Positions 1 to 64,000 of a stretch of DNA of 64,000 bases are shown piece by piece (the stretch's first letter is position 1; every line of letters starts with the position of its first letter). This DNA is from Hyaloraphidium curvatum SAG 235-1 (lineage: Eukaryota > Fungi > Monoblepharomycota), in contig JAIVFI010000010.1 in the NCBI GenBank assembly GCA_025558095.1, positions 310,001 to 374,000 on the forward strand. The letters are read 5' to 3'. The translations under genes were made by a program, and so were the position numbers. The notes beneath the pieces were generated by a model, which did no database searches, had not been told where the DNA came from, and saw only the letters and a list, made by a program, of their open reading frames with translations.

Positions 1-1327
1 CGGCCCAGCAGTTGCCCTTGCTGCGCGGGCCGGAGCCGCCGAAGGTCGGGCTCAGGAAGCCGTCGGGCGAGGAGAGGTCCGGGCCGGCGTGGTCGGCGGG
101 CGGGCCGGCGGGGGGCACCTTGACGAAGCAGTCTTGGATGCTGAGGTTGTGCCGCACGCTGTTTGCCCACGGCCCGTCGGCGAAGCGCGCGGGGGCCGCG
201 GCGCGCATCCACGACAGGATGTACGACAGCGGGGCGCAGCGGTTGGGGTGGTTGAGGATGGCCGAGCCGATCATGGTAACGTAGGTGACCTTGCCGTCGT
301 CGCGGGGCGTCGACGACGGCGGCGCGATCGGGGCCGGGACGGGGCCGGAACGCGGCGCGGGGGTGCCGACCAGCGTCGCCGTGCTCACGGGCCGCGGCCG
401 CTGCACGACGGTCGGGTCCGCGGCAGACGGGCTGGGCATCGACGCGGCCGACGACGTGGGGAGCGGGAAAGCCGGCACCTCTCCCGCGCGGCGGGGCGAC
501 CGCCTCGCCGACGAGTGGTACCGCGGCGTGGAGAGCTGCAGCAGCGCCTTGACGGGGCTCGACGCCGCGATCGCCGCCTCGAGCAGCGCGTCGCTGGGCT
601 CGGGCGCGGGGGCGCGTGAGGTTGCGGGGGTGTGGAACGCGCGGGCGGGGGATCGCCGGGCGAGCGAGGCCTTGTAGTTGATGGGCGTCTTGAAGGGCAT
701 GTCGGCGCCGCGCGCGGGCGACGAGGTGGGGGGCACGTCCTCGACGCTCTCGAAGCTGTCCTTGCGGGCCGCGAAGGCGAGCGCGGCGAGCGGGTCGGGC
801 GGCTGTCACACGTGGTCGGAGGGAAGTGTGAATTGGGATCGCGTGGCGTTTGCGAGTAGCCAACTCACCTGCTCCATCCGCTCGGCGGGAGCGCCATGCG
901 CGGGCCCCTCGTCCTCCTCCGGAACATCTTCCTCCGAAACTTCCTCGCGGGGCTCGTCTTCCGCCTCCAGAGATCCGTTGTCTTCGGTCTCTTCCTCCTC
1001 CGGCGCCTCCTCGGCCGCATACTCGCCTTCATCAGGCCCGTCTTCTGGCAGGATCAGGATCCCGTTGTCTTCCGACGCCTCCGACGCCGCGTCGTCCGCC
1101 TCCACTTCATCCTCCACGTCGCCTCCAAAGCTCCCTTCTCCCTCTTCCCTTGCAGGCTCGCCCCACTCCGCCCCATCACCGCCGTCGGGACCCTCCCAGT
1201 TTCCCTCGCTTGCCAGCCAGTCCGCCTCGCTCCGCGGGTCGTCCGCGCAGCTGCTCAGGAAGGTCGAGCTGCCACCCAGGCCGAGCGGCACGGCGTGGGG
1301 GCCGGGCGTCAGCGCCGGCGGGGGCAT
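1..1327 (-). CDS. Forkhead-domain transcription factor with acidic N-terminus (3' end runs off window)
   Basis: ORF 806-1327 spliced through a GTGAGT...TGACAG intron (about 805-868). The next exon reads KVTYVTMIGSAIL...LSYILSWM...WANSVRHNLSIQDCFVKVP...KGNCW, matching the forkhead consensus (W.NSIRHNLS...CF.KV...GKG..W). Confidence 0.85.
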
Positions 1328-1746
1328 GTCCCGGCGGGCGCGGGGTGATCAGCGGCAGGGGTGCAGGTGGGGGTGCTGCGGGGGTCCAGGCAGGGTGCAC
1401 GGGGTGCGGAGTGCGGCGGCTAATGCGGGGCAGGTGTGCGGGGGGGTGCGGCGGGGTGTGCGGGGGCGCGAGGGGCGTTGACAGATGACAGCTGACAGGC
1501 GCGGCACTGTTTGCCGGCGCTCCCCGGCGTGCGTGCGGCAGATCCGGCGCGACCACCGCCGGGGCGAGTGCGGCGCGGGCCGGCCGTGCGCAGTACAGGG
1601 CGCACCGGGCCGGCGGACGTGCGTGCAGCGTGCCAGCCGGGTAGGATCTGGGAGGCGGGGCCGTGTTTGGGTCGCGCGTGGCTCGCGGGACTCGGCCTAG
1701 GCAATTGCCGCGCTTCGTCCGGGACTCCACTTCCCCGCCTCCCACG

Positions 1747-2407
1747 ATGCGGCCGGCCCTCCGCTGCCTGTCTCGGGCGGCACCGCGATTGGCCGCCCCT
1801 CTGCGCGCACCCCCCGTGCCCCGCGCCCTCCCCGCCGTCCTCCCGCGGCCACCTCCCGCCGCCCTTGCGCGACCCGCTCCCCCCGCGAGTTTGGCCCCGC
1901 CCTTCCGCGGCCTCGCCTCCGCTGCCGCCGCCGCCCTCCCCGCCGACGACGACGACCGCCCCTTCTCGCCGCACCCCCCTCCCACCCCCGCCGCACACGC
2001 CGGCAAGCTGCTCCTCACCGACCGCGCCGCGCGCCGCATCGAGCTGCTCAACGAGAAGGACGGGCGGCCGGACCAGGCGCTGCGCGTGGTGGTCGAGCCG
2101 GGCGGCTGCCACGGCTTCCAGTACCGCCTGGAGCTGGACGGGCGGTACTACGAGGACGATGTGTGGGGACCGCACCCGCCCCTCGCTCCCTGCCGATCTC
2201 ACCTCCTGATCCTCCCCCTCCAGGGTGTTTGGAAACGACCGCCACCCCGGCGGCCGCGCTGTCATCGACGAGACCTCGCTGGACCTCGTAAAGGGCTCCA
2301 AGCTGGACTGGGTCGACGAGCTCATCGGGAGCAAGTTCGCCCTGAAGGACAACCCGAACGCCGACTCGGGATGCGGGTGCGGGACGTCGTTTAACGTCAA
2401 GATTTGA
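1747..2407 (+). CDS. ISA2: Mitochondrial A-type Fe-S cluster assembly protein (IscA/HesB family, Isa2-like)
   Basis: Arg/Ala-rich presequence; LRVVVEPGGCHGFQY and NPNADSGCGCGTSF motifs; intron 2163-2223 (GTGGGG...CAG) joins the two frames. Confidence 0.92.
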
Positions 2408-2469
2408 TTGGGGCGGTGGCATCGGGGGACGGGGAGATCGGGACGGGAGAGACGGGTGTGGAAGCGGTC

Positions 2470-2494
2470 GGGATGATCTGATACACGGAACTGC
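2470..2494 (+). repeat. Left copy of imperfect direct repeat flanking the McrBC-like module
   Basis: GGGATGATCTGAtaCACGGAaCTGC, versus GGGATGATCTGA--CACGGAgCTGC at 6554-6576. Confidence 0.75.
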
Positions 2495-2537
2495 ACGGAC
2501 ACCGCCCCATACGCTCTCCCCTCGCGGTCAGAATCAG

Positions 2538-5131
2538 CTAGTCCTCGCCGGCTCCTACCCACGCGCTCCCTCCCCAGAAGGCCTCCATCGTGTACGAGTC
2601 CAGCACGGTCTTCATCCGCTTTCCGTGGAAGTACTCCTTGAGTTGGGGCCGGATCACCTCCTTCCACTTGCGCGCAAGCTGCGGCGGACCGAACTGCTCG
2701 TACTTGGCCGCGCCTTCCGGAGCTTTGCCCTTGGGATCGCGCTTTGGCGGCGGGAGAAACAGGGCATGGCCGAAGCACTGGTCCTCGGAGAGGTCCTTCT
2801 CCACCTTCTCGTTGAGCTTCTCGAAGCCGCGCACGAGGGCATCGAGGTCTGCACCGCCAAGAAGCTCGGGATGGGCGTCATAGAACCTTCTGAGGAGCCC
2901 AGGATCGGGACCCAGTTCGATTACGCTGAATCGGCGCCGGAGCGCGGCGTCCAGAGGTTGGATGCTTCGATCTGCAGTGTTCATGGTCGCGATTATGGCC
3001 AGATCCGGCGGGATGGAGAAGGCAGCCGAATGCTGGAGCTGGATCTCGTCTCCGCGATACTCGATCAGATGGAGCAGCTCGCCAAAGACCCTGGGCACGT
3101 TGCAGCGGTTCAGCTCATCGATGATGAGGATGCCCCCGGGTCGATCTGCCGTGCCCTTGCCCCGAGCACGTTCCGCGGCCTCGACCAGCTTCCCAGGACG
3201 CTTTTCGAAAGCCAGCTTGCCATCGACCACTTCTGGAACCATTCCTTCTACGAACTGGTCGTATGTGTAGGATGGGTGGAATTGAACCGATGTCACGCGC
3301 TGCTTGCATTCTAGTGGATTTCCTATGAGGGCCTCTGCAAGAGCCTTTGCCAGCAGTGTCTTGCTTGTTCCGGGAGGGCCAGCTAGAATGAGATTCGGAA
3401 GTGGCGACAGGAGTACCTCTAAGGAGCTCTTTAGTATCGCATCAGATGTTTTGGTAGTGCCCTTAAGCTTAGCAACCAGTGCATCAATGACTTCCCCCCG
3501 TGTAGGTCGGGAAGGTGCAATCTGTTGCGTGTCCGATGATTCACTATGTTGATTTGGAGCCAATCCCAAAGGATGCTGCTCTACTGCAGGCCGGAACATT
3601 AGATCCAGAGTGAATGGCTTCAGAATCCTCAATTGTTGAGTAGACAAGAATGGAACAAGGTACCTGGTGAATGCATCCTCAGTGATTGAATTGCCCTCCA
3701 GATCCAGTACCTCCAGGTTGCGCTTCCCATGCAGTTTGGAGCAAAGGACTGTGCAATGGGTATCTCCAAGGCTGCAATTCGCAAACCATAGCTCCACTAC
3801 TGCTGCCAACTTTGACAGGGCATCCATGAGCATCGAGAAAACAAGCTTTGTGCCTGTGCTCTGATCTACCACAGAGTAGCTTAAGTCAGTTCCACTGAGG
3901 TCCAGCACTCGCAGCTTAGTAGAGCTCCTCAAGCTAGTCGCAAGGTGACTAATGCTGTAACTGACTCGAAAGTTGGTGAGGCGGAGGAGACTCAGATTAG
4001 CAAAGAAAGTGCTTTGCCCCACAATGCTCAGCCTAGTCAATGAATCATCTGTCATTTCGTTCCCTCCTATGTCCAAACTCTCGAGCTGACGTTGTGGCTG
4101 AAGTGCACTTGCCAAAGCTAGTGCCTCTCGATCACACATACCATATCGCAGGGCCAAGGTCACAATTGGCTTTCCATTCAAAAGCCTGGTAATGGTCATG
4201 TGGCAGTCATGATGATCCACTTCCCCTTTCAGGAAAACATGCTTCAGGCATGCCTGGTGTTCCACACCAACTGCAATCCTTGAAACTGCTGCTGAAATGG
4301 AGGTCCCAGCAGGGCAGTCTATGTGCAGCCTCTTCAAATCCGGCATAGAGGTCAGTAACGCATAATCAAGGCCGTCTCCTGACGCAAGCAGTAGCTCAAG
4401 ATGTGATGCTGAGGTCAATTTGAGTCCCACATTACGCAGAAGCACACCACGTAAGGAAGAAGGTCCGGCCAGGATGGTCTCAATGGAATGCGTGTCTGAT
4501 GCTCTGAATATGCAGATGCGCTTGATGGCAGTTTTGGGGTGTATGCCACTCAGCATGTGCTGAACGTCAGAAGGCCATGAGCCTCCCCAAATGTACAGGT
4601 CCAACAAATCAGGCCTTGAACCCATCAGTGCTGCTGCCACTGACCCTGACTGCAGCTCATCACCGTCAAAGGCAGCGTCTGCAAGAGTCCAAGTATCCTC
4701 AATCGTGAGGCCGGTCTGTTCCAATGTCACGTTCCCAATTGCATGGAGAAGACTGCGGCATCCTGCAACAAGATGGTTCATAGGCACGTTGCGCATGTTT
4801 CCCATAATGTTGACACCTTCGACTCGGCCACTATTGACCGAGAAAAAAAGTTCGGTGACTGCCGGGAAGTACTCCATTCCAACGTCCCCTGCTTTCAAGC
4901 GCAAAACGCCATTGGACACCTTGTCCTGGACCCATCTAGAGGCGCAATGTTACAACATCATAACTGCGTGAGAGAAAAGAGTGTTGCTAACCTGTCCACA
5001 AGTCCTCGAGTGTCGACGCGAGCGAGTTTAGATGGAGGTCCGTCCCGCAGTTCTTCTTCAGCAGCTCCTGACGAACGCGGTCGCGTGGCCTTAGGTGGAG
5101 GGACTAAAGTAGCGTCACTAGAGCCGCCCAT
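2538..5131 (-). CDS. mcrB: LRR (RNI-like) - McrB-family AAA+ GTPase fusion, about 845 aa, 2 exons (5131-4992, 4935-2538)
   Basis: C-terminal McrB motifs: NLILAGPPGTSKT (Walker A), VQFHPSYTYDQFVEG, ILIIDELNR (Walker B), FGELLHLIEYR, IIATMNTADRSI (NxxD signature), LDAALRRRF, FGHALF. N-terminal LRRs: LESLDIGGNEM, LRVLDLSGTDL, VVELWFANCSLGD, LEVLDLEGNSIT. Intron 4991-4936 (GTTAGC...TCTAG) joins ATG 5131 in frame to the 793-aa ORF. Confidence 0.9.
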
Positions 5132-5269
5132 GTGCAGATGACGTTGATCGCGCGCTATCGAGCGATGTTTTCGTCGTCGGTGTTGGCGCAGCTCGATATC
5201 CGCGCGCCCGCGCACCAGCCGGCGCGCCGTCGATCGCACCGCAGCAAGCGCGCGTCAAGCATCCGAATC
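5132..5269. promoter_or_regulatory. Putative bidirectional promoter between divergent mcrB-like and mcrC-like genes
   Basis: 138-bp CpG-rich spacer between ATG 5131 (-) and ATG 5270 (+); inferred from gene geometry only. Confidence 0.5.
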
Positions 5270-6565
5270 ATGAGTGCCTGCTTCTCGACCCAGGAAACAC
5301 ACCAAGACACCAGTTGCATCGAGGATGGCCGTCCGGTCGTTCTGGATTTGGACGATGCGAGCGGCGAATCCTTGAAGCGCGTCCTCGGACGTGTCTCGCG
5401 AGCCCACAGCTTGAACAGGGACAAGCGTGTTACTTTGAAACACCTCGGCCCAAGGAAATGGGAGCTTGTGGCCAGAAATGTAATCGGAACTTTGTCGTGC
5501 GGTAGTCGGACGATCCTTATTGGGCCAAAGATCCCTCTCGAGCACGTCCTCCATCTGGCTATTGCTGGGGGCACGATGCCCAGCTTCTCTCCGGACTTGT
5601 CGTCAGTTGGACCTTCGAAGCACTTAACGGAGCTCATCATGTGGTGGTTCGTTGACGAAGTGCGGCACCTGCTCGCTTCGCCACTATTCTGCGACTATGT
5701 TGAAGCCGACTTGGTGGGCGAGACGTGGGCGGGCGCGTTGGACATGGCCTACGTTGCGAAACAGTTCTATCAGCGCGGGAAGCTTGAGCCGAAGGTGCTC
5801 GCGGACCAGCTTTCGCCTGACACTCCCGTGAACCGCGTGCTGCTTGCGGCGCTCAATCGGATTGTGAAGCTGTCATCTGTGCGCTATCAGTCCTTGGTTC
5901 GGCAGGCAAAAGACCTTCTTCCGCGGTTCGCGGGCGTCGGAGAAATGTTGCCTCGTGATCGAACAGTGGAGCCCGCGCGGCGGATGGCGAGCTACTCGAC
6001 GGCGTGGACTTTTGCTTGTCACATCCTGGACGGCCTCTCGCGAACCTTAGGAACAGGGGACATGCTGAGCTTTTGCTTCCTTCTTCCCACCGCTCAATTT
6101 GTGGAAAAAGGACTCCGTTCTATCATCCAGGACTGCCTGAAACCGGGGCTGACAGTATCGAAGCCTGCGATCCGGCGACATGACGAAGCGGACATGGCGA
6201 CCGTCACGTTCAATCCAGACCTCGCATTTCGCAAGCGCGGACGAAGCGGCTTTCTTGCCGTCGGCGATGTGAAGTACAAAGTTAAAACGGGCAGCTTATG
6301 GAACCCGCGCACAAATCTGGAGCAGGCTGTGACTTTTGCGGCAGCCGCCAACGTCAACCACGCCGTGATTTGCAAGTTCGCTCCTTCCGCACCTGATAGA
6401 GCGGCCGTGCTTGACCTGAATAAGGTCAAGGTGACGGTCGTCATCTGGCCGACGGACCTCACGCCTGCGGAGGCGGAGGTCCGCTTTGCAAAGCAAGTCG
6501 AGGCCTTCCTCGCTCGTGTGGACGAGGGCGAGCACCTCTTTGGGGCAGGAGATGGGATGATCTGA
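5270..6565 (+). CDS. mcrC: McrC-family PD-(D/E)xK restriction-type endonuclease subunit, about 431 aa (upstream in-frame ATGs at 5138 and 5165)
   Basis: LVARNVIGTL...ILIGPKI (McrC N-terminal I.PK motif); LSPDTPVNRVLLAAL; FVEKGLR; catalytic FNPDL...VGDVKYK; NLEQAVTFA (matches D.YQ..Y position); adjacent to the McrB-like gene. Confidence 0.87.
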   Translation: MSACFSTQETHQDTSCIEDGRPVVLDLDDASGESLKRVLGRVSRAHSLNRDKRVTLKHLGPRKWELVARNVIGTLSCGSRTILIGPKIPLEHVLHLAIAGGTMPSFSPDLSSVGPSKHLTELIMWWFVDEVRHLLASPLFCDYVEADLVGETWAGALDMAYVAKQFYQRGKLEPKVLADQLSPDTPVNRVLLAALNRIVKLSSVRYQSLVRQAKDLLPRFAGVGEMLPRDRTVEPARRMASYSTAWTFACHILDGLSRTLGTGDMLSFCFLLPTAQFVEKGLRSIIQDCLKPGLTVSKPAIRRHDEADMATVTFNPDLAFRKRGRSGFLAVGDVKYKVKTGSLWNPRTNLEQAVTFAAAANVNHAVICKFAPSAPDRAAVLDLNKVKVTVVIWPTDLTPAEAEVRFAKQVEAFLARVDEGEHLFGAGDGMI

Positions 6566-6576
6566 CACGGAGCTGC
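6554..6576 (+). repeat. Right copy of direct repeat flanking the McrBC-like module; contains the mcrC stop codon
   Basis: GGGATGATCTGACACGGAGCTGC: 12 bp identical to 2470-2481, then 10 of 11 identical. Confidence 0.75.
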
Positions 6577-6615
6577 TCAAGATCGGATCCGTTCCTTCCA
6601 CCGCCTCCCGTCCGG

Positions 6616-9270
6616 TCACCGCTTCGACGGCGCGCCCTTGGAGTCGAAAAAGTCCGGGTTGAACGCCCCCGGCGGCGGCGCGGTGTAGGGCGGCGGCGCC
6701 TGCCCGAGCGGCACGTCCTCGGGGAACGCCCCTGGCGCCGTCGGACTCGCCGGGAACGCGCCCGGCGCGGGCGCGGGGGGCGCGGTCGGGTCCGCGAGGC
6801 CGTAGCCGCCTCTCACCGGGGCGGCGGACGCGGGGAAGGGTGAGGGGACGGAGGCGGCGGGGAAGGCGGTGACGACGGGGTCGGGGAGCTCGGGGATCGA
6901 GTCGGCCGAGAGGCGCATGGAGGCGATGTTGGACGTGAGGGCGCTACATGGAACCGGGGGGCGGGATCAGCTCGGGCGTTGCCTCGTCCTCCCTGCGCGG
7001 CACCGACCGGAGGAGCTCCTGCATGTCGATCTTGCGCGCGAACGCATAGTCCTTGACGTTGTCCAGGAACCGCTGCAGCACGGCCTGGAAGTCGGTGTAG
7101 AACCTCGTCCCCTCGTTCAGGTTCGTCGAGATGTCCTTGAACGCCTTGTACGCGCTGTCCAGGTTCTGCAGCGCGCGTTCGCGGTCCTGCAGCACCGTGT
7201 TGGACTTCTTGGCCCGCACGAAGCGCTCGTTGGTCTGCGAGATGACCTCGAGCATCTGCCGCTGCGCCTCGACGGACATGGCGACCTCGTTGCGGATGTC
7301 GGCGTAGCGGTCCAGCTGCGCTGTGAGCACGGATTCGCTGCGGTAGTCCTCGTTGCGCGAGGCGAGGTCGAGCAGACGGGGGGCTGAACAAAGGGGATCA
7401 CGGCTCAGCGCAAGAAGCAGTGACTCGCGGGCGCGCACCACGTACTGATGTCGTCCTCCCTCGCCATCTTCCTGAACCGCTCCATGATTCCCGCCCGCGC
7501 CGACACGATCTTGTGCAGCTGCGCGATCTGCTGCTTGAGCACCGGCACGTTGGGATCGTGCCTATCGGGCGTCGTCCCCGGCCGCGCGGCGGGCACCGAC
7601 GCCTCGAGCTGGTCCCGCGTCCCGTCGAGCGCCATTATGGCCGGCAAATGGCGGTCCAGCTTGCCGCGCACCAGCGCGTCGCTCCGCCGCGCCTGCTCGA
7701 GCTTGTCCCCGTAGGCGCGCGCCGTCTCGCGCAGGTTGGCCGCCAGCTCCGCCGAGGCGGCGCGCGTCCACCGCGCTCCGTAGTGCTCCCTCACCCGGCC
7801 GTCCGACTCGGCTTCCTCGTCCAGCAACCGCACCGCCTCGGCCAGCATCTCCGCGTCCCTCTTGGCCAGATTGCGCACCGTCGCCCACGCGTCCTCGAGG
7901 CTCTTTGCCCCGCCCTCGGAGCGCACCTCCCCGCTGCGCTCCAGCAGCGCAGGCGGCAGACCAATCGGCTGCTCCAGCGCCTCGATCGCCGCGGGCAGGT
8001 TCATGCTCGCGAGCGCCGCCCACGCCGCGTCCGTGGCCTCGCGCAGCTTCTCCTCCTCGGCGCGGACGAGGTCGTCCCGCCGCTGCGAATAGAAAGACAG
8101 CGCGCGGTGCACCTCGAAGGGTACCAGCCGCTCGAAGAGCGGCGGGCCGTAGCAGTCCCGGCTGGGGGTGCCGTCGGGAAGGGGAGGGGGGAAGGGGGTG
8201 TCGGAGGCCATGTTGGCGCGGGGGATGGCGGAGAGCTGGTCGGGGGCGGGAATGCGCTGCACGTAGATGACGTTGTTGTCCTTCTCGGCGCGCGAGAGGC
8301 GTTCCGTCGTGTGCTCCACTAGGGCCTGCCGCGCAAGCGCGCACGATCAGACAGCGAAAACCCTCCACGACCAGCACTGCCCTACCTTGAGATCGCCGAG
8401 GACGACGGAGCCGGCGTTCTTTTGCAGCTCCTTGTCCTGGGCCTTGGCCGCCGTGGCCAGCGCCAGCTTCAGCCGCGCGATCTCCTCCCCGAACCTGCTC
8501 TCGGCGTTGCACACCAGCCCCTGCCTGTACTGCGCCGCGGCCTCAAAATGCAGCATCTTGACGTGCACGTGCGCCGTGAAGGACGCGGGCATCTTGGCGC
8601 CCGTGGCGGCCCCCAGCGACGCCGCGTACCGCTCCGCAACAGCGGCGGCCAGCTTGGCCACCGTGCCGTCCTTGAGCTTGTCCACGACGGCCTTGGCCCA
8701 GTAGCACTCCTGCGCCTGCGCCAGCATGGCGCCCGCGCACGCCGCCAGCACGCCGTCCGAGATATCCGGGGGCGGCGTGACCTTTGCGCCCGCGGCCAGC
8801 TCCTCCCGCATACGCGAAAACACCGATGCCGCGTGCTGGAAGCACGCCGCGGCCTTCTTGGCGCCCTCTGGCGTCATGCGGTACTCTGCCACGCCGACGG
8901 CCGAGTAGGCCGCTGCGATATTCCACATGACGCATAGCCGGTCGAAGCCGAGGCCGAAACCCTGCGCGGGCCGCTTCTGCGGCGCGTAGGCGGCCGACCA
9001 CGTGAAGCCGGCGCGCAAATTGACCTCGTCGGCGGGGAACTTGAGCGAGATCAGCGTCAGCTGGCCGTAGTAGCGCCACAGCTTGCGCAGGCCGGCCTCG
9101 CTCGCGTCGGCGAACACGAGGTCGTTGCGAAGCAGCTCGAGCGTGCGGAAGTCGTCCGCGTACTGGTCCGGGTCCTCGGCGTACTGCCGCGCGACATAGC
9201 GCCGCAGCTCGGGCACCAGCGTCGCGCTCTTTTCCGTGCGCCGCGACTCGATGGCCAGGAGGCTCGCCAT
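6616..9270 (-). CDS. RIM20: BRO1/ALIX-family protein (PalA/Rim20-like): Bro1 domain, V domain and Pro-rich tail; multi-exon
   Basis: LWRYYGQL, FTWSAAY, MLAQAQECYW, FGEEIARLK, RAEKDNNVIY, LFERLVPF, NLNEGTRFY motifs; introns near 8330-8384, 7386-7444 and 6943-7007; PPPY motif in the tail. Confidence 0.88.
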
Positions 9271-9578
9271 CGCCGGGGAGGGGTTTCACCGCATCACGGC
9301 CCCCGATCGGGCCCGCAGACGGAAGGTTCGCTCAATATCAAGGAGGGCCCCGCGTTCCGGCGTGTCTCGCGGCCGGAGATCGGGGGAATCGCGGTGCTGG
9401 GATTTGCTGGGCGCCTGCAGCCAGTGACGCCGCGCAAGCACCGATCATTCAGTCGACGTCTTTTCGGCCAAAGAGACCCGGTACAAAGCTATAACTCGTC
9501 TCCTCCTCTTCTTTAGCGGCCCGCTGGCGGGAGTCCCAGTGGCCAGTCGCAGGCGGCCCCAGTTCCACCGGCGGCGCC

Positions 9579-10498
9579 TCAGAGAATGAACTTGCCCAGC
9601 ACGAACGCGATCAGCGCAATGACAAGCACCACGAGCAGGGAGACCCCGCCGCCCGACGACTTTTGCGCGATCACGGTCGTGCTCCCGGGCCCCTCGCCCG
9701 CGCCGGGCCGGCGCTGCCTCAGGCCCTGCATCTCCCGATCCCTCTCCGACAGCTCCTTCTGGAGCTTCTGGATAGTGTTCCTGGCCTTTGCCAGCTCCGC
9801 GGCATCCTCGTCGGCGTCGGCCGGGGTGATGGTGGCCTTTGCGCTGGTGTAGCTCGTGGGCGCGGCCGACAGCAGCGACCCGCCCGCGTCGGGCAGGGTC
9901 AGCGTGGGCGCCTTGGGCAGCGCGCCGTTGGCCTTGGGCGCGTCGGGCGGGAGGAAGGCGACCTTGAGCTTGCGCTCGGTGAAGTTTTCCGCGGCCCACG
10001 CGGCGTCGGCCTTCTTGCGCGCCTCGGCGTCGGCCCACAGCTTCGCCAGCCGCTCCTGCACCGCGTCCGAGTCGCCGAGCGCCATCAGATCCGCGCCGAT
10101 CTTGACGCCCTGCACGAGGAACTTGTCCTTGCAGCGGTAGTCTGCCGGCGGGTCCTCCTTCATTGGCTGCAGCAGCACCTGGACCTCGACGGTCTCGTTC
10201 GGCCCCACGCGGCCGCTGTTGGGGCGCACGCAGTAGCTTTTGGGCGCGGTGGTCTTGACCTTGAAAGCTGCGGCGCCGAAAAATGGCACGGGTGCGAGAT
10301 CAGGGCGGTTCGAAGGGCCCGCGAGACGCGTCGGTCAGAACGGTCCGCGCGGCTGCGGCGAGGACGCCCACCGATCGGGTCCGTCGGGTGCTTATTAGTG
10401 ACCGCCAGCATGACCTTCACGACGGCCGTGAAGGGCCGCTTGAAGTCGAGCTGGCTGTCCGGGTTCAGCGCGAGGAACGTCGGCTCCTCGTCTCCCAT
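9579..10498 (-). CDS. SCS2: VAMP-associated protein (MSP domain, coiled coil, C-terminal TM helix)
   Basis: AFKVKTTAPKSYCVRPNSG, CKDKFLVQ and a C-terminal hydrophobic anchor; one intron near 10269-10371. Confidence 0.93.
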
Positions 10499-10708
10499 GG
10501 CTAAGGCGGGCGCGGCACCGCGCGGATCTGCGTGACGCTTCTGCCCGGGCGCGCGGCACGGCCGGCGCTCCCTCGCTGCTCTCGAGAAGAGTTCGGTGGA
10601 AGGCCCGATTTTTCGGTATCAAGCCCTCCTCCTAGACGCGTTGACTTCCAAAAATCGCGGGGCAAACACGAATCATCGCTCGCACTTCCGGCCAATGGAA
10701 ACGCGTCG

Positions 10709-13700
10709 ATGAGCGGCGATTTCCCGTTCTTCGGCGCGGGCGGGGGCCCGTCGCCGTTCGACGCCCTCGGCGGCCCCCCTCCCCAACCCGCGCAGCGCCC
10801 GCCTCCCGGCCCGTCGGGCGACGCGGCGGCGCTGTTCGGCGACGGAGGCGCGTTTTTCGGGGGCCCTCCGCAGCCGGTGGGAGGCGCACAGAGGCCGCCC
10901 GTCGGAGGCGAGCTGCCCGCGAGCCTGTTTGGGGACCCCGCGAACGACCCCTTCGGGGCTGCGCTCGGCATCGGCGCCCCGCCGCAGCCCGTGCAGCCCG
11001 CGCACGCCGCGCAATCGGTGCAGCTGCAGCAACCACCGCATGCTGCAATTCCGCAGCAGGCGATCCCCGCGGCTGCCCCCGCTGCCGCCGCCCCGGCCCC
11101 GGCGCCCGACGTACTCGACTACAACACCGTGGCGGGCAAATGGGTCTGGGACGACTCGACCAACATGTTCTACGACGGCGTCATGGGCATCTACTTTTCG
11201 CTCGACGAGTCTGGTGCGGCATATTACGGATACACGTGGGACGAAGGTGCCATTCCGCGCTGCTGTCCTCGTGTCGGGTCACTCATCGACCAATCCACAC
11301 AGACACAAACAACTGGGCATTCGCTTCCGTCCTTGTGTACGCACCGCAGGATGGCGGGAATGTGGCCGCCGCGGAGCCGGCCCAGGGGACGGACGCCATC
11401 GACCTGTCTGCTTTCGCCCTCACCCAACGACCTCCCGCCGACCTGCCGCTGGCACTGGCACCGCAACGCGCGGCACCGCAGCCGTCGTTGGACTTGCAGG
11501 CGCTCGATGATGCCTTCTCCACGGGCGGCGGTGGCCCATCGTTGAGCTTCGATCCGATTTTGGACGCCTTTTCAACAGGGCCTGTTACGCCGCCTCCGGC
11601 CGCGATACCGGAGCCTGTTCCGCCCGCGCGGCAGGAGCCCGTGGTGCCGCCACCGGCGGTCCAGGAAGTGCCGCCGCCCGTGGCCCGCCAGGAGCTTCCA
11701 CCGGCCCCGGCACCGCCTCTGCCCATGGCGGAGCCTCCGGCAGCAAAGATCAAGCCTGCGGAACCACCTCGGCCTTCCATTGAGCCTCCGCGCGTCATCG
11801 AGCCGCCAACCGCAAGTCTCGACTCCGCTCCGCCGCCGGCTTCGATCGTCGCCTCCGTCGGCCCCACGTCTCTGCCGAGCGCTTCCCTTGGGCGCAACCC
11901 TTCGCGGGAACTGCACCCCCGTCGGCCCACCTCCAGCCTCCGCACGTCGCCCGGCACCTCCCCCTCCAAGCCCGCCGCGGGCGCCGGCACCGGCGAGCCC
12001 GACATCTTCGACCTAATCCTGCAGGGCCCCGCTGCAGCAGCGCCCGCGCCGGTGGTGCCGAGGGGCGGTTCGTACATCCGGTCTCTGGCGGAGAGGAGAC
12101 GCGGGGCGGCGGGCGACGCCAAGGGGAAAGAGAAGGAGAAGGAGAAGGAACCCCCGGCCCGGGAGAAGGAATCGCCCAAGAAGGAACCTGTCGCTTTGGA
12201 AAGGGAGCCGCCGTTGCCCGAGCCGCGGAAAGAGGAACCTGCTCCACCGCGGGCACCGCCTGCTCCGGAGCCGTGGGTTGCCGTGCTGCGTTGCCGTTTC
12301 GAGTTTTGTTGATCATGATTGACTCCCTCAGGTCCGCGCCTCCGCTGCCGCCGGACGGGTTTGGTGAGATTATGAAGGCTTCGGAGCCCCTGGATGCTCC
12401 GCCCATCTTCTCCATTCCGACCGAAACCACCGCGGCGTCGACCGACCTGGGACCTCCGCCGACGAGCGTCGGCTTCCAGCCGCAGCCCGTCGCCGACGAC
12501 GATCTGGACGAGCTCGTGCTCTCGCGGCCAAAGCCGCCGCAGGAGACCGCGCCCTTCGGGTTCGGCGACGACGAGTTCCCGCCCGCGCCGACTTTCGAAA
12601 TCGGAGAGGCTTTCGCGCCTGCACCCGATGTCTTTCCGATCAGCGCGTTCGAACAGCCCCGGGAGCCGTTCGCACCCGCAGCGAATCTTTCTCTCCCCTC
12701 TGCGCCCCCGGCCCAGATCCAAGCCGAGATTCCGGACATCCTCTCCCCCGAAAGGGAGCCCGGCCAGCACGCCCCGACCTTTGACGAGCTCCCCATCACC
12801 GAAACCACGCCCGAGTTTCCTCCGCCCGAGCTGCCTGCGGAGGAGCCCGCGTTCAGTGCCGCCGGGGGGGTGGACGATTACTCGGCGCCCGTTGAGGAAT
12901 GGTACGGGGAGGGATACGGCTCCCACCAGGCCGAGGGTGCGGGCGAGTACGCTGCCGATGCCGGTGGCGTGTATGGCGGCGGGGAATATGCCGGTGGAGA
13001 GTATGCCGGTGGAGAATACGCCGGCGGAGAGTACGCCGCTGGAGCGCACGCAGGCGGAGAATATGCCGGCGAGGGTTTGGGGTTGGAGGGCTATCCCCCG
13101 GCGGGAGCAGAGGGCTATTCCGGGTTCGGGGAAACCGCGGGTTACGATGCCGCTGCCTACGGTTCGGATGCTGCGTATGGATACCAGCAGGAAGCCGCGA
13201 CTTACGATGCGGGAGCCGGCTACACCGGGGACGGTTCCGGCGCGGAAGGATACGGCGCGGAAGGATACGGCACGGAAGGCTACGGTGAGGACGCGTACGG
13301 GTACGGCCAGGACGCCGCGGCGGATCCGGGAGCATACGCGGCGGACGTGTCGGAGTTTGAGGTGGCGCGACCGATGGCCGAAGCGTACCCGAGCGCGCCC
13401 CCTGAACCCACCGAGCACGTGGCACCGGCTGCCGATGAGAATTGGCAGGACAACTCGGACGCGATATCGACGGCCAGCAGTGCCCGCGATCGGCGCCACG
13501 TCTCCTGCCCCTCGTGCGGGAAGCGCAACGACCCGGAATCCAACTTTTGTTCCAAATGCGGTTCCAAACTTGCAGGACTGCCGGTGCATCAGCCTCAGGG
13601 TGCGGTCCCTACCGACGCCCCGCCGCTCTCGGGTTCTCCTGCGCCGCCGAGCATGCCGATCGGATCCCGCGGCGGTGCCAATCCCTACGCGAAGCAAGGC

Positions 13701-16700
13701 CTCAGCCCCGCCCGCAGCCGGACTTCGTCGCCCTCGTTCAACGCGCAGCCAACCGTCCGAGGCTCTCCTGTGCCTGCGGAAAGCGCCCCACACCACCACG
13801 CTCCCGCTCTTCAGCGCTACCGGACTTCGCCGGCCGTCGTGGAGGGCCGACCAGCGATCGGCAGGGTGCCGACGCTGCCGCCGGAGGACACCGGGATCCG
13901 CGACCCGTTGAACCGCACGCGGGGGCACTGTTTTGCCGTGTTTGGGTTCGGGGGGAAGCTGGTTTCAATGGTCCCGATCAAGCAGAGCAGATTCAATGCC
14001 GCCGTTGGTGCCGCTGTGGAGAAAGTGTACGCCGGGAACGTGGTCGTTCGCCCGCTCAAGGCGGCCAGGGTGCCGGCGCTGCAAGGCGAGATGGCGAAAG
14101 TCGTTCGCTTCGCGGGCCCCGTACTGGGGCCGAAGGCCAAACCCAACAAAAAGGACGCGCTCAAGCTCGCATCGACGGTTGTGCAAGAGCTCGAGGGTGA
14201 GATCGCGAAGCTGGCCGAGATCAAGCCGATTGCATTGCGGCCGGGGTCGGCGACCGACGGTGACCGGCACGCTGCCCGCGCCCTTCTCGAGGAGCGGCTA
14301 GCCCTGTGGAAGCTTGTCAGGGCGGCGATCGAGAACGACGGCTCTTTCTTCAGCACCCAGGGCGGCAAGCCGACCGCCGTTCCCGCCCCAGTCGTGCTCG
14401 CCGTGCTTTCCCAGCTCCGCGGCCAGCACGCTCCCCCGGATGGATTCTTTGGCCGCATCGAAGCCGCCCTGCAGGAAGGCAACAAGCAACTTGCTTGCAG
14501 CATCGCCCGGGAGAACGGGCAGTGGGCGCACGCACTCGTCCTTTCCAGCATCATCGACCGCGCGACCTATGCCGAAGTGTTGTCATCGTTCGCCCGGACG
14601 CAGTTTGACGCCAAAGCGGACGCCGACGGAACCAAGTATGTCCCGCCTGGGAACGCTCCGGCGCTTCGGGTTCTGTATAACCTGATCGCTGGCATCACGG
14701 GGGAGGACGCCGGTGAGTTCATCGCCTGCCTTTGCTGCCAATCTCTCCTGAACCCGACCTGCCCCAGTCATCGACTTCCTACCGCCCGAAGCCAGCCAGG
14801 CTCCGTCGACCGAGGAAATCAACGTGTGGCGGTCCATTCTTTCCATCGTTCTGGCCAATAGGACGCCGGCGGATTCGGCCGCGATCACGGGCTTGGGTGA
14901 CCTGCTCCGAGGACATTCCCGCCTGCACGCTGCCCAGATATGGCAAGTTTCGCACTCTAGCGCCCCGGTTCACAATCCGTGACCAATTTGCCGTCCCCGC
15001 AGCTACCTGCTCTCCCCCGCCTCCAGCATTGTCGGCGGCCTTGACGCTCCCAATGCTCGTGTCGTTCTCCTGGACACCGACCACGTCGGAAAGCTCGGGT
15101 CTCGGCGTCCGCGCTTCTACCAGTCTACGGATGGTGTCCATCTCATGGAATTGCTGGAGCTGGCACAGATCCTGCATGCCGGCTCCAACGTCGCCGCCGG
15201 ATGCTTGCCGCACCTCCAGGCCTACAAGCTTGTGCACGCATACCGCCTGGCCGAGCTCGGGTTCACGGATGTTGCATCCAAGTACTGCGAGAGCATCGAG
15301 GACATCGTCAACATCTACGCCAAGGGCAGCCCGTACTTCAACCGCAGGTTCCTGGAGGCCCTCAAGGAGCTCGATGCCCGTCTGTCTGTGGCGAGCACCT
15401 CGGCGCCCGGTGCTTCGGACTCGAAGGACGGCGGGTGGTTGAAGAACATGACCAAGTTCGACGGGTGGATGTCTGCCTTGGACAAGGGCCTGAACAAGTT
15501 CATGAACGGCGCTGTAGGCGTGGACACGGCAGAAGCGCCGGCGGCAATCACAGCCCCGCCGCTCGCCCCCGTTCACGAAGAGATGCCGCCGCCGCCGCTG
15601 TCGGACCCTGCTTCTGTTCCTACGTTCGTGCCTTTTGCTATGCCGCCGGTGTCGCAGGGCAACGGCACGGCAGCAAGCGCGGACGCCTTCCCTGCGCAGA
15701 CCATGACAGGGGAGGAGCTTTCGTATTACCAGCCGGAGTATAGCGGCGGGGGCGGGAACTATGGCTACGGCACCGGCTACGCCGCGCACGATGGGTACGG
15801 CGGCCAGTACGCCGAAGGGGAGGGCCAGTGGCAGCCGGAGGCACACGGGGAAGGCGCTGAAGAGTACGCCGATTACTACGATCAGGGGACCGAAAGCTAC
15901 GTCGGCGGCGATGGCGAAGCAACGTATGATGAAGCAGGGAACCCGTACGGCGAGCAGGCGGGGTACGGCGAGCAGGCTGGGTACGGCGGGCAGGCCGGGT
16001 ACGGCGAGCAATCCGGATACAGCGAGCAGGCTGGATACGGTGAGCAGGCGGAGTATGGGGAGCAGGCGGGATACGGCGAGCAGGCGGGATACGGCGAGCA
16101 GGCGGACCAGTTCGCGGACCAGTACGCCGATCAACAGTCGTCGTGGGATCAGGGTGCATATGGGACCGATCCAGGCCAGCAGTTCGGTTCAGCCCCGGAC
16201 GACGCCGTTCCGACCTTCGAAGACCTGCAGCAACAGTCTGGCTTGCAGGCCTCCTACGGAGATGCAGATACGTCTGCCGTGCCCGAGGCTCCGGGATCGC
16301 AGGACGACTTCGGTTGGGATGACCTTCCTCCCGTGCCCATGACGAATCCCGTACCCACGTCGTCGGCGGGTCGCGCCGGCGGTGGTGCACCTATCCCGGC
16401 TCAGGCATCTGCTCCCGCTTTCGGTGTACCACCGCCCGCTCCTTTCTCCCCTCCTGTCTCTACGCAACCGCCGGCTTGGGGAGCGACCCCTCAACAGCAA
16501 CCCCCTTCTTCGTCGCCTAGGGCACACGAGGATTTGGACGATGATCTGGGCTTTGGCAACAAATCGTTGAAACCCGAAAAGCCAGCGGATGACGCGACAG
16601 AGAAGGAGGACTCGAAGGCAAAGGGTTGGTTTGCTCTGCAATTGCAAGGGTCTTCCTGTGCTCACTGGTTTCTATTCGGTAGCAGCGGCGGAAGCGCCAA

Positions 16701-17305
16701 AGTCGGGTTGGCTTTCGGGAATCACTGGCTTGTTCAAGCGCCCGCAAGGAGGACCTGTCAAGGCGGATCTGGGGGAGGAGAACACTTTCTATTACGACAA
16801 GGATTTGGGACGATGGGTCAACAAAAAGGCAGGGGCGGATGCTGCGGCGGCGCCCAAGGAGCTGCCGCCGCCGCCGATGGGACGGCCGGCGGCGGGTGTG
16901 TCGGCGCCACCACCTGGATCTGGGACGGCGCCTGGAACTCCCCCCATGGGACCTCCAGCAGGCGGGCTCGGTAATCCTGCGGCCGCAGGTGCCTCGGCTC
17001 TCATTCCCGGGGCAGGGCCGACGCCGTTTGCCGCGGGGAGCGCGGGAACGAGCAAGCGGCGCGGAGCTGCGAACCGTTACGTCGACGTGCTCGGATCGGG
17101 GGCCGGTGGTGGGTCTGTGCCAGCCAGCCGTCCGACGGCCGCCAGTTTCTTGCCTACCCCCGGTTTGGTGCCTGCGGGCCAGCCGCCTACCGTGTTTAAG
17201 CCGATGGTTCCCAGTGGCGGAGAGGGCACCGGATCGGACTACTGGAACTCTTTCGGACAAGGAGGCGCGGGTGAATCTGACCAACAAGCTGATGCTGGAT
17301 CGTAG
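10709..17305 (+). CDS. SEC16: COPII coat assembly protein Sec16 (multi-exon, long disordered regions)
   Basis: CFAVFGFGGKLV, WAHALVLSS, LPHLQAYKLVHAYRLAELG...ASKYCESI, KADLGEENTFYYDKDLGRWVNKK and RYVDVL motifs; several GT-AG introns. Confidence 0.88.
12978..13067 (+). repeat. 15-bp coding tandem repeat (GGEYA)n in SEC16
   Basis: GGEYA x4, AGAHA, GGEYA; YGAEG-type repeats follow near 13240-13290. Confidence 0.85.
15943..16104 (+). repeat. 18-bp coding tandem repeat (GYGEQA) x9 in SEC16
   Basis: Nine units resembling gggtacggcgagcaggcg. Confidence 0.9.
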
Positions 17306-17405
17306 TTACTGTCTTGTATTGCCGGTGTAGATGAACAGCGGTCTTGCAGATCATTGCTTGATCGTCTTTCACGCACAGCCTGGCGAATGAGCGAATGCCT
17401 AGAAA

Positions 17406-18764
17406 ATGACCGGCATCCAAAGGCTCGGCGCGGCCTCTGGATGCGCGACACGGTGTCGGAATATCTTCGATGCAGTTGGAACTGTGCTCCCCCGCCCATC
17501 GCTGGCGAGGAAACGCGCTCGAGCGGTCCGGGCTGCTTCCGCTCCGGCCGTTCTGCAGATTCGGCTTCACGCCGGACACTCCCATGGACACGATGGGCAC
17601 CACCACCACCACCATCCGAAGCAGGATAGACTGACCGTTGGGCCGAAGGCCGCGGAATCTGCCCGAGAAGCTCCCGCCTCCTCCCCGGACGCGACATCGC
17701 GGCCGACAGCCCCCGCTGCCTCTGCGGCGATCGCCGAGAGTCCGGACCTGACGGCCGCCGGAGCCTTCAAGTATGCGGCTGATTTGGTCAGGTTCGTCGG
17801 ACCTTTGCCCGTCGTGCCGTCCAGAAACCAACTCGGGGCCTCAGGCGTGCAGACTACGACCACTACTTAATCTCTCTTTTCCAACCGTCTCCTTCGGCGC
17901 GTAATACCTACGTGACGCTGCGTGCTTTCAACGTGGAGCTTGCGCAGGTCAGGGACATTGTGTCCAACCCCCTGATCGGTAGGATGAGGATGCAGTTCTG
18001 GAGGGACACAATCGAGGAGTGCTTCCAGGGGAGGCCGAGAAAGACGCCCGTCGCCGTCGCCCTCGGCGAGGTCCTGAAGACGACGCAGCTCTCGAAGCTC
18101 TGGTTCACCAGGATCATAAACGAGCGGGACGCCAACTTGGACGTGGAGCAGTACATTTCGGTCAAGGACATGGAAAAGTACTGCGAGAACACGTCTTCCG
18201 CCCTGTTGTACCTCCATCTGGACTCGCTGGGCGTCAAGAACAGCCTCGCAGACCACGCGGCGAGCCACCTTGGCAAAGCTTCCGGCATCGCCACCCTGCT
18301 CAAAGGAACCCCGTATCAGGCCAAGGAGCGCCGCGTCTACCTGCCAGGGGAGATCCTTTCGAAGGTGGGGGCCTCGGTGCCCGTCCGGCTCTGTCCAGTC
18401 TGACGATAGGTTGCGCAGCATGGCGTTTCGCAGGAGGACCTGTACCGCTCGGGGCCGGATGCCAAGGGCCTAGCGGACTCGGTCTTTGACATTGCCACCA
18501 TCGCCAACAACCATGCTCAGACCGCGCGAAAGCTGATGGAGACCCCGGAGTTCCCCAAGCGCGCCATCCCTGCCCTCCTCAGCCTGGTTGGTTGTTGTCC
18601 TTTGGCCGAAAGCGGTCGCTGATGATCGGACGCAGATCCCGACGGAGAACTTCCTCGCAACGTTGGAGCTGGCGAACTTTAACATATTTGACTCTCGTGT
18701 ACACCAGCGGCGTTGGAATTGGCCGGCGCAGCTGTGGTGGAGGGCGAGGAGCCTGTTCAAATGA
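17406..18764 (+). CDS. NDUFAF6: Complex I assembly factor NDUFAF6 (squalene/phytoene synthase-like fold)
   Basis: Presequence, then spliced DYDHYLISLF, LRAFNVELA...GRMRMQFWRD, YCENTSSALLY, DHAASHLGKA, HGVSQEDLY; ends WWRARSLFK*. Confidence 0.88.
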
Positions 18765-18856
18765 TTGACGAAGCGCGGCGGGAACAACACTTCACCGAAA
18801 TTCGTCCGGCGCCCTGTCCCACGCGCGGCGCGGAAGCCGACGCCCCAGCATCCAAC

Positions 18857-21800
18857 ATGAGCTTTGAAGACCTATCTGCGGATTTCGGGGACCTTGACGC
18901 CCCCGGGTCCGACGCGGACCGGCGCCCGAGGTCCTCAACACCGGACTCGCTGTCCCGCCAGTTCTCCACGCGTCGGGACGACACGTCTCCGCGCGCCGTC
19001 CTTGGGGCGGCGGGCAACATACCTGAGCGGCGCGGTGGCTCCGGAGGTATGCGGAGAGCGGGCGACACGTACACGCAATTGGCGGCGCAGACCCCGACGG
19101 TCTCGCGCAGCCGCAAGTCGTCGCTCGACGACGGCTACGACCAGCAGGACCTGGCGGACTACGGCGGCTCCCCGACGGGCTCCGTCGTGATCAATACCAT
19201 GTCGGACGCGGCAAGCCCGTTCGCCAACTTCCGGGATCAGCCTGGGCACACCCTTCCGTGGCGGAAATCGGGTGCCATGCGCGACATCTTCAACGCGTCG
19301 GCCGAAACGAGTCCTGAGGGCCAAGGCCGGCGGGGCCTTGAGAACGAGGGCCAGGGTGGTCTCGCTCGGCACTTGGCGGCCGGCGGGGCCGCACGCATGC
19401 GAATGCTCCAAAGCTCCGGGGCCCACCTCGAGGAGAACAAATCGCCGAGGCATTTCAAGCCTCCTCTTTACGAGCCGCGCTCCCGCACGGCTTCGACGTC
19501 GCTCGCGCCTCCGGCAAGCGATCTCGCTAAGCCCAGGACGGGCCGCCAACGCGTCGTCTACCCCGGAGGTCATCGCAAGGGCGAGAAGCAGGTCTCCGAG
19601 GAAGAGGATCGGCGTCCATCTTCCGCGGGCGAGAAGCTGTATGCAGCTCAGCAGACGGCTTCCCCGCAGAAGCCGTCCACGGCAGCGTCACAGTTCGATA
19701 CCCTGACACGAGCCAAGCTGGACGCCCTGGTCAATGAGCTCGACTCCATACATCAGAACCGCGAGGAATTTGGAAAGGTCATGCGGGGGCAATCAAGTGC
19801 CAGTGCTTCGAGAGGTGAGCAGCACTGAGTTCATGGCCGAAGCTCCACTTACAGTGGCCCAGATCCCAGTCCGCGGCGCAACTTCTCCGAGCATTCGACA
19901 TCGTCCTCGGCATATCCTTCGGACATTGACTTTGTGGACGATGAAGGAAACCGCCCGCGGCGTCGGATGTCTTCCGGCAACGCGTCCCCGTTACGGGGAA
20001 GCGCTGTGCACGGCACATCGGAGTCGCCACCCAGGGCGAGCGACGAGAGCCCTCCGGGGCCGCGTGTCCCCACCGGCCGGAGCGTCATGACGAGCTCGAC
20101 GACCAAGTCGGGGTCGTCAAGCAAATCACAGGCCAGCTCCACCGCCAAAGCCTCCAAGAAAGGCTTCATATCAGGTGAGGCGGTCTTGCCACCGCTCTCA
20201 ATACTGTTCACGAAATGTATCACAACAGCGGAGGAGTATCGCACTCAACGGAACCATATGGATGCGCCGCCCATCTCCGAGGAGGACGAGGACGACCACT
20301 TTGACGACTTTGGCCCGCCCCTGAACCTGGATCAGGAGCACCTTGCCGCGGACAGCGATCGTCGGCAGTGGTCTGCTGAAGGGTCTTTGCCACGTTCTGC
20401 TTCTCCTTGGGACCGTTCCGGTCGGGATCAGTGGTCCATCGGCAACCATGCGTACTCTCCCGTGCTGCAGTTGCATGACCGGGTCCCGGTGGGCGAATCG
20501 GCGAACACTTCCCGTGCCAACAACACCACCCAGGAGAACCTGAACCTCATCCTGGAAACGCTCAGTAAGTCGTTTACTGGCACAAGAGCGATTCACGCTT
20601 AGATTTGCGTCTTCAGACAACCGGCTGGAAGCAAAGTTGGACCGCATCGCCGCCATGGTTTCGTCTCCGGTAAAGCACCTCCAGGGTGCGTCGCCGGAGC
20701 CTATTGCCGAGGCATCGCGCAGGGAATCAGAGGCAGCACTCAAGGACCGCTCTTCGGAAGCTTTGGCGGAACTGCGACACGATTCGGACATGAGCCCGCC
20801 TCGACCTCGGCTGTCCGCCGAAGCATCCTCCTTGAGTGCCAGCGGTGGCCTCGGGCCGAGACCTGCACCGGCTTCCGACGCGCTTCTGAAGGCGCTGGGC
20901 GGAAGCTCCGACGAGCTGCGCGAGGCGTCGGAGGTCGACCTGGGCGCTTCACGGCTGGAATCTCTCTACGGGCTCTCTAGCCAGTGCCCGAAACTGCGCA
21001 AACTGGTGGCAGGCGACAATCAGCTCACCTTCCTGACTGGCGTTCCGGATTCCGTCACTCATTTGGTTTTGAGCCGAAATAGGTGCGTTTGCGTCTCGGT
21101 TTGAAGAGTGCATCTAACAGCGGCATGCGTGCTTTTGGTAGGCTTTCGAACTTGACGAGCTTCCGCCATCTTCGGGATCTAAAGGTCTTGGACGTGTCGC
21201 ACAACCAGCTGCAGGACCTCAGTGGCATTTCCGGCTTGATGCACCTCGCGGAATTGCGTGCCGATCACAATCAGATCTGCACGCTCTCGGGCGTCCTTGG
21301 CCTGGAGAGTTTGGTTCGGTGCAGCTTGCGGAGTAACGAGATCTCGGAGATCACTGCGTCGGAAGCGAGCAGGTTTCCTGCTCTGGAGTTCCTGGACGTC
21401 AGCTTCAACCGCCTTTCTCGCCTCTCCGGGATTGATGGCTTCTCCCAGTTGCAAACGCTCGTTGCGGGTGAGGTCGCTTCGTGATTCGGTGGACTGCTGC
21501 TGAAAGGTAGCATTGCAGATCACAACGCGGTCGCTACCTTTGTTCCTCGTGCACCTATGACCTCATTGGTATCGCTGTCTCTGGTCCACAACGAGCTGCA
21601 GGATCTGGACGCGAGCCGCATTCCCGGAGTTCGCGCACTTAAGCTTGACGGCAACCGCGTATCCCGGATCGACGGTGCAGACTTCCTCGCATCGCTGGAG
21701 GTACTCAGTATCAACGATCAGAACGGTGCGGATGTCATGAGCATCGACTTTGAGCGGATGGCCGCGCTTCGCCACCTCCAAATCTCTGGTACGCACCGAG

Positions 21801-22948
21801 TGGAGCTGCGGTCGTTGATTCTGATCCAACCTGCTCCCTCTGCAGAGAACGTCCTTACGAGTCTCGACTGCTTGGGGGAGTGCTCATCGCTCGAGGTCCT
21901 GGACGCCGGCTCGTGCAGTCTGCGTGGGGAGCTTCCCAAAGCTCTCGCCAAGAACGTGCCCAACCTCCGGCTCCTCAATCTCTGCCACAACAAGCTCACG
22001 GACATCTCGAACGTCAAGTACTTGCATCGGCTGCGGCGACTGATTCTGTTCGACAACCATTTGGCCGAGTTCGGCCCCGTCATTCGCGCACTCAAAGCAT
22101 GTACGAGGCTCGAGGTCCTCGATCTTCGGTGAGCCTTTGCGTGGTCCGTGCTATGGCGACTTGTTGAGGCGTTCTTCAGGGACAATCCCATCACGCAGCT
22201 GTACTACGCACAAATGCCCGTGCAGCTTTCGTCTTCAATAGGAGTCGACTCGCAGGTCACGGCCGACTACACCAAGGAAGAGGAAAAGTGGATGCGCTTG
22301 GACGACCAGTACAAGCAGGCGCTGCAGGACTCGGACTTTGTTCGTCGGCTGTGCTATCGTGCAAGCCTGATTGATCTGCTCGCCTCTTCCATACGCATCC
22401 TTGACGGCATTCCAGTCACTGAGCGCGAGAAGGCCGACGCTCGCGAGCGCGTGGCCAAGCTTAGGGCAAAAGCGGCCTCGAAGCGCACCCAATCGCAAGG
22501 CCGTGTTCAACAGACCCCTCGCAACGGCGGCGCCTCGGGTCAGGCCGCTGCAACACCGGCAACCCTTTCCGCCCTCGACAACTTATGGACCCCCGGACTT
22601 GTGACCCCCGGAACCCAAAGAGAACTTGATGGGCGTGGACTAGGAAGGAATTCGGCCGCCGCGGCTTCCGATCGCTCCGGTGGGGCGTTGCCGCAGCCCA
22701 ACTTTGGCCGATCGGCCCGGGCGCCTCCGCCCGAGGTTGTCATTACGGACGAGGACGCTCGAGGCCCTGATTTCTGGTCGGAATCGAAGCACCGGACAAC
22801 GGAAGCGCGGGATGGCGACCTGCCCGAGCTGCCCCGGAAACGGGACTCTGCCCCAGACGCCGGGGGCCTGGACTTCGACGAATCGATGTCAGTGAGTAAT
22901 TGGAAACCTGTCAGCTATCCGCTGGACTCTAGCATTGGAAGCATGTAA
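18857..22948 (+). CDS. LRR scaffold protein, Nud1/Cdc11 (septation/mitotic-exit network)-like; multi-exon, 3' end uncertain
   Basis: Long disordered N-terminus; SDS22-like LRRs (LKVLDVSHNQL, LAELRADHNQI, LRLLNLCHNKL); LRR cap DLR-DNPIT...RRLCYRASL...IRILDG. Confidence 0.7.
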
Positions 22949-24306
<1,358 letters not shown>

Positions 24307-24355
24307 CGAACTAGATTCCTATTTGCCATGTCCCTAGCGGTGGTACAACAATCGA

Positions 24356-24421
24356 TCAAGTCAAACCGAACCACGATTTGGATGACTCAAAGACCAACCG
24401 GGTGATCGCTGCAGACGGCAA
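24356..24421 (-). pseudogene. Synonymously diverged duplicate of the last 21 codons plus stop of the carrier gene
   Basis: Encodes LPSAAITRLVFESSKSWFGLT*, the same peptide as 24626-24691, with 16 of 66 nt different. Confidence 0.8.
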
Positions 24422-24625
24422 TATAGAGGATGAACCGGGCCCGTTCGTCGTGAGGAACAGGAAGCGAGCCGGAATGCAAAAGTTGCTCGACAAACTGGAC
24501 GAACTGGAGGATTGACGGTGAGTGCATCGCTTAGAAACCTATTTGGAGGACTAATTTCATTGCAGACATCGTGTCCATCCGATCAGTTGTAACGCAGACA
24601 CGAATGTAGAGCATTGCCTTCACGC

Positions 24626-26475
24626 TCATGTCAAACCAAACCACGATTTCGAAGACTCGAACACGAGGCGGGTAATCGCCGCACTAGGGAGCAGTTTAAG
24701 CCCGGAGGCTATGATGCCACGCTTTGCGAGGGTAAAGTTCGAGCTTTGTCCGGGCTGGCGGCCACACTCACGTAGAGGCCAAAGATCCCTTCTCTTGCCA
24801 ACGTCCGCTTGACGACGTCCAGCCCATTTCTGTAGGTGTATGGATGCGACGGCGTGCCTTGCGCCTGCAGTCGCGTGCGAACAAGCTGGATTGGGTATAC
24901 GAGGAAGCTGCCGGCGCCGGCACTGATGGAGCCCATTACTGGAGCAAACATGTGAGAATCACACCTATCTGCGATCATGGAGGCGCACTCATACCAAGAA
25001 CAGTCATGTTGGACGGAATAGCTTCAATCCTTCGCACATATTCCTTGCGGAGGAGTTCAAACAGGGCAAGGTTCACTCCACTGTACGGAACGATTCCGAG
25101 AAGTGCGACAGGAAGCCCTTTGTAGAATCCCCGGATTCCGAAGCGTTCGTACATGTCCTTCGCAGTCCGCCAAGCCAAGTGTGAGTTCATTTGCGGCTTC
25201 CCAGCAATGGCCGCCACGGGACCAGAGCTGGTGGGGCCCATCTTGGAAGCTTGCGCTGCAGATTCAGTCACGATGTCCGACATGACGCGCGTCTTGACGC
25301 TGGAAAGTGGGTAACCAGCTTCGAGTTCCCAGAAGGTAATGATGGTTAGCACCGTAACAGCAGAAGTCAAGGCCTCAGTTACCAGTCATCGCCGTAGCAC
25401 CAGCAAGCCCCCCGGCAAAGAAACGGCCGACATCCGAGATCTGCGACCGATTGCTTTTGCCTTCCAACGATGCGATCGCCGCCTTTGAGATCTCAAAGGC
25501 GGTGAACTGGAACGCGGAACCGGGTATCATTTTGAGAAGCTCCAGATTCAGGCCCCGGTAGAACGATCTAATGCCCCCTTCTCTCATGATGTCTCTGATA
25601 GCGACCCTCAACTGTTGAAAGAGGGGTTGGGGGGCGGCCACAGCGCCCTTGGCCCCTCGCGAACCCGGGATATGGAGCCGCGACGTCTCGTTCTGGAAGT
25701 AGACACGGATCCGATCCAAGGGGGCAGTAGCTGTCCGGGACACCGCGGCCGACAGGCCGCCGCAGAGCACGTATTGGACTGTCCGGCCGGTGGAGAGCTC
25801 GCTGGCCTCACTGGCCTGAGGCGGCACCACGTACCCCATTTCGTACTGGTCTCCGGCAGCGGCCTGACCAAAGACCGCCGAGTGGAACACCAAGAACTCC
25901 CGGGGCGTCAAACCACCGGAGCGCCGGGGGGGTATGAAGATGGCGAAGGATCGGAACTCGCTCCATTCGATTGTCCGCGAGTGATCGGTGTCCAGCTCGT
26001 CCATGAACCTCTTCAGCTGCTCCGGCGAGAGTTTGATGTGGGCTTCCTCGAGCCACGCCGCCATCTCCTGCGGCGTGAGGTGCTCGTCCGAATCGGCGTC
26101 GATCTTGCTGAAGAGCGCCTTCAGTGTTCGTTCCCTGGCCCGGACAAAGGCCGTGAACTCCTCCAGGGAAAGAGAAGGGGCCTCGTCGCCCTTTCCTCGT
26201 GACGCAGAGGCGCCCGTCACGAGATCCTTGGCCAGGGCGAGCAGCCGCTCCCTGTCCGGGGTCTTTCGGTCCCCGGTCGAGTTCTGGGCCAGCGACTCCA
26301 GCTTCTGGGCGATTTCCTCGACATCGACGCGTCCATCGTGGTTCTTGTCCAGCTTATCGAACAGCTTCTTTATCCGTGCGCGGTCTTTTGCCTCCCTGGC
26401 CGCTTCGGGGTCCGCCGGCTCCTGAACGGGCTCGCCCGGCGGCGGCTCCTTGCCGCGTACCGTTGTGAACAGCAT
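24626..26475 (-). CDS. SAL1: Ca2+-binding (EF-hand) mitochondrial ATP-Mg/Pi carrier, Sal1/SCaMC-like
   Basis: EF hands DKNHDGRVDVEE, DADSDEHLTPQE, DTDHSRTIEWSE; carrier signatures APLDRIRV and YPIQLVRTRLQAQGT; last exon RGIIASGLKLLPSAAITRLVFE...*. Confidence 0.88.
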
Positions 26476-26686
26476 CGCACTGGAGCTCCAGAAACCAGAG
26501 TCCGAGCTGCCTTCTGAAGTCCAGAATCTTTGATATGACCACGGGTACGAGGGTGATGTGGCCGACACGCGCGGTCGCGGACCCTCTCCCCGGGCCCGAG
26601 TCGATCTCTCCGCTCTGGGGGAGGCGACACCGAGACAAGTGCGTAGTAGAACTCTAATATCAGATCTCCCAAGATGCAACACACGA

Positions 26687-27936
26687 TCATTTGAAAATCA
26701 GGTCTTCGTCGTCCTGGTCGAGGATGCTCGGCTGCCCTTGGCCGCCGCCCGACATCATCTTCTGTTGGAGAGCCTCTGCGGAGAGAACGTCAGCACCGGG
26801 GAGGGCGAGGCGACGCGAAGCGCCAACGAACCTTGCTTGGCCTCAAGCTCGCTCTTCGCGGTCGCGTCCTTGTTGTCCTTCTTCTTCTTCTGCACCTTCT
26901 TGAGCCGGTAGAACTCCTCGCGCTCGAGCTCGTCGAGCTCCGAAATGATGTAGCTGCGAAGCCACACGGGTGAGCATCTCCGCAGCCAAAATCATCGCGC
27001 GTCAAACGCACGAAATGGTGTTCTCGATCCGCGGGATGATGACGTGCTCGATGGCGTTGACACGCCGGTTCGTCACCTTGATGACCTCGTCCAGAATCAC
27101 GAAGGCGGTTTGCAGGGATGCCAGCTCCACGAGAATCTCCACGGCCTTGTGGTAGGTTTCCCGGCAGCGCGTGATCTGCTGCCCACCCTTGCCGAGACCA
27201 GTGAGCTCGTGCGCTGCGCGGGCCGAGGGGTCAGCGTGCTCCGCGAAAAAGGCCGAAGGGGAGCAACGAACCGTTGGCGCCGTCGACGTACGACTCGAAG
27301 ACCGGAAGCATGACACCCGACACGTTCTCGCTCTTGGCGCGCACCTTGAGCTGCGCGGCCTTGACGTTCTCGCGAATGACGTAGCTGGGGCAACACCATG
27401 AGACACTTGAATACGCGACAGGCAGCCAAGCAGCCCACCTGATGTCTCCGGCGATATAGATAACCTCGGCGAGCGAGAAGTAGGCAGCCTGCATGACCTT
27501 GCCCATCTTGAGCTTGGCCTGGAGACCCGGCATCAGAAGGCCAATCTTGATACCCTTCCCCGATCGCGCAACGGCCCTCCGCATGTCCCCGGAGCGTAGG
27601 GAGGCCAGCAGCCAGTGGGCCCTTATCGGTGGCACCGTGCCACGGGCTCCCCCGCCGCATCCCACATCGCACCGCTGCCGTCCGGTCCGCATCGGACCTT
27701 CTCTGGAAGCCCCGAAGCCCAGTAGCAGCCCGATTCTGCGCCCTCGGCCTGCACGCCCACGGCCCGCTACCCACGTCGTTAATCTTCTTCAGGATCTCCC
27801 TGAAGCGCCGCGTCAGGGCCTCCGCCTTGCGCTTCAGCAGCGAGTGGCCCTGCTGCGCGCCCTTGAGCTTCTGCTTCATGGTCGTGAGCGCCATGCGCGT
27901 GGGGAAGATGTTCAAACGCGCGCCGGTGCCCGACAT
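26687..27936 (-). CDS. VMA8: V-type ATPase V1 subunit D
   Basis: RLNIFPTRMAL...GHSLLKRKAEAL, ENVSGVMLPVF, LVELASLQTAF, TNRRVNAIEHVIIPRIENT, ELDELEREEFYRLKK. Confidence 0.96.
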
Positions 27937-28211
27937 GGCGGCGGCGTGCGGGTGCGGAAGGGGCGGGAGGGGGCGGGTGTGCGGGGCGCGAGACGCGCGG
28001 GCAGAGAGAAGCGGCGGCCGGGCGCGATGCGGCGGCCGGTTCCCGTGCGCGGGGGATGCGGGGAAGGCGAGTCCGAAGTAGCGCCACCGCGGGGGCCGAG
28101 GCGTCACGCGCGAAGACAATCGGCCCGAACCGTGCGGCGAAACGCCCGATCGCGTCCAGCGAACAACGCGAAGGTTCTCCAAACCACGTCGTTGGCGCCA
28201 CTCCGGCCATC

Positions 28212-29160
28212 ATGACGGGGACGGCGCGGCGGGACGCGTTCCGCGAGCTCCCTGAGCAAGTTCTCTTTCTCCTGGACACCAGCAACGAGCTTCTCCTACC
28301 GATGTCTCCGGAGGGCCTGACGCGCCTGGAGATCTTCAAGGGCCTATTGAAGCGTTTCCTGCACATCAAGCACATGCTGAACTCGCGGCACCGCTTCTCG
28401 CTCTCGTACATCACCGAGACGCCGTCGTACATCCTGGACTTTTCGACCAACCAGGAGGAATTCGCTTTCATGCTGGACCAGGTCCTGCAGCAGGGCTCGC
28501 TGCGGCCATGCGGCAGCTTTCGGCTGTCGAGCATCGCCGAGGTGGTCCTCGCACACGTGCCGGACCTGGCGCCGGGCGGCCCGGCGCCGACCCACGTCAC
28601 GAGGGTCATCCTCGTCGTCGCCCGGACGAGCTGCGAAATGGCGGACCTGACGGCCGAAGAGGCCAAGGTCCTGGCCGGCCTCTTTTCTACGGGACGCTTC
28701 TTCGTGGACATCCTCCTCATGCACGATTCGAAAGTCCTGCCGACTCAGGGCAACGTTCTCGGGACCCAGGCCCTGTACGACAAGCTGAATGCCGCGCTGG
28801 ACCCAATGGAAGTCGGCTACTCTTTTGGTAGGCGCTTTATGTTGCCGGTTGCAGCTCGAGCTGAGGCGATGGGCCTTTGCAGAGGTCGGCCGGGTCACCA
28901 AGCGCCTCGCGGACGGCATGGCCAAGCTCCTCGCCCATCCCTGCCAGCGGGTGCTCCCGCAGGACAACCTGACGCCGTTGCTCAACAAGCCGGCTCCCGC
29001 GCCCGCGCCCGCACCGGCGCAGCCGCCGTCCAACACCCCGGGCAGCTCGGCGGCCCCTTCGGCCGCACCGACCCCCAGCCCCCGGACTTCCCCGCAGCCG
29101 GCGCAGCAGCGGCCGCAGAGCACCTCCCCTCTGCCGCCTCTGCCTCCGCCGCAGTCATGA
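28212..29160 (+). CDS. BABAM1: BRISC/BRCA1-A complex member 1 (MERIT40/NBA1), vWA-like domain
   Basis: PEQVLFLLDTS, FLHIKHMLNSRHRFSL, RVILVVAR, FFVDILLMH, MAKLLAHPCQR; intron near 28828-28882. Confidence 0.78.
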
Positions 29161-31521
29161 AGCAAATCACTTCCATACCATGTATTTTTGATTCCAAGAA
29201 CGAGAGCACCTACTTGCCGGCCCGCCGGCGGGGCGCGCCACGCCACGCGCCCCCGGTATCGTCCCCTCCCACCATCCTCTTTCTCACGGCGCCGGCGAGA
29301 ACGCCTGCCCCAGATACGCCGAATAGTCCGATCCCCCCGAGACCTGCGGCATCCCGCCCGCCAGCCTCTGCGCCACCGCGGGCTTGATCCCCGCCCGCAC
29401 GAGGTCGTCCGCGGTGATGAAGTTGCGCTCGCCCGCGACGGCCTTGAACGCCCCCAGGAGCTGCTCCGGGGTGGTCTGGTCCTCCTCGATCGAGCGTACG
29501 AAACCGATGTAGGGCTTGAACGTGACCTCCTCCGTCCCCTTGGAGGCGTCGTGGAACACCTTCTCGAACTCCTCGTCCTGCGATTTCGTGTCAGCATTCA
29601 ATGTGCGGACCGCCGGCCGCCGCAAACGCACCGAGTAGACGATCCCCATGGCCTGCAGCGCGGCCTTGAACTCGAGCCTGTTGAGCGAGTTGCTGTTGTC
29701 CCTGTCGAGCTGCCTGAAGGCGTTCGAGTACTCCTCCAGCTTCCCGGGCGCGATGTCGGTCCGCGTCCGCGCCACCATCTGGTTCTGGATGAAGGACGCC
29801 TTCTTGCCGGCGCCGATGCCGAGCTGCTCCAGGTCGAAGGCGAGGTCGTCGGGCGAGTAGATTGTGTAGACGTTGTCGGCGATGCTGCCGGCCTCGCGCG
29901 TCTCGTTGTAGAGCGCCTCGACGTTCTACGGGCCGGCGAGGGATGGTCAGTGTCGGCTCGGCCTTGGCAGGACTGGGACCAACCTTTAGCGGCCCGTTCA
30001 GGGAGCCCAGCTTGGCCTGCAGCCCCTTGACGGCCTCGAGCTGCTTCTCCAGGCTCATCTTGGGGTCCAGCGACGCCAGGTCGCGCGACAGCCCCTCGAT
30101 GTCCCGCGCGAGCGCGTTTGCCGCGTCGGCGTACTTCTTCCTCAGCCTGTCCCTGGCCTCGGCGATGTAGGCCGTGATCCCGGACTTGCGCTTGCTCTCG
30201 GCGGCCAGGAGGTCCTGCCAGGAGCTGTCGATGTCGGCGGGGGTGCACCCCGCGGGCGGGGCGTAGGCGGCGAGATTGTAGGTCTTGAGCTTGGTAGCGA
30301 TGTTGCCCAGGAGCGTGTCCAGGTCCCGCTTCTCGACGACCCACGAGCGCTTCTGGCCCAGCTTGTGGTTCGTCTCGAACTCGTTGAGCTGGGCCATGGC
30401 GTCCGAGTAGGAGGAGAAGGACGAGGAGCTCCAGGCCGAGACCTGGTCCGCGATCGCCTTCATCAGCGCTGCAAAGACAAAGCGTGAGTCTCGGTCGATG
30501 AAATGCCCGCACAGCCGACCGCCCACCCCTCGCCCGCTCCTCAAAGTCGTTCTGCATCATCCACGCCTGCTCCATGACCTCGGCAAACTTGCCCACCCGC
30601 CTCTGCGCCGTCTCGAGCTTGTCGCTCCCCGCAAAGGCGTGGAAGTACTGCGCCACGTAGGTCATGACCGAGCGCTCGTCGGGCTTGACGACCTCGGTCA
30701 GGTCCTCGGGGGCAAACAGCTTGGGGATCCCCAGGTCGCGCTCGGCCACCTCCATGGCCAGCGCCGCGTTCTCGGTCTTCTTCTTGGTGTCGAGCGCGTA
30801 GAAATCCAGCAGCTCGGGGCGGTGCCGGTGGATCAGCGCGCACAGGGCCAGGCCGTCGTTCCAGGAGAAGGTGAAGTCCTTGACGTCCACCGTCGGCTTG
30901 TAGGGGGCCGTCTTGCGCTGGCACCACAGCAGCAGGCCCTCCTTGGCCGTCAGGCCCTCCTCGGAGATGTCGGCGATGGAGAAGCGCAGGATGAGAGACC
31001 AGATCAGGCCCAGGATCAGCTTCGAGTTCTGGTCCACGATGTCCTCGGCGCCGACTGCGGCGGGGGGTAAGCGGGACGTGCCGGCCGGCCGGGCGGCGGC
31101 ACCCACTGTTGGTCAGCTGGATGTTCCGGGACTTGATGAACTGGAGGACCTTGTTGCAGTTCTCCACCTTCTGGATCCGCAGCTTGGGGTTCTTGTTGTA
31201 CCGCCCCAGGCTCTCCTCGCCAATGACCTCGAGCAGCTGGATCAGCGGCTCGCCCGTGCTCACATCGGTGGTGATGTTGCCGATGGGAGGGAGCCGTTTG
31301 TCGGTGAGCTTGGAGTTGGCCCAGTTGGTGAAGGTCTTGATCTGGATCTCTTCCCTAAGCAGGGCAGGGAGAGGAGGAGCGACGCGTCGGAGTCTGTCCG
31401 GAGGTGCGCGGCGCGGGAAACCCACCACTTCTTGTCCAGACTGTGGGCCGTATCGACGACTGCAGCTTTTCCGGGGTCAGCCAGACCAATATGCGGCTCA
31501 GGAGCGTGTAAGGATCCCACC

Positions 31522-34386
31522 TAGGGTGCCTGGCAAGCTCAAAAAATACCGTGCCCACGGGCATGCCCATCACCTGATCCGGTGCCCATGGGCACCATAT
31601 GGGCATGCCCATCATGTACTTGTAGAAGAGAGTCTATTAGGAACGTGCACGATGCTGCGCTAAGAGTGCTTCCAAGCTTATCTGTGCCTCCCCCTCCTCA
31701 ACAAAAGCCCGCAGCGGTTGAGCAGCAGCCAATTGGGCTTCCTCAGCAGTGCGCAGTTGATTAATGTCGAGGAAACTCTCCAAGACATAGGGCCCTGTCG
31801 CGGCGCGGAAGACGGAAGTTGTCCCAAATCCCACCTCGAACTCCTCCTCCTCCGCATCAATGCGAGGCCAAAGTGCGTGGAAAACATCTCGGTGCTGCTC
31901 GTTTTCCGGGTCCAGGGCCCGGATAGGAGCTCCCGAGCCCAAGGTCAAGGAATCCAGGACGTCGGCAAGGTTGTCATCGGTTCCGTGGGTTCTCCAGGGC
32001 TTTTCCTCCGCAGATTGCACCCTTGGCTTTAAGGTCTTCATCTCCTGCTTCAATGCGCTCTTGACCAGCCCTATTTCCTTCAACGTTGCGGAATTCATTC
32101 GATTCCGCGAGTCTGTCTTTGCAAGGCCCAAACTGGAAAACACGCGCTCGGTCGCGGCACTGTGCGGCGCAATGCTAAGCACCATGAGCGCAAACTCGCG
32201 CACAAAGACGAGTTCCGTAGTGCCCAAGCCCCAGGTCTCCCAGAACTCCCTTGCCGTCCGAACCTGGCCGTCGATCCCGCTGAACATGTTGCGCCCGAAG
32301 AAATAGTCATCCAGCTGGGCAAGGACCGACAAGCTGGCCTCCTGTCGGAACTTCCAAGCAAGCAGCAGCTTGCCAATCTCCCATTCGAGCCACCGCTTCT
32401 TGTCCCTGCCGTCGACCTGGCACCCAGTCACAGAAAACTTCCGGTGAACAGGGGAAAGGTGGAGAGCAACAAGGTAGATCGCATGATCAAACTCCTTGAC
32501 TCTGGCATTTAACGACAACTTAGCCAGAGCGAATGTTTCCCTGGCACCCTCCACAACGGGACTAACACCACGCCAGGTCCGAGCAACCATCGAATACTCG
32601 ATCAGTACGTCTGCCAGGGTCGCGTCCGAATGCTCAAGGCGGCCTAGGGCATCCACAATCGGCCTCACGATCTGGATCAGCTCGGCATTGTGGGCAAAGT
32701 GATACGGGTCCTTCACCACATCCAGCACCCGATCTGGAACGTCTGTCGGCCGTACACCGGGTTCCAGGCCATCGTGCGCGTGTTGCGGGCTGAGGAGAAG
32801 ACGGAACCACGGCTGATGTGCGTCAATGCCCAAGCAGACCGTAATGAGAGAGTACCAGCGCGAGTCGGTATGCGTCGCGAGGGAGTGTGCAACATCGTGC
32901 TTGCCGGCCCAAATCTGGGCCAAGCGGCGCCACATAGGCGCCTTGTGAATCCAATTGACGAGAGTGAGGTTCTTTTTGATCACGGAGGTGGCCCAGTCGT
33001 GCTTCACAATGTCCTTGACGAGCAGGTTGAGGTTGTGGAGAACACACCGAATGCCGATGATGTGGGGGTGCTCCGTGCTCACCAGCCGACGAAGCTTCTT
33101 CATGACGGAAGGACTGTCCGTGCAGAACGCGTTCACGGGGCCCGGGGCCGCGAGATTGAGGCCAATTGAGCGGCACGACATGTTCACCTTCTCGTGCAAA
33201 AGCTCCGCTTTGTGGCGATCCTGAGTGACATCCCAGAGGTCCAACAAACGCTCCATGCCCGGTGTAACGGCTACCATCGCGTAGATTGAGGCCCCAGACG
33301 AATCTTCCCATCCGTCAAGCTGCAGAGTCCACGACTTTGCGGTCCCACAAAGCACGACCAACTTCTGGGCTTCGTCCCTAGTGATCTGGGTCAGGATACC
33401 ACCAATAGAGTGGCGTGTCAGGGGCCGGTACGCCGGGCTCAGGATCCCCAGAGCTTGCAGCAAATATGGATTCGACGCGAATCGAAACGGGACGTTGCCG
33501 GTCACAAAAGCTTTGGTGATCGCGAAATCCACCGCACTTGCAGTGGCAGCAGACAGAGGGGGATGGAAATGAGCCAGGAGAGTTCCAGCGCCAGATGCGG
33601 AGCCCGCCGCAGAACACGCCGAGGGCGGCGTCGACGACGCGTCAGAAAACGCGTTCCTCTTCCTGCGTTTGCTCTGCGGCGCTGCAGCAGACTTTTTCTT
33701 CTGCTCCTCGTCGTACTGATTGAGGCGCCGAAGGTACGCGACGCGTTCTTCCCCCACGGACTTGCACTTGGAAACGATGTGCTGCTCCAACCGTTCTGGC
33801 CGGCCATCCATTTCCTCCGAGCAGAAAGTGCACTTGGCCGTGACGCGTTTGCCCCTGTTCACCCCGTCCTTCCTTTTGACGAGGAAGCCCGCCCATCGCG
33901 GGTCGAGATCCGGTGCCGGGCGCACCCAATCGCCCCGCTCCACGGAAGGTCGCAAGGAGGCAGAGCCGCGCTCGGATCCGCTCTCCTCCTCGTCGCTGCG
34001 TCCTTCATTGACTGCGCTGATGCTGTCATTGGGCGCGAGTTCGTCCTCCATGTTCAGGACTTCGCAAAGCCGGTGAACTCGCGACGAACCCCCCACCCGC
34101 CGACCGCGACACCCTCGCAGAAAAGGAACGGAGACCGCTCTACGGATGAATGATTTCATTGAATCACTATATCAATTCATCCACGTTTGCTTGGCGTGAG
34201 CGATAGATTCCGCGTCCTGGCCCTGGCTCCTGACCCCTTAGGCCGGCTCCCCTGCCCGCTCGACGGGCTCGCTGTTGGGCACCCGGTGGGCAGCGCATCC
34301 GCAATTGGTGCCCATGGGCATGCCATGGGCATGCCCATGGCATGCCCACTTTGGGCATGCCCAACTTTTTGGTGCCAGGCACCCTA
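31522..34386 (-). mobile_element. Apparently autonomous hAT-superfamily DNA transposon, copy 1 (2865 bp)
   Basis: 14-bp perfect TIR TAGGGTGCCTGGCA; 8-bp TSD ATCCCACC (31514-21 and 34387-94); subterminal GGGCATGCCC / TGCCCATGGGCA palindromes; homologous empty site near 58524-58531. Confidence 0.96.
31637..34051 (-). CDS. hAT transposase (BED finger, DUF659-type DDE core, dimerisation domain); ORF open to 34159
   Basis: CTFC...HIVSKC BED finger; LQLDGW (D), CTDS (D), CVLHNLNL (CxxH), SRWYS, SAATERVFS (E), RNRM; no stops. Confidence 0.93.
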   Translation of the reverse strand: MEDELAPNDSISAVNEGRSDEEESGSERGSASLRPSVERGDWVRPAPDLDPRWAGFLVKRKDGVNRGKRVTAKCTFCSEEMDGRPERLEQHIVSKCKSVGEERVAYLRRLNQYDEEQKKKSAAAPQSKRRKRNAFSDASSTPPSACSAAGSASGAGTLLAHFHPPLSAATASAVDFAITKAFVTGNVPFRFASNPYLLQALGILSPAYRPLTRHSIGGILTQITRDEAQKLVVLCGTAKSWTLQLDGWEDSSGASIYAMVAVTPGMERLLDLWDVTQDRHKAELLHEKVNMSCRSIGLNLAAPGPVNAFCTDSPSVMKKLRRLVSTEHPHIIGIRCVLHNLNLLVKDIVKHDWATSVIKKNLTLVNWIHKAPMWRRLAQIWAGKHDVAHSLATHTDSRWYSLITVCLGIDAHQPWFRLLLSPQHAHDGLEPGVRPTDVPDRVLDVVKDPYHFAHNAELIQIVRPIVDALGRLEHSDATLADVLIEYSMVARTWRGVSPVVEGARETFALAKLSLNARVKEFDHAIYLVALHLSPVHRKFSVTGCQVDGRDKKRWLEWEIGKLLLAWKFRQEASLSVLAQLDDYFFGRNMFSGIDGQVRTAREFWETWGLGTTELVFVREFALMVLSIAPHSAATERVFSSLGLAKTDSRNRMNSATLKEIGLVKSALKQEMKTLKPRVQSAEEKPWRTHGTDDNLADVLDSLTLGSGAPIRALDPENEQHRDVFHALWPRIDAEEEEFEVGFGTTSVFRAATGPYVLESFLDINQLRTAEEAQLAAAQPLRAFVEEGEAQISLEALLAQHRARS

Positions 34387-35103
34387 ATCCCACCTTCTCG
34401 TGCTGGCGGCGCTGCCTCTTTGCCCGCTCGCCCCGTCCACGGGCGTCAGCCGCTGCGACGGGGAGCCAGACCCCTGGAAGTGAGGGGCACCGATGCGCCC
34501 GAGCGGTAGGACATCGTGGGTCCTTCTTTCGGGAATGAATGCGCGCGTGCGGCGGCGCGCGGAGTTTGGGTCGGGAAGGTCGGGGATGTCCGCACGCGAG
34601 TAATAACACGCGATGGGGGCGGTCCGAAGCGCCTTCGGGGGGCTAGATGGGCGAGCTGGATGACGCGAGGGAGGCGAGCCGCGCTGCCGCCGTCGAGCTC
34701 GGCTTCTTCAAGGGCGCCGAGAAGAACGAGATCGCCGAGCTCTTGCACCGCTCCCAGCTTCCTCCCCCCTCGGACCCCGCTTCGGAGGCGCTGTGGGCCG
34801 CTGCGCCGGGGCTACCTGACAATGAGCGGCTGGACTGGCAGGCCACCGCGGGCAACTACTTCGTGGGCCGAACGCACAAATGGATGCGGGCTCCAGGGCG
34901 GTGTGACGCGCCGGCCGTGGCACTGGTGCTCCATCGCCCTGCAAACCCTCTCGGACGCGGCTCGGGGACTAGGCACGCAGACCCTGGATCAAAAATGGTG
35001 CAATCTCGGCTGCAGGCCCAGTTACATCAAAAAGAAACTCTCCTGTCGCAGTGAATCCCGACCTCCAGAAGCAACCGAGGATGGAGCGCTTGCGGGTACC
35101 GTT

Positions 35104-35865
35104 CTAAAATGTGCCCTTGACTCCGATGTTGACGCCGCCCGCCCCTGCCTGAGGACCCGGTCAGCGCGTGCATTCGCGGCTCGGGTCGGCGTACTCACCC
35201 CGGGGTTGGCCCACCCGGTGGCCGAGAGGGTGGTGTTCTTGTCGATCTGGTGGCTGGCCGAGGCGCCGAACGTGGTGGCGGCGCTGCCGTTGGGGAACGT
35301 GGTGTGGCCGGCGGTCAGCCCGACGTTGGTTTTCCTGTCGATCTGGTGGTTGGCCGAAGCCCCGATGGCGGTGACGGCGCCGACGCCGGGGTACGTGGTG
35401 CTGCTGGTGCTGAGCCCGACGTTCGTGGGGCCGACCTGGTGGCTGCCCGACCACCCGACGCTGTGGACGCCGTGCGGGTGGCTCGCGGAGCTGAACGCCG
35501 CCGACGTGTTGCCGTGCGACAGGCTCGCCGTGGTAGTGGAGATGCCGGTTGAGTACCCGGTGTTGTGCTGGACGCCGACCCTCGTGCTCGAATCCAGCGG
35601 CATGCCGGCCCCCATGCTGAAGCCGGTCGCTGCGGGGATCGTGGTGAGGCTCCGATCTTGACGGCGGCGCTCAAAGTACCCTTGACTTCCTGCCCCACGT
35701 GTCCGTGGAGGTTCGCGTTGGCAGAGATCCCGCTGGTGGGGTCGTAGATGGCGTCTGCGGCGGAAAGACGACCGTGAGCGTCGGAATGTCGCCTTGCCGG
35801 GCGCGACACTTGCTGCCGTACGACACGCCGAGCCCGGTGTTCGTAGGGTTGAAGTTAAAAGACAT
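35104..35865 (-). CDS. 200-aa Gly/Ser/Thr-rich beta-hairpin-repeat protein ending in GVNIGVKGTF (attacin-like or beta-barrel-like), copy 1
   Basis: Four exons 35865-35814, 35754-35680, 35629-35199, 35148-35104 with consistent phases (first intron GC-AG). Repeats of the form HQIDxxTNVGLT...TTFP.G...T.FGASA. Confidence 0.7.
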
Positions 35866-36338
35866 CTTGAGTGGTTAGGGTTGAAGTTGGAATGGGATGG
35901 CCCGACCCGGCGGGAGACCGCTTTTTGATTGCTCACGGCCCTCCCGCCTCGCGGACCGGCCTCCCGACGAACCTCCCGGTGCCGTTGCTCTCTCGACTCC
36001 GGTCGTGTGTCCGTCGCCCGGAGAAGCACACGCGGGCATCGGCATTACATGTCGTCACGATCTGGCTGCATTCGGCGCTTCTTGTTGCATCGAAATGCGT
36101 CCGGACTTGGGGAGGGTCGCGAGGGTTGTGGCGAAGGCGGGAGGGTCGTCACGAGGATCGCACCGGCACACCGGCAGCCCAAAGAATCCAGAGTACTCCT
36201 TCAATTCACCTCGAACGAGGTCGCCGCCACATTCCGCGTCCAGTTCCGCCTCAAGTCTCGAAGCCGTAAGCGGCGAGGCCCGCTCTCCTGTCCCCTCTCC
36301 CGGCGGAACGCTGACGCCGCCGCTCCGCTCCGCAGCCC

Positions 36339-36536
36339 ATGTCCGACAACCAGGTCAACAACCCCGCGCAGTGCGCCAGCAACATCATCACCATGACCAA
36401 TACCGGTATGGCCATTGGCGCCAGGATCGGAGCGGCCGGCGGTCCCATCGGCACTGCCGTCGGGTCCGCGGCCGGCATGGCCATCGGGATGGTGGCCGGG
36501 GCTTCGACCGAGGCCTGCCAGGAGCAGAAGAAATGA
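36339..36536 (+). CDS. 65-aa glycine-zipper peptide with two flanking Cys (bacteriocin-like), copy 1
   Basis: C...TGMAIGARIGAAGGPIGTAVGSAAGMAIGMVAG...C; GC3-rich codons; preceded by intron 36266-36335 (GTAAGC...GCTGAC...CAG). Confidence 0.75.
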   Translation: MSDNQVNNPAQCASNIITMTNTGMAIGARIGAAGGPIGTAVGSAAGMAIGMVAGASTEACQEQKK

Positions 36537-36817
36537 CGCAGCACTCGTTGCAAGGTGCGTTGAACTCTCCAGACGCGTCTCCGTAACATTTTTAACTGAC
36601 TCGTTCCGCCAAGGTCAGCACACGAAAGTGCAGAACGCCAAGAACCCAAGAACACAAGATAAAGGAGGCGATGATCAAACACCAGCAAACATTCGTTTCA
36701 ATTAGAGGCATTCCATCGTTGAGCAATCACCCGCCTGTTTACCACTTCGATCATCCGAGACTTCCCGAGGTCGTCTATATCGTCCACGGCAGAGCCCTTC
36801 CCACATTCAGCTGGCTC

Positions 36818-38311
36818 ATGGCGCTTCAACCTCTTGCGGCGTTTTTCGGGGCCTTTCGCGGCCTGGCTCGCGACTCTTCTCCCGCTTCCTCCGCCGCGTG
36901 TATCGACCGCGTCCCGAAAGAGGTGGCCGACCTCATCTTCACCTACCTCGCGTACCAGGACCTGGCTCGGCTCTCTCGCACGTCGAAGATTTGGCGGAGC
37001 CTCGCGATCCCCTTCTTATACCGCGCAGTAGACCTGCGCGACAGTCGCATTTCCCCCGAACTTCACCGCGACCACCTGGAGTGGGTCAGGGAGCTCACTG
37101 CCCCAGCTGGCGAAGGCGATGAACAAGAGGGTCGGCTTTCTGACTTTCTGTGGCAGTGCTTTCGCTTGAGGCGACTGGTCCTGGTCGGGACACGCAAGTA
37201 CGGCCTCGAACGAGCGCTGCGGGGGAGCATGAGGCGCCCTCTCAATGAGCTTATTGAGCTGGACATTGATATCAGTTCGATGTTCACGCCGCCTGAATGG
37301 AGCCTGGGGCTTCGTTCGCTGCCCGAGCGCGCGTGGCGGATTACCTTGCGGTGCCGAAGAGACGACGGCTCCATCGACGTTGCGAATGGGTTTTCCCTGC
37401 CTTTCTTTCTTGAGCATACGCTTTGTTTGTTCCCCGGCCTCGCTGAGCTGCGCCTCGACCTCGTCCTTGTGTCACCGCTTCCGCTTTCCGATCGGCCCTT
37501 CGTTTGGACCAACCTTGCCCCGTGTTTGCGCGAGCTCCGGCTCACAGGGTCCGCCCTGAATGAGTTGGCTGGCGTACAGTGCGGCCTTTTGCGAGAGATT
37601 CGGCTCGACCTTTTGGGTCTGTACGAATCCTTGACCTTGGAGCACGTGCGACACCTGGAAAGCCTACCCGTCGCCCCCAAAAGGCTCGTATTGCTGTGGG
37701 TGCACGAAGATCTGGATCGCCTGCGGGATCTGGTTCGGGGTTTCATACGGTACCCCTCTGTCGAGATCCATAGGCCGTTCGGAAGGCCTTCACCGGACCT
37801 CGGGGAGGCGCTCATGGAAGATGGCGGAATCTCGCACCTAAGGATTGTGCTGCACAACTTTCCGCGCGTCATGGACTCGATGGCGTACAGTGAGTTGGGC
37901 CTGTGGGAGGAGCAGTTCGGCCCGCCTGTTCAGGAAGGAAGGACAGCAACGTTCGTTTGGCCCCAAGCCAAGACGCATGGTGCAGCGCAGTGGATGCAGA
38001 GCGCAGTGCGGCTCATGCGTCCGCATCTTGCGAGTCTGCAATTGCGAAACGTCTTCGGCACCATCTTCTACCATTCTGTGGTATACGTGATATCTTTAAG
38101 GCTCTTAGGCCGCTATGTCAGGACCGCAACAAGGTCTACGACCGGTTTCAATTCAAGTTTTGTCTCTTGGATGATTTTCCAGGCGCTGGTACCCCTGGTC
38201 GTTCAGAGATTGCTGTCCACGCAGCTTGTGTGGCACCAGCAGTGGGTGGCTAACCTCGGACTTCTACTGTTTGCGGCGCATACAGCGTGGCGGCGCGCTT
38301 CCTCGGCGTAG
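36818..38311 (+). CDS. F-box protein with degenerate LRR-like repeats and hydrophobic C-terminus, copy 1
   Basis: IDRVPKEVADLIFTYLAYQDLARLSRTSKIWRSLAIPFLYRAVDL F-box; LRRLVL, LAELRL, LRELRL repeats; single long ORF. Confidence 0.75.
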   Translation: MALQPLAAFFGAFRGLARDSSPASSAACIDRVPKEVADLIFTYLAYQDLARLSRTSKIWRSLAIPFLYRAVDLRDSRISPELHRDHLEWVRELTAPAGEGDEQEGRLSDFLWQCFRLRRLVLVGTRKYGLERALRGSMRRPLNELIELDIDISSMFTPPEWSLGLRSLPERAWRITLRCRRDDGSIDVANGFSLPFFLEHTLCLFPGLAELRLDLVLVSPLPLSDRPFVWTNLAPCLRELRLTGSALNELAGVQCGLLREIRLDLLGLYESLTLEHVRHLESLPVAPKRLVLLWVHEDLDRLRDLVRGFIRYPSVEIHRPFGRPSPDLGEALMEDGGISHLRIVLHNFPRVMDSMAYSELGLWEEQFGPPVQEGRTATFVWPQAKTHGAAQWMQSAVRLMRPHLASLQLRNVFGTIFYHSVVYVISLRLLGRYVRTATRSTTGFNSSFVSWMIFQALVPLVVQRLLSTQLVWHQQWVANLGLLLFAAHTAWRRASSA

Positions 38312-38411
38312 TTTGCGGACTGTTGTGTGGAGCGTTTCCACCGCGCCGCCATTGCAGCCTGGATGGTGGCCAGCAAACCGAGAAGGGCCGGGCAGCACCA
38401 GTCTTCACGTT

Positions 38412-39659
38412 CTAGTAAGTCCTCCTCGGATACATCAGCGACATGTACCGGGCTACAAGGTCCCATAGATCTACCAACATGCTGTTCGTCACGTTGTTTG
38501 CAACTCCCATCCCATCCTGAAGTCCGGGCTGTTGTTCCACAGATTGCACAACTGGATCATTCGCAGGAAGTTCCAGTGCCAAGGCCATTGCAGCAATGAG
38601 GTCACGCGAGCCTGGCAGCCAGAAATCAAGAGCAAAGAGCAGGAACTTGGTCCTGATAAACCTTGCTGCCTGGGCAAGGGCCACGTGGATTTCGGCGAAG
38701 CCAAACTCGACCCAGGCACCAAAGCGGAACTCAACACTGTCCACAAGAGACGCTTGCACATGCTGATCGCGCCGCCAAGCTTCTGCTTGGTTGAACGGCA
38801 GTCTGGGGGTTGTGAAGGCTTTTCGGCCTCTACCGCGAACCACTAGCATGAGCTCTATGCGTTGTGGTGGGATGCCGCAAACCGCATTGTACTTGATGAC
38901 GGCGCGCACACGAACCGTAATCTGAGGCAAGGAAGCAACAAGTGGTTGGAAGAAACCCACCAAAGAGTTGCGTGCCCAATATCTCACCCTGTGAACTATG
39001 TCGTAATTCTCAGCATAGAGCACAAAGCGGCCATCATCCGAGATTGAAAGCTCTGCGGTGTACGTGCTCGTACCATTGACGCCAGGAATGATTGTTCCCA
39101 GCCTATTGAGTATGTCCCCGATGCTGCGGCCGCCCCAGACCACGCCAGTACGGCCCCGCATGTGCACAGTTTGTCGCCCAAACAGTACGAGAGGATCTTC
39201 AATCTCCTCCATCCACTTCTGATCCGCACTTAAGTGCGCGGTCCCTTCAGTCACATCAAAACCGGGAGGCGAAAAAGACGTCGAGGGAGGGGAAGACAGG
39301 TTGGATGTCACTGCAACAGCTTGACTTTCAGGGTCTGGCATATCGGATCGTGGCCTCTTGCGTGGGTAGAAGAGCGCCGTCATAGGGTCCGCGTCCGACG
39401 GCAACACCGAAGCTGCTCCGGCAGTGAACCTGCCCATGTTGGTGCGAGACTGGGAAACAGCTTCCTGACCAGAAATTGGGCGGGGAGAACGCTGCGCATG
39501 AGGCCGCACCGCGCTACCGTTGCCCCTCGTAAGGGCCGGAACCACAACACCGACGCTCGCGGTCGGGGTGAAGTTGAATTGAGCATGGTTCGGGTTGCCG
39601 GTGCCGAAAGCGAAGAGCCCTCCTTGGGCTGCGGCCGAGCGCGCTCTAACAGGGGCCAA
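38412..39659 (-). CDS. Hypothetical protein (415-aa ORF, start uncertain), copy 1
   Basis: Long ORF in lower-GC DNA with a PRKRPR basic patch; no recognised domain. Confidence 0.45.
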   Translation of the reverse strand: MAPVRARSAAAQGGLFAFGTGNPNHAQFNFTPTASVGVVVPALTRGNGSAVRPHAQRSPRPISGQEAVSQSRTNMGRFTAGAASVLPSDADPMTALFYPRKRPRSDMPDPESQAVAVTSNLSSPPSTSFSPPGFDVTEGTAHLSADQKWMEEIEDPLVLFGRQTVHMRGRTGVVWGGRSIGDILNRLGTIIPGVNGTSTYTAELSISDDGRFVLYAENYDIVHRVRYWARNSLVGFFQPLVASLPQITVRVRAVIKYNAVCGIPPQRIELMLVVRGRGRKAFTTPRLPFNQAEAWRRDQHVQASLVDSVEFRFGAWVEFGFAEIHVALAQAARFIRTKFLLFALDFWLPGSRDLIAAMALALELPANDPVVQSVEQQPGLQDGMGVANNVTNSMLVDLWDLVARYMSLMYPRRTY

Positions 39660-39984
39660 GAGGGCTTCGTGTCCGTAACCCGCGCAATCAGATACCGAAA
39701 CTGGAGCCGAGGGAAAAGCTGGCGGATCGTCCGGACTCGCTGGCAGATCTGGTTCGTCGCCGTTGGGCGGCCAGTGGGATCCGTGCGGTACGTCGTTGAG
39801 GGCTGCAAAGCTTGGTGTTTCCCTGCCTGTAGCCGAGGAACCCCGTTGCGCAACACGAGAGCTCGACGTGCTGACGTCGCAGAACTGGGTGTACTTCCTC
39901 TCGATGCATGCTTTGGCGTGGGCCCCTTCCTGTCCGCTGAGTAGTTGCGAGAGTCAGAGAAACGTCAACAAGCACAACGCAACA

Positions 39985-40386
39985 CTACCTCGCAACCTTG
40001 CGTTTGAAAGCGTTACAGAACAAGCACAAGGAAAGTTTCTCCGTGCCGAGATCTACGATGACGAAGCCCATCCACGTGGCTTCGGGCTTGTTCTCCACGT
40101 AGAACCAATAGGCGCGGTCGCGGAGGAGCTCGAGCCGCCAGGCGGATTTGTCCCAAATATAATCCAGAATGCTGTCGATTCTCTGCCGCGCCTTCTCGTC
40201 GAAGCTCGCGTACGAGCGCCAGGTCTGGCACGGGTTCTGTGCGCGAGTCGCGGGCCTGTCCTCGACTTCCGGGGGATTGGGACGCGCGTATCCAAGGACG
40301 CCGTCCAAAGCTTGGAAAGACTCCAGGCTCTGCCAAGCCTCCTTCATCCGCGCAGCGTCTCCGTTGTCCGCGGCACCCGCAGCCAT
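39985..40386 (-). CDS. Hypothetical Trp/aromatic-rich protein (133 aa), copy 1
   Basis: Globular-looking composition (RIDSILDYIWDKSAWRLELLRDRAYWFYVE...WMGFVIVDL). Confidence 0.55.
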   Translation of the reverse strand: MAAGAADNGDAARMKEAWQSLESFQALDGVLGYARPNPPEVEDRPATRAQNPCQTWRSYASFDEKARQRIDSILDYIWDKSAWRLELLRDRAYWFYVENKPEATWMGFVIVDLGTEKLSLCLFCNAFKRKVAR

Positions 40387-40667
40387 TGTTCCCCGTCTCT
40401 GGCGCGGCCGACGGGGCACACGGGAAGCAAAAACCCCGCGATGCGGAACGGGCGATACGACGAACGAGTTTTGCGCGGAGCGGGGCGGGAGGTACGTTCC
40501 CGCTGACTCCTGTGAGGGCGGAAGTTGGAAGGGTTCCGAGTGTTCCGTGCTGTGCCGCATCAGCCGAGCCCCAGGGTGAAAACCGCCTCGTGTCTTTCAA
40601 TGATGGATCATGTGCGGGCGGTTTGCGTTCTCCAAAAAACGTAGCTTTGCATGCCTGGTGCTATCTG

Positions 40668-41972
40668 CTACGCCAGCAACCACCCGCGCACGCCGCGGCC
40701 GACAATGGCCACGAAGGCCGCGTAGCCCGCAGCCTGCCAAAGCAACGGCACCCCCATCCATGCCAGGCACGCCGCAGCCGACCCATGCACCGTCGTCCAC
40801 GCCGCGAGCAGACGCCCCAGATCGGCCGGCGAAGGGCCGATCTCGATCACCGTCCGTCGAAGCGCAGCTTGCCGCCTGCCCACGACGCAGAGGTCCTCGA
40901 CGTCCGCCAGCGGCGTCCAGTCCCCCTTCAAATGCATGTTTCGGAGGGCGGCGTCGGATTCCAGCCAGCGATCGGCGAGCCACGAGGCGAACGAGGCCAG
41001 GTCCTCCGCATCCTCGTCGCCGAGCCCGTGCTTCGCCGGAGGGCCGAAGCCAGGCCGTGATTGCGGCCGCTGCCCTGCGGCAACGATGCCGTCTGCGGTA
41101 TGGGGCGTCGATCGGGCGATACCGGGGATCCGGTCAAGGGGAAACCTCCTAAGCAGCCATTCGCAGGTTCCAGGCGGCTCGCCTTCCACCAGCATCGTCC
41201 GCGGCGTGTAAACCTCCTCCGCGTACCGGCCCTCGGAGAGCGCTCCGTAGGTGGCCGCGACGAGGTACAGCGCGCTCTGTTTGGCGCCTCCCGCGGCAAG
41301 CCGGCGCAGCAGCAGCCACAGCCCCGCGCTGTGCGGCATCAACGTGCCCTCGAAAGGGTGCGGCAGGTCCTGCCTCGCCGCATACGCCCGCGACCGCCCG
41401 ATCGCCCGCTCGGAGAGCGCGACGCCCTCCGGGTAGACCACTGTCCACGCCGAATCCGCCAGGGCCGCGCCGGCGTGCCGCCCGATCGCCGCGGCGTCGT
41501 GCGCCCACTCCTGCCGCAGCATGAGGTGCCCCATGGTCCTCAGGCATGCGCCGACGAGGGGCAGACCGGCCAGCGACGCCTTGAGCGCGAACCGGGCGTC
41601 CGCGCCGCGCCCCAGGGAGGAGGCCGCGGCGCACGCGTATGCCCAGTCCATGCGCGAGAGGTGGTTGCTGGCGATCACCGGCGATGCCTCGAAGCGCAGG
41701 CCGTCGAGGGTTTCGCGGCCTTCAACGTGGATCACCAGGCACGGCACTGCCCCCCGCCGCGAGGCCATAACGCGCATGAAAAGGGACACAAAGGAGCTAA
41801 AAAGCCCCGCCGCGAAGCGCCGCATTGTCTTTTGCAAGGCTTGCAGCCTCGCAAAGGGCCCCACGGGGAAGAGCGCGAGGTTCTGCAGCGCGACTACGGT
41901 GGAGAGCACGGACGCGAGCAGGCCCGCGAAAGAAGCTGCGGCGAGAACTTGGAGCGCCGCATGGCGCGGCAT
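40668..41972 (-). CDS. PlsC-type lysophospholipid acyltransferase (LCLAT1/Cst26-like), intronless, copy 1
   Basis: SNHLSRMDW (NHxxxxD), FALKASLAGLPLVG, VVYPEG; N- and C-terminal TM segments. Confidence 0.85.
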   Translation of the reverse strand: MPRHAALQVLAAASFAGLLASVLSTVVALQNLALFPVGPFARLQALQKTMRRFAAGLFSSFVSLFMRVMASRRGAVPCLVIHVEGRETLDGLRFEASPVIASNHLSRMDWAYACAAASSLGRGADARFALKASLAGLPLVGACLRTMGHLMLRQEWAHDAAAIGRHAGAALADSAWTVVYPEGVALSERAIGRSRAYAARQDLPHPFEGTLMPHSAGLWLLLRRLAAGGAKQSALYLVAATYGALSEGRYAEEVYTPRTMLVEGEPPGTCEWLLRRFPLDRIPGIARSTPHTADGIVAAGQRPQSRPGFGPPAKHGLGDEDAEDLASFASWLADRWLESDAALRNMHLKGDWTPLADVEDLCVVGRRQAALRRTVIEIGPSPADLGRLLAAWTTVHGSAAACLAWMGVPLLWQAAGYAAFVAIVGRGVRGWLLA

Positions 41973-42427
41973 CGCGGCCGGGCTCCGCGTGGGACGCGTC
42001 GGAACGGGGCCGCCGCGTCCAATTTTGGGATGCGGCCTTCTCGTTTGCGTGGGTGACGGGACGTGATCCCCCGCTGGGGTTCCCCGCTAGTTCCCCGCCA
42101 ACTCCCCCGCGAAGGCGCGGAGATCGACCCATCTTCGAAATCCTCGAGCACGGCCGCCAGATGATGGCCAATAACCCGCAGCTGGACGGCGTGGCAGCTT
42201 CAAGATTCGGAGTCAGGCGCCTGGTCAAGCCAGGACATCCGCGGAAGCGGCAGGTATCAGTTCGAACCCCCATCGGGGGCCGCCAGCGCCTTGTACACTC
42301 TGTGCGTGACGTACTACCGCGTTGCACCCGGGACGGCGCCATCCCGCGCCATCAGCCCCCGTCCCGTCCGGAACGCCGCGGGACCACTTTGCGCCTGTAC
42401 CGCGTCGTCCCCACCACATCACCCCCG

Positions 42428-42677
42428 CGCGGACGGCATGGCCAAGCTCCTCGCCCACCCATGCCAGCGGGTCCTCCCGCAGGACAACCTGACGCCGCTG
42501 CTCAACAAGCCGGCTCCCGCGCCGCCCCCGTACCGGCGCAGCTGCCGTCCAATACCGGGCAGCTCCGCGGCGCCTTCGGCAGCACCGACCCCCAGCCCAC
42601 GGACTTCCCCGCAGCCGGCGCAGCAGCGGCCGCAGAGCACCTCCCCTCTGCCGCCTCTGCCTCCGCCGCAGTCATGA
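42428..42677 (+). pseudogene. BABAM1 3' fragment (repeat junction 1)
   Basis: ADGMAKLLAHPCQRVLPQDNL..., homologous to 28908-29160 with indels; no 5' part. Confidence 0.85.
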
Positions 42678-45033
42678 AGCAAATCACTTCCATACCATGT
42701 ATTTTTGATTCCAAGAACGAGAGCACCTACTTGCCGGCCCGCCGGCGGGGCGCGCCACGCGCCCCCGGTATCGTCCCCTCCCACCATCCTCTTTCTCACG
42801 GCGCCGGCGAGAACGCCTGCCCCAGATACGCCGAATAGTCCGATCCCCCCGAGACCTGCGGCATCCCGCCCGCCAGCTTCTGCGCCACCGCGGGCTTGAT
42901 CCCCGCCCGCACGAGGTCGTCCGCGGTGATGAAGTTGCGCTCGCCCGCGACGGCCTTGAACGCCCCCAGGAGCTGCTCCGGGGTGGTCTGGTCCTCCTCG
43001 ATCGAGCGTACGAAACCGATGTAGGGCTCGAACGTGACCTCCTCCGTCCCCTTGGAGGCGTCGTGGAACACCTTCTCGAACTCCTCGTCCTGCGATTTCG
43101 TGTCAGCATTCAATGTGCGGACCGCCGGCCGCCGCAAACGCACCGAGTAGACGATCCCCATGGCCTGCAGCGCCGCCTTGAACTCGAGCCTGTTGAGTGA
43201 GTTGCTGTTGTCCCTGTCCAGCTGCCTGAAGGCGTTCGAGTACTCCTCCAGCTTCCCGGGCGCGATGTCGGTCCGCGTCCGCGCCACCATCTGGTTCTGG
43301 ATGAAGGACGCCTTCTTGCCGGCGCCGATGCCGAGCTGCTCCAGGTCGAAGGCGAGGTCGTCGGGCGAGTAGATTGTGTAGACGTTGTCGGCGATGCTGC
43401 CGGCCTCGCGCGTCTCGTTGTAGAGCGCCTCGACGTTCTACGGGCCGGCGAGGGATGGTCAGTATCGGCTCGACCTTGGCAGGACTGAGACCAACCTTGA
43501 GCGGCCCGTTCAGGGAGCCCAGCTTGGCCTGCAGCCCCTTGACGGCCTCGAGCTGCTTCTCCAGGCTCATCTCGGGGTCCAGCGACGCCAGGTCGCGCGA
43601 CAGCCCCTCGATGTCCCGCGCGAGCGCGTTGGCCGCGTCCGCGTACTTCTTCCTCAGCCGGTCCCTGGCCTCGGCGATGTAGGCCGTGATCCCGGACTTG
43701 CGCTTGCTCTCGGCGGCCAGGAGGTCCTGCCACGAGCTGTCGATGTCGGCGGGGGTGCAGCCCGCGGGCGGGGCGTAGGCGGCGAGGTTGTAAGTCTTGA
43801 GCTTGGTGGCGATGTTGCCGAGGAGCGTGTCCAGGTCGCGCTTCTCGACGACCCACGAGCGCTTCTGGCCCAGCTTGTGGTTCGTCTCGAACTCGTTGAG
43901 CTGGGCCATGGCGTCCGAGTAGGAGGAGAAGGACGACGAGCTCCAGGCCGAGACCTGGTCCGCGATCGCCTTCATCAGCGCTGCAAAGACAAAGCGTGAG
44001 TCTCGGTCGATGAAATGCCCGCACAGCCGACCGCCCACCCCTCGCCCGCTCCTCAAAGTCGTTCTGCATCATCCACGCCTGCTCCATGACCTCGGCAAAC
44101 TTGCCCACCCGCCTCTGCGCCGTCTCGAGCTTGTCGCTCCCCGCAAAGGCGTGGAAGTACTGCGCCACGTAGGTCATGACCGAGCGCTCGTCGGGCTTGA
44201 CGACCTCGGTCAGGTCCTCGGGGGCAAACAGCTTGGGGATCCCCAGGTCGCGCTCGGCCACCTCCATGGCCAGCGCCGCGTTCTCGGTCTTCTTCTTGGT
44301 GTCGAGCGCGTAGAAATCCAGCAGCTCGGGGCGGTGCCGGTGGATCAGCGCGCACAGGGCCAGGCCGTCGTTCCAGGAGAAGGTGAAGTCCTTGACGTCC
44401 ACCGTCGGCTTGTAGGGGGCCGTCTTGCGCTGGCACCACAGCAGCAGGCCCTCCTTGGCCGTCAGGCCCTCCTCGGAGATGTCGGCGATGGAGAAGCGCA
44501 GGATGAGAGACCAGATCAGGCCCAGGATCAGCTTCGAGTTCTGGTCCACGATGTCCTCGGCGCCGACTGCGGCGGGGGGTAAGCGGGACGTGCCGGCCGG
44601 CCGGGCGGCGGCACCCACTGTTGGTCAGCTGGATGTTCCGGGACTTGATGAACTGGAGGACCTTGTTGCAGTTCTCCACCTTCTGGATCCGCAGCTTGGG
44701 GTTCTTGTTGTACCGCCCCAGGCTCTCCTCGCCAATGACCTCGAGCAGCTGGATCAGCGGCTCGCCCGTGCTCACATCGGTGGTGATGTTGCCGATGGGA
44801 GGGAGCCGTTTGTCGGTGAGCTTGGAGTTGGCCCAGTTGGTGAAGGTCTTGATCTGGATCTCTTCCCTAAGCAGGGCAGGGAGAGGAGGAGCGACGCGTC
44901 GGAGTCTGTCCGGAGGTGCGCGGCGCGGGAAACCCACCACTTCTTGTCCAGACTGTGGGCCGTATCGACGACTGCAGCTTTTCCGGGGTCAGCCAGACCA
45001 ATATGCGGCTCAGGAGCGTGTAAGGATCCCACC

Positions 45034-47898
45034 TAGGGTGCCTGGCAAGCTCAAAAAATACCGTGCCCACGGGCATGCCCATCACCTGATCCGGTGCCCA
45101 TGGGCACCATATGGGCATGCCCATCATGTACTTGTAGAAGAGAGTCTATTAGGAACGTGCACGATGCTGCGCTAAGAGTGCTTCCAAGCTTATCTGTGCC
45201 TCCCCCTCCTCAACAAAAGCCCGCAGCGGTTGAGCAGCAGCCAATTGGGCTTCCTCAGCAGTGCGCAGTTGATTAATGTCGAGGAAACTCTCCAAGACAT
45301 AGGGCCCTGTCGCGGCGCGGAAGACGGAAGTTGTCCCAAATCCCACCTCGAACTCCTCCTCCTCCGCATCAATGCGAGGCCAAAGTGCGTGGAAAACATC
45401 TCGGTGCTGCTCGTTTTCCGGGTCCAGGGCCCGGATAGGAGCTCCCGAGCCCAAGGTCAAGGAATCCAGGACGTCGGCAAGGTTGTCATCGGTTCCGTGG
45501 GTTCTCCAGGGCTTTTCCTCCGCAGATTGCACCCTTGGCTTTAAGGTCTTCATCTCCTGCTTCAATGCGCTCTTGACCAGCCCTATTTCCTTCAACGTTG
45601 CGGAATTCATTCGATTCCGCGAGTCTGTCTTTGCAAGGCCCAAACTGGAAAACACGCGCTCGGTCGCGGCACTGTGCGGCGCAATGCTAAGCACCATGAG
45701 CGCAAACTCGCGCACAAAGACGAGTTCCGTAGTGCCCAAGCCCCAGGTCTCCCAGAACTCCCTTGCCGTCCGAACCTGGCCGTCGATCCCGCTGAACATG
45801 TTGCGCCCGAAGAAATAGTCATCCAGCTGGGCAAGGACCGACAAGCTGGCCTCCTGTCGGAACTTCCAAGCAAGCAGCAGCTTGCCAATCTCCCATTCGA
45901 GCCACCGCTTCTTGTCCCTGCCGTCGACCTGGCACCCAGTCACAGAAAACTTCCGGTGAACAGGGGAAAGGTGGAGAGCAACAAGGTAGATCGCATGATC
46001 AAACTCCTTGACTCTGGCATTTAACGACAACTTAGCCAGAGCGAATGTTTCCCTGGCACCCTCCACAACGGGACTAACACCACGCCAGGTCCGAGCAACC
46101 ATCGAATACTCGATCAGTACGTCTGCCAGGGTCGCGTCCGAATGCTCAAGGCGGCCTAGGGCATCCACAATCGGCCTCACGATCTGGATCAGCTCGGCAT
46201 TGTGGGCAAAGTGATACGGGTCCTTCACCACATCCAGCACCCGATCTGGAACGTCTGTCGGCCGTACACCGGGTTCCAGGCCATCGTGCGCGTGTTGCGG
46301 GCTGAGGAGAAGACGGAACCACGGCTGATGTGCGTCAATGCCCAAGCAGACCGTAATGAGAGAGTACCAGCGCGAGTCGGTATGCGTCGCGAGGGAGTGT
46401 GCAACATCGTGCTTGCCGGCCCAAATCTGGGCCAAGCGGCGCCACATAGGCGCCTTGTGAATCCAATTGACGAGAGTGAGGTTCTTTTTGATCACGGAGG
46501 TGGCCCAGTCGTGCTTCACAATGTCCTTGACGAGCAGGTTGAGGTTGTGGAGAACACACCGAATGCCGATGATGTGGGGGTGCTCCGTGCTCACCAGCCG
46601 ACGAAGCTTCTTCATGACGGAAGGACTGTCCGTGCAGAACGCGTTCACGGGGCCCGGGGCCGCGAGATTGAGGCCAATTGAGCGGCACGACATGTTCACC
46701 TTCTCGTGCAAAAGCTCCGCTTTGTGGCGATCCTGAGTGACATCCCAGAGGTCCAACAAACGCTCCATGCCCGGTGTAACGGCTACCATCGCGTAGATTG
46801 AGGCCCCAGACGAATCTTCCCATCCGTCAAGCTGCAGAGTCCACGACTTTGCGGTCCCACAAAGCACGACCAACTTCTGGGCTTCGTCCCTAGTGATCTG
46901 GGTCAGGATACCACCAATAGAGTGGCGTGTCAGGGGCCGGTACGCCGGGCTCAGGATCCCCAGAGCTTGCAGCAAATATGGATTCGACGCGAATCGAAAC
47001 GGGACGTTGCCGGTCACAAAAGCTTTGGTGATCGCGAAATCCACCGCACTTGCAGTGGCAGCAGACAGAGGGGGATGGAAATGAGCCAGGAGAGTTCCAG
47101 CGCCAGATGCGGAGCCCGCCGCAGAACACGCCGAGGGCGGCGTCGACGACGCGTCAGAAAACGCGTTCCTCTTCCTGCGTTTGCTCTGCGGCGCTGCAGC
47201 AGACTTTTTCTTCTGCTCCTCGTCGTACTGATTGAGGCGCCGAAGGTACGCGACGCGTTCTTCCCCCACGGACTTGCACTTGGAAACGATGTGCTGCTCC
47301 AACCGTTCTGGCCGGCCATCCATTTCCTCCGAGCAGAAAGTGCACTTGGCCGTGACGCGTTTGCCCCTGTTCACCCCGTCCTTCCTTTTGACGAGGAAGC
47401 CCGCCCATCGCGGGTCGAGATCCGGTGCCGGGCGCACCCAATCGCCCCGCTCCACGGAAGGTCGCAAGGAGGCAGAGCCGCGCTCGGATCCGCTCTCCTC
47501 CTCGTCGCTGCGTCCTTCATTGACTGCGCTGATGCTGTCATTGGGCGCGAGTTCGTCCTCCATGTTCAGGACTTCGCAAAGCCGGTGAACTCGCGACGAA
47601 CCCCCCACCCGCCGACCGCGACACCCTCGCAGAAAAGGAACGGAGACCGCTCTACGGATGAATGATTTCATTGAATCACTATATCAATTCATCCACGTTT
47701 GCTTGGCGTGAGCGATAGATTCCGCGTCCTGGCCCTGGCTCCTGACCCCTTAGGCCGGCTCCCCTGCCCGCTCGACGGGCTCGCTGTTGGGCACCCGGTG
47801 GGCAGCGCATCCGCAATTGGTGCCCATGGGCATGCCATGGGCATGCCCATGGCATGCCCACTTTGGGCATGCCCAACTTTTTGGTGCCAGGCACCCTA
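45034..47898 (-). mobile_element. hAT transposon copy 2 (duplicated with the segment)
   Basis: Same TIRs and the same TSD ATCCCACC as copy 1, offset 13,512. Confidence 0.95.
45149..47563 (-). CDS. hAT transposase copy 2
   Basis: Translation identical to copy 1. Confidence 0.93.
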   Translation of the reverse strand: MEDELAPNDSISAVNEGRSDEEESGSERGSASLRPSVERGDWVRPAPDLDPRWAGFLVKRKDGVNRGKRVTAKCTFCSEEMDGRPERLEQHIVSKCKSVGEERVAYLRRLNQYDEEQKKKSAAAPQSKRRKRNAFSDASSTPPSACSAAGSASGAGTLLAHFHPPLSAATASAVDFAITKAFVTGNVPFRFASNPYLLQALGILSPAYRPLTRHSIGGILTQITRDEAQKLVVLCGTAKSWTLQLDGWEDSSGASIYAMVAVTPGMERLLDLWDVTQDRHKAELLHEKVNMSCRSIGLNLAAPGPVNAFCTDSPSVMKKLRRLVSTEHPHIIGIRCVLHNLNLLVKDIVKHDWATSVIKKNLTLVNWIHKAPMWRRLAQIWAGKHDVAHSLATHTDSRWYSLITVCLGIDAHQPWFRLLLSPQHAHDGLEPGVRPTDVPDRVLDVVKDPYHFAHNAELIQIVRPIVDALGRLEHSDATLADVLIEYSMVARTWRGVSPVVEGARETFALAKLSLNARVKEFDHAIYLVALHLSPVHRKFSVTGCQVDGRDKKRWLEWEIGKLLLAWKFRQEASLSVLAQLDDYFFGRNMFSGIDGQVRTAREFWETWGLGTTELVFVREFALMVLSIAPHSAATERVFSSLGLAKTDSRNRMNSATLKEIGLVKSALKQEMKTLKPRVQSAEEKPWRTHGTDDNLADVLDSLTLGSGAPIRALDPENEQHRDVFHALWPRIDAEEEEFEVGFGTTSVFRAATGPYVLESFLDINQLRTAEEAQLAAAQPLRAFVEEGEAQISLEALLAQHRARS

Positions 47899-48615
47899 AT
47901 CCCACCTTCTCGTGCTGGCGGCGCTGCCTCTTTGCCCGCTCGCCCCGTCCACGGGCGTCAGCCGCTGCGACGGGGAGCCAGACCCCTGGAAGTGAGGGGC
48001 ACCGATGCGCCCGAGCGGTAGGACATCGTGGGTCCTTCTTTCGGGAATGAATGCGCGCGTGCGGCGGCGCGCGGAGTTTGGGTCGGGAAGGTCGGGGATG
48101 TCCGCACGCGAGTAATAACACGCGATGGGGGCGGTCCGAAGCGCCTTCGGGGGGCTAGATGGGCGAGCTGGATGACGCGAGGGAGGCGAGCCGCGCTGCC
48201 GCCGTCGAGCTCGGCTTCTTCAAGGGCGCCGAGAAGAACGAGATCGCCGAGCTCTTGCACCGCTCCCAGCTTCCTCCCCCCTCGGACCCCGCTTCGGAGG
48301 CGCTGTGGGCCGCTGCGCCGGGGCTACCTGACAATGAGCGGCTGGACTGGCAGGCCACCGCGGGCAACTACTTCGTGGGCCGAACGCACAAATGGATGCG
48401 GGCTCCAGGGCGGTGTGACGCGCCGGCCGTGGCACTGGTGCTCCATCGCCCTGCAAACCCTCTCGGACGCGGCTCGGGGACTAGGCACGCAGACCCTGGA
48501 TCAAAAATGGTGCAATCTCGGCTGCAGGCCCAGTTACATCAAAAAGAAACTCTCCTGTCGCAGTGAATCCCGACCTCCAGAAGCAACCGAGGATGGAGCG
48601 CTTGCGGGTACCGTT

Positions 48616-49377
48616 CTAAAATGTGCCCTTGACTCCGATGTTGACGCCGCCCGCCCCTGCCTGAGGACCCGGTCAGCGCGTGCATTCGCGGCTCGGGTCG
48701 GCGTACTCACCCCGGGGTTGGCCCACCCGGTGGCCGAGAGGGTGGTGTTCTTGTCGATCTGGTGGCTGGCCGAGGCGCCGAACGTGGTGGCGGCGCTGCC
48801 GTTGGGGAACGTGGTGTGGCCGGCGGTCAGCCCGACGTTGGTTTTCCTGTCGATCTGGTGGTTGGCCGAAGCCCCGATGGCGGTGACGGCGCCGACGCCG
48901 GGGTACGTGGTGCTGCTGGTGCTGAGCCCGACGTTCGTGGGGCCGACCTGGTGGCTGCCCGACCACCCGACGCTGTGGACGCCGTGCGGGTGGCTCGCGG
49001 AGCTGAACGCCGCCGACGTGTTGCCGTGCGACAGGCTCGCCGTGGTAGTGGAGATGCCGGTTGAGTACCCGGTGTTGTGCTGGACGCCGACCCTCGTGCT
49101 CGAATCCAGCGGCATGCCGGCCCCCATGCTGAAGCCGGTCGCTGCGGGGATCGTGGTGAGGCTCCGATCTTGACGGCGGCGCTCAAAGTACCCTTGACTT
49201 CCTGCCCCACGTGTCCGTGGAGGTTCGCGTTGGCAGAGATCCCGCTGGTGGGGTCGTAGATGGCGTCTGCGGCGGAAAGACGACCGTGAGCGTCGGAATG
49301 TCGCCTTGCCGGGCGCGACACTTGCTGCCGTACGACACGCCGAGCCCGGTGTTCGTAGGGTTGAAGTTAAAAGACAT
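48616..49377 (-). CDS. Beta-hairpin-repeat protein, copy 2
   Basis: Copy of 35104-35865. Confidence 0.7.
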
Positions 49378-49850
49378 CTTGAGTGGTTAGGGTTGAAGTT
49401 GGAATGGGATGGCCCGACCCGGCGGGAGACCGCTTTTTGATTGCTCACGGCCCTCCCGCCTCGCGGACCGGCCTCCCGACGAACCTCCCGGTGCCGTTGC
49501 TCTCTCGACTCCGGTCGTGTGTCCGTCGCCCGGAGAAGCACACGCGGGCATCGGCATTACATGTCGTCACGATCTGGCTGCATTCGGCGCTTCTTGTTGC
49601 ATCGAAATGCGTCCGGACTTGGGGAGGGTCGCGAGGGTTGTGGCGAAGGCGGGAGGGTCGTCACGAGGATCGCACCGGCACACCGGCAGCCCAAAGAATC
49701 CAGAGTACTCCTTCAATTCACCTCGAACGAGGTCGCCGCCACATTCCGCGTCCAGTTCCGCCTCAAGTCTCGAAGCCGTAAGCGGCGAGGCCCGCTCTCC
49801 TGTCCCCTCTCCCGGCGGAACGCTGACGCCGCCGCTCCGCTCCGCAGCCC

Positions 49851-50048
49851 ATGTCCGACAACCAGGTCAACAACCCCGCGCAGTGCGCCAGCAACATCAT
49901 CACCATGACCAATACCGGTATGGCCATTGGCGCCAGGATCGGAGCGGCCGGCGGTCCCATCGGCACTGCCGTCGGGTCCGCGGCCGGCATGGCCATCGGG
50001 ATGGTGGCCGGGGCTTCGACCGAGGCCTGCCAGGAGCAGAAGAAATGA
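49851..50048 (+). CDS. Glycine-zipper bacteriocin-like peptide, copy 2
   Basis: Copy of 36339-36536. Confidence 0.75.
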   Translation: MSDNQVNNPAQCASNIITMTNTGMAIGARIGAAGGPIGTAVGSAAGMAIGMVAGASTEACQEQKK

Positions 50049-50329
50049 CGCAGCACTCGTTGCAAGGTGCGTTGAACTCTCCAGACGCGTCTCCGTAACA
50101 TTTTTAACTGACTCGTTCCGCCAAGGTCAGCACACGAAAGTGCAGAACGCCAAGAACCCAAGAACACAAGATAAAGGAGGCGATGATCAAACACCAGCAA
50201 ACATTCGTTTCAATTAGAGGCATTCCATCGTTGAGCAATCACCCGCCTGTTTACCACTTCGATCATCCGAGACTTCCCGAGGTCGTCTATATCGTCCACG
50301 GCAGAGCCCTTCCCACATTCAGCTGGCTC

Positions 50330-51823
50330 ATGGCGCTTCAACCTCTTGCGGCGTTTTTCGGGGCCTTTCGCGGCCTGGCTCGCGACTCTTCTCCCGCTTC
50401 CTCCGCCGCGTGTATCGACCGCGTCCCGAAAGAGGTGGCCGACCTCATCTTCACCTACCTCGCGTACCAGGACCTGGCTCGGCTCTCTCGCACGTCGAAG
50501 ATTTGGCGGAGCCTCGCGATCCCCTTCTTATACCGCGCAGTAGACCTGCGCGACAGTCGCATTTCCCCCGAACTTCACCGCGACCACCTGGAGTGGGTCA
50601 GGGAGCTCACTGCCCCAGCTGGCGAAGGCGATGAACAAGAGGGTCGGCTTTCTGACTTTCTGTGGCAGTGCTTTCGCTTGAGGCGACTGGTCCTGGTCGG
50701 GACACGCAAGTACGGCCTCGAACGAGCGCTGCGGGGGAGCATGAGGCGCCCTCTCAATGAGCTTATTGAGCTGGACATTGATATCAGTTCGATGTTCACG
50801 CCGCCTGAATGGAGCCTGGGGCTTCGTTCGCTGCCCGAGCGCGCGTGGCGGATTACCTTGCGGTGCCGAAGAGACGACGGCTCCATCGACGTTGCGAATG
50901 GGTTTTCCCTGCCTTTCTTTCTTGAGCATACGCTTTGTTTGTTCCCCGGCCTCGCTGAGCTGCGCCTCGACCTCGTCCTTGTGTCACCGCTTCCGCTTTC
51001 CGATCGGCCCTTCGTTTGGACCAACCTTGCCCCGTGTTTGCGCGAGCTCCGGCTCACAGGGTCCGCCCTGAATGAGTTGGCTGGCGTACAGTGCGGCCTT
51101 TTGCGAGAGATTCGGCTCGACCTTTTGGGTCTGTACGAATCCTTGACCTTGGAGCACGTGCGACACCTGGAAAGCCTACCCGTCGCCCCCAAAAGGCTCG
51201 TATTGCTGTGGGTGCACGAAGATCTGGATCGCCTGCGGGATCTGGTTCGGGGTTTCATACGGTACCCCTCTGTCGAGATCCATAGGCCGTTCGGAAGGCC
51301 TTCACCGGACCTCGGGGAGGCGCTCATGGAAGATGGCGGAATCTCGCACCTAAGGATTGTGCTGCACAACTTTCCGCGCGTCATGGACTCGATGGCGTAC
51401 AGTGAGTTGGGCCTGTGGGAGGAGCAGTTCGGCCCGCCTGTTCAGGAAGGAAGGACAGCAACGTTCGTTTGGCCCCAAGCCAAGACGCATGGTGCAGCGC
51501 AGTGGATGCAGAGCGCAGTGCGGCTCATGCGTCCGCATCTTGCGAGTCTGCAATTGCGAAACGTCTTCGGCACCATCTTCTACCATTCTGTGGTATACGT
51601 GATATCTTTAAGGCTCTTAGGCCGCTATGTCAGGACCGCAACAAGGTCTACGACCGGTTTCAATTCAAGTTTTGTCTCTTGGATGATTTTCCAGGCGCTG
51701 GTACCCCTGGTCGTTCAGAGATTGCTGTCCACGCAGCTTGTGTGGCACCAGCAGTGGGTGGCTAACCTCGGACTTCTACTGTTTGCGGCGCATACAGCGT
51801 GGCGGCGCGCTTCCTCGGCGTAG
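50330..51823 (+). CDS. F-box protein, copy 2
   Basis: Copy of 36818-38311. Confidence 0.75.
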   Translation: MALQPLAAFFGAFRGLARDSSPASSAACIDRVPKEVADLIFTYLAYQDLARLSRTSKIWRSLAIPFLYRAVDLRDSRISPELHRDHLEWVRELTAPAGEGDEQEGRLSDFLWQCFRLRRLVLVGTRKYGLERALRGSMRRPLNELIELDIDISSMFTPPEWSLGLRSLPERAWRITLRCRRDDGSIDVANGFSLPFFLEHTLCLFPGLAELRLDLVLVSPLPLSDRPFVWTNLAPCLRELRLTGSALNELAGVQCGLLREIRLDLLGLYESLTLEHVRHLESLPVAPKRLVLLWVHEDLDRLRDLVRGFIRYPSVEIHRPFGRPSPDLGEALMEDGGISHLRIVLHNFPRVMDSMAYSELGLWEEQFGPPVQEGRTATFVWPQAKTHGAAQWMQSAVRLMRPHLASLQLRNVFGTIFYHSVVYVISLRLLGRYVRTATRSTTGFNSSFVSWMIFQALVPLVVQRLLSTQLVWHQQWVANLGLLLFAAHTAWRRASSA

Positions 51824-51923
51824 TTTGCGGACTGTTGTGTGGAGCGTTTCCACCGCGCCGCCATTGCAGCCTGGATGGTGGCCAGCAAACCGAGAAGGGC
51901 CGGGCAGCACCAGTCTTCACGTT

Positions 51924-53171
51924 CTAGTAAGTCCTCCTCGGATACATCAGCGACATGTACCGGGCTACAAGGTCCCATAGATCTACCAACATGCTGTTCG
52001 TCACGTTGTTTGCAACTCCCATCCCATCCTGAAGTCCGGGCTGTTGTTCCACAGATTGCACAACTGGATCATTCGCAGGAAGTTCCAGTGCCAAGGCCAT
52101 TGCAGCAATGAGGTCACGCGAGCCTGGCAGCCAGAAATCAAGAGCAAAGAGCAGGAACTTGGTCCTGATAAACCTTGCTGCCTGGGCAAGGGCCACGTGG
52201 ATTTCGGCGAAGCCAAACTCGACCCAGGCACCAAAGCGGAACTCAACACTGTCCACAAGAGACGCTTGCACATGCTGATCGCGCCGCCAAGCTTCTGCTT
52301 GGTTGAACGGCAGTCTGGGGGTTGTGAAGGCTTTTCGGCCTCTACCGCGAACCACTAGCATGAGCTCTATGCGTTGTGGTGGGATGCCGCAAACCGCATT
52401 GTACTTGATGACGGCGCGCACACGAACCGTAATCTGAGGCAAGGAAGCAACAAGTGGTTGGAAGAAACCCACCAAAGAGTTGCGTGCCCAATATCTCACC
52501 CTGTGAACTATGTCGTAATTCTCAGCATAGAGCACAAAGCGGCCATCATCCGAGATTGAAAGCTCTGCGGTGTACGTGCTCGTACCATTGACGCCAGGAA
52601 TGATTGTTCCCAGCCTATTGAGTATGTCCCCGATGCTGCGGCCGCCCCAGACCACGCCAGTACGGCCCCGCATGTGCACAGTTTGTCGCCCAAACAGTAC
52701 GAGAGGATCTTCAATCTCCTCCATCCACTTCTGATCCGCACTTAAGTGCGCGGTCCCTTCAGTCACATCAAAACCGGGAGGCGAAAAAGACGTCGAGGGA
52801 GGGGAAGACAGGTTGGATGTCACTGCAACAGCTTGACTTTCAGGGTCTGGCATATCGGATCGTGGCCTCTTGCGTGGGTAGAAGAGCGCCGTCATAGGGT
52901 CCGCGTCCGACGGCAACACCGAAGCTGCTCCGGCAGTGAACCTGCCCATGTTGGTGCGAGACTGGGAAACAGCTTCCTGACCAGAAATTGGGCGGGGAGA
53001 ACGCTGCGCATGAGGCCGCACCGCGCTACCGTTGCCCCTCGTAAGGGCCGGAACCACAACACCGACGCTCGCGGTCGGGGTGAAGTTGAATTGAGCATGG
53101 TTCGGGTTGCCGGTGCCGAAAGCGAAGAGCCCTCCTTGGGCTGCGGCCGAGCGCGCTCTAACAGGGGCCAA
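51924..53171 (-). CDS. Hypothetical protein, copy 2
   Basis: Copy of 38412-39659. Confidence 0.45.
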   Translation of the reverse strand: MAPVRARSAAAQGGLFAFGTGNPNHAQFNFTPTASVGVVVPALTRGNGSAVRPHAQRSPRPISGQEAVSQSRTNMGRFTAGAASVLPSDADPMTALFYPRKRPRSDMPDPESQAVAVTSNLSSPPSTSFSPPGFDVTEGTAHLSADQKWMEEIEDPLVLFGRQTVHMRGRTGVVWGGRSIGDILNRLGTIIPGVNGTSTYTAELSISDDGRFVLYAENYDIVHRVRYWARNSLVGFFQPLVASLPQITVRVRAVIKYNAVCGIPPQRIELMLVVRGRGRKAFTTPRLPFNQAEAWRRDQHVQASLVDSVEFRFGAWVEFGFAEIHVALAQAARFIRTKFLLFALDFWLPGSRDLIAAMALALELPANDPVVQSVEQQPGLQDGMGVANNVTNSMLVDLWDLVARYMSLMYPRRTY

Positions 53172-53496
53172 GAGGGCTTCGTGTCCGTAACCCGCGCAAT
53201 CAGATACCGAAACTGGAGCCGAGGGAAAAGCTGGCGGATCGTCCGGACTCGCTGGCAGATCTGGTTCGTCGCCGTTGGGCGGCCAGTGGGATCCGTGCGG
53301 TACGTCGTTGAGGGCTGCAAAGCTTGGTGTTTCCCTGCCTGTAGCCGAGGAACCCCGTTGCGCAACACGAGAGCTCGACGTGCTGACGTCGCAGAACTGG
53401 GTGTACTTCCTCTCGATGCATGCTTTGGCGTGGGCCCCTTCCTGTCCGCTGAGTAGTTGCGAGAGTCAGAGAAACGTCAACAAGCACAACGCAACA

Positions 53497-53898
53497 CTAC
53501 CTCGCAACCTTGCGTTTGAAAGCGTTACAGAACAAGCACAAGGAAAGTTTCTCCGTGCCGAGATCTACGATGACGAAGCCCATCCACGTGGCTTCGGGCT
53601 TGTTCTCCACGTAGAACCAATAGGCGCGGTCGCGGAGGAGCTCGAGCCGCCAGGCGGATTTGTCCCAAATATAATCCAGAATGCTGTCGATTCTCTGCCG
53701 CGCCTTCTCGTCGAAGCTCGCGTACGAGCGCCAGGTCTGGCACGGGTTCTGTGCGCGAGTCGCGGGCCTGTCCTCGACTTCCGGGGGATTGGGACGCGCG
53801 TATCCAAGGACGCCGTCCAAAGCTTGGAAAGACTCCAGGCTCTGCCAAGCCTCCTTCATCCGCGCAGCGTCTCCGTTGTCCGCGGCACCCGCAGCCAT
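53497..53898 (-). CDS. Hypothetical Trp-rich protein, copy 2
   Basis: Copy of 39985-40386. Confidence 0.55.
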   Translation of the reverse strand: MAAGAADNGDAARMKEAWQSLESFQALDGVLGYARPNPPEVEDRPATRAQNPCQTWRSYASFDEKARQRIDSILDYIWDKSAWRLELLRDRAYWFYVENKPEATWMGFVIVDLGTEKLSLCLFCNAFKRKVAR

Positions 53899-54179
53899 TG
53901 TTCCCCGTCTCTGGCGCGGCCGACGGGGCACACGGGAAGCAAAAACCCCGCGATGCGGAACGGGCGATACGACGAACGAGTTTTGCGCGGAGCGGGGCGG
54001 GAGGTACGTTCCCGCTGACTCCTGTGAGGGCGGAAGTTGGAAGGGTTCCGAGTGTTCCGTGCTGTGCCGCATCAGCCGAGCCCCAGGGTGAAAACCGCCT
54101 CGTGTCTTTCAATGATGGATCATGTGCGGGCGGTTTGCGTTCTCCAAAAAACGTAGCTTTGCATGCCTGGTGCTATCTG

Positions 54180-55484
54180 CTACGCCAGCAACCACCCGCG
54201 CACGCCGCGGCCGACAATGGCCACGAAGGCCGCGTAGCCCGCAGCCTGCCAAAGCAACGGCACCCCCATCCATGCCAGGCACGCCGCAGCCGACCCATGC
54301 ACCGTCGTCCACGCCGCGAGCAGACGCCCCAGATCGGCCGGCGAAGGGCCGATCTCGATCACCGTCCGTCGAAGCGCAGCTTGCCGCCTGCCCACGACGC
54401 AGAGGTCCTCGACGTCCGCCAGCGGCGTCCAGTCCCCCTTCAAATGCATGTTTCGGAGGGCGGCGTCGGATTCCAGCCAGCGATCGGCGAGCCACGAGGC
54501 GAACGAGGCCAGGTCCTCCGCATCCTCGTCGCCGAGCCCGTGCTTCGCCGGAGGGCCGAAGCCAGGCCGTGATTGCGGCCGCTGCCCTGCGGCAACGATG
54601 CCGTCTGCGGTATGGGGCGTCGATCGGGCGATACCGGGGATCCGGTCAAGGGGAAACCTCCTAAGCAGCCATTCGCAGGTTCCAGGCGGCTCGCCTTCCA
54701 CCAGCATCGTCCGCGGCGTGTAAACCTCCTCCGCGTACCGGCCCTCGGAGAGCGCTCCGTAGGTGGCCGCGACGAGGTACAGCGCGCTCTGTTTGGCGCC
54801 TCCCGCGGCAAGCCGGCGCAGCAGCAGCCACAGCCCCGCGCTGTGCGGCATCAACGTGCCCTCGAAAGGGTGCGGCAGGTCCTGCCTCGCCGCATACGCC
54901 CGCGACCGCCCGATCGCCCGCTCGGAGAGCGCGACGCCCTCCGGGTAGACCACTGTCCACGCCGAATCCGCCAGGGCCGCGCCGGCGTGCCGCCCGATCG
55001 CCGCGGCGTCGTGCGCCCACTCCTGCCGCAGCATGAGGTGCCCCATGGTCCTCAGGCATGCGCCGACGAGGGGCAGACCGGCCAGCGACGCCTTGAGCGC
55101 GAACCGGGCGTCCGCGCCGCGCCCCAGGGAGGAGGCCGCGGCGCACGCGTATGCCCAGTCCATGCGCGAGAGGTGGTTGCTGGCGATCACCGGCGATGCC
55201 TCGAAGCGCAGGCCGTCGAGGGTTTCGCGGCCTTCAACGTGGATCACCAGGCACGGCACTGCCCCCCGCCGCGAGGCCATAACGCGCATGAAAAGGGACA
55301 CAAAGGAGCTAAAAAGCCCCGCCGCGAAGCGCCGCATTGTCTTTTGCAAGGCTTGCAGCCTCGCAAAGGGCCCCACGGGGAAGAGCGCGAGGTTCTGCAG
55401 CGCGACTACGGTGGAGAGCACGGACGCGAGCAGGCCCGCGAAAGAAGCTGCGGCGAGAACTTGGAGCGCCGCATGGCGCGGCAT
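54180..55484 (-). CDS. PlsC-type acyltransferase, copy 2
   Basis: Copy of 40668-41972. Confidence 0.85.
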   Translation of the reverse strand: MPRHAALQVLAAASFAGLLASVLSTVVALQNLALFPVGPFARLQALQKTMRRFAAGLFSSFVSLFMRVMASRRGAVPCLVIHVEGRETLDGLRFEASPVIASNHLSRMDWAYACAAASSLGRGADARFALKASLAGLPLVGACLRTMGHLMLRQEWAHDAAAIGRHAGAALADSAWTVVYPEGVALSERAIGRSRAYAARQDLPHPFEGTLMPHSAGLWLLLRRLAAGGAKQSALYLVAATYGALSEGRYAEEVYTPRTMLVEGEPPGTCEWLLRRFPLDRIPGIARSTPHTADGIVAAGQRPQSRPGFGPPAKHGLGDEDAEDLASFASWLADRWLESDAALRNMHLKGDWTPLADVEDLCVVGRRQAALRRTVIEIGPSPADLGRLLAAWTTVHGSAAACLAWMGVPLLWQAAGYAAFVAIVGRGVRGWLLA

Positions 55485-55939
55485 CGCGGCCGGGCTCCGC
55501 GTGGGACGCGTCGGAACGGGGCCGCCGCGTCCAATTTTGGGATGCGGCCTTCTCGTTTGCGTGGGTGACGGGACGTGATCCCCCGCTGGGGTTCCCCGCT
55601 AGTTCCCCGCCAACTCCCCCGCGAAGGCGCGGAGATCGACCCATCTTCGAAATCCTCGAGCACGGCCGCCAGATGATGGCCAATAACCCGCAGCTGGACG
55701 GCGTGGCAGCTTCAAGATTCGGAGTCAGGCGCCTGGTCAAGCCAGGACATCCGCGGAAGCGGCAGGTATCAGTTCGAACCCCCATCGGGGGCCGCCAGCG
55801 CCTTGTACACTCTGTGCGTGACGTACTACCGCGTTGCACCCGGGACGGCGCCATCCCGCGCCATCAGCCCCCGTCCCGTCCGGAACGCCGCGGGACCACT
55901 TTGCGCCTGTACCGCGTCGTCCCCACCACATCACCCCCG

Positions 55940-56189
55940 CGCGGACGGCATGGCCAAGCTCCTCGCCCACCCATGCCAGCGGGTCCTCCCGCAGGACAAC
56001 CTGACGCCGCTGCTCAACAAGCCGGCTCCCGCGCCGCCCCCGTACCGGCGCAGCTGCCGTCCAATACCGGGCAGCTCCGCGGCGCCTTCGGCAGCACCGA
56101 CCCCCAGCCCACGGACTTCCCCGCAGCCGGCGCAGCAGCGGCCGCAGAGCACCTCCCCTCTGCCGCCTCTGCCTCCGCCGCAGTCATGA
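55940..56189 (+). pseudogene. BABAM1 3' fragment (repeat junction 2)
   Basis: Copy of 42428-42677. Confidence 0.85.
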
Positions 56190-56307
56190 AGCAAATCACT
56201 TCCATACCATGTATTTTTGATTCCAAGAACGAGAGCACCTACTTGCCGGCCCGCCGGCGGGGCGCGCCACGCGCCCCCGGTATCGTCCCCTCCCACCATC
56301 CTCTTTC

Positions 56308-58654
56308 TCACGGCGCCGGCGAGAACGCCTGCCCCAGATACGCCGAATAGTCCGATCCCCCCGAGACCTGCGGCATCCCGCCCGCCAGCTTCTGCGCCAC
56401 CGCGGGCTTGATCCCCGCCCGCACGAGGTCGTCCGCGGTGATGAAGTTGCGCTCGCCCGCGACGGCCTTGAACGCCCCCAGGAGCTGCTCCGGGGTGGTC
56501 TGGTCCTCCTCGATCGAGCGTACGAAACCGATGTAGGGCTCGAACGTGACCTCCTCCGTCCCCTTGGAGGCGTCGTGGAACACCTTCTCGAACTCCTCGT
56601 CCTGCGATTTCGTGTCAGCATTCAATGTGCGGACCGCCGGCCGCCGCAAACGCACCGAGTAGACGATCCCCATGGCCTGCAGCGCCGCCTTGAACTCGAG
56701 CCTGTTGAGTGAGTTGCTGTTGTCCCTGTCCAGCTGCCTGAAGGCGTTCGAGTACTCCTCCAGCTTCCCGGGCGCGATGTCGGTCCGCGTCCGCGCCACC
56801 ATCTGGTTCTGGATGAAGGACGCCTTCTTGCCGGCGCCGATGCCGAGCTGCTCCAGGTCGAAGGCGAGGTCGTCGGGCGAGTAGATTGTGTAGACGTTGT
56901 CGGCGATGCTGCCGGCCTCGCGCGTCTCGTTGTAGAGCGCCTCGACGTTCTACGGGCCGGCGAGGGATGGTCAGTATCGGCTCGACCTTGGCAGGACTGA
57001 GACCAACCTTGAGCGGCCCGTTCAGGGAGCCCAGCTTGGCCTGCAGCCCCTTGACGGCCTCGAGCTGCTTCTCCAGGCTCATCTCGGGGTCCAGCGACGC
57101 CAGGTCGCGCGACAGCCCCTCGATGTCCCGCGCGAGCGCGTTGGCCGCGTCCGCGTACTTCTTCCTCAGCCGGTCCCTGGCCTCGGCGATGTAGGCCGTG
57201 ATCCCGGACTTGCGCTTGCTCTCGGCGGCCAGGAGGTCCTGCCACGAGCTGTCGATGTCGGCGGGGGTGCAGCCCGCGGGCGGGGCGTAGGCGGCGAGGT
57301 TGTAAGTCTTGAGCTTGGTGGCGATGTTGCCGAGGAGCGTGTCCAGGTCGCGCTTCTCGACGACCCACGAGCGCTTCTGGCCCAGCTTGTGGTTCGTCTC
57401 GAACTCGTTGAGCTGGGCCATGGCGTCCGAGTAGGAGGAGAAGGACGACGAGCTCCAGGCCGAGACCTGGTCCGCGATCGCCTTCATCAGCGCTGCAAAG
57501 ACAAAGCGTGAGTCTCGGTCGATGAAATGCCCGCACAGCCGACCGCCCACCCCTCGCCCGCTCCTCAAAGTCGTTCTGCATCATCCACGCCTGCTCCATG
57601 ACCTCGGCAAACTTGCCCACCCGCCTCTGCGCCGTCTCGAGCTTGTCGCTCCCCGCAAAGGCGTGGAAGTACTGCGCCACGTAGGTCATGACCGAGCGCT
57701 CGTCGGGCTTGACGACCTCGGTCAGGTCCTCGGGGGCAAACAGCTTGGGGATCCCCAGGTCGCGCTCGGCCACCTCCATGGCCAGCGCCGCGTTCTCGGT
57801 CTTCTTCTTGGTGTCGAGCGCGTAGAAATCCAGCAGCTCGGGGCGGTGCCGGTGGATCAGCGCGCACAGGGCCAGGCCGTCGTTCCAGGAGAAGGTGAAG
57901 TCCTTGACGTCCACCGTCGGCTTGTAGGGGGCCGTCTTGCGCTGGCACCACAGCAGCAGGCCCTCCTTGGCCGTCAGGCCCTCCTCGGAGATGTCGGCGA
58001 TGGAGAAGCGCAGGATGAGAGACCAGATCAGGCCCAGGATCAGCTTCGAGTTCTGGTCCACGATGTCCTCGGCGCCGACTGCGGCGGGGGGTAAGCGGGA
58101 CGTGCCGGCCGGCCGGGCGGCGGCACCCACTGTTGGTCAGCTGGATGTTCCGGGACTTGATGAACTGGAGGACCTTGTTGCAGTTCTCCACCTTCTGGAT
58201 CCGCAGCTTGGGGTTCTTGTTGTACCGCCCCAGGCTCTCCTCGCCGATGACCTCGAGAAGCTGGATCAGCGGCTCGCCCGTGCTCACATCGGTGGTGATG
58301 TTGCCGATGGGAGGGAGCCGTTTGTCGGTGAGCTTGGAGTTGGCCCAGTTGGTGAAGGTCTTGATCTGGATCTCCTCCCTGGGCCCCGGTACGCGTCGGA
58401 GTCTGCCCCGAGGTGCGCGGCGCGGGCAACCCACCACTTCTTGTCCAGAATGTGGGCCGTGTCGACGACTGCGCCGTTTCCGGGGTCAGCCCGACCTGCA
58501 CCGCGCGTGCGAGCCGCGCGGGGAGCCCACCTTCCTCCCTGCTGGCGGCGCTGCCTATTTGCCCGCTCGCCCCGTCCACGGGCGTCAGCCGCTGCGACGG
58601 GGGAGCCAGACCCCTGGAAGTGAGGGGCACCGAGGCGCCCGAGCGGTAGGACAT
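56308..58654 (-). CDS. Alpha-actinin-like protein copy 3, intact (no transposon)
   Basis: Exon 1 MSYRSGASVPLTSRGLAPPSQRLTPVDGASGQIGSAASREE, intron 58530-58469, then VVDTAHILDKKW-EEIQIKTFTNW, CH1/CH2, rod and EF hands. Confidence 0.9.
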
Positions 58655-59200
58655 CGCGGGTCCTTCTTTCGGGAATGAATGCGCGTGCGGCGGCGCGCGG
58701 AGTTTGATTGGGTCGGGGGTGTTTGGGGCGAACCGCACGCGACGAACACGCGATGGGGCGGTCCGGCGGGTCTCTAGCGGAATAGATGGGCGAGCTGGAT
58801 GACGCGAGGGAGGCGATGCCGGGATCCGGCTCAGCAACCCTTGCGCCGGACGCCGCGAGGAGGTGTTTGGACTGGAGCGCTAGAATTTTTGGTATCTCTG
58901 CTCGGGAGAGTCTTTTTCCTAACCGGGGCCGCTGTGGTTTCGTCGTCTTTCCAAACCTCCTCATCCCGGGCAGCGAGCCGCCGCCAGCGCGGGCCGGCCA
59001 TCGTGGTCGACCGCCGTTGAGCGCGGGGCGCGTCTGCGCCGCCGCGGAGAGCCGCCGACCGGAGTCTGCCCGCGCCCGGGCCCGCCACCCTCGCGGGTCG
59101 TCATGCGCCCAGCGCATCGGACCCGTCTGAATCGGCTGTAGCCGTCGCCGCAGTGCTGAGCCGCACCGGGCATCCGCCGCCGCCGCACCCGCACGCCGCC

Positions 59201-61691
59201 ATGGCGTCGCCCGCATCCCCCGCATCCCCCGCCGCCGCCCGCCTCGACCCCGCCGACCTGGAGGCCGCGCTGGTGCCGCCGTCGCCCGTCTCGCCGCCCG
59301 TCTCGCCGCCCTCCGCGCCCGCGCTGGTCATCTCGTCGGACAGCGCCGCAGACTTCCCGCCGGTGCCGCGCGAGCCGCCCAACCCAGAGAACAGGCCGGC
59401 GGTGCCGCCCCCCGCCCCCGCGCTGGCCGCCGCCGTCCCGCTGCCGGCTCCCGCCGCACATGCGCCGCCCGGGGCGGCAGCCAGCCCGGCGCCGCTGATC
59501 CAGCCGAAGCAGATCTCGATCGCGGGCGATCTGCAGGCCGCCCCTGCACCGGCCGCCTCGGCCGCCGCAAAGGAGAAGCCGTCCCTCTTCCACCGCCGCA
59601 CGCCCTCGGGCTCGGGCGGCGCCGCCGCCAAGCCGCCCACCGCTCCGGCACCGCAGAAGGCCTCGGGAAACATCTTCAGCCGCATCTTCCACATCCACGA
59701 CGAGGAGGAGGGCAAAAAGTCGACCTCGCCGCCCGCCGCAAAGGATGCGCCCGCCCCGGAAAAGAAGAAGGAGAACCTGGTCGACAAGCTGTTCCACCGC
59801 GACAAGGAGGCGCACGGCGTGCGCCCCGACTCGGCCGGCTCGGACCGCCCGCCCACCCCCTCGGCCCTCAACACCTCGCCGCAGCTCTCCCCCGCCGACG
59901 CCAACGGCTCGCGCTCCGGCACTCCCGCCACGCCCAACGGCGACTACGGCTCCGGCCTCGGCATGCTCCGCGAGATGTGGTCCGGCAGCCCCGCGCCGTC
60001 CGACTCGGGCCAGGGCGGGGACGTCAAGCGCCAGCCCAGCCTGTCGCGCCCGCCGTCGTCGAGCAACGTCTCCGTCTCGGGCTCGGAAAAGGAAAGGGAG
60101 AAGCCGGCGACGCTCAAGCGCGTGGGCTCGGAGCAGTACCTGGCGCAAAAGTACGGCGAGGTGGACGGCAAGGTCATTGGCAGGGGCGCCACGTCGGTGG
60201 TCAGGCTGGCGCACAAGAAGGAGCTGCCGCCGGGGTCGACGATCGCCAACGGCGACAAGGGACTGGACATCACCTACGCCATCAAGGTGGGTTGCCCAGT
60301 CGTGCGGGGTGGTCACAGTCGCTCACCCAGACTGTTCTGGTGGTATCCCACAGGAATTCCGCAAGCGCCGCCGCGACGAGTCCGAGCGCGACTACGTCAA
60401 GAAGCTCTCGACCGAATTCTGCATCGGCCACTCGCTGCACCACCCCAACGTCGTGGACCACATCGAGCTCCTGCAGACGCAGCAGGGCGCGTGGTGCGAG
60501 GTGCTCGAGTACTGCTCCGGCGGCGACCTGTGCAACCTCATCCAGCACGGCGGGCTGACCTACGACGAAGCGAACGGGTTCTTTGCCCAGCTGGTGAACG
60601 GGGTGGCGTATCTGCACACGCTGGGCGTGGCGCACAAGGACCTCAAGCCCGAGAACCTGGTGGGTCCATGCATCGGGCGTGTCTGCACGCGCAGTTCTGA
60701 CGCCGCCGCGCTTTCGTTTGGGTCTACAGATGCTGGACGGCAAGGGCTCGCTCAAGATCACCGACTTTGGCTCGGCCGAGGTGTTCCGCTCCGTGTGGGA
60801 GAAGGAGGCGCACAAGTCGCACCGCCTGGCCGGCAGCGAGCCCTACATCGCCCCCGAGGAGTTCACCGAAAAGGAGTTTGACCCGCGCGCGGTGGACGTG
60901 TGGGCTTGCGGCATCATGTGGGTCGGCGCGGGCGCGCTTCAACGGACTTGCGCTGACGTGGCCCGTCCAGATACCTGACCATGATCTACAACCGCATCCC
61001 CTGGCGGTCCGCGACGGGCGCGGACCCCAACTACAAGTTCTACCTGCGCTGCCGCGCCAAGTACGCTGCCTCGCACACCGCCACCCTCGAGCGGCGCGCG
61101 CCGGCGACCGGCGGCTCGCCCAAGGAGGCCTCGACGGCGACGCTCATCAGCAAGGACTCGAGCTCCAACGTCGTCCCGGAAAAGGACAAGGACGGCAAGG
61201 ACAAGGATGCGACGCTGCTCAAGACCGACCTGTCGCGGTCCAACTCGGCCATCACGCGCGGCTCGTCCGACAGCGGTCTCAAGTCGCACAAGTCGACGCA
61301 GAGCTCCGGCGCCGCGGAGGCCACCGCCTTCCCCATGCTGGATCACCTGCCCTCGGGCCCGCGCAACCTCGTGTTCCGGATGCTGGACCCCAACCCCGAC
61401 ACGCGGATCGCGATCGAGGACGTGCGCAGGGACGCGTGGTTCCGCAACGTGGTCAAGTCGCACATCCACGACCAGTGGATGGAGCGCAGCGATTCCGAGA
61501 CGGAGAAGGCGATGACGGCCAAGAAGGCGCAGGACTCGGACGGCAAGCCGGAGCGCGCGCAGAAGGCGACGAGCGAGAGGGCCCCGTCGACGACGGCGGG
61601 GCCGCACGGGCCGAGCAAGCTGGGGGCGTGCGTGGTGCCCGAGGGGGTCGGCGCGGCCGCCGGCGGGGCGCAGGGCGCCACGTCCAAGTGA
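59201..61691 (+). CDS. Fungal HAL/NPR-family Ser/Thr kinase (Hrk1/Sat4-like)
   Basis: IGRGATSVV, YAIK-EFRKR, EFCIGHSLHHPNVV, HKDLKPEN, KITDFG, GSEPYIAPEEF, FDPRAVDVWACG; three introns. Confidence 0.9.
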
Positions 61692-61940
61692 TCGGGCGCC
61701 CGGGGGGTGGGTTGCCGCGGGTGCGGCCGTTAGAACTAGATTCGGGCGGTTTTGTCGTTGTTCCGGGTCGGAATGTTTCGGTCTGGGGTATGTACGTCTC
61801 TCTGATCAAACGCACATCATTCCATGGGCGTCGCAAAGTTCCGTGTTTGGGAGTTGGAGGAGCGCCGCAGCGATTTCGAATCCGGCGACAATTCCGGGCC
61901 GCGCTCCGCCCCATCCGCCTCATCGCCCGTCCGCCGCAGC

Positions 61941-64000
61941 ATGGACAGCAAAGCGGAGCTCGGGGGTCTGCCGCCGTTCCGGGAAGCCGATGCGGGCGAT
62001 GCGCCGAGGCGGTGGTTCCGCTGGACTGATGCAGTCCTTGGCACCGTTGCAGGGTGCGCCCTCCTGGTGCGTCCTTGAAGCCGCCGAAGCGCCGCAGTCC
62101 GTCGTTTCGGACTCATGCATTTACTGACCGCCTTTCATGTGCATTTGCAGTGGTCGGCGGGGGGGTTGGCGCTCGGGGGACCTCGGGGAACCGTCATGGT
62201 TTCATCACCTTTGCCGGAGCAACAGGGCGCGGGGCTGAGTACCGCCATGAATATGTCGACGTCGTCGGAGCATGAGAGCCTGTATCGCCGCGCGCAGCCG
62301 GACTTTGGCTACCTCAGCTCGGTCTTTTCGCTGTATGCGCAGGACCCGATGGGCGGACCCAGCGTCTACGACATCGATACGGCCCCGGGATCCATCATGC
62401 GTCGGCCCATCCCGTACCTGTCGGGGGAGATGCCGCTGAACTTCGGCCCGCTCAACAACACCATGCGGCTGACGCGGACGAGGGTGTCGAAGGTTACCAG
62501 GACGAGGGTGTCCAAGCTGCCGTTCGGGACGACTGCAGCGCCCATCACGACCACGACCATCACGGCGCCGCCGACGACGACGACGGTTTCTGACATTCGA
62601 TGCGGGGCCGTGGTTTCCAACTCTTGCCCGGAAGGACTCTGCTGCTCCGTCTATGGTTGGTGCGGCTTTTCAGACGCCCAGTGAGTTCCACCCACGCTGC
62701 GATAGCCATTTGCTCACGATTGGCGCCCCAGCTGCCTGAGCGGGTGCCAGCCTGATTGGGGTCGCTGCAACAAGGTCCCCGCGGTTCCAACAGCCACGCA
62801 GACGATAACGATCCCTGCGCCTACGCAAACGGCGCCGACGGGCGGTGTTCCAACCCCAGGCACAATCGCCTACTTTCCCAATTGGGGACCGAGCATTACG
62901 AACTACGACATCGCTGGTGTGAATGTGATCAACTACGCATTCGTGACTATGCGGGCGGATGGTTCGCTCAGCTGGGGCGGCGACTACGCCAGCGGAGGGA
63001 TGATGTATCAGCTCAACAGCGTCTACAAGGCCCGCTACCCTGGCCTGCGGACCGTCTTTTCGATCGGCGGCTGGACGGACTCGCAGTGGTTCTCGCTCGT
63101 GGGTAGCGACGCAGGCCGCCGCAACCGCTTCGCAGACAGCATCTACCAGTTCACCCTCAACAACCAGTTTGACGGCGTGGACCTGGACTGGGGTGCGTTC
63201 CAAGCGACCAGGTGCCTACTTCGCCTCTGACTGGTGTCTTTACAGAGTACCCATCTGGCGGCGGCCAACCTGGCAACACGCAGTCTCCTGACGATGCGCG
63301 CAACTTCGTGCTGATGGTTCAAGAGATCCGCAACCGTCTCGGACCGAACCGACTCATCACAATCGCCGCTTCTACCGACTTGGGCAAGTACGGCAACTAC
63401 CTCCTGCCGCTTGCGAACTTGCTCGACTGGATAAACATCGTGAGTCTGTTCGCGATTGCCGGAGCCGCTACCCTAATCACTCCGGTCCAGATGAGTTATG
63501 ATATGGCAGGGCCGTGGAGCGGATCAGCGGGCTACAACGCTCCTCTGTTCCGGGAACCTGGAACCGGAGACTCGCAGTCGGATGCGATCAATCGCTTTGC
63601 AGCAGCAGGGGTGCCCCGTGCGAAGCTCACCATGGGCATGGCCTTCTACGGCCGGGGCTTCCGCGTCGCGAGCGGGGCCAACAATGGTCTCTACCAGAGG
63701 CAGATTGGAGCTCCGACGGGGGACGGCACGGACGATCCCGGAGTCTGGACCTGGAGGGGCCTGCGATCGTCGATACTCGCCAACGGACCGTTCAGCACAA
63801 CCGGCGACTGGAGGAGGATCTACCGCGATCAGGTTCAGACGCCGACGCTGTTCTCTCCCTCCCGCAACGTCTTCATTGGCTACGATGATCCCCAATCCAC
63901 GTGCGTCAAGGCCCTTTGGGCGAAAAACAACGGCTTTGGAGGAGGTGGGTTTCAATCGCCCACCCGCGCTTTCTCCGCCTGATCCCGTGCACAGTGATGG
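61941..64000 (+). CDS. GH18 chitinase with N-terminal TM segment, Thr-rich linker and CBM18 (hevein-like) module; 3' end runs off window
   Basis: CG...SCPEGLCCSVYGWCG (CBM18); INYAF, SIGGW, FDGVDLDW-EYP (DxxDxDxE), MSYD, MGMAFYGRG, IGYDDP. Confidence 0.9.

Follow-up and report, generated by a model that had tools for sequence, protein, structure and literature searches.

We demonstrate here that a chromosome of Hyaloraphidium curvatum (Monoblepharidomycota) carries a complete McrB-McrC pair, whose family identity, intact catalytic residues, co-inheritance and architecture our analysis establishes, and that more than half of its mcrB codes for an LRR domain absent from the preliminary description of this DNA. 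The pair lies in a 64-kb window (the whole stretch of DNA analysed) on an 819-kb contig, and sequence comparisons give good support to its horizontal acquisition, as a paired module, into a fungal chromosome. It is rare for a eukaryotic nucleus to retain all the genes of a multi-gene bacterial defence nuclease as a working pair, and our search of the literature, largely of the part open without subscription, found no report of paired McrB and McrC in eukaryotes; possibly, the eukaryote-held LRR-McrB/McrC cassette represents a mobile immune or selfish system that has not yet been described. The locus is organized as follows.

1747-2407, plus strand: ISA2-like Fe-S cluster protein (Fe-S_biosyn, introns), a flanking host gene outside the cassette
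2470-2494, plus strand: left direct repeat, target-site-duplication-like, with 22 matches to the right copy in a 25-column alignment
2538-4935, minus strand: LRR-McrB main exon, from profile and fold matches; the NCBI model, P0016, covers 2538-4805 (755 aa)
2571-3500, minus strand: McrB AAA+ domain and lid, with Walker A (3357-3380), Walker B, NxxD loop and sensor II/arginine finger
3300-4700, no strand: CpG-depleted, TpG-enriched patch over the LRR and linker (CpG o/e 0.17-0.5, the 64-kb minimum)
3606-4628, minus strand: RI/NLR-type LRR solenoid that replaces the modified-base reader (P0016 residues ~60-400)
4936-4991, minus strand: predicted mcrB intron of 56 nt, GT-AG, with the only frame-keeping acceptor of plausible length
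4992-5131, minus strand: predicted mcrB exon 1, coding for a disordered N-terminal segment whose basic motifs are weakly NLS-like
5132-5269, no strand: divergent intergenic region of 138 bp, presumed shared promoter, with divergent gaps also at L002, L003 and L072
5270-6565, plus strand: McrC, 431 aa, with scaffold, finger and PD-(D/E)xK nuclease; absent from the NCBI gene calls
5978-5980, 6215-6220 and 6266-6274, plus strand: McrC sites Arg237 (finger), PD and DxK, from the alignment
6554-6576, plus strand: right direct repeat, which provides the final three codons and stop of mcrC
6616-9270, minus strand: RIM20/PalA-like BRO1 protein (BRO1 and ALIX, introns), a flanking host gene outside the cassette

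The two adjacent open reading frames described previously are present, head-to-head, at 2538-4919 on the minus strand (mcrB) and 5132-6565 on the plus strand (mcrC), and all the motifs quoted for them (VQFHPSY, DELNR, MNTADRS, LRRRF and PD...DVKYK) were located in the pair; domain matches and gene models confirm the intron-containing ISA2-like and RIM20-like genes as its neighbours. Profile and structure searches, which the preliminary description had proposed, place both proteins in the expected families. The minus-strand frame matches AAA_5 (E 1.8e-22) and NCBIfam McrB (E 8e-28), and its best Foldseek match is the McrB structure 6hz4_A (E 2e-16), with MoxR/NorQ about 8 orders weaker; the ranking by sequence and fold rules out a MoxR, midasin or dynein identity. 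The AAA+ hallmarks (Walker A/B, MNxxDRS loop, sensor II/arginine finger) are all present, with VQFHPSY at residues 507-513 of P0016, the Walker B DE at 563-564, MNTADRS at 608-614 and LRRRF at 622-626, and the predicted AAA+ structure has a pLDDT mostly >90. Walker A carries a G-to-S variant that is no sign of decay, since 39 of the 127 motifs in the matches have it and it is common in bacterial McrB. PADLOC returned generic REase matches only.

The plus-strand frame matches Pfam McrBC (E 7.7e-19) and NCBIfam McrC (E 8e-6), and its best Foldseek match is the McrC structure 6ut7_G (E 1e-16, TM 0.62). Translation likely starts at the ATG at 5270 and not at the start of the frame at 5132; counted from this ATG, PD falls at residues 316-317 and DVKYK at 333-337, and both the finger domain and the PD-(D/E)xK nuclease were found. 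The basic McrC residue that stimulates hydrolysis, Lys157 in Ec and Arg263 in Tg (PMC7680126), aligns with Arg237, which is invariant in sequence alignment A1 and retained in all six eukaryotic McrC copies. As for mcrB, a 5' exon (5131-4992) and the 56-nt GT-AG intron are predicted and probably belong to the gene; host introns are similar in size, and homologues have similar N-termini with clearer basic NLS-like motifs. The frame of the spliced gene was checked arithmetically, and profile searches and fold used the main exon, P0016.

The LRR region of P0016 matches Pfam LRR_6/LRR_1 above the cut-off, as well as ribonuclease inhibitor and NLRP LRRs, and is modelled with moderate confidence as repeating strand-helix units. 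Residues 1-420 of P0016 matched LRR families only, with no modified-base-binding domain. LRRs occur in 4 of the 4 eukaryotic McrBs with a visible N-terminus, those of P0167 and P0033 being read by eye with no Pfam match. Between hosts the LRRs are unalignable (E 0.09-0.2), whereas the AAA+ domains are 43-50% and the McrCs 33-41% identical, as expected where the sensor varies and the effector that bears it is conserved. The previous label of type IV restriction, acting on modified DNA, is not supported, because LRRs replace the base-reading N-terminus that defines it. A complex that reads modified bases in invading DNA and then cuts it would account for the retention of every motor and nuclease residue and for the SRA-type (and weak EVE) readers of the bacterial sister operon, but it is a very unlikely explanation for a McrB with no base-reading domain. 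RI-type LRRs bind proteins, no third ORF or R1-like gene was found between the flanking repeats in H. curvatum or in two relatives (L002 and L003), and a cutter of methyl-cytosine would be toxic to a host whose DNA bears a footprint suggestive of CpG methylation.

A strong loss of CpG across the body of mcrB suggests past methylation. General methylation of repeats was rejected as the source of the CpG-depleted patch, as a hAT and other nearby tandem-duplication genes are barely depleted (0.87-1.16). The CpG loss would fit a passenger that has been silenced, is decaying and now serves no function, as would the broken relatives at L073 and L106 and the degenerate motifs of P0033, but we consider such a passenger extremely unlikely: the frames are open over 2.4 and 1.3 kb, all catalytic residues are present, and CpGs at codon position 1 are retained above those that could be changed silently (p 0.018 in H. 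curvatum, 0.037 in L003), although amino-acid composition could confound this difference.

A search of other eukaryotes, also suggested previously, found the divergent LRR-McrB/McrC pair on the contigs L002 and L003 and partial or broken copies in three further places, with relics at L106 and L073. The contigs L002 and L003 carry F-box, ankyrin-RING, adaptin mu, P450 and intron-split mitochondrial EF-Tu genes and are eukaryotic by gene content; "fungal" holds for the H. curvatum copy only. In trees, eukaryotic McrC forms a clade (99/97) joined to a bacterial sister (100/99), and eukaryotic McrB forms a clade (91/93) with the same sister (95/91 to 100/100). In this sister (L004, L005 and L007; uncultured, freshwater) mcrB and mcrC share one operon with SRA-type and weak EVE readers, and its proteins are 57% (AAA+) and 34% (McrC) identical to those of H. 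curvatum. The congruent trees, the common sister operon and the architecture recurring in eukaryotes uphold the horizontal acquisition proposed in the preliminary description. A scan of GTDB plus plasmids gave 0 isolates or MAGs of the sister clade as donor, and the absence of clade members from IMG/VR, PHROGs and BFVD rules against a viral carrier.

Bacterial loci holding both genes are all co-directional except L027. The divergent gap measures 126 bp in L002, 164 bp in L003 and 80 bp in L072, but short divergent gaps (103-130 bp) are usual in the compact H. curvatum genome, so the head-to-head layout is informative only through its conservation. The GC content of the cassette (0.50-0.60) is below that of its flanks (~0.70), as it would be in an assembly chimera or bacterial contamination, yet the probability of either borders on negligible for a cassette on an 819-kb fungal contig, fused in frame to eukaryote-type LRRs, with matching architecture in independent assemblies, an orientation absent from the bacterial sister and a host-derived repeat at both ends.

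The repeat pair of H. curvatum was matched in 0 of 1000 shuffles and 0 of 3939 host control pairs, and direct repeats beyond chance (~25, 10 and 12 bp) flank 3/3 complete cassettes, the L002 repeat lying 283 bp from the mcrC stop. Neighbouring genes differ among the three. Together, repeats and neighbours suggest repeated insertion, despite the lack of any transposase or recombinase ORF within the cassette, where no convincing terminal inverted or tandem repeats were found either. The repeats give more weight to mobility; their being no more than TSD-like, and the distance at L002, count against our best model, given below. Domestication for housekeeping (DNA repair, elimination or chromatin remodelling) has precedent in the McrB domains exapted in animal Navigators and staphylococcal PcdA (PMC9877351, PMC10602043) and would agree with frames kept open in three hosts despite deep divergence; we find it quite unlikely, as housekeeping genes do not typically lack conserved synteny, have fresh-looking repeats at their flanks, leave relics or carry a hypervariable LRR.

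A minimal two-gene unit between direct repeats at unrelated loci, with patchy distribution and decayed relics, could also be a selfish addiction or killer cassette, in which McrB-activated McrC would be the poison, the LRR would serve for self-inhibition or kin recognition, and any cell or spore losing or lacking the cassette would be killed; the breaks made by the nuclease might also supply insertion sites. A precedent exists in bacteria, where restriction genes, those of type IV among them, integrate without any other mobile element and leave long, variable duplications of the target (PMC2853133). We regard this explanation, insertion at nuclease-made breaks included, as possible but rather doubtful, since there is one copy per locus, amplification was not seen in 71 kb, and the cassette has no obvious split into stable toxin and unstable antidote, because McrC requires McrB for activity (bioRxiv 2026.08.31.748284).

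Our best model, which we hold at even confidence, is an LRR-gated nuclear nuclease serving defence or cell death. A single transfer would have brought a bacterial mcrB-mcrC pair into an aquatic eukaryote lineage, where it would have been rearranged into a compact cassette of head-to-head genes; McrB would have lost its modified-base reader and gained a disordered NLS-like N-terminal segment and an LRR solenoid. Going by known McrBC mechanics, McrB and McrC would be co-expressed from the shared promoter, LRR-McrB would form a nucleotide-driven hexamer, and McrC, with its finger inserted and Arg237 stimulating hydrolysis, would cut DNA. The LRR would be a gate or targeting module whose ligand is a foreign or damage-associated protein, such as one from a giant DNA virus or from a parasite; the motor-nuclease would be licensed by the ligand-bound LRR alone, so that bound DNA is destroyed or the infected cell killed, in the manner of an NLR sensor whose effector is a nuclease. 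The cassette would enter intergenic gaps, duplicating 10-25 bp of target, and would repeatedly spread and be lost with no transposase of its own. The NLS-like motifs of H. curvatum McrB count against the LRR-gated model, being weak and encoded by an exon that is itself a prediction, as does the Leu that follows its P-loop, described below. Giant DNA viruses use zoosporic fungi as hosts (PMC13533422); that paper does not mention Monoblepharidomycota and gives no virus for H. curvatum.

If active, the cassette would show a restriction machine rewired into an NLR-like sensor-effector, offer a concrete antiviral-defence candidate in zoosporic fungi hosting giant DNA viruses and allow tests in eukaryotes of whether nuclease genes move without a transposase, and a protein-gated motor-nuclease is of interest to tool builders. 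More broadly, and only tentatively, such cassettes may be mobile immune units of eukaryotes in which a hypervariable LRR or ankyrin sensor on McrB gates a head-to-head McrC DNase, insertion duplicates the target, and CpG-methylation mutation diversifies the sensor, the ankyrin lineage perhaps being independent. A head-to-head ankyrin-McrB/McrC pair does exist besides the LRR type and may represent a second, separate origin; rejection of a common origin is borderline only (AU p 0.048).

Among known systems, canonical McrBC (E. coli K-12, Thermococcus gammatolerans) provides the top sequence and fold matches of both proteins and shares the McrB NxxD loop and sensor II/arginine finger and the McrC scaffold, finger, PD-(D/E)xK nuclease and stimulating basic residue. 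It has a base-reading domain where the cassette has an LRR, and is a tandem co-directional operon, while the cassette is divergent in H. curvatum, L002 and L003. The freshwater SRA-McrB/McrB/McrC operon, although sister to both genes, is co-directional and overlapping, with two mcrB genes, base readers and no LRR. Navigators/UNC-53 carry a eukaryotic McrB-family domain attributed to transfer from bacteria (PMC9877351), but in a cytoskeletal CH/coiled-coil architecture without McrC, whereas the cassette has McrC and lacks CH and coiled-coil. Our trees left out Navigators/UNC-53. CoCoNuT, the comparison with which had been suggested, does not describe the cassette, which has NxxD instead of the NxD signature and two genes only, with no RNA-targeting accessory genes. 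The cassette resembles NLRs and head-to-head NLR pairs in its RI-type LRR, the feature we tested, and in joining it to an oligomerising P-loop NTPase, in variable repeats and in a divergent gene pair with an effector; NLRs have a central STAND NTPase and C-terminal repeats, and the cassette a McrB AAA+ domain, an N-terminal LRR and a separate DNase effector. Restriction genes with long target duplications (PMC2853133) are likewise nuclease genes that lie between variable direct repeats and lack any gene for mobility, but they are prokaryotic, their repeats mostly exceed 30 bp and their empty site is proven, compared with TSD-like repeats of 10-25 bp here; DNA transposons and integrative elements differ in their terminal inverted repeats or encoded transposase/recombinase. 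Non-canonical LlaI/BsuMI McrBC also has a motor without a fused DNA reader, but keeps a separate DNA-binding R1 gene that the cassette lacks, and motors of this type can lose GTP specificity (bioRxiv 2026.08.31.748284). Further departures from canonical McrBC are the eukaryotic nuclear locus, the predicted intron and a Leu for the aromatic stacking residue after the P-loop; this position is His in L002 and the bacterial sister and Phe in L003 and L076, and nucleotide handling by H. curvatum McrB may therefore differ.

The head-to-head pair in the window, a leucine-rich repeat (LRR) McrB gene on the minus strand (main exon 2538-4935) and an McrC gene on the plus strand (5270-6565), is genuine, intact and apparently undescribed. 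Both ORFs named in the preliminary description were found at this locus with every motif quoted for them, Pfam and NCBIfam HMMs assigned them to the McrB and McrC families, and their models returned McrC and McrB as top Foldseek matches. The NCBI McrB model, P0016, is encoded at 2538-4805 of the window, on contig JAIVFI010000010.1 (818,743 bp) of assembly GCA_025558095.1. Where the retrieved locus and the window overlap, their sequences agree completely, and a nearby gene beyond the window carries the name of Hyaloraphidium curvatum, a monoblepharid. The intact mcrC ORF (5270-6565) is missing from the NCBI gene calls, and proteome-based surveys would therefore overlook the pair. Among solved structures, those of McrB from E. 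coli and T. gammatolerans matched the AAA+ domain best, with E values of 1e-27 to 1e-29; the next family followed at 1e-5. The AlphaFold model of McrC had a pLDDT of 87.5, and that of McrB was mostly above 90 in the AAA+ part and 50-85 in the LRR part. In the McrC profile alignment, Ec Lys157 and Tg Arg263, as defined in PMC7680126, align five residues before a conserved aromatic, a position held by Arg237 (counted from ATG 5270) in the window protein and likewise by Arg in all eukaryotic copies. The serine in the McrB Walker A motif is a common natural variant; the residue after the P-loop is Leu where an aromatic is expected, so the GTP preference of this McrB is not established.

The N-terminal 400 residues of McrB, overlooked in the preliminary description, are LRRs of the ribonuclease-inhibitor/NLR type, and they hold the position occupied in canonical McrB by a modified-base reader (bioRxiv 2026.08.31.748284). 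A 140-nt 5' exon is predicted from ATG 5131, followed by a 56-nt GT-AG intron; it would add a disordered, basic N-terminus to the McrB frame and place the two start codons 138 bp apart. The McrB searches and fold model used the main exon unspliced, with this exon left out. The cassette belongs to the McrBC motor-nuclease family and lacks two features that define canonical type IV enzymes, the base reader and the tandem operon; the earlier label "type IV restriction-type" is not supported. Classical methyl restriction fits less well and is quite unlikely.

The cassette is a family and not a one-off. The best McrC match, P0001, is on Logan contig L003 and an LRR-bearing McrB match, P0028, on Logan contig L002, and both contigs carry the complete pair in the divergent arrangement first noted in the window, with gaps of 164 bp (L003) and 126 bp (L002). 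The cassette neighbours are eukaryotic and different at each locus:

L003: P450
L002 contig: ankyrin-RING, F-box, TPR, adaptin mu, intron-split mitochondrial EF-Tu

An artefact fits less well, and we regard it as extremely improbable. Searching 1.84 billion representatives with a profile turned up three further McrC members, on L072, L073 and L106. The L072 McrC is intact, and a divergent acidic ORF beginning 80 bp upstream is a candidate partner only. The L073 McrC has a premature stop immediately before the nuclease motif, and the same sample contains L076, whose McrB has an LRR tail and degenerate motifs. On L106, amid eukaryotic genes, is a truncated, frameshifted McrC relic (5364-6199) without mcrB. 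Decay as an account of the cassette fits less well and is very unlikely. The L106 relic and the intact L003 cassette come from one sequencing run and belong to different sub-branches.

The six eukaryotic McrC proteins form one clade (99/97) whose sister is a freshwater bacterial group (100/99; mixture model, with LG+G4 in agreement), and the four eukaryotic McrB proteins likewise group together (91/93, not starred), that bacterial group again being their sister (95/91 to 100/100). In that sister group SRA-McrB, McrB and McrC make up an overlapping operon adjoining metK, ahcY or trpS. Since the eukaryotic branch is nested amid many bacterial homologues in these unrooted trees, one bacterium-to-eukaryote transfer carrying both genes would be the simplest reading, which bears out the horizontal acquisition proposed earlier; we are highly confident that the paired, acquired cassette is real. 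Bacterial loci holding both genes are co-directional, with L027 (4098-7062) the sole exception; there, in a different clade, mcrB and mcrC occupy opposite strands and overlap at their 5' ends, which look truncated; an inversion or misassembly is likely. The freshwater operon (L004:2997-9340, L007:1818-7059) pairs two mcrB genes with one common mcrC; their AAA+ domains are near-identical and their N-terminal domains differ (SRA/EVE-like versus unannotated).

A second eukaryotic McrBC lineage, of separate origin, is possibly represented by P0065, in which ankyrin repeats accompany two McrB domains and the C-terminus bears a basic motif. The P0065 gene stands head-to-head with one for a 517-aa McrC, 76 bp away, on an ENA contig of 6.5 kb (ERZ23498428) that appears eukaryotic from the protein alone. 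The P0065 AAA+ domains were placed outside the LRR-McrB clade, and forcing the two together gave borderline rejection only (AU p 0.048). In the related P0103 (L105:50-2443) the AAA+ domains are arranged in tandem in the same way, and a WD40-like ORF follows directly downstream. P0030 (931 aa), on a very long branch, carries two McrB AAA+ domains separated by a SAP domain; each of the two shows the serine variant of Walker A.

The LRRs from three hosts gave no significant alignment; the AAA+ domain and McrC are alignable between hosts. In the window, CpG observed/expected falls to 0.17-0.5 and TpG excess rises to 1.7, confined to 3300-4700, the strongest patch of its kind in the 64 kb. The L003 LRR shows the same pattern, and L002 shows it weakly. 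Deamination of methylated CpG leaves CpG depletion and TpG excess. CpGs whose loss forces an amino-acid change were kept more often (p 0.018, window; 0.037, L003), which suggests selection on the protein. The LRR body would either be methylated in place, and so mutate fast, or be replaced by LRRs taken from methylated host families. Milder dips in CpG, again accompanied by TpG excess, occur at 31500-32000 and 38412-39659 (copy 51924-53171).

The window cassette is bounded by:

2470-2494 and 6554-6576: imperfect 25-bp direct repeat

Its score was reached in 0/1000 shuffles and 0/3939 host control pairs, and the right copy supplies the final codons and stop of mcrC. Without the cassette and one repeat copy, convergent ISA2 and RIM20 would lie 126 bp apart, similar to a nearby convergent gap of 117 bp. 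On L003 a 10-bp repeat (5/2000 shuffles, 2/1500 controls) is flush with the mcrB stop, its other copy beginning 12 nt before the mcrC end; on L002 a 12-bp repeat has looser bounds (17/1000, 9/1500), with window sizes picked after looking. The proteins are only 33-50% identical and the repeats are near-perfect and locus-specific, so the insertions would be much younger than the family. Neither terminal inverted repeats nor a mobility gene was found in the cassettes, and the predicted mcrB intron speaks against movement through RNA. In bacteria, restriction genes, those of type IV among them, are known to insert while duplicating long, variable stretches of target (PMC2853133), and the cassette may move similarly; that it has moved repeatedly seems likely to us. 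A selfish killer or addiction cassette fits mobility equally well and is compatible with defence, and we hold it as a tentative alternative.

McrC is inactive without the McrB ring, and the McrB N-terminal domain sets the target (bioRxiv 2026.08.31.748284); the LRR should therefore change the trigger or hold the machine off. With a protein-binding solenoid in place of a base reader, the trigger would be a protein ligand and no longer a mark on DNA; alternatively, the LRR would hold the motor-nuclease off until such a ligand binds. The cassette probably acts like a sensor-gated nuclease. A nuclear defence or death module, to which we give an even chance, fits the conserved effector, the hypervariable repeat, the tight pairing, the NLS-like N-termini and the history of gains and losses; we likewise give even odds to gating of a defence response by the LRR. 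Zoosporic fungi are infected by giant DNA viruses, with none reported there for the order of this host (PMC13533422). Housekeeping exaptation fits less well and is unlikely.

Elsewhere in the window, 28905-58496 is a tandem duplication (13,512-bp period, ~2.2 copies, 99.5% identical), either a recent segmental duplication or an assembly artefact. It contains a hAT-family transposase ORF (31637-34159 and 45149-47671, minus strand) and F-box, acyltransferase and CH-domain genes, and one of the milder CpG dips inside it covers an unannotated 415-aa ORF. Upstream of ISA2, at 1-1330 on the minus strand, a forkhead-like gene with an acidic N-terminal exon was read from the sequence; NCBI calls cover its first piece only.
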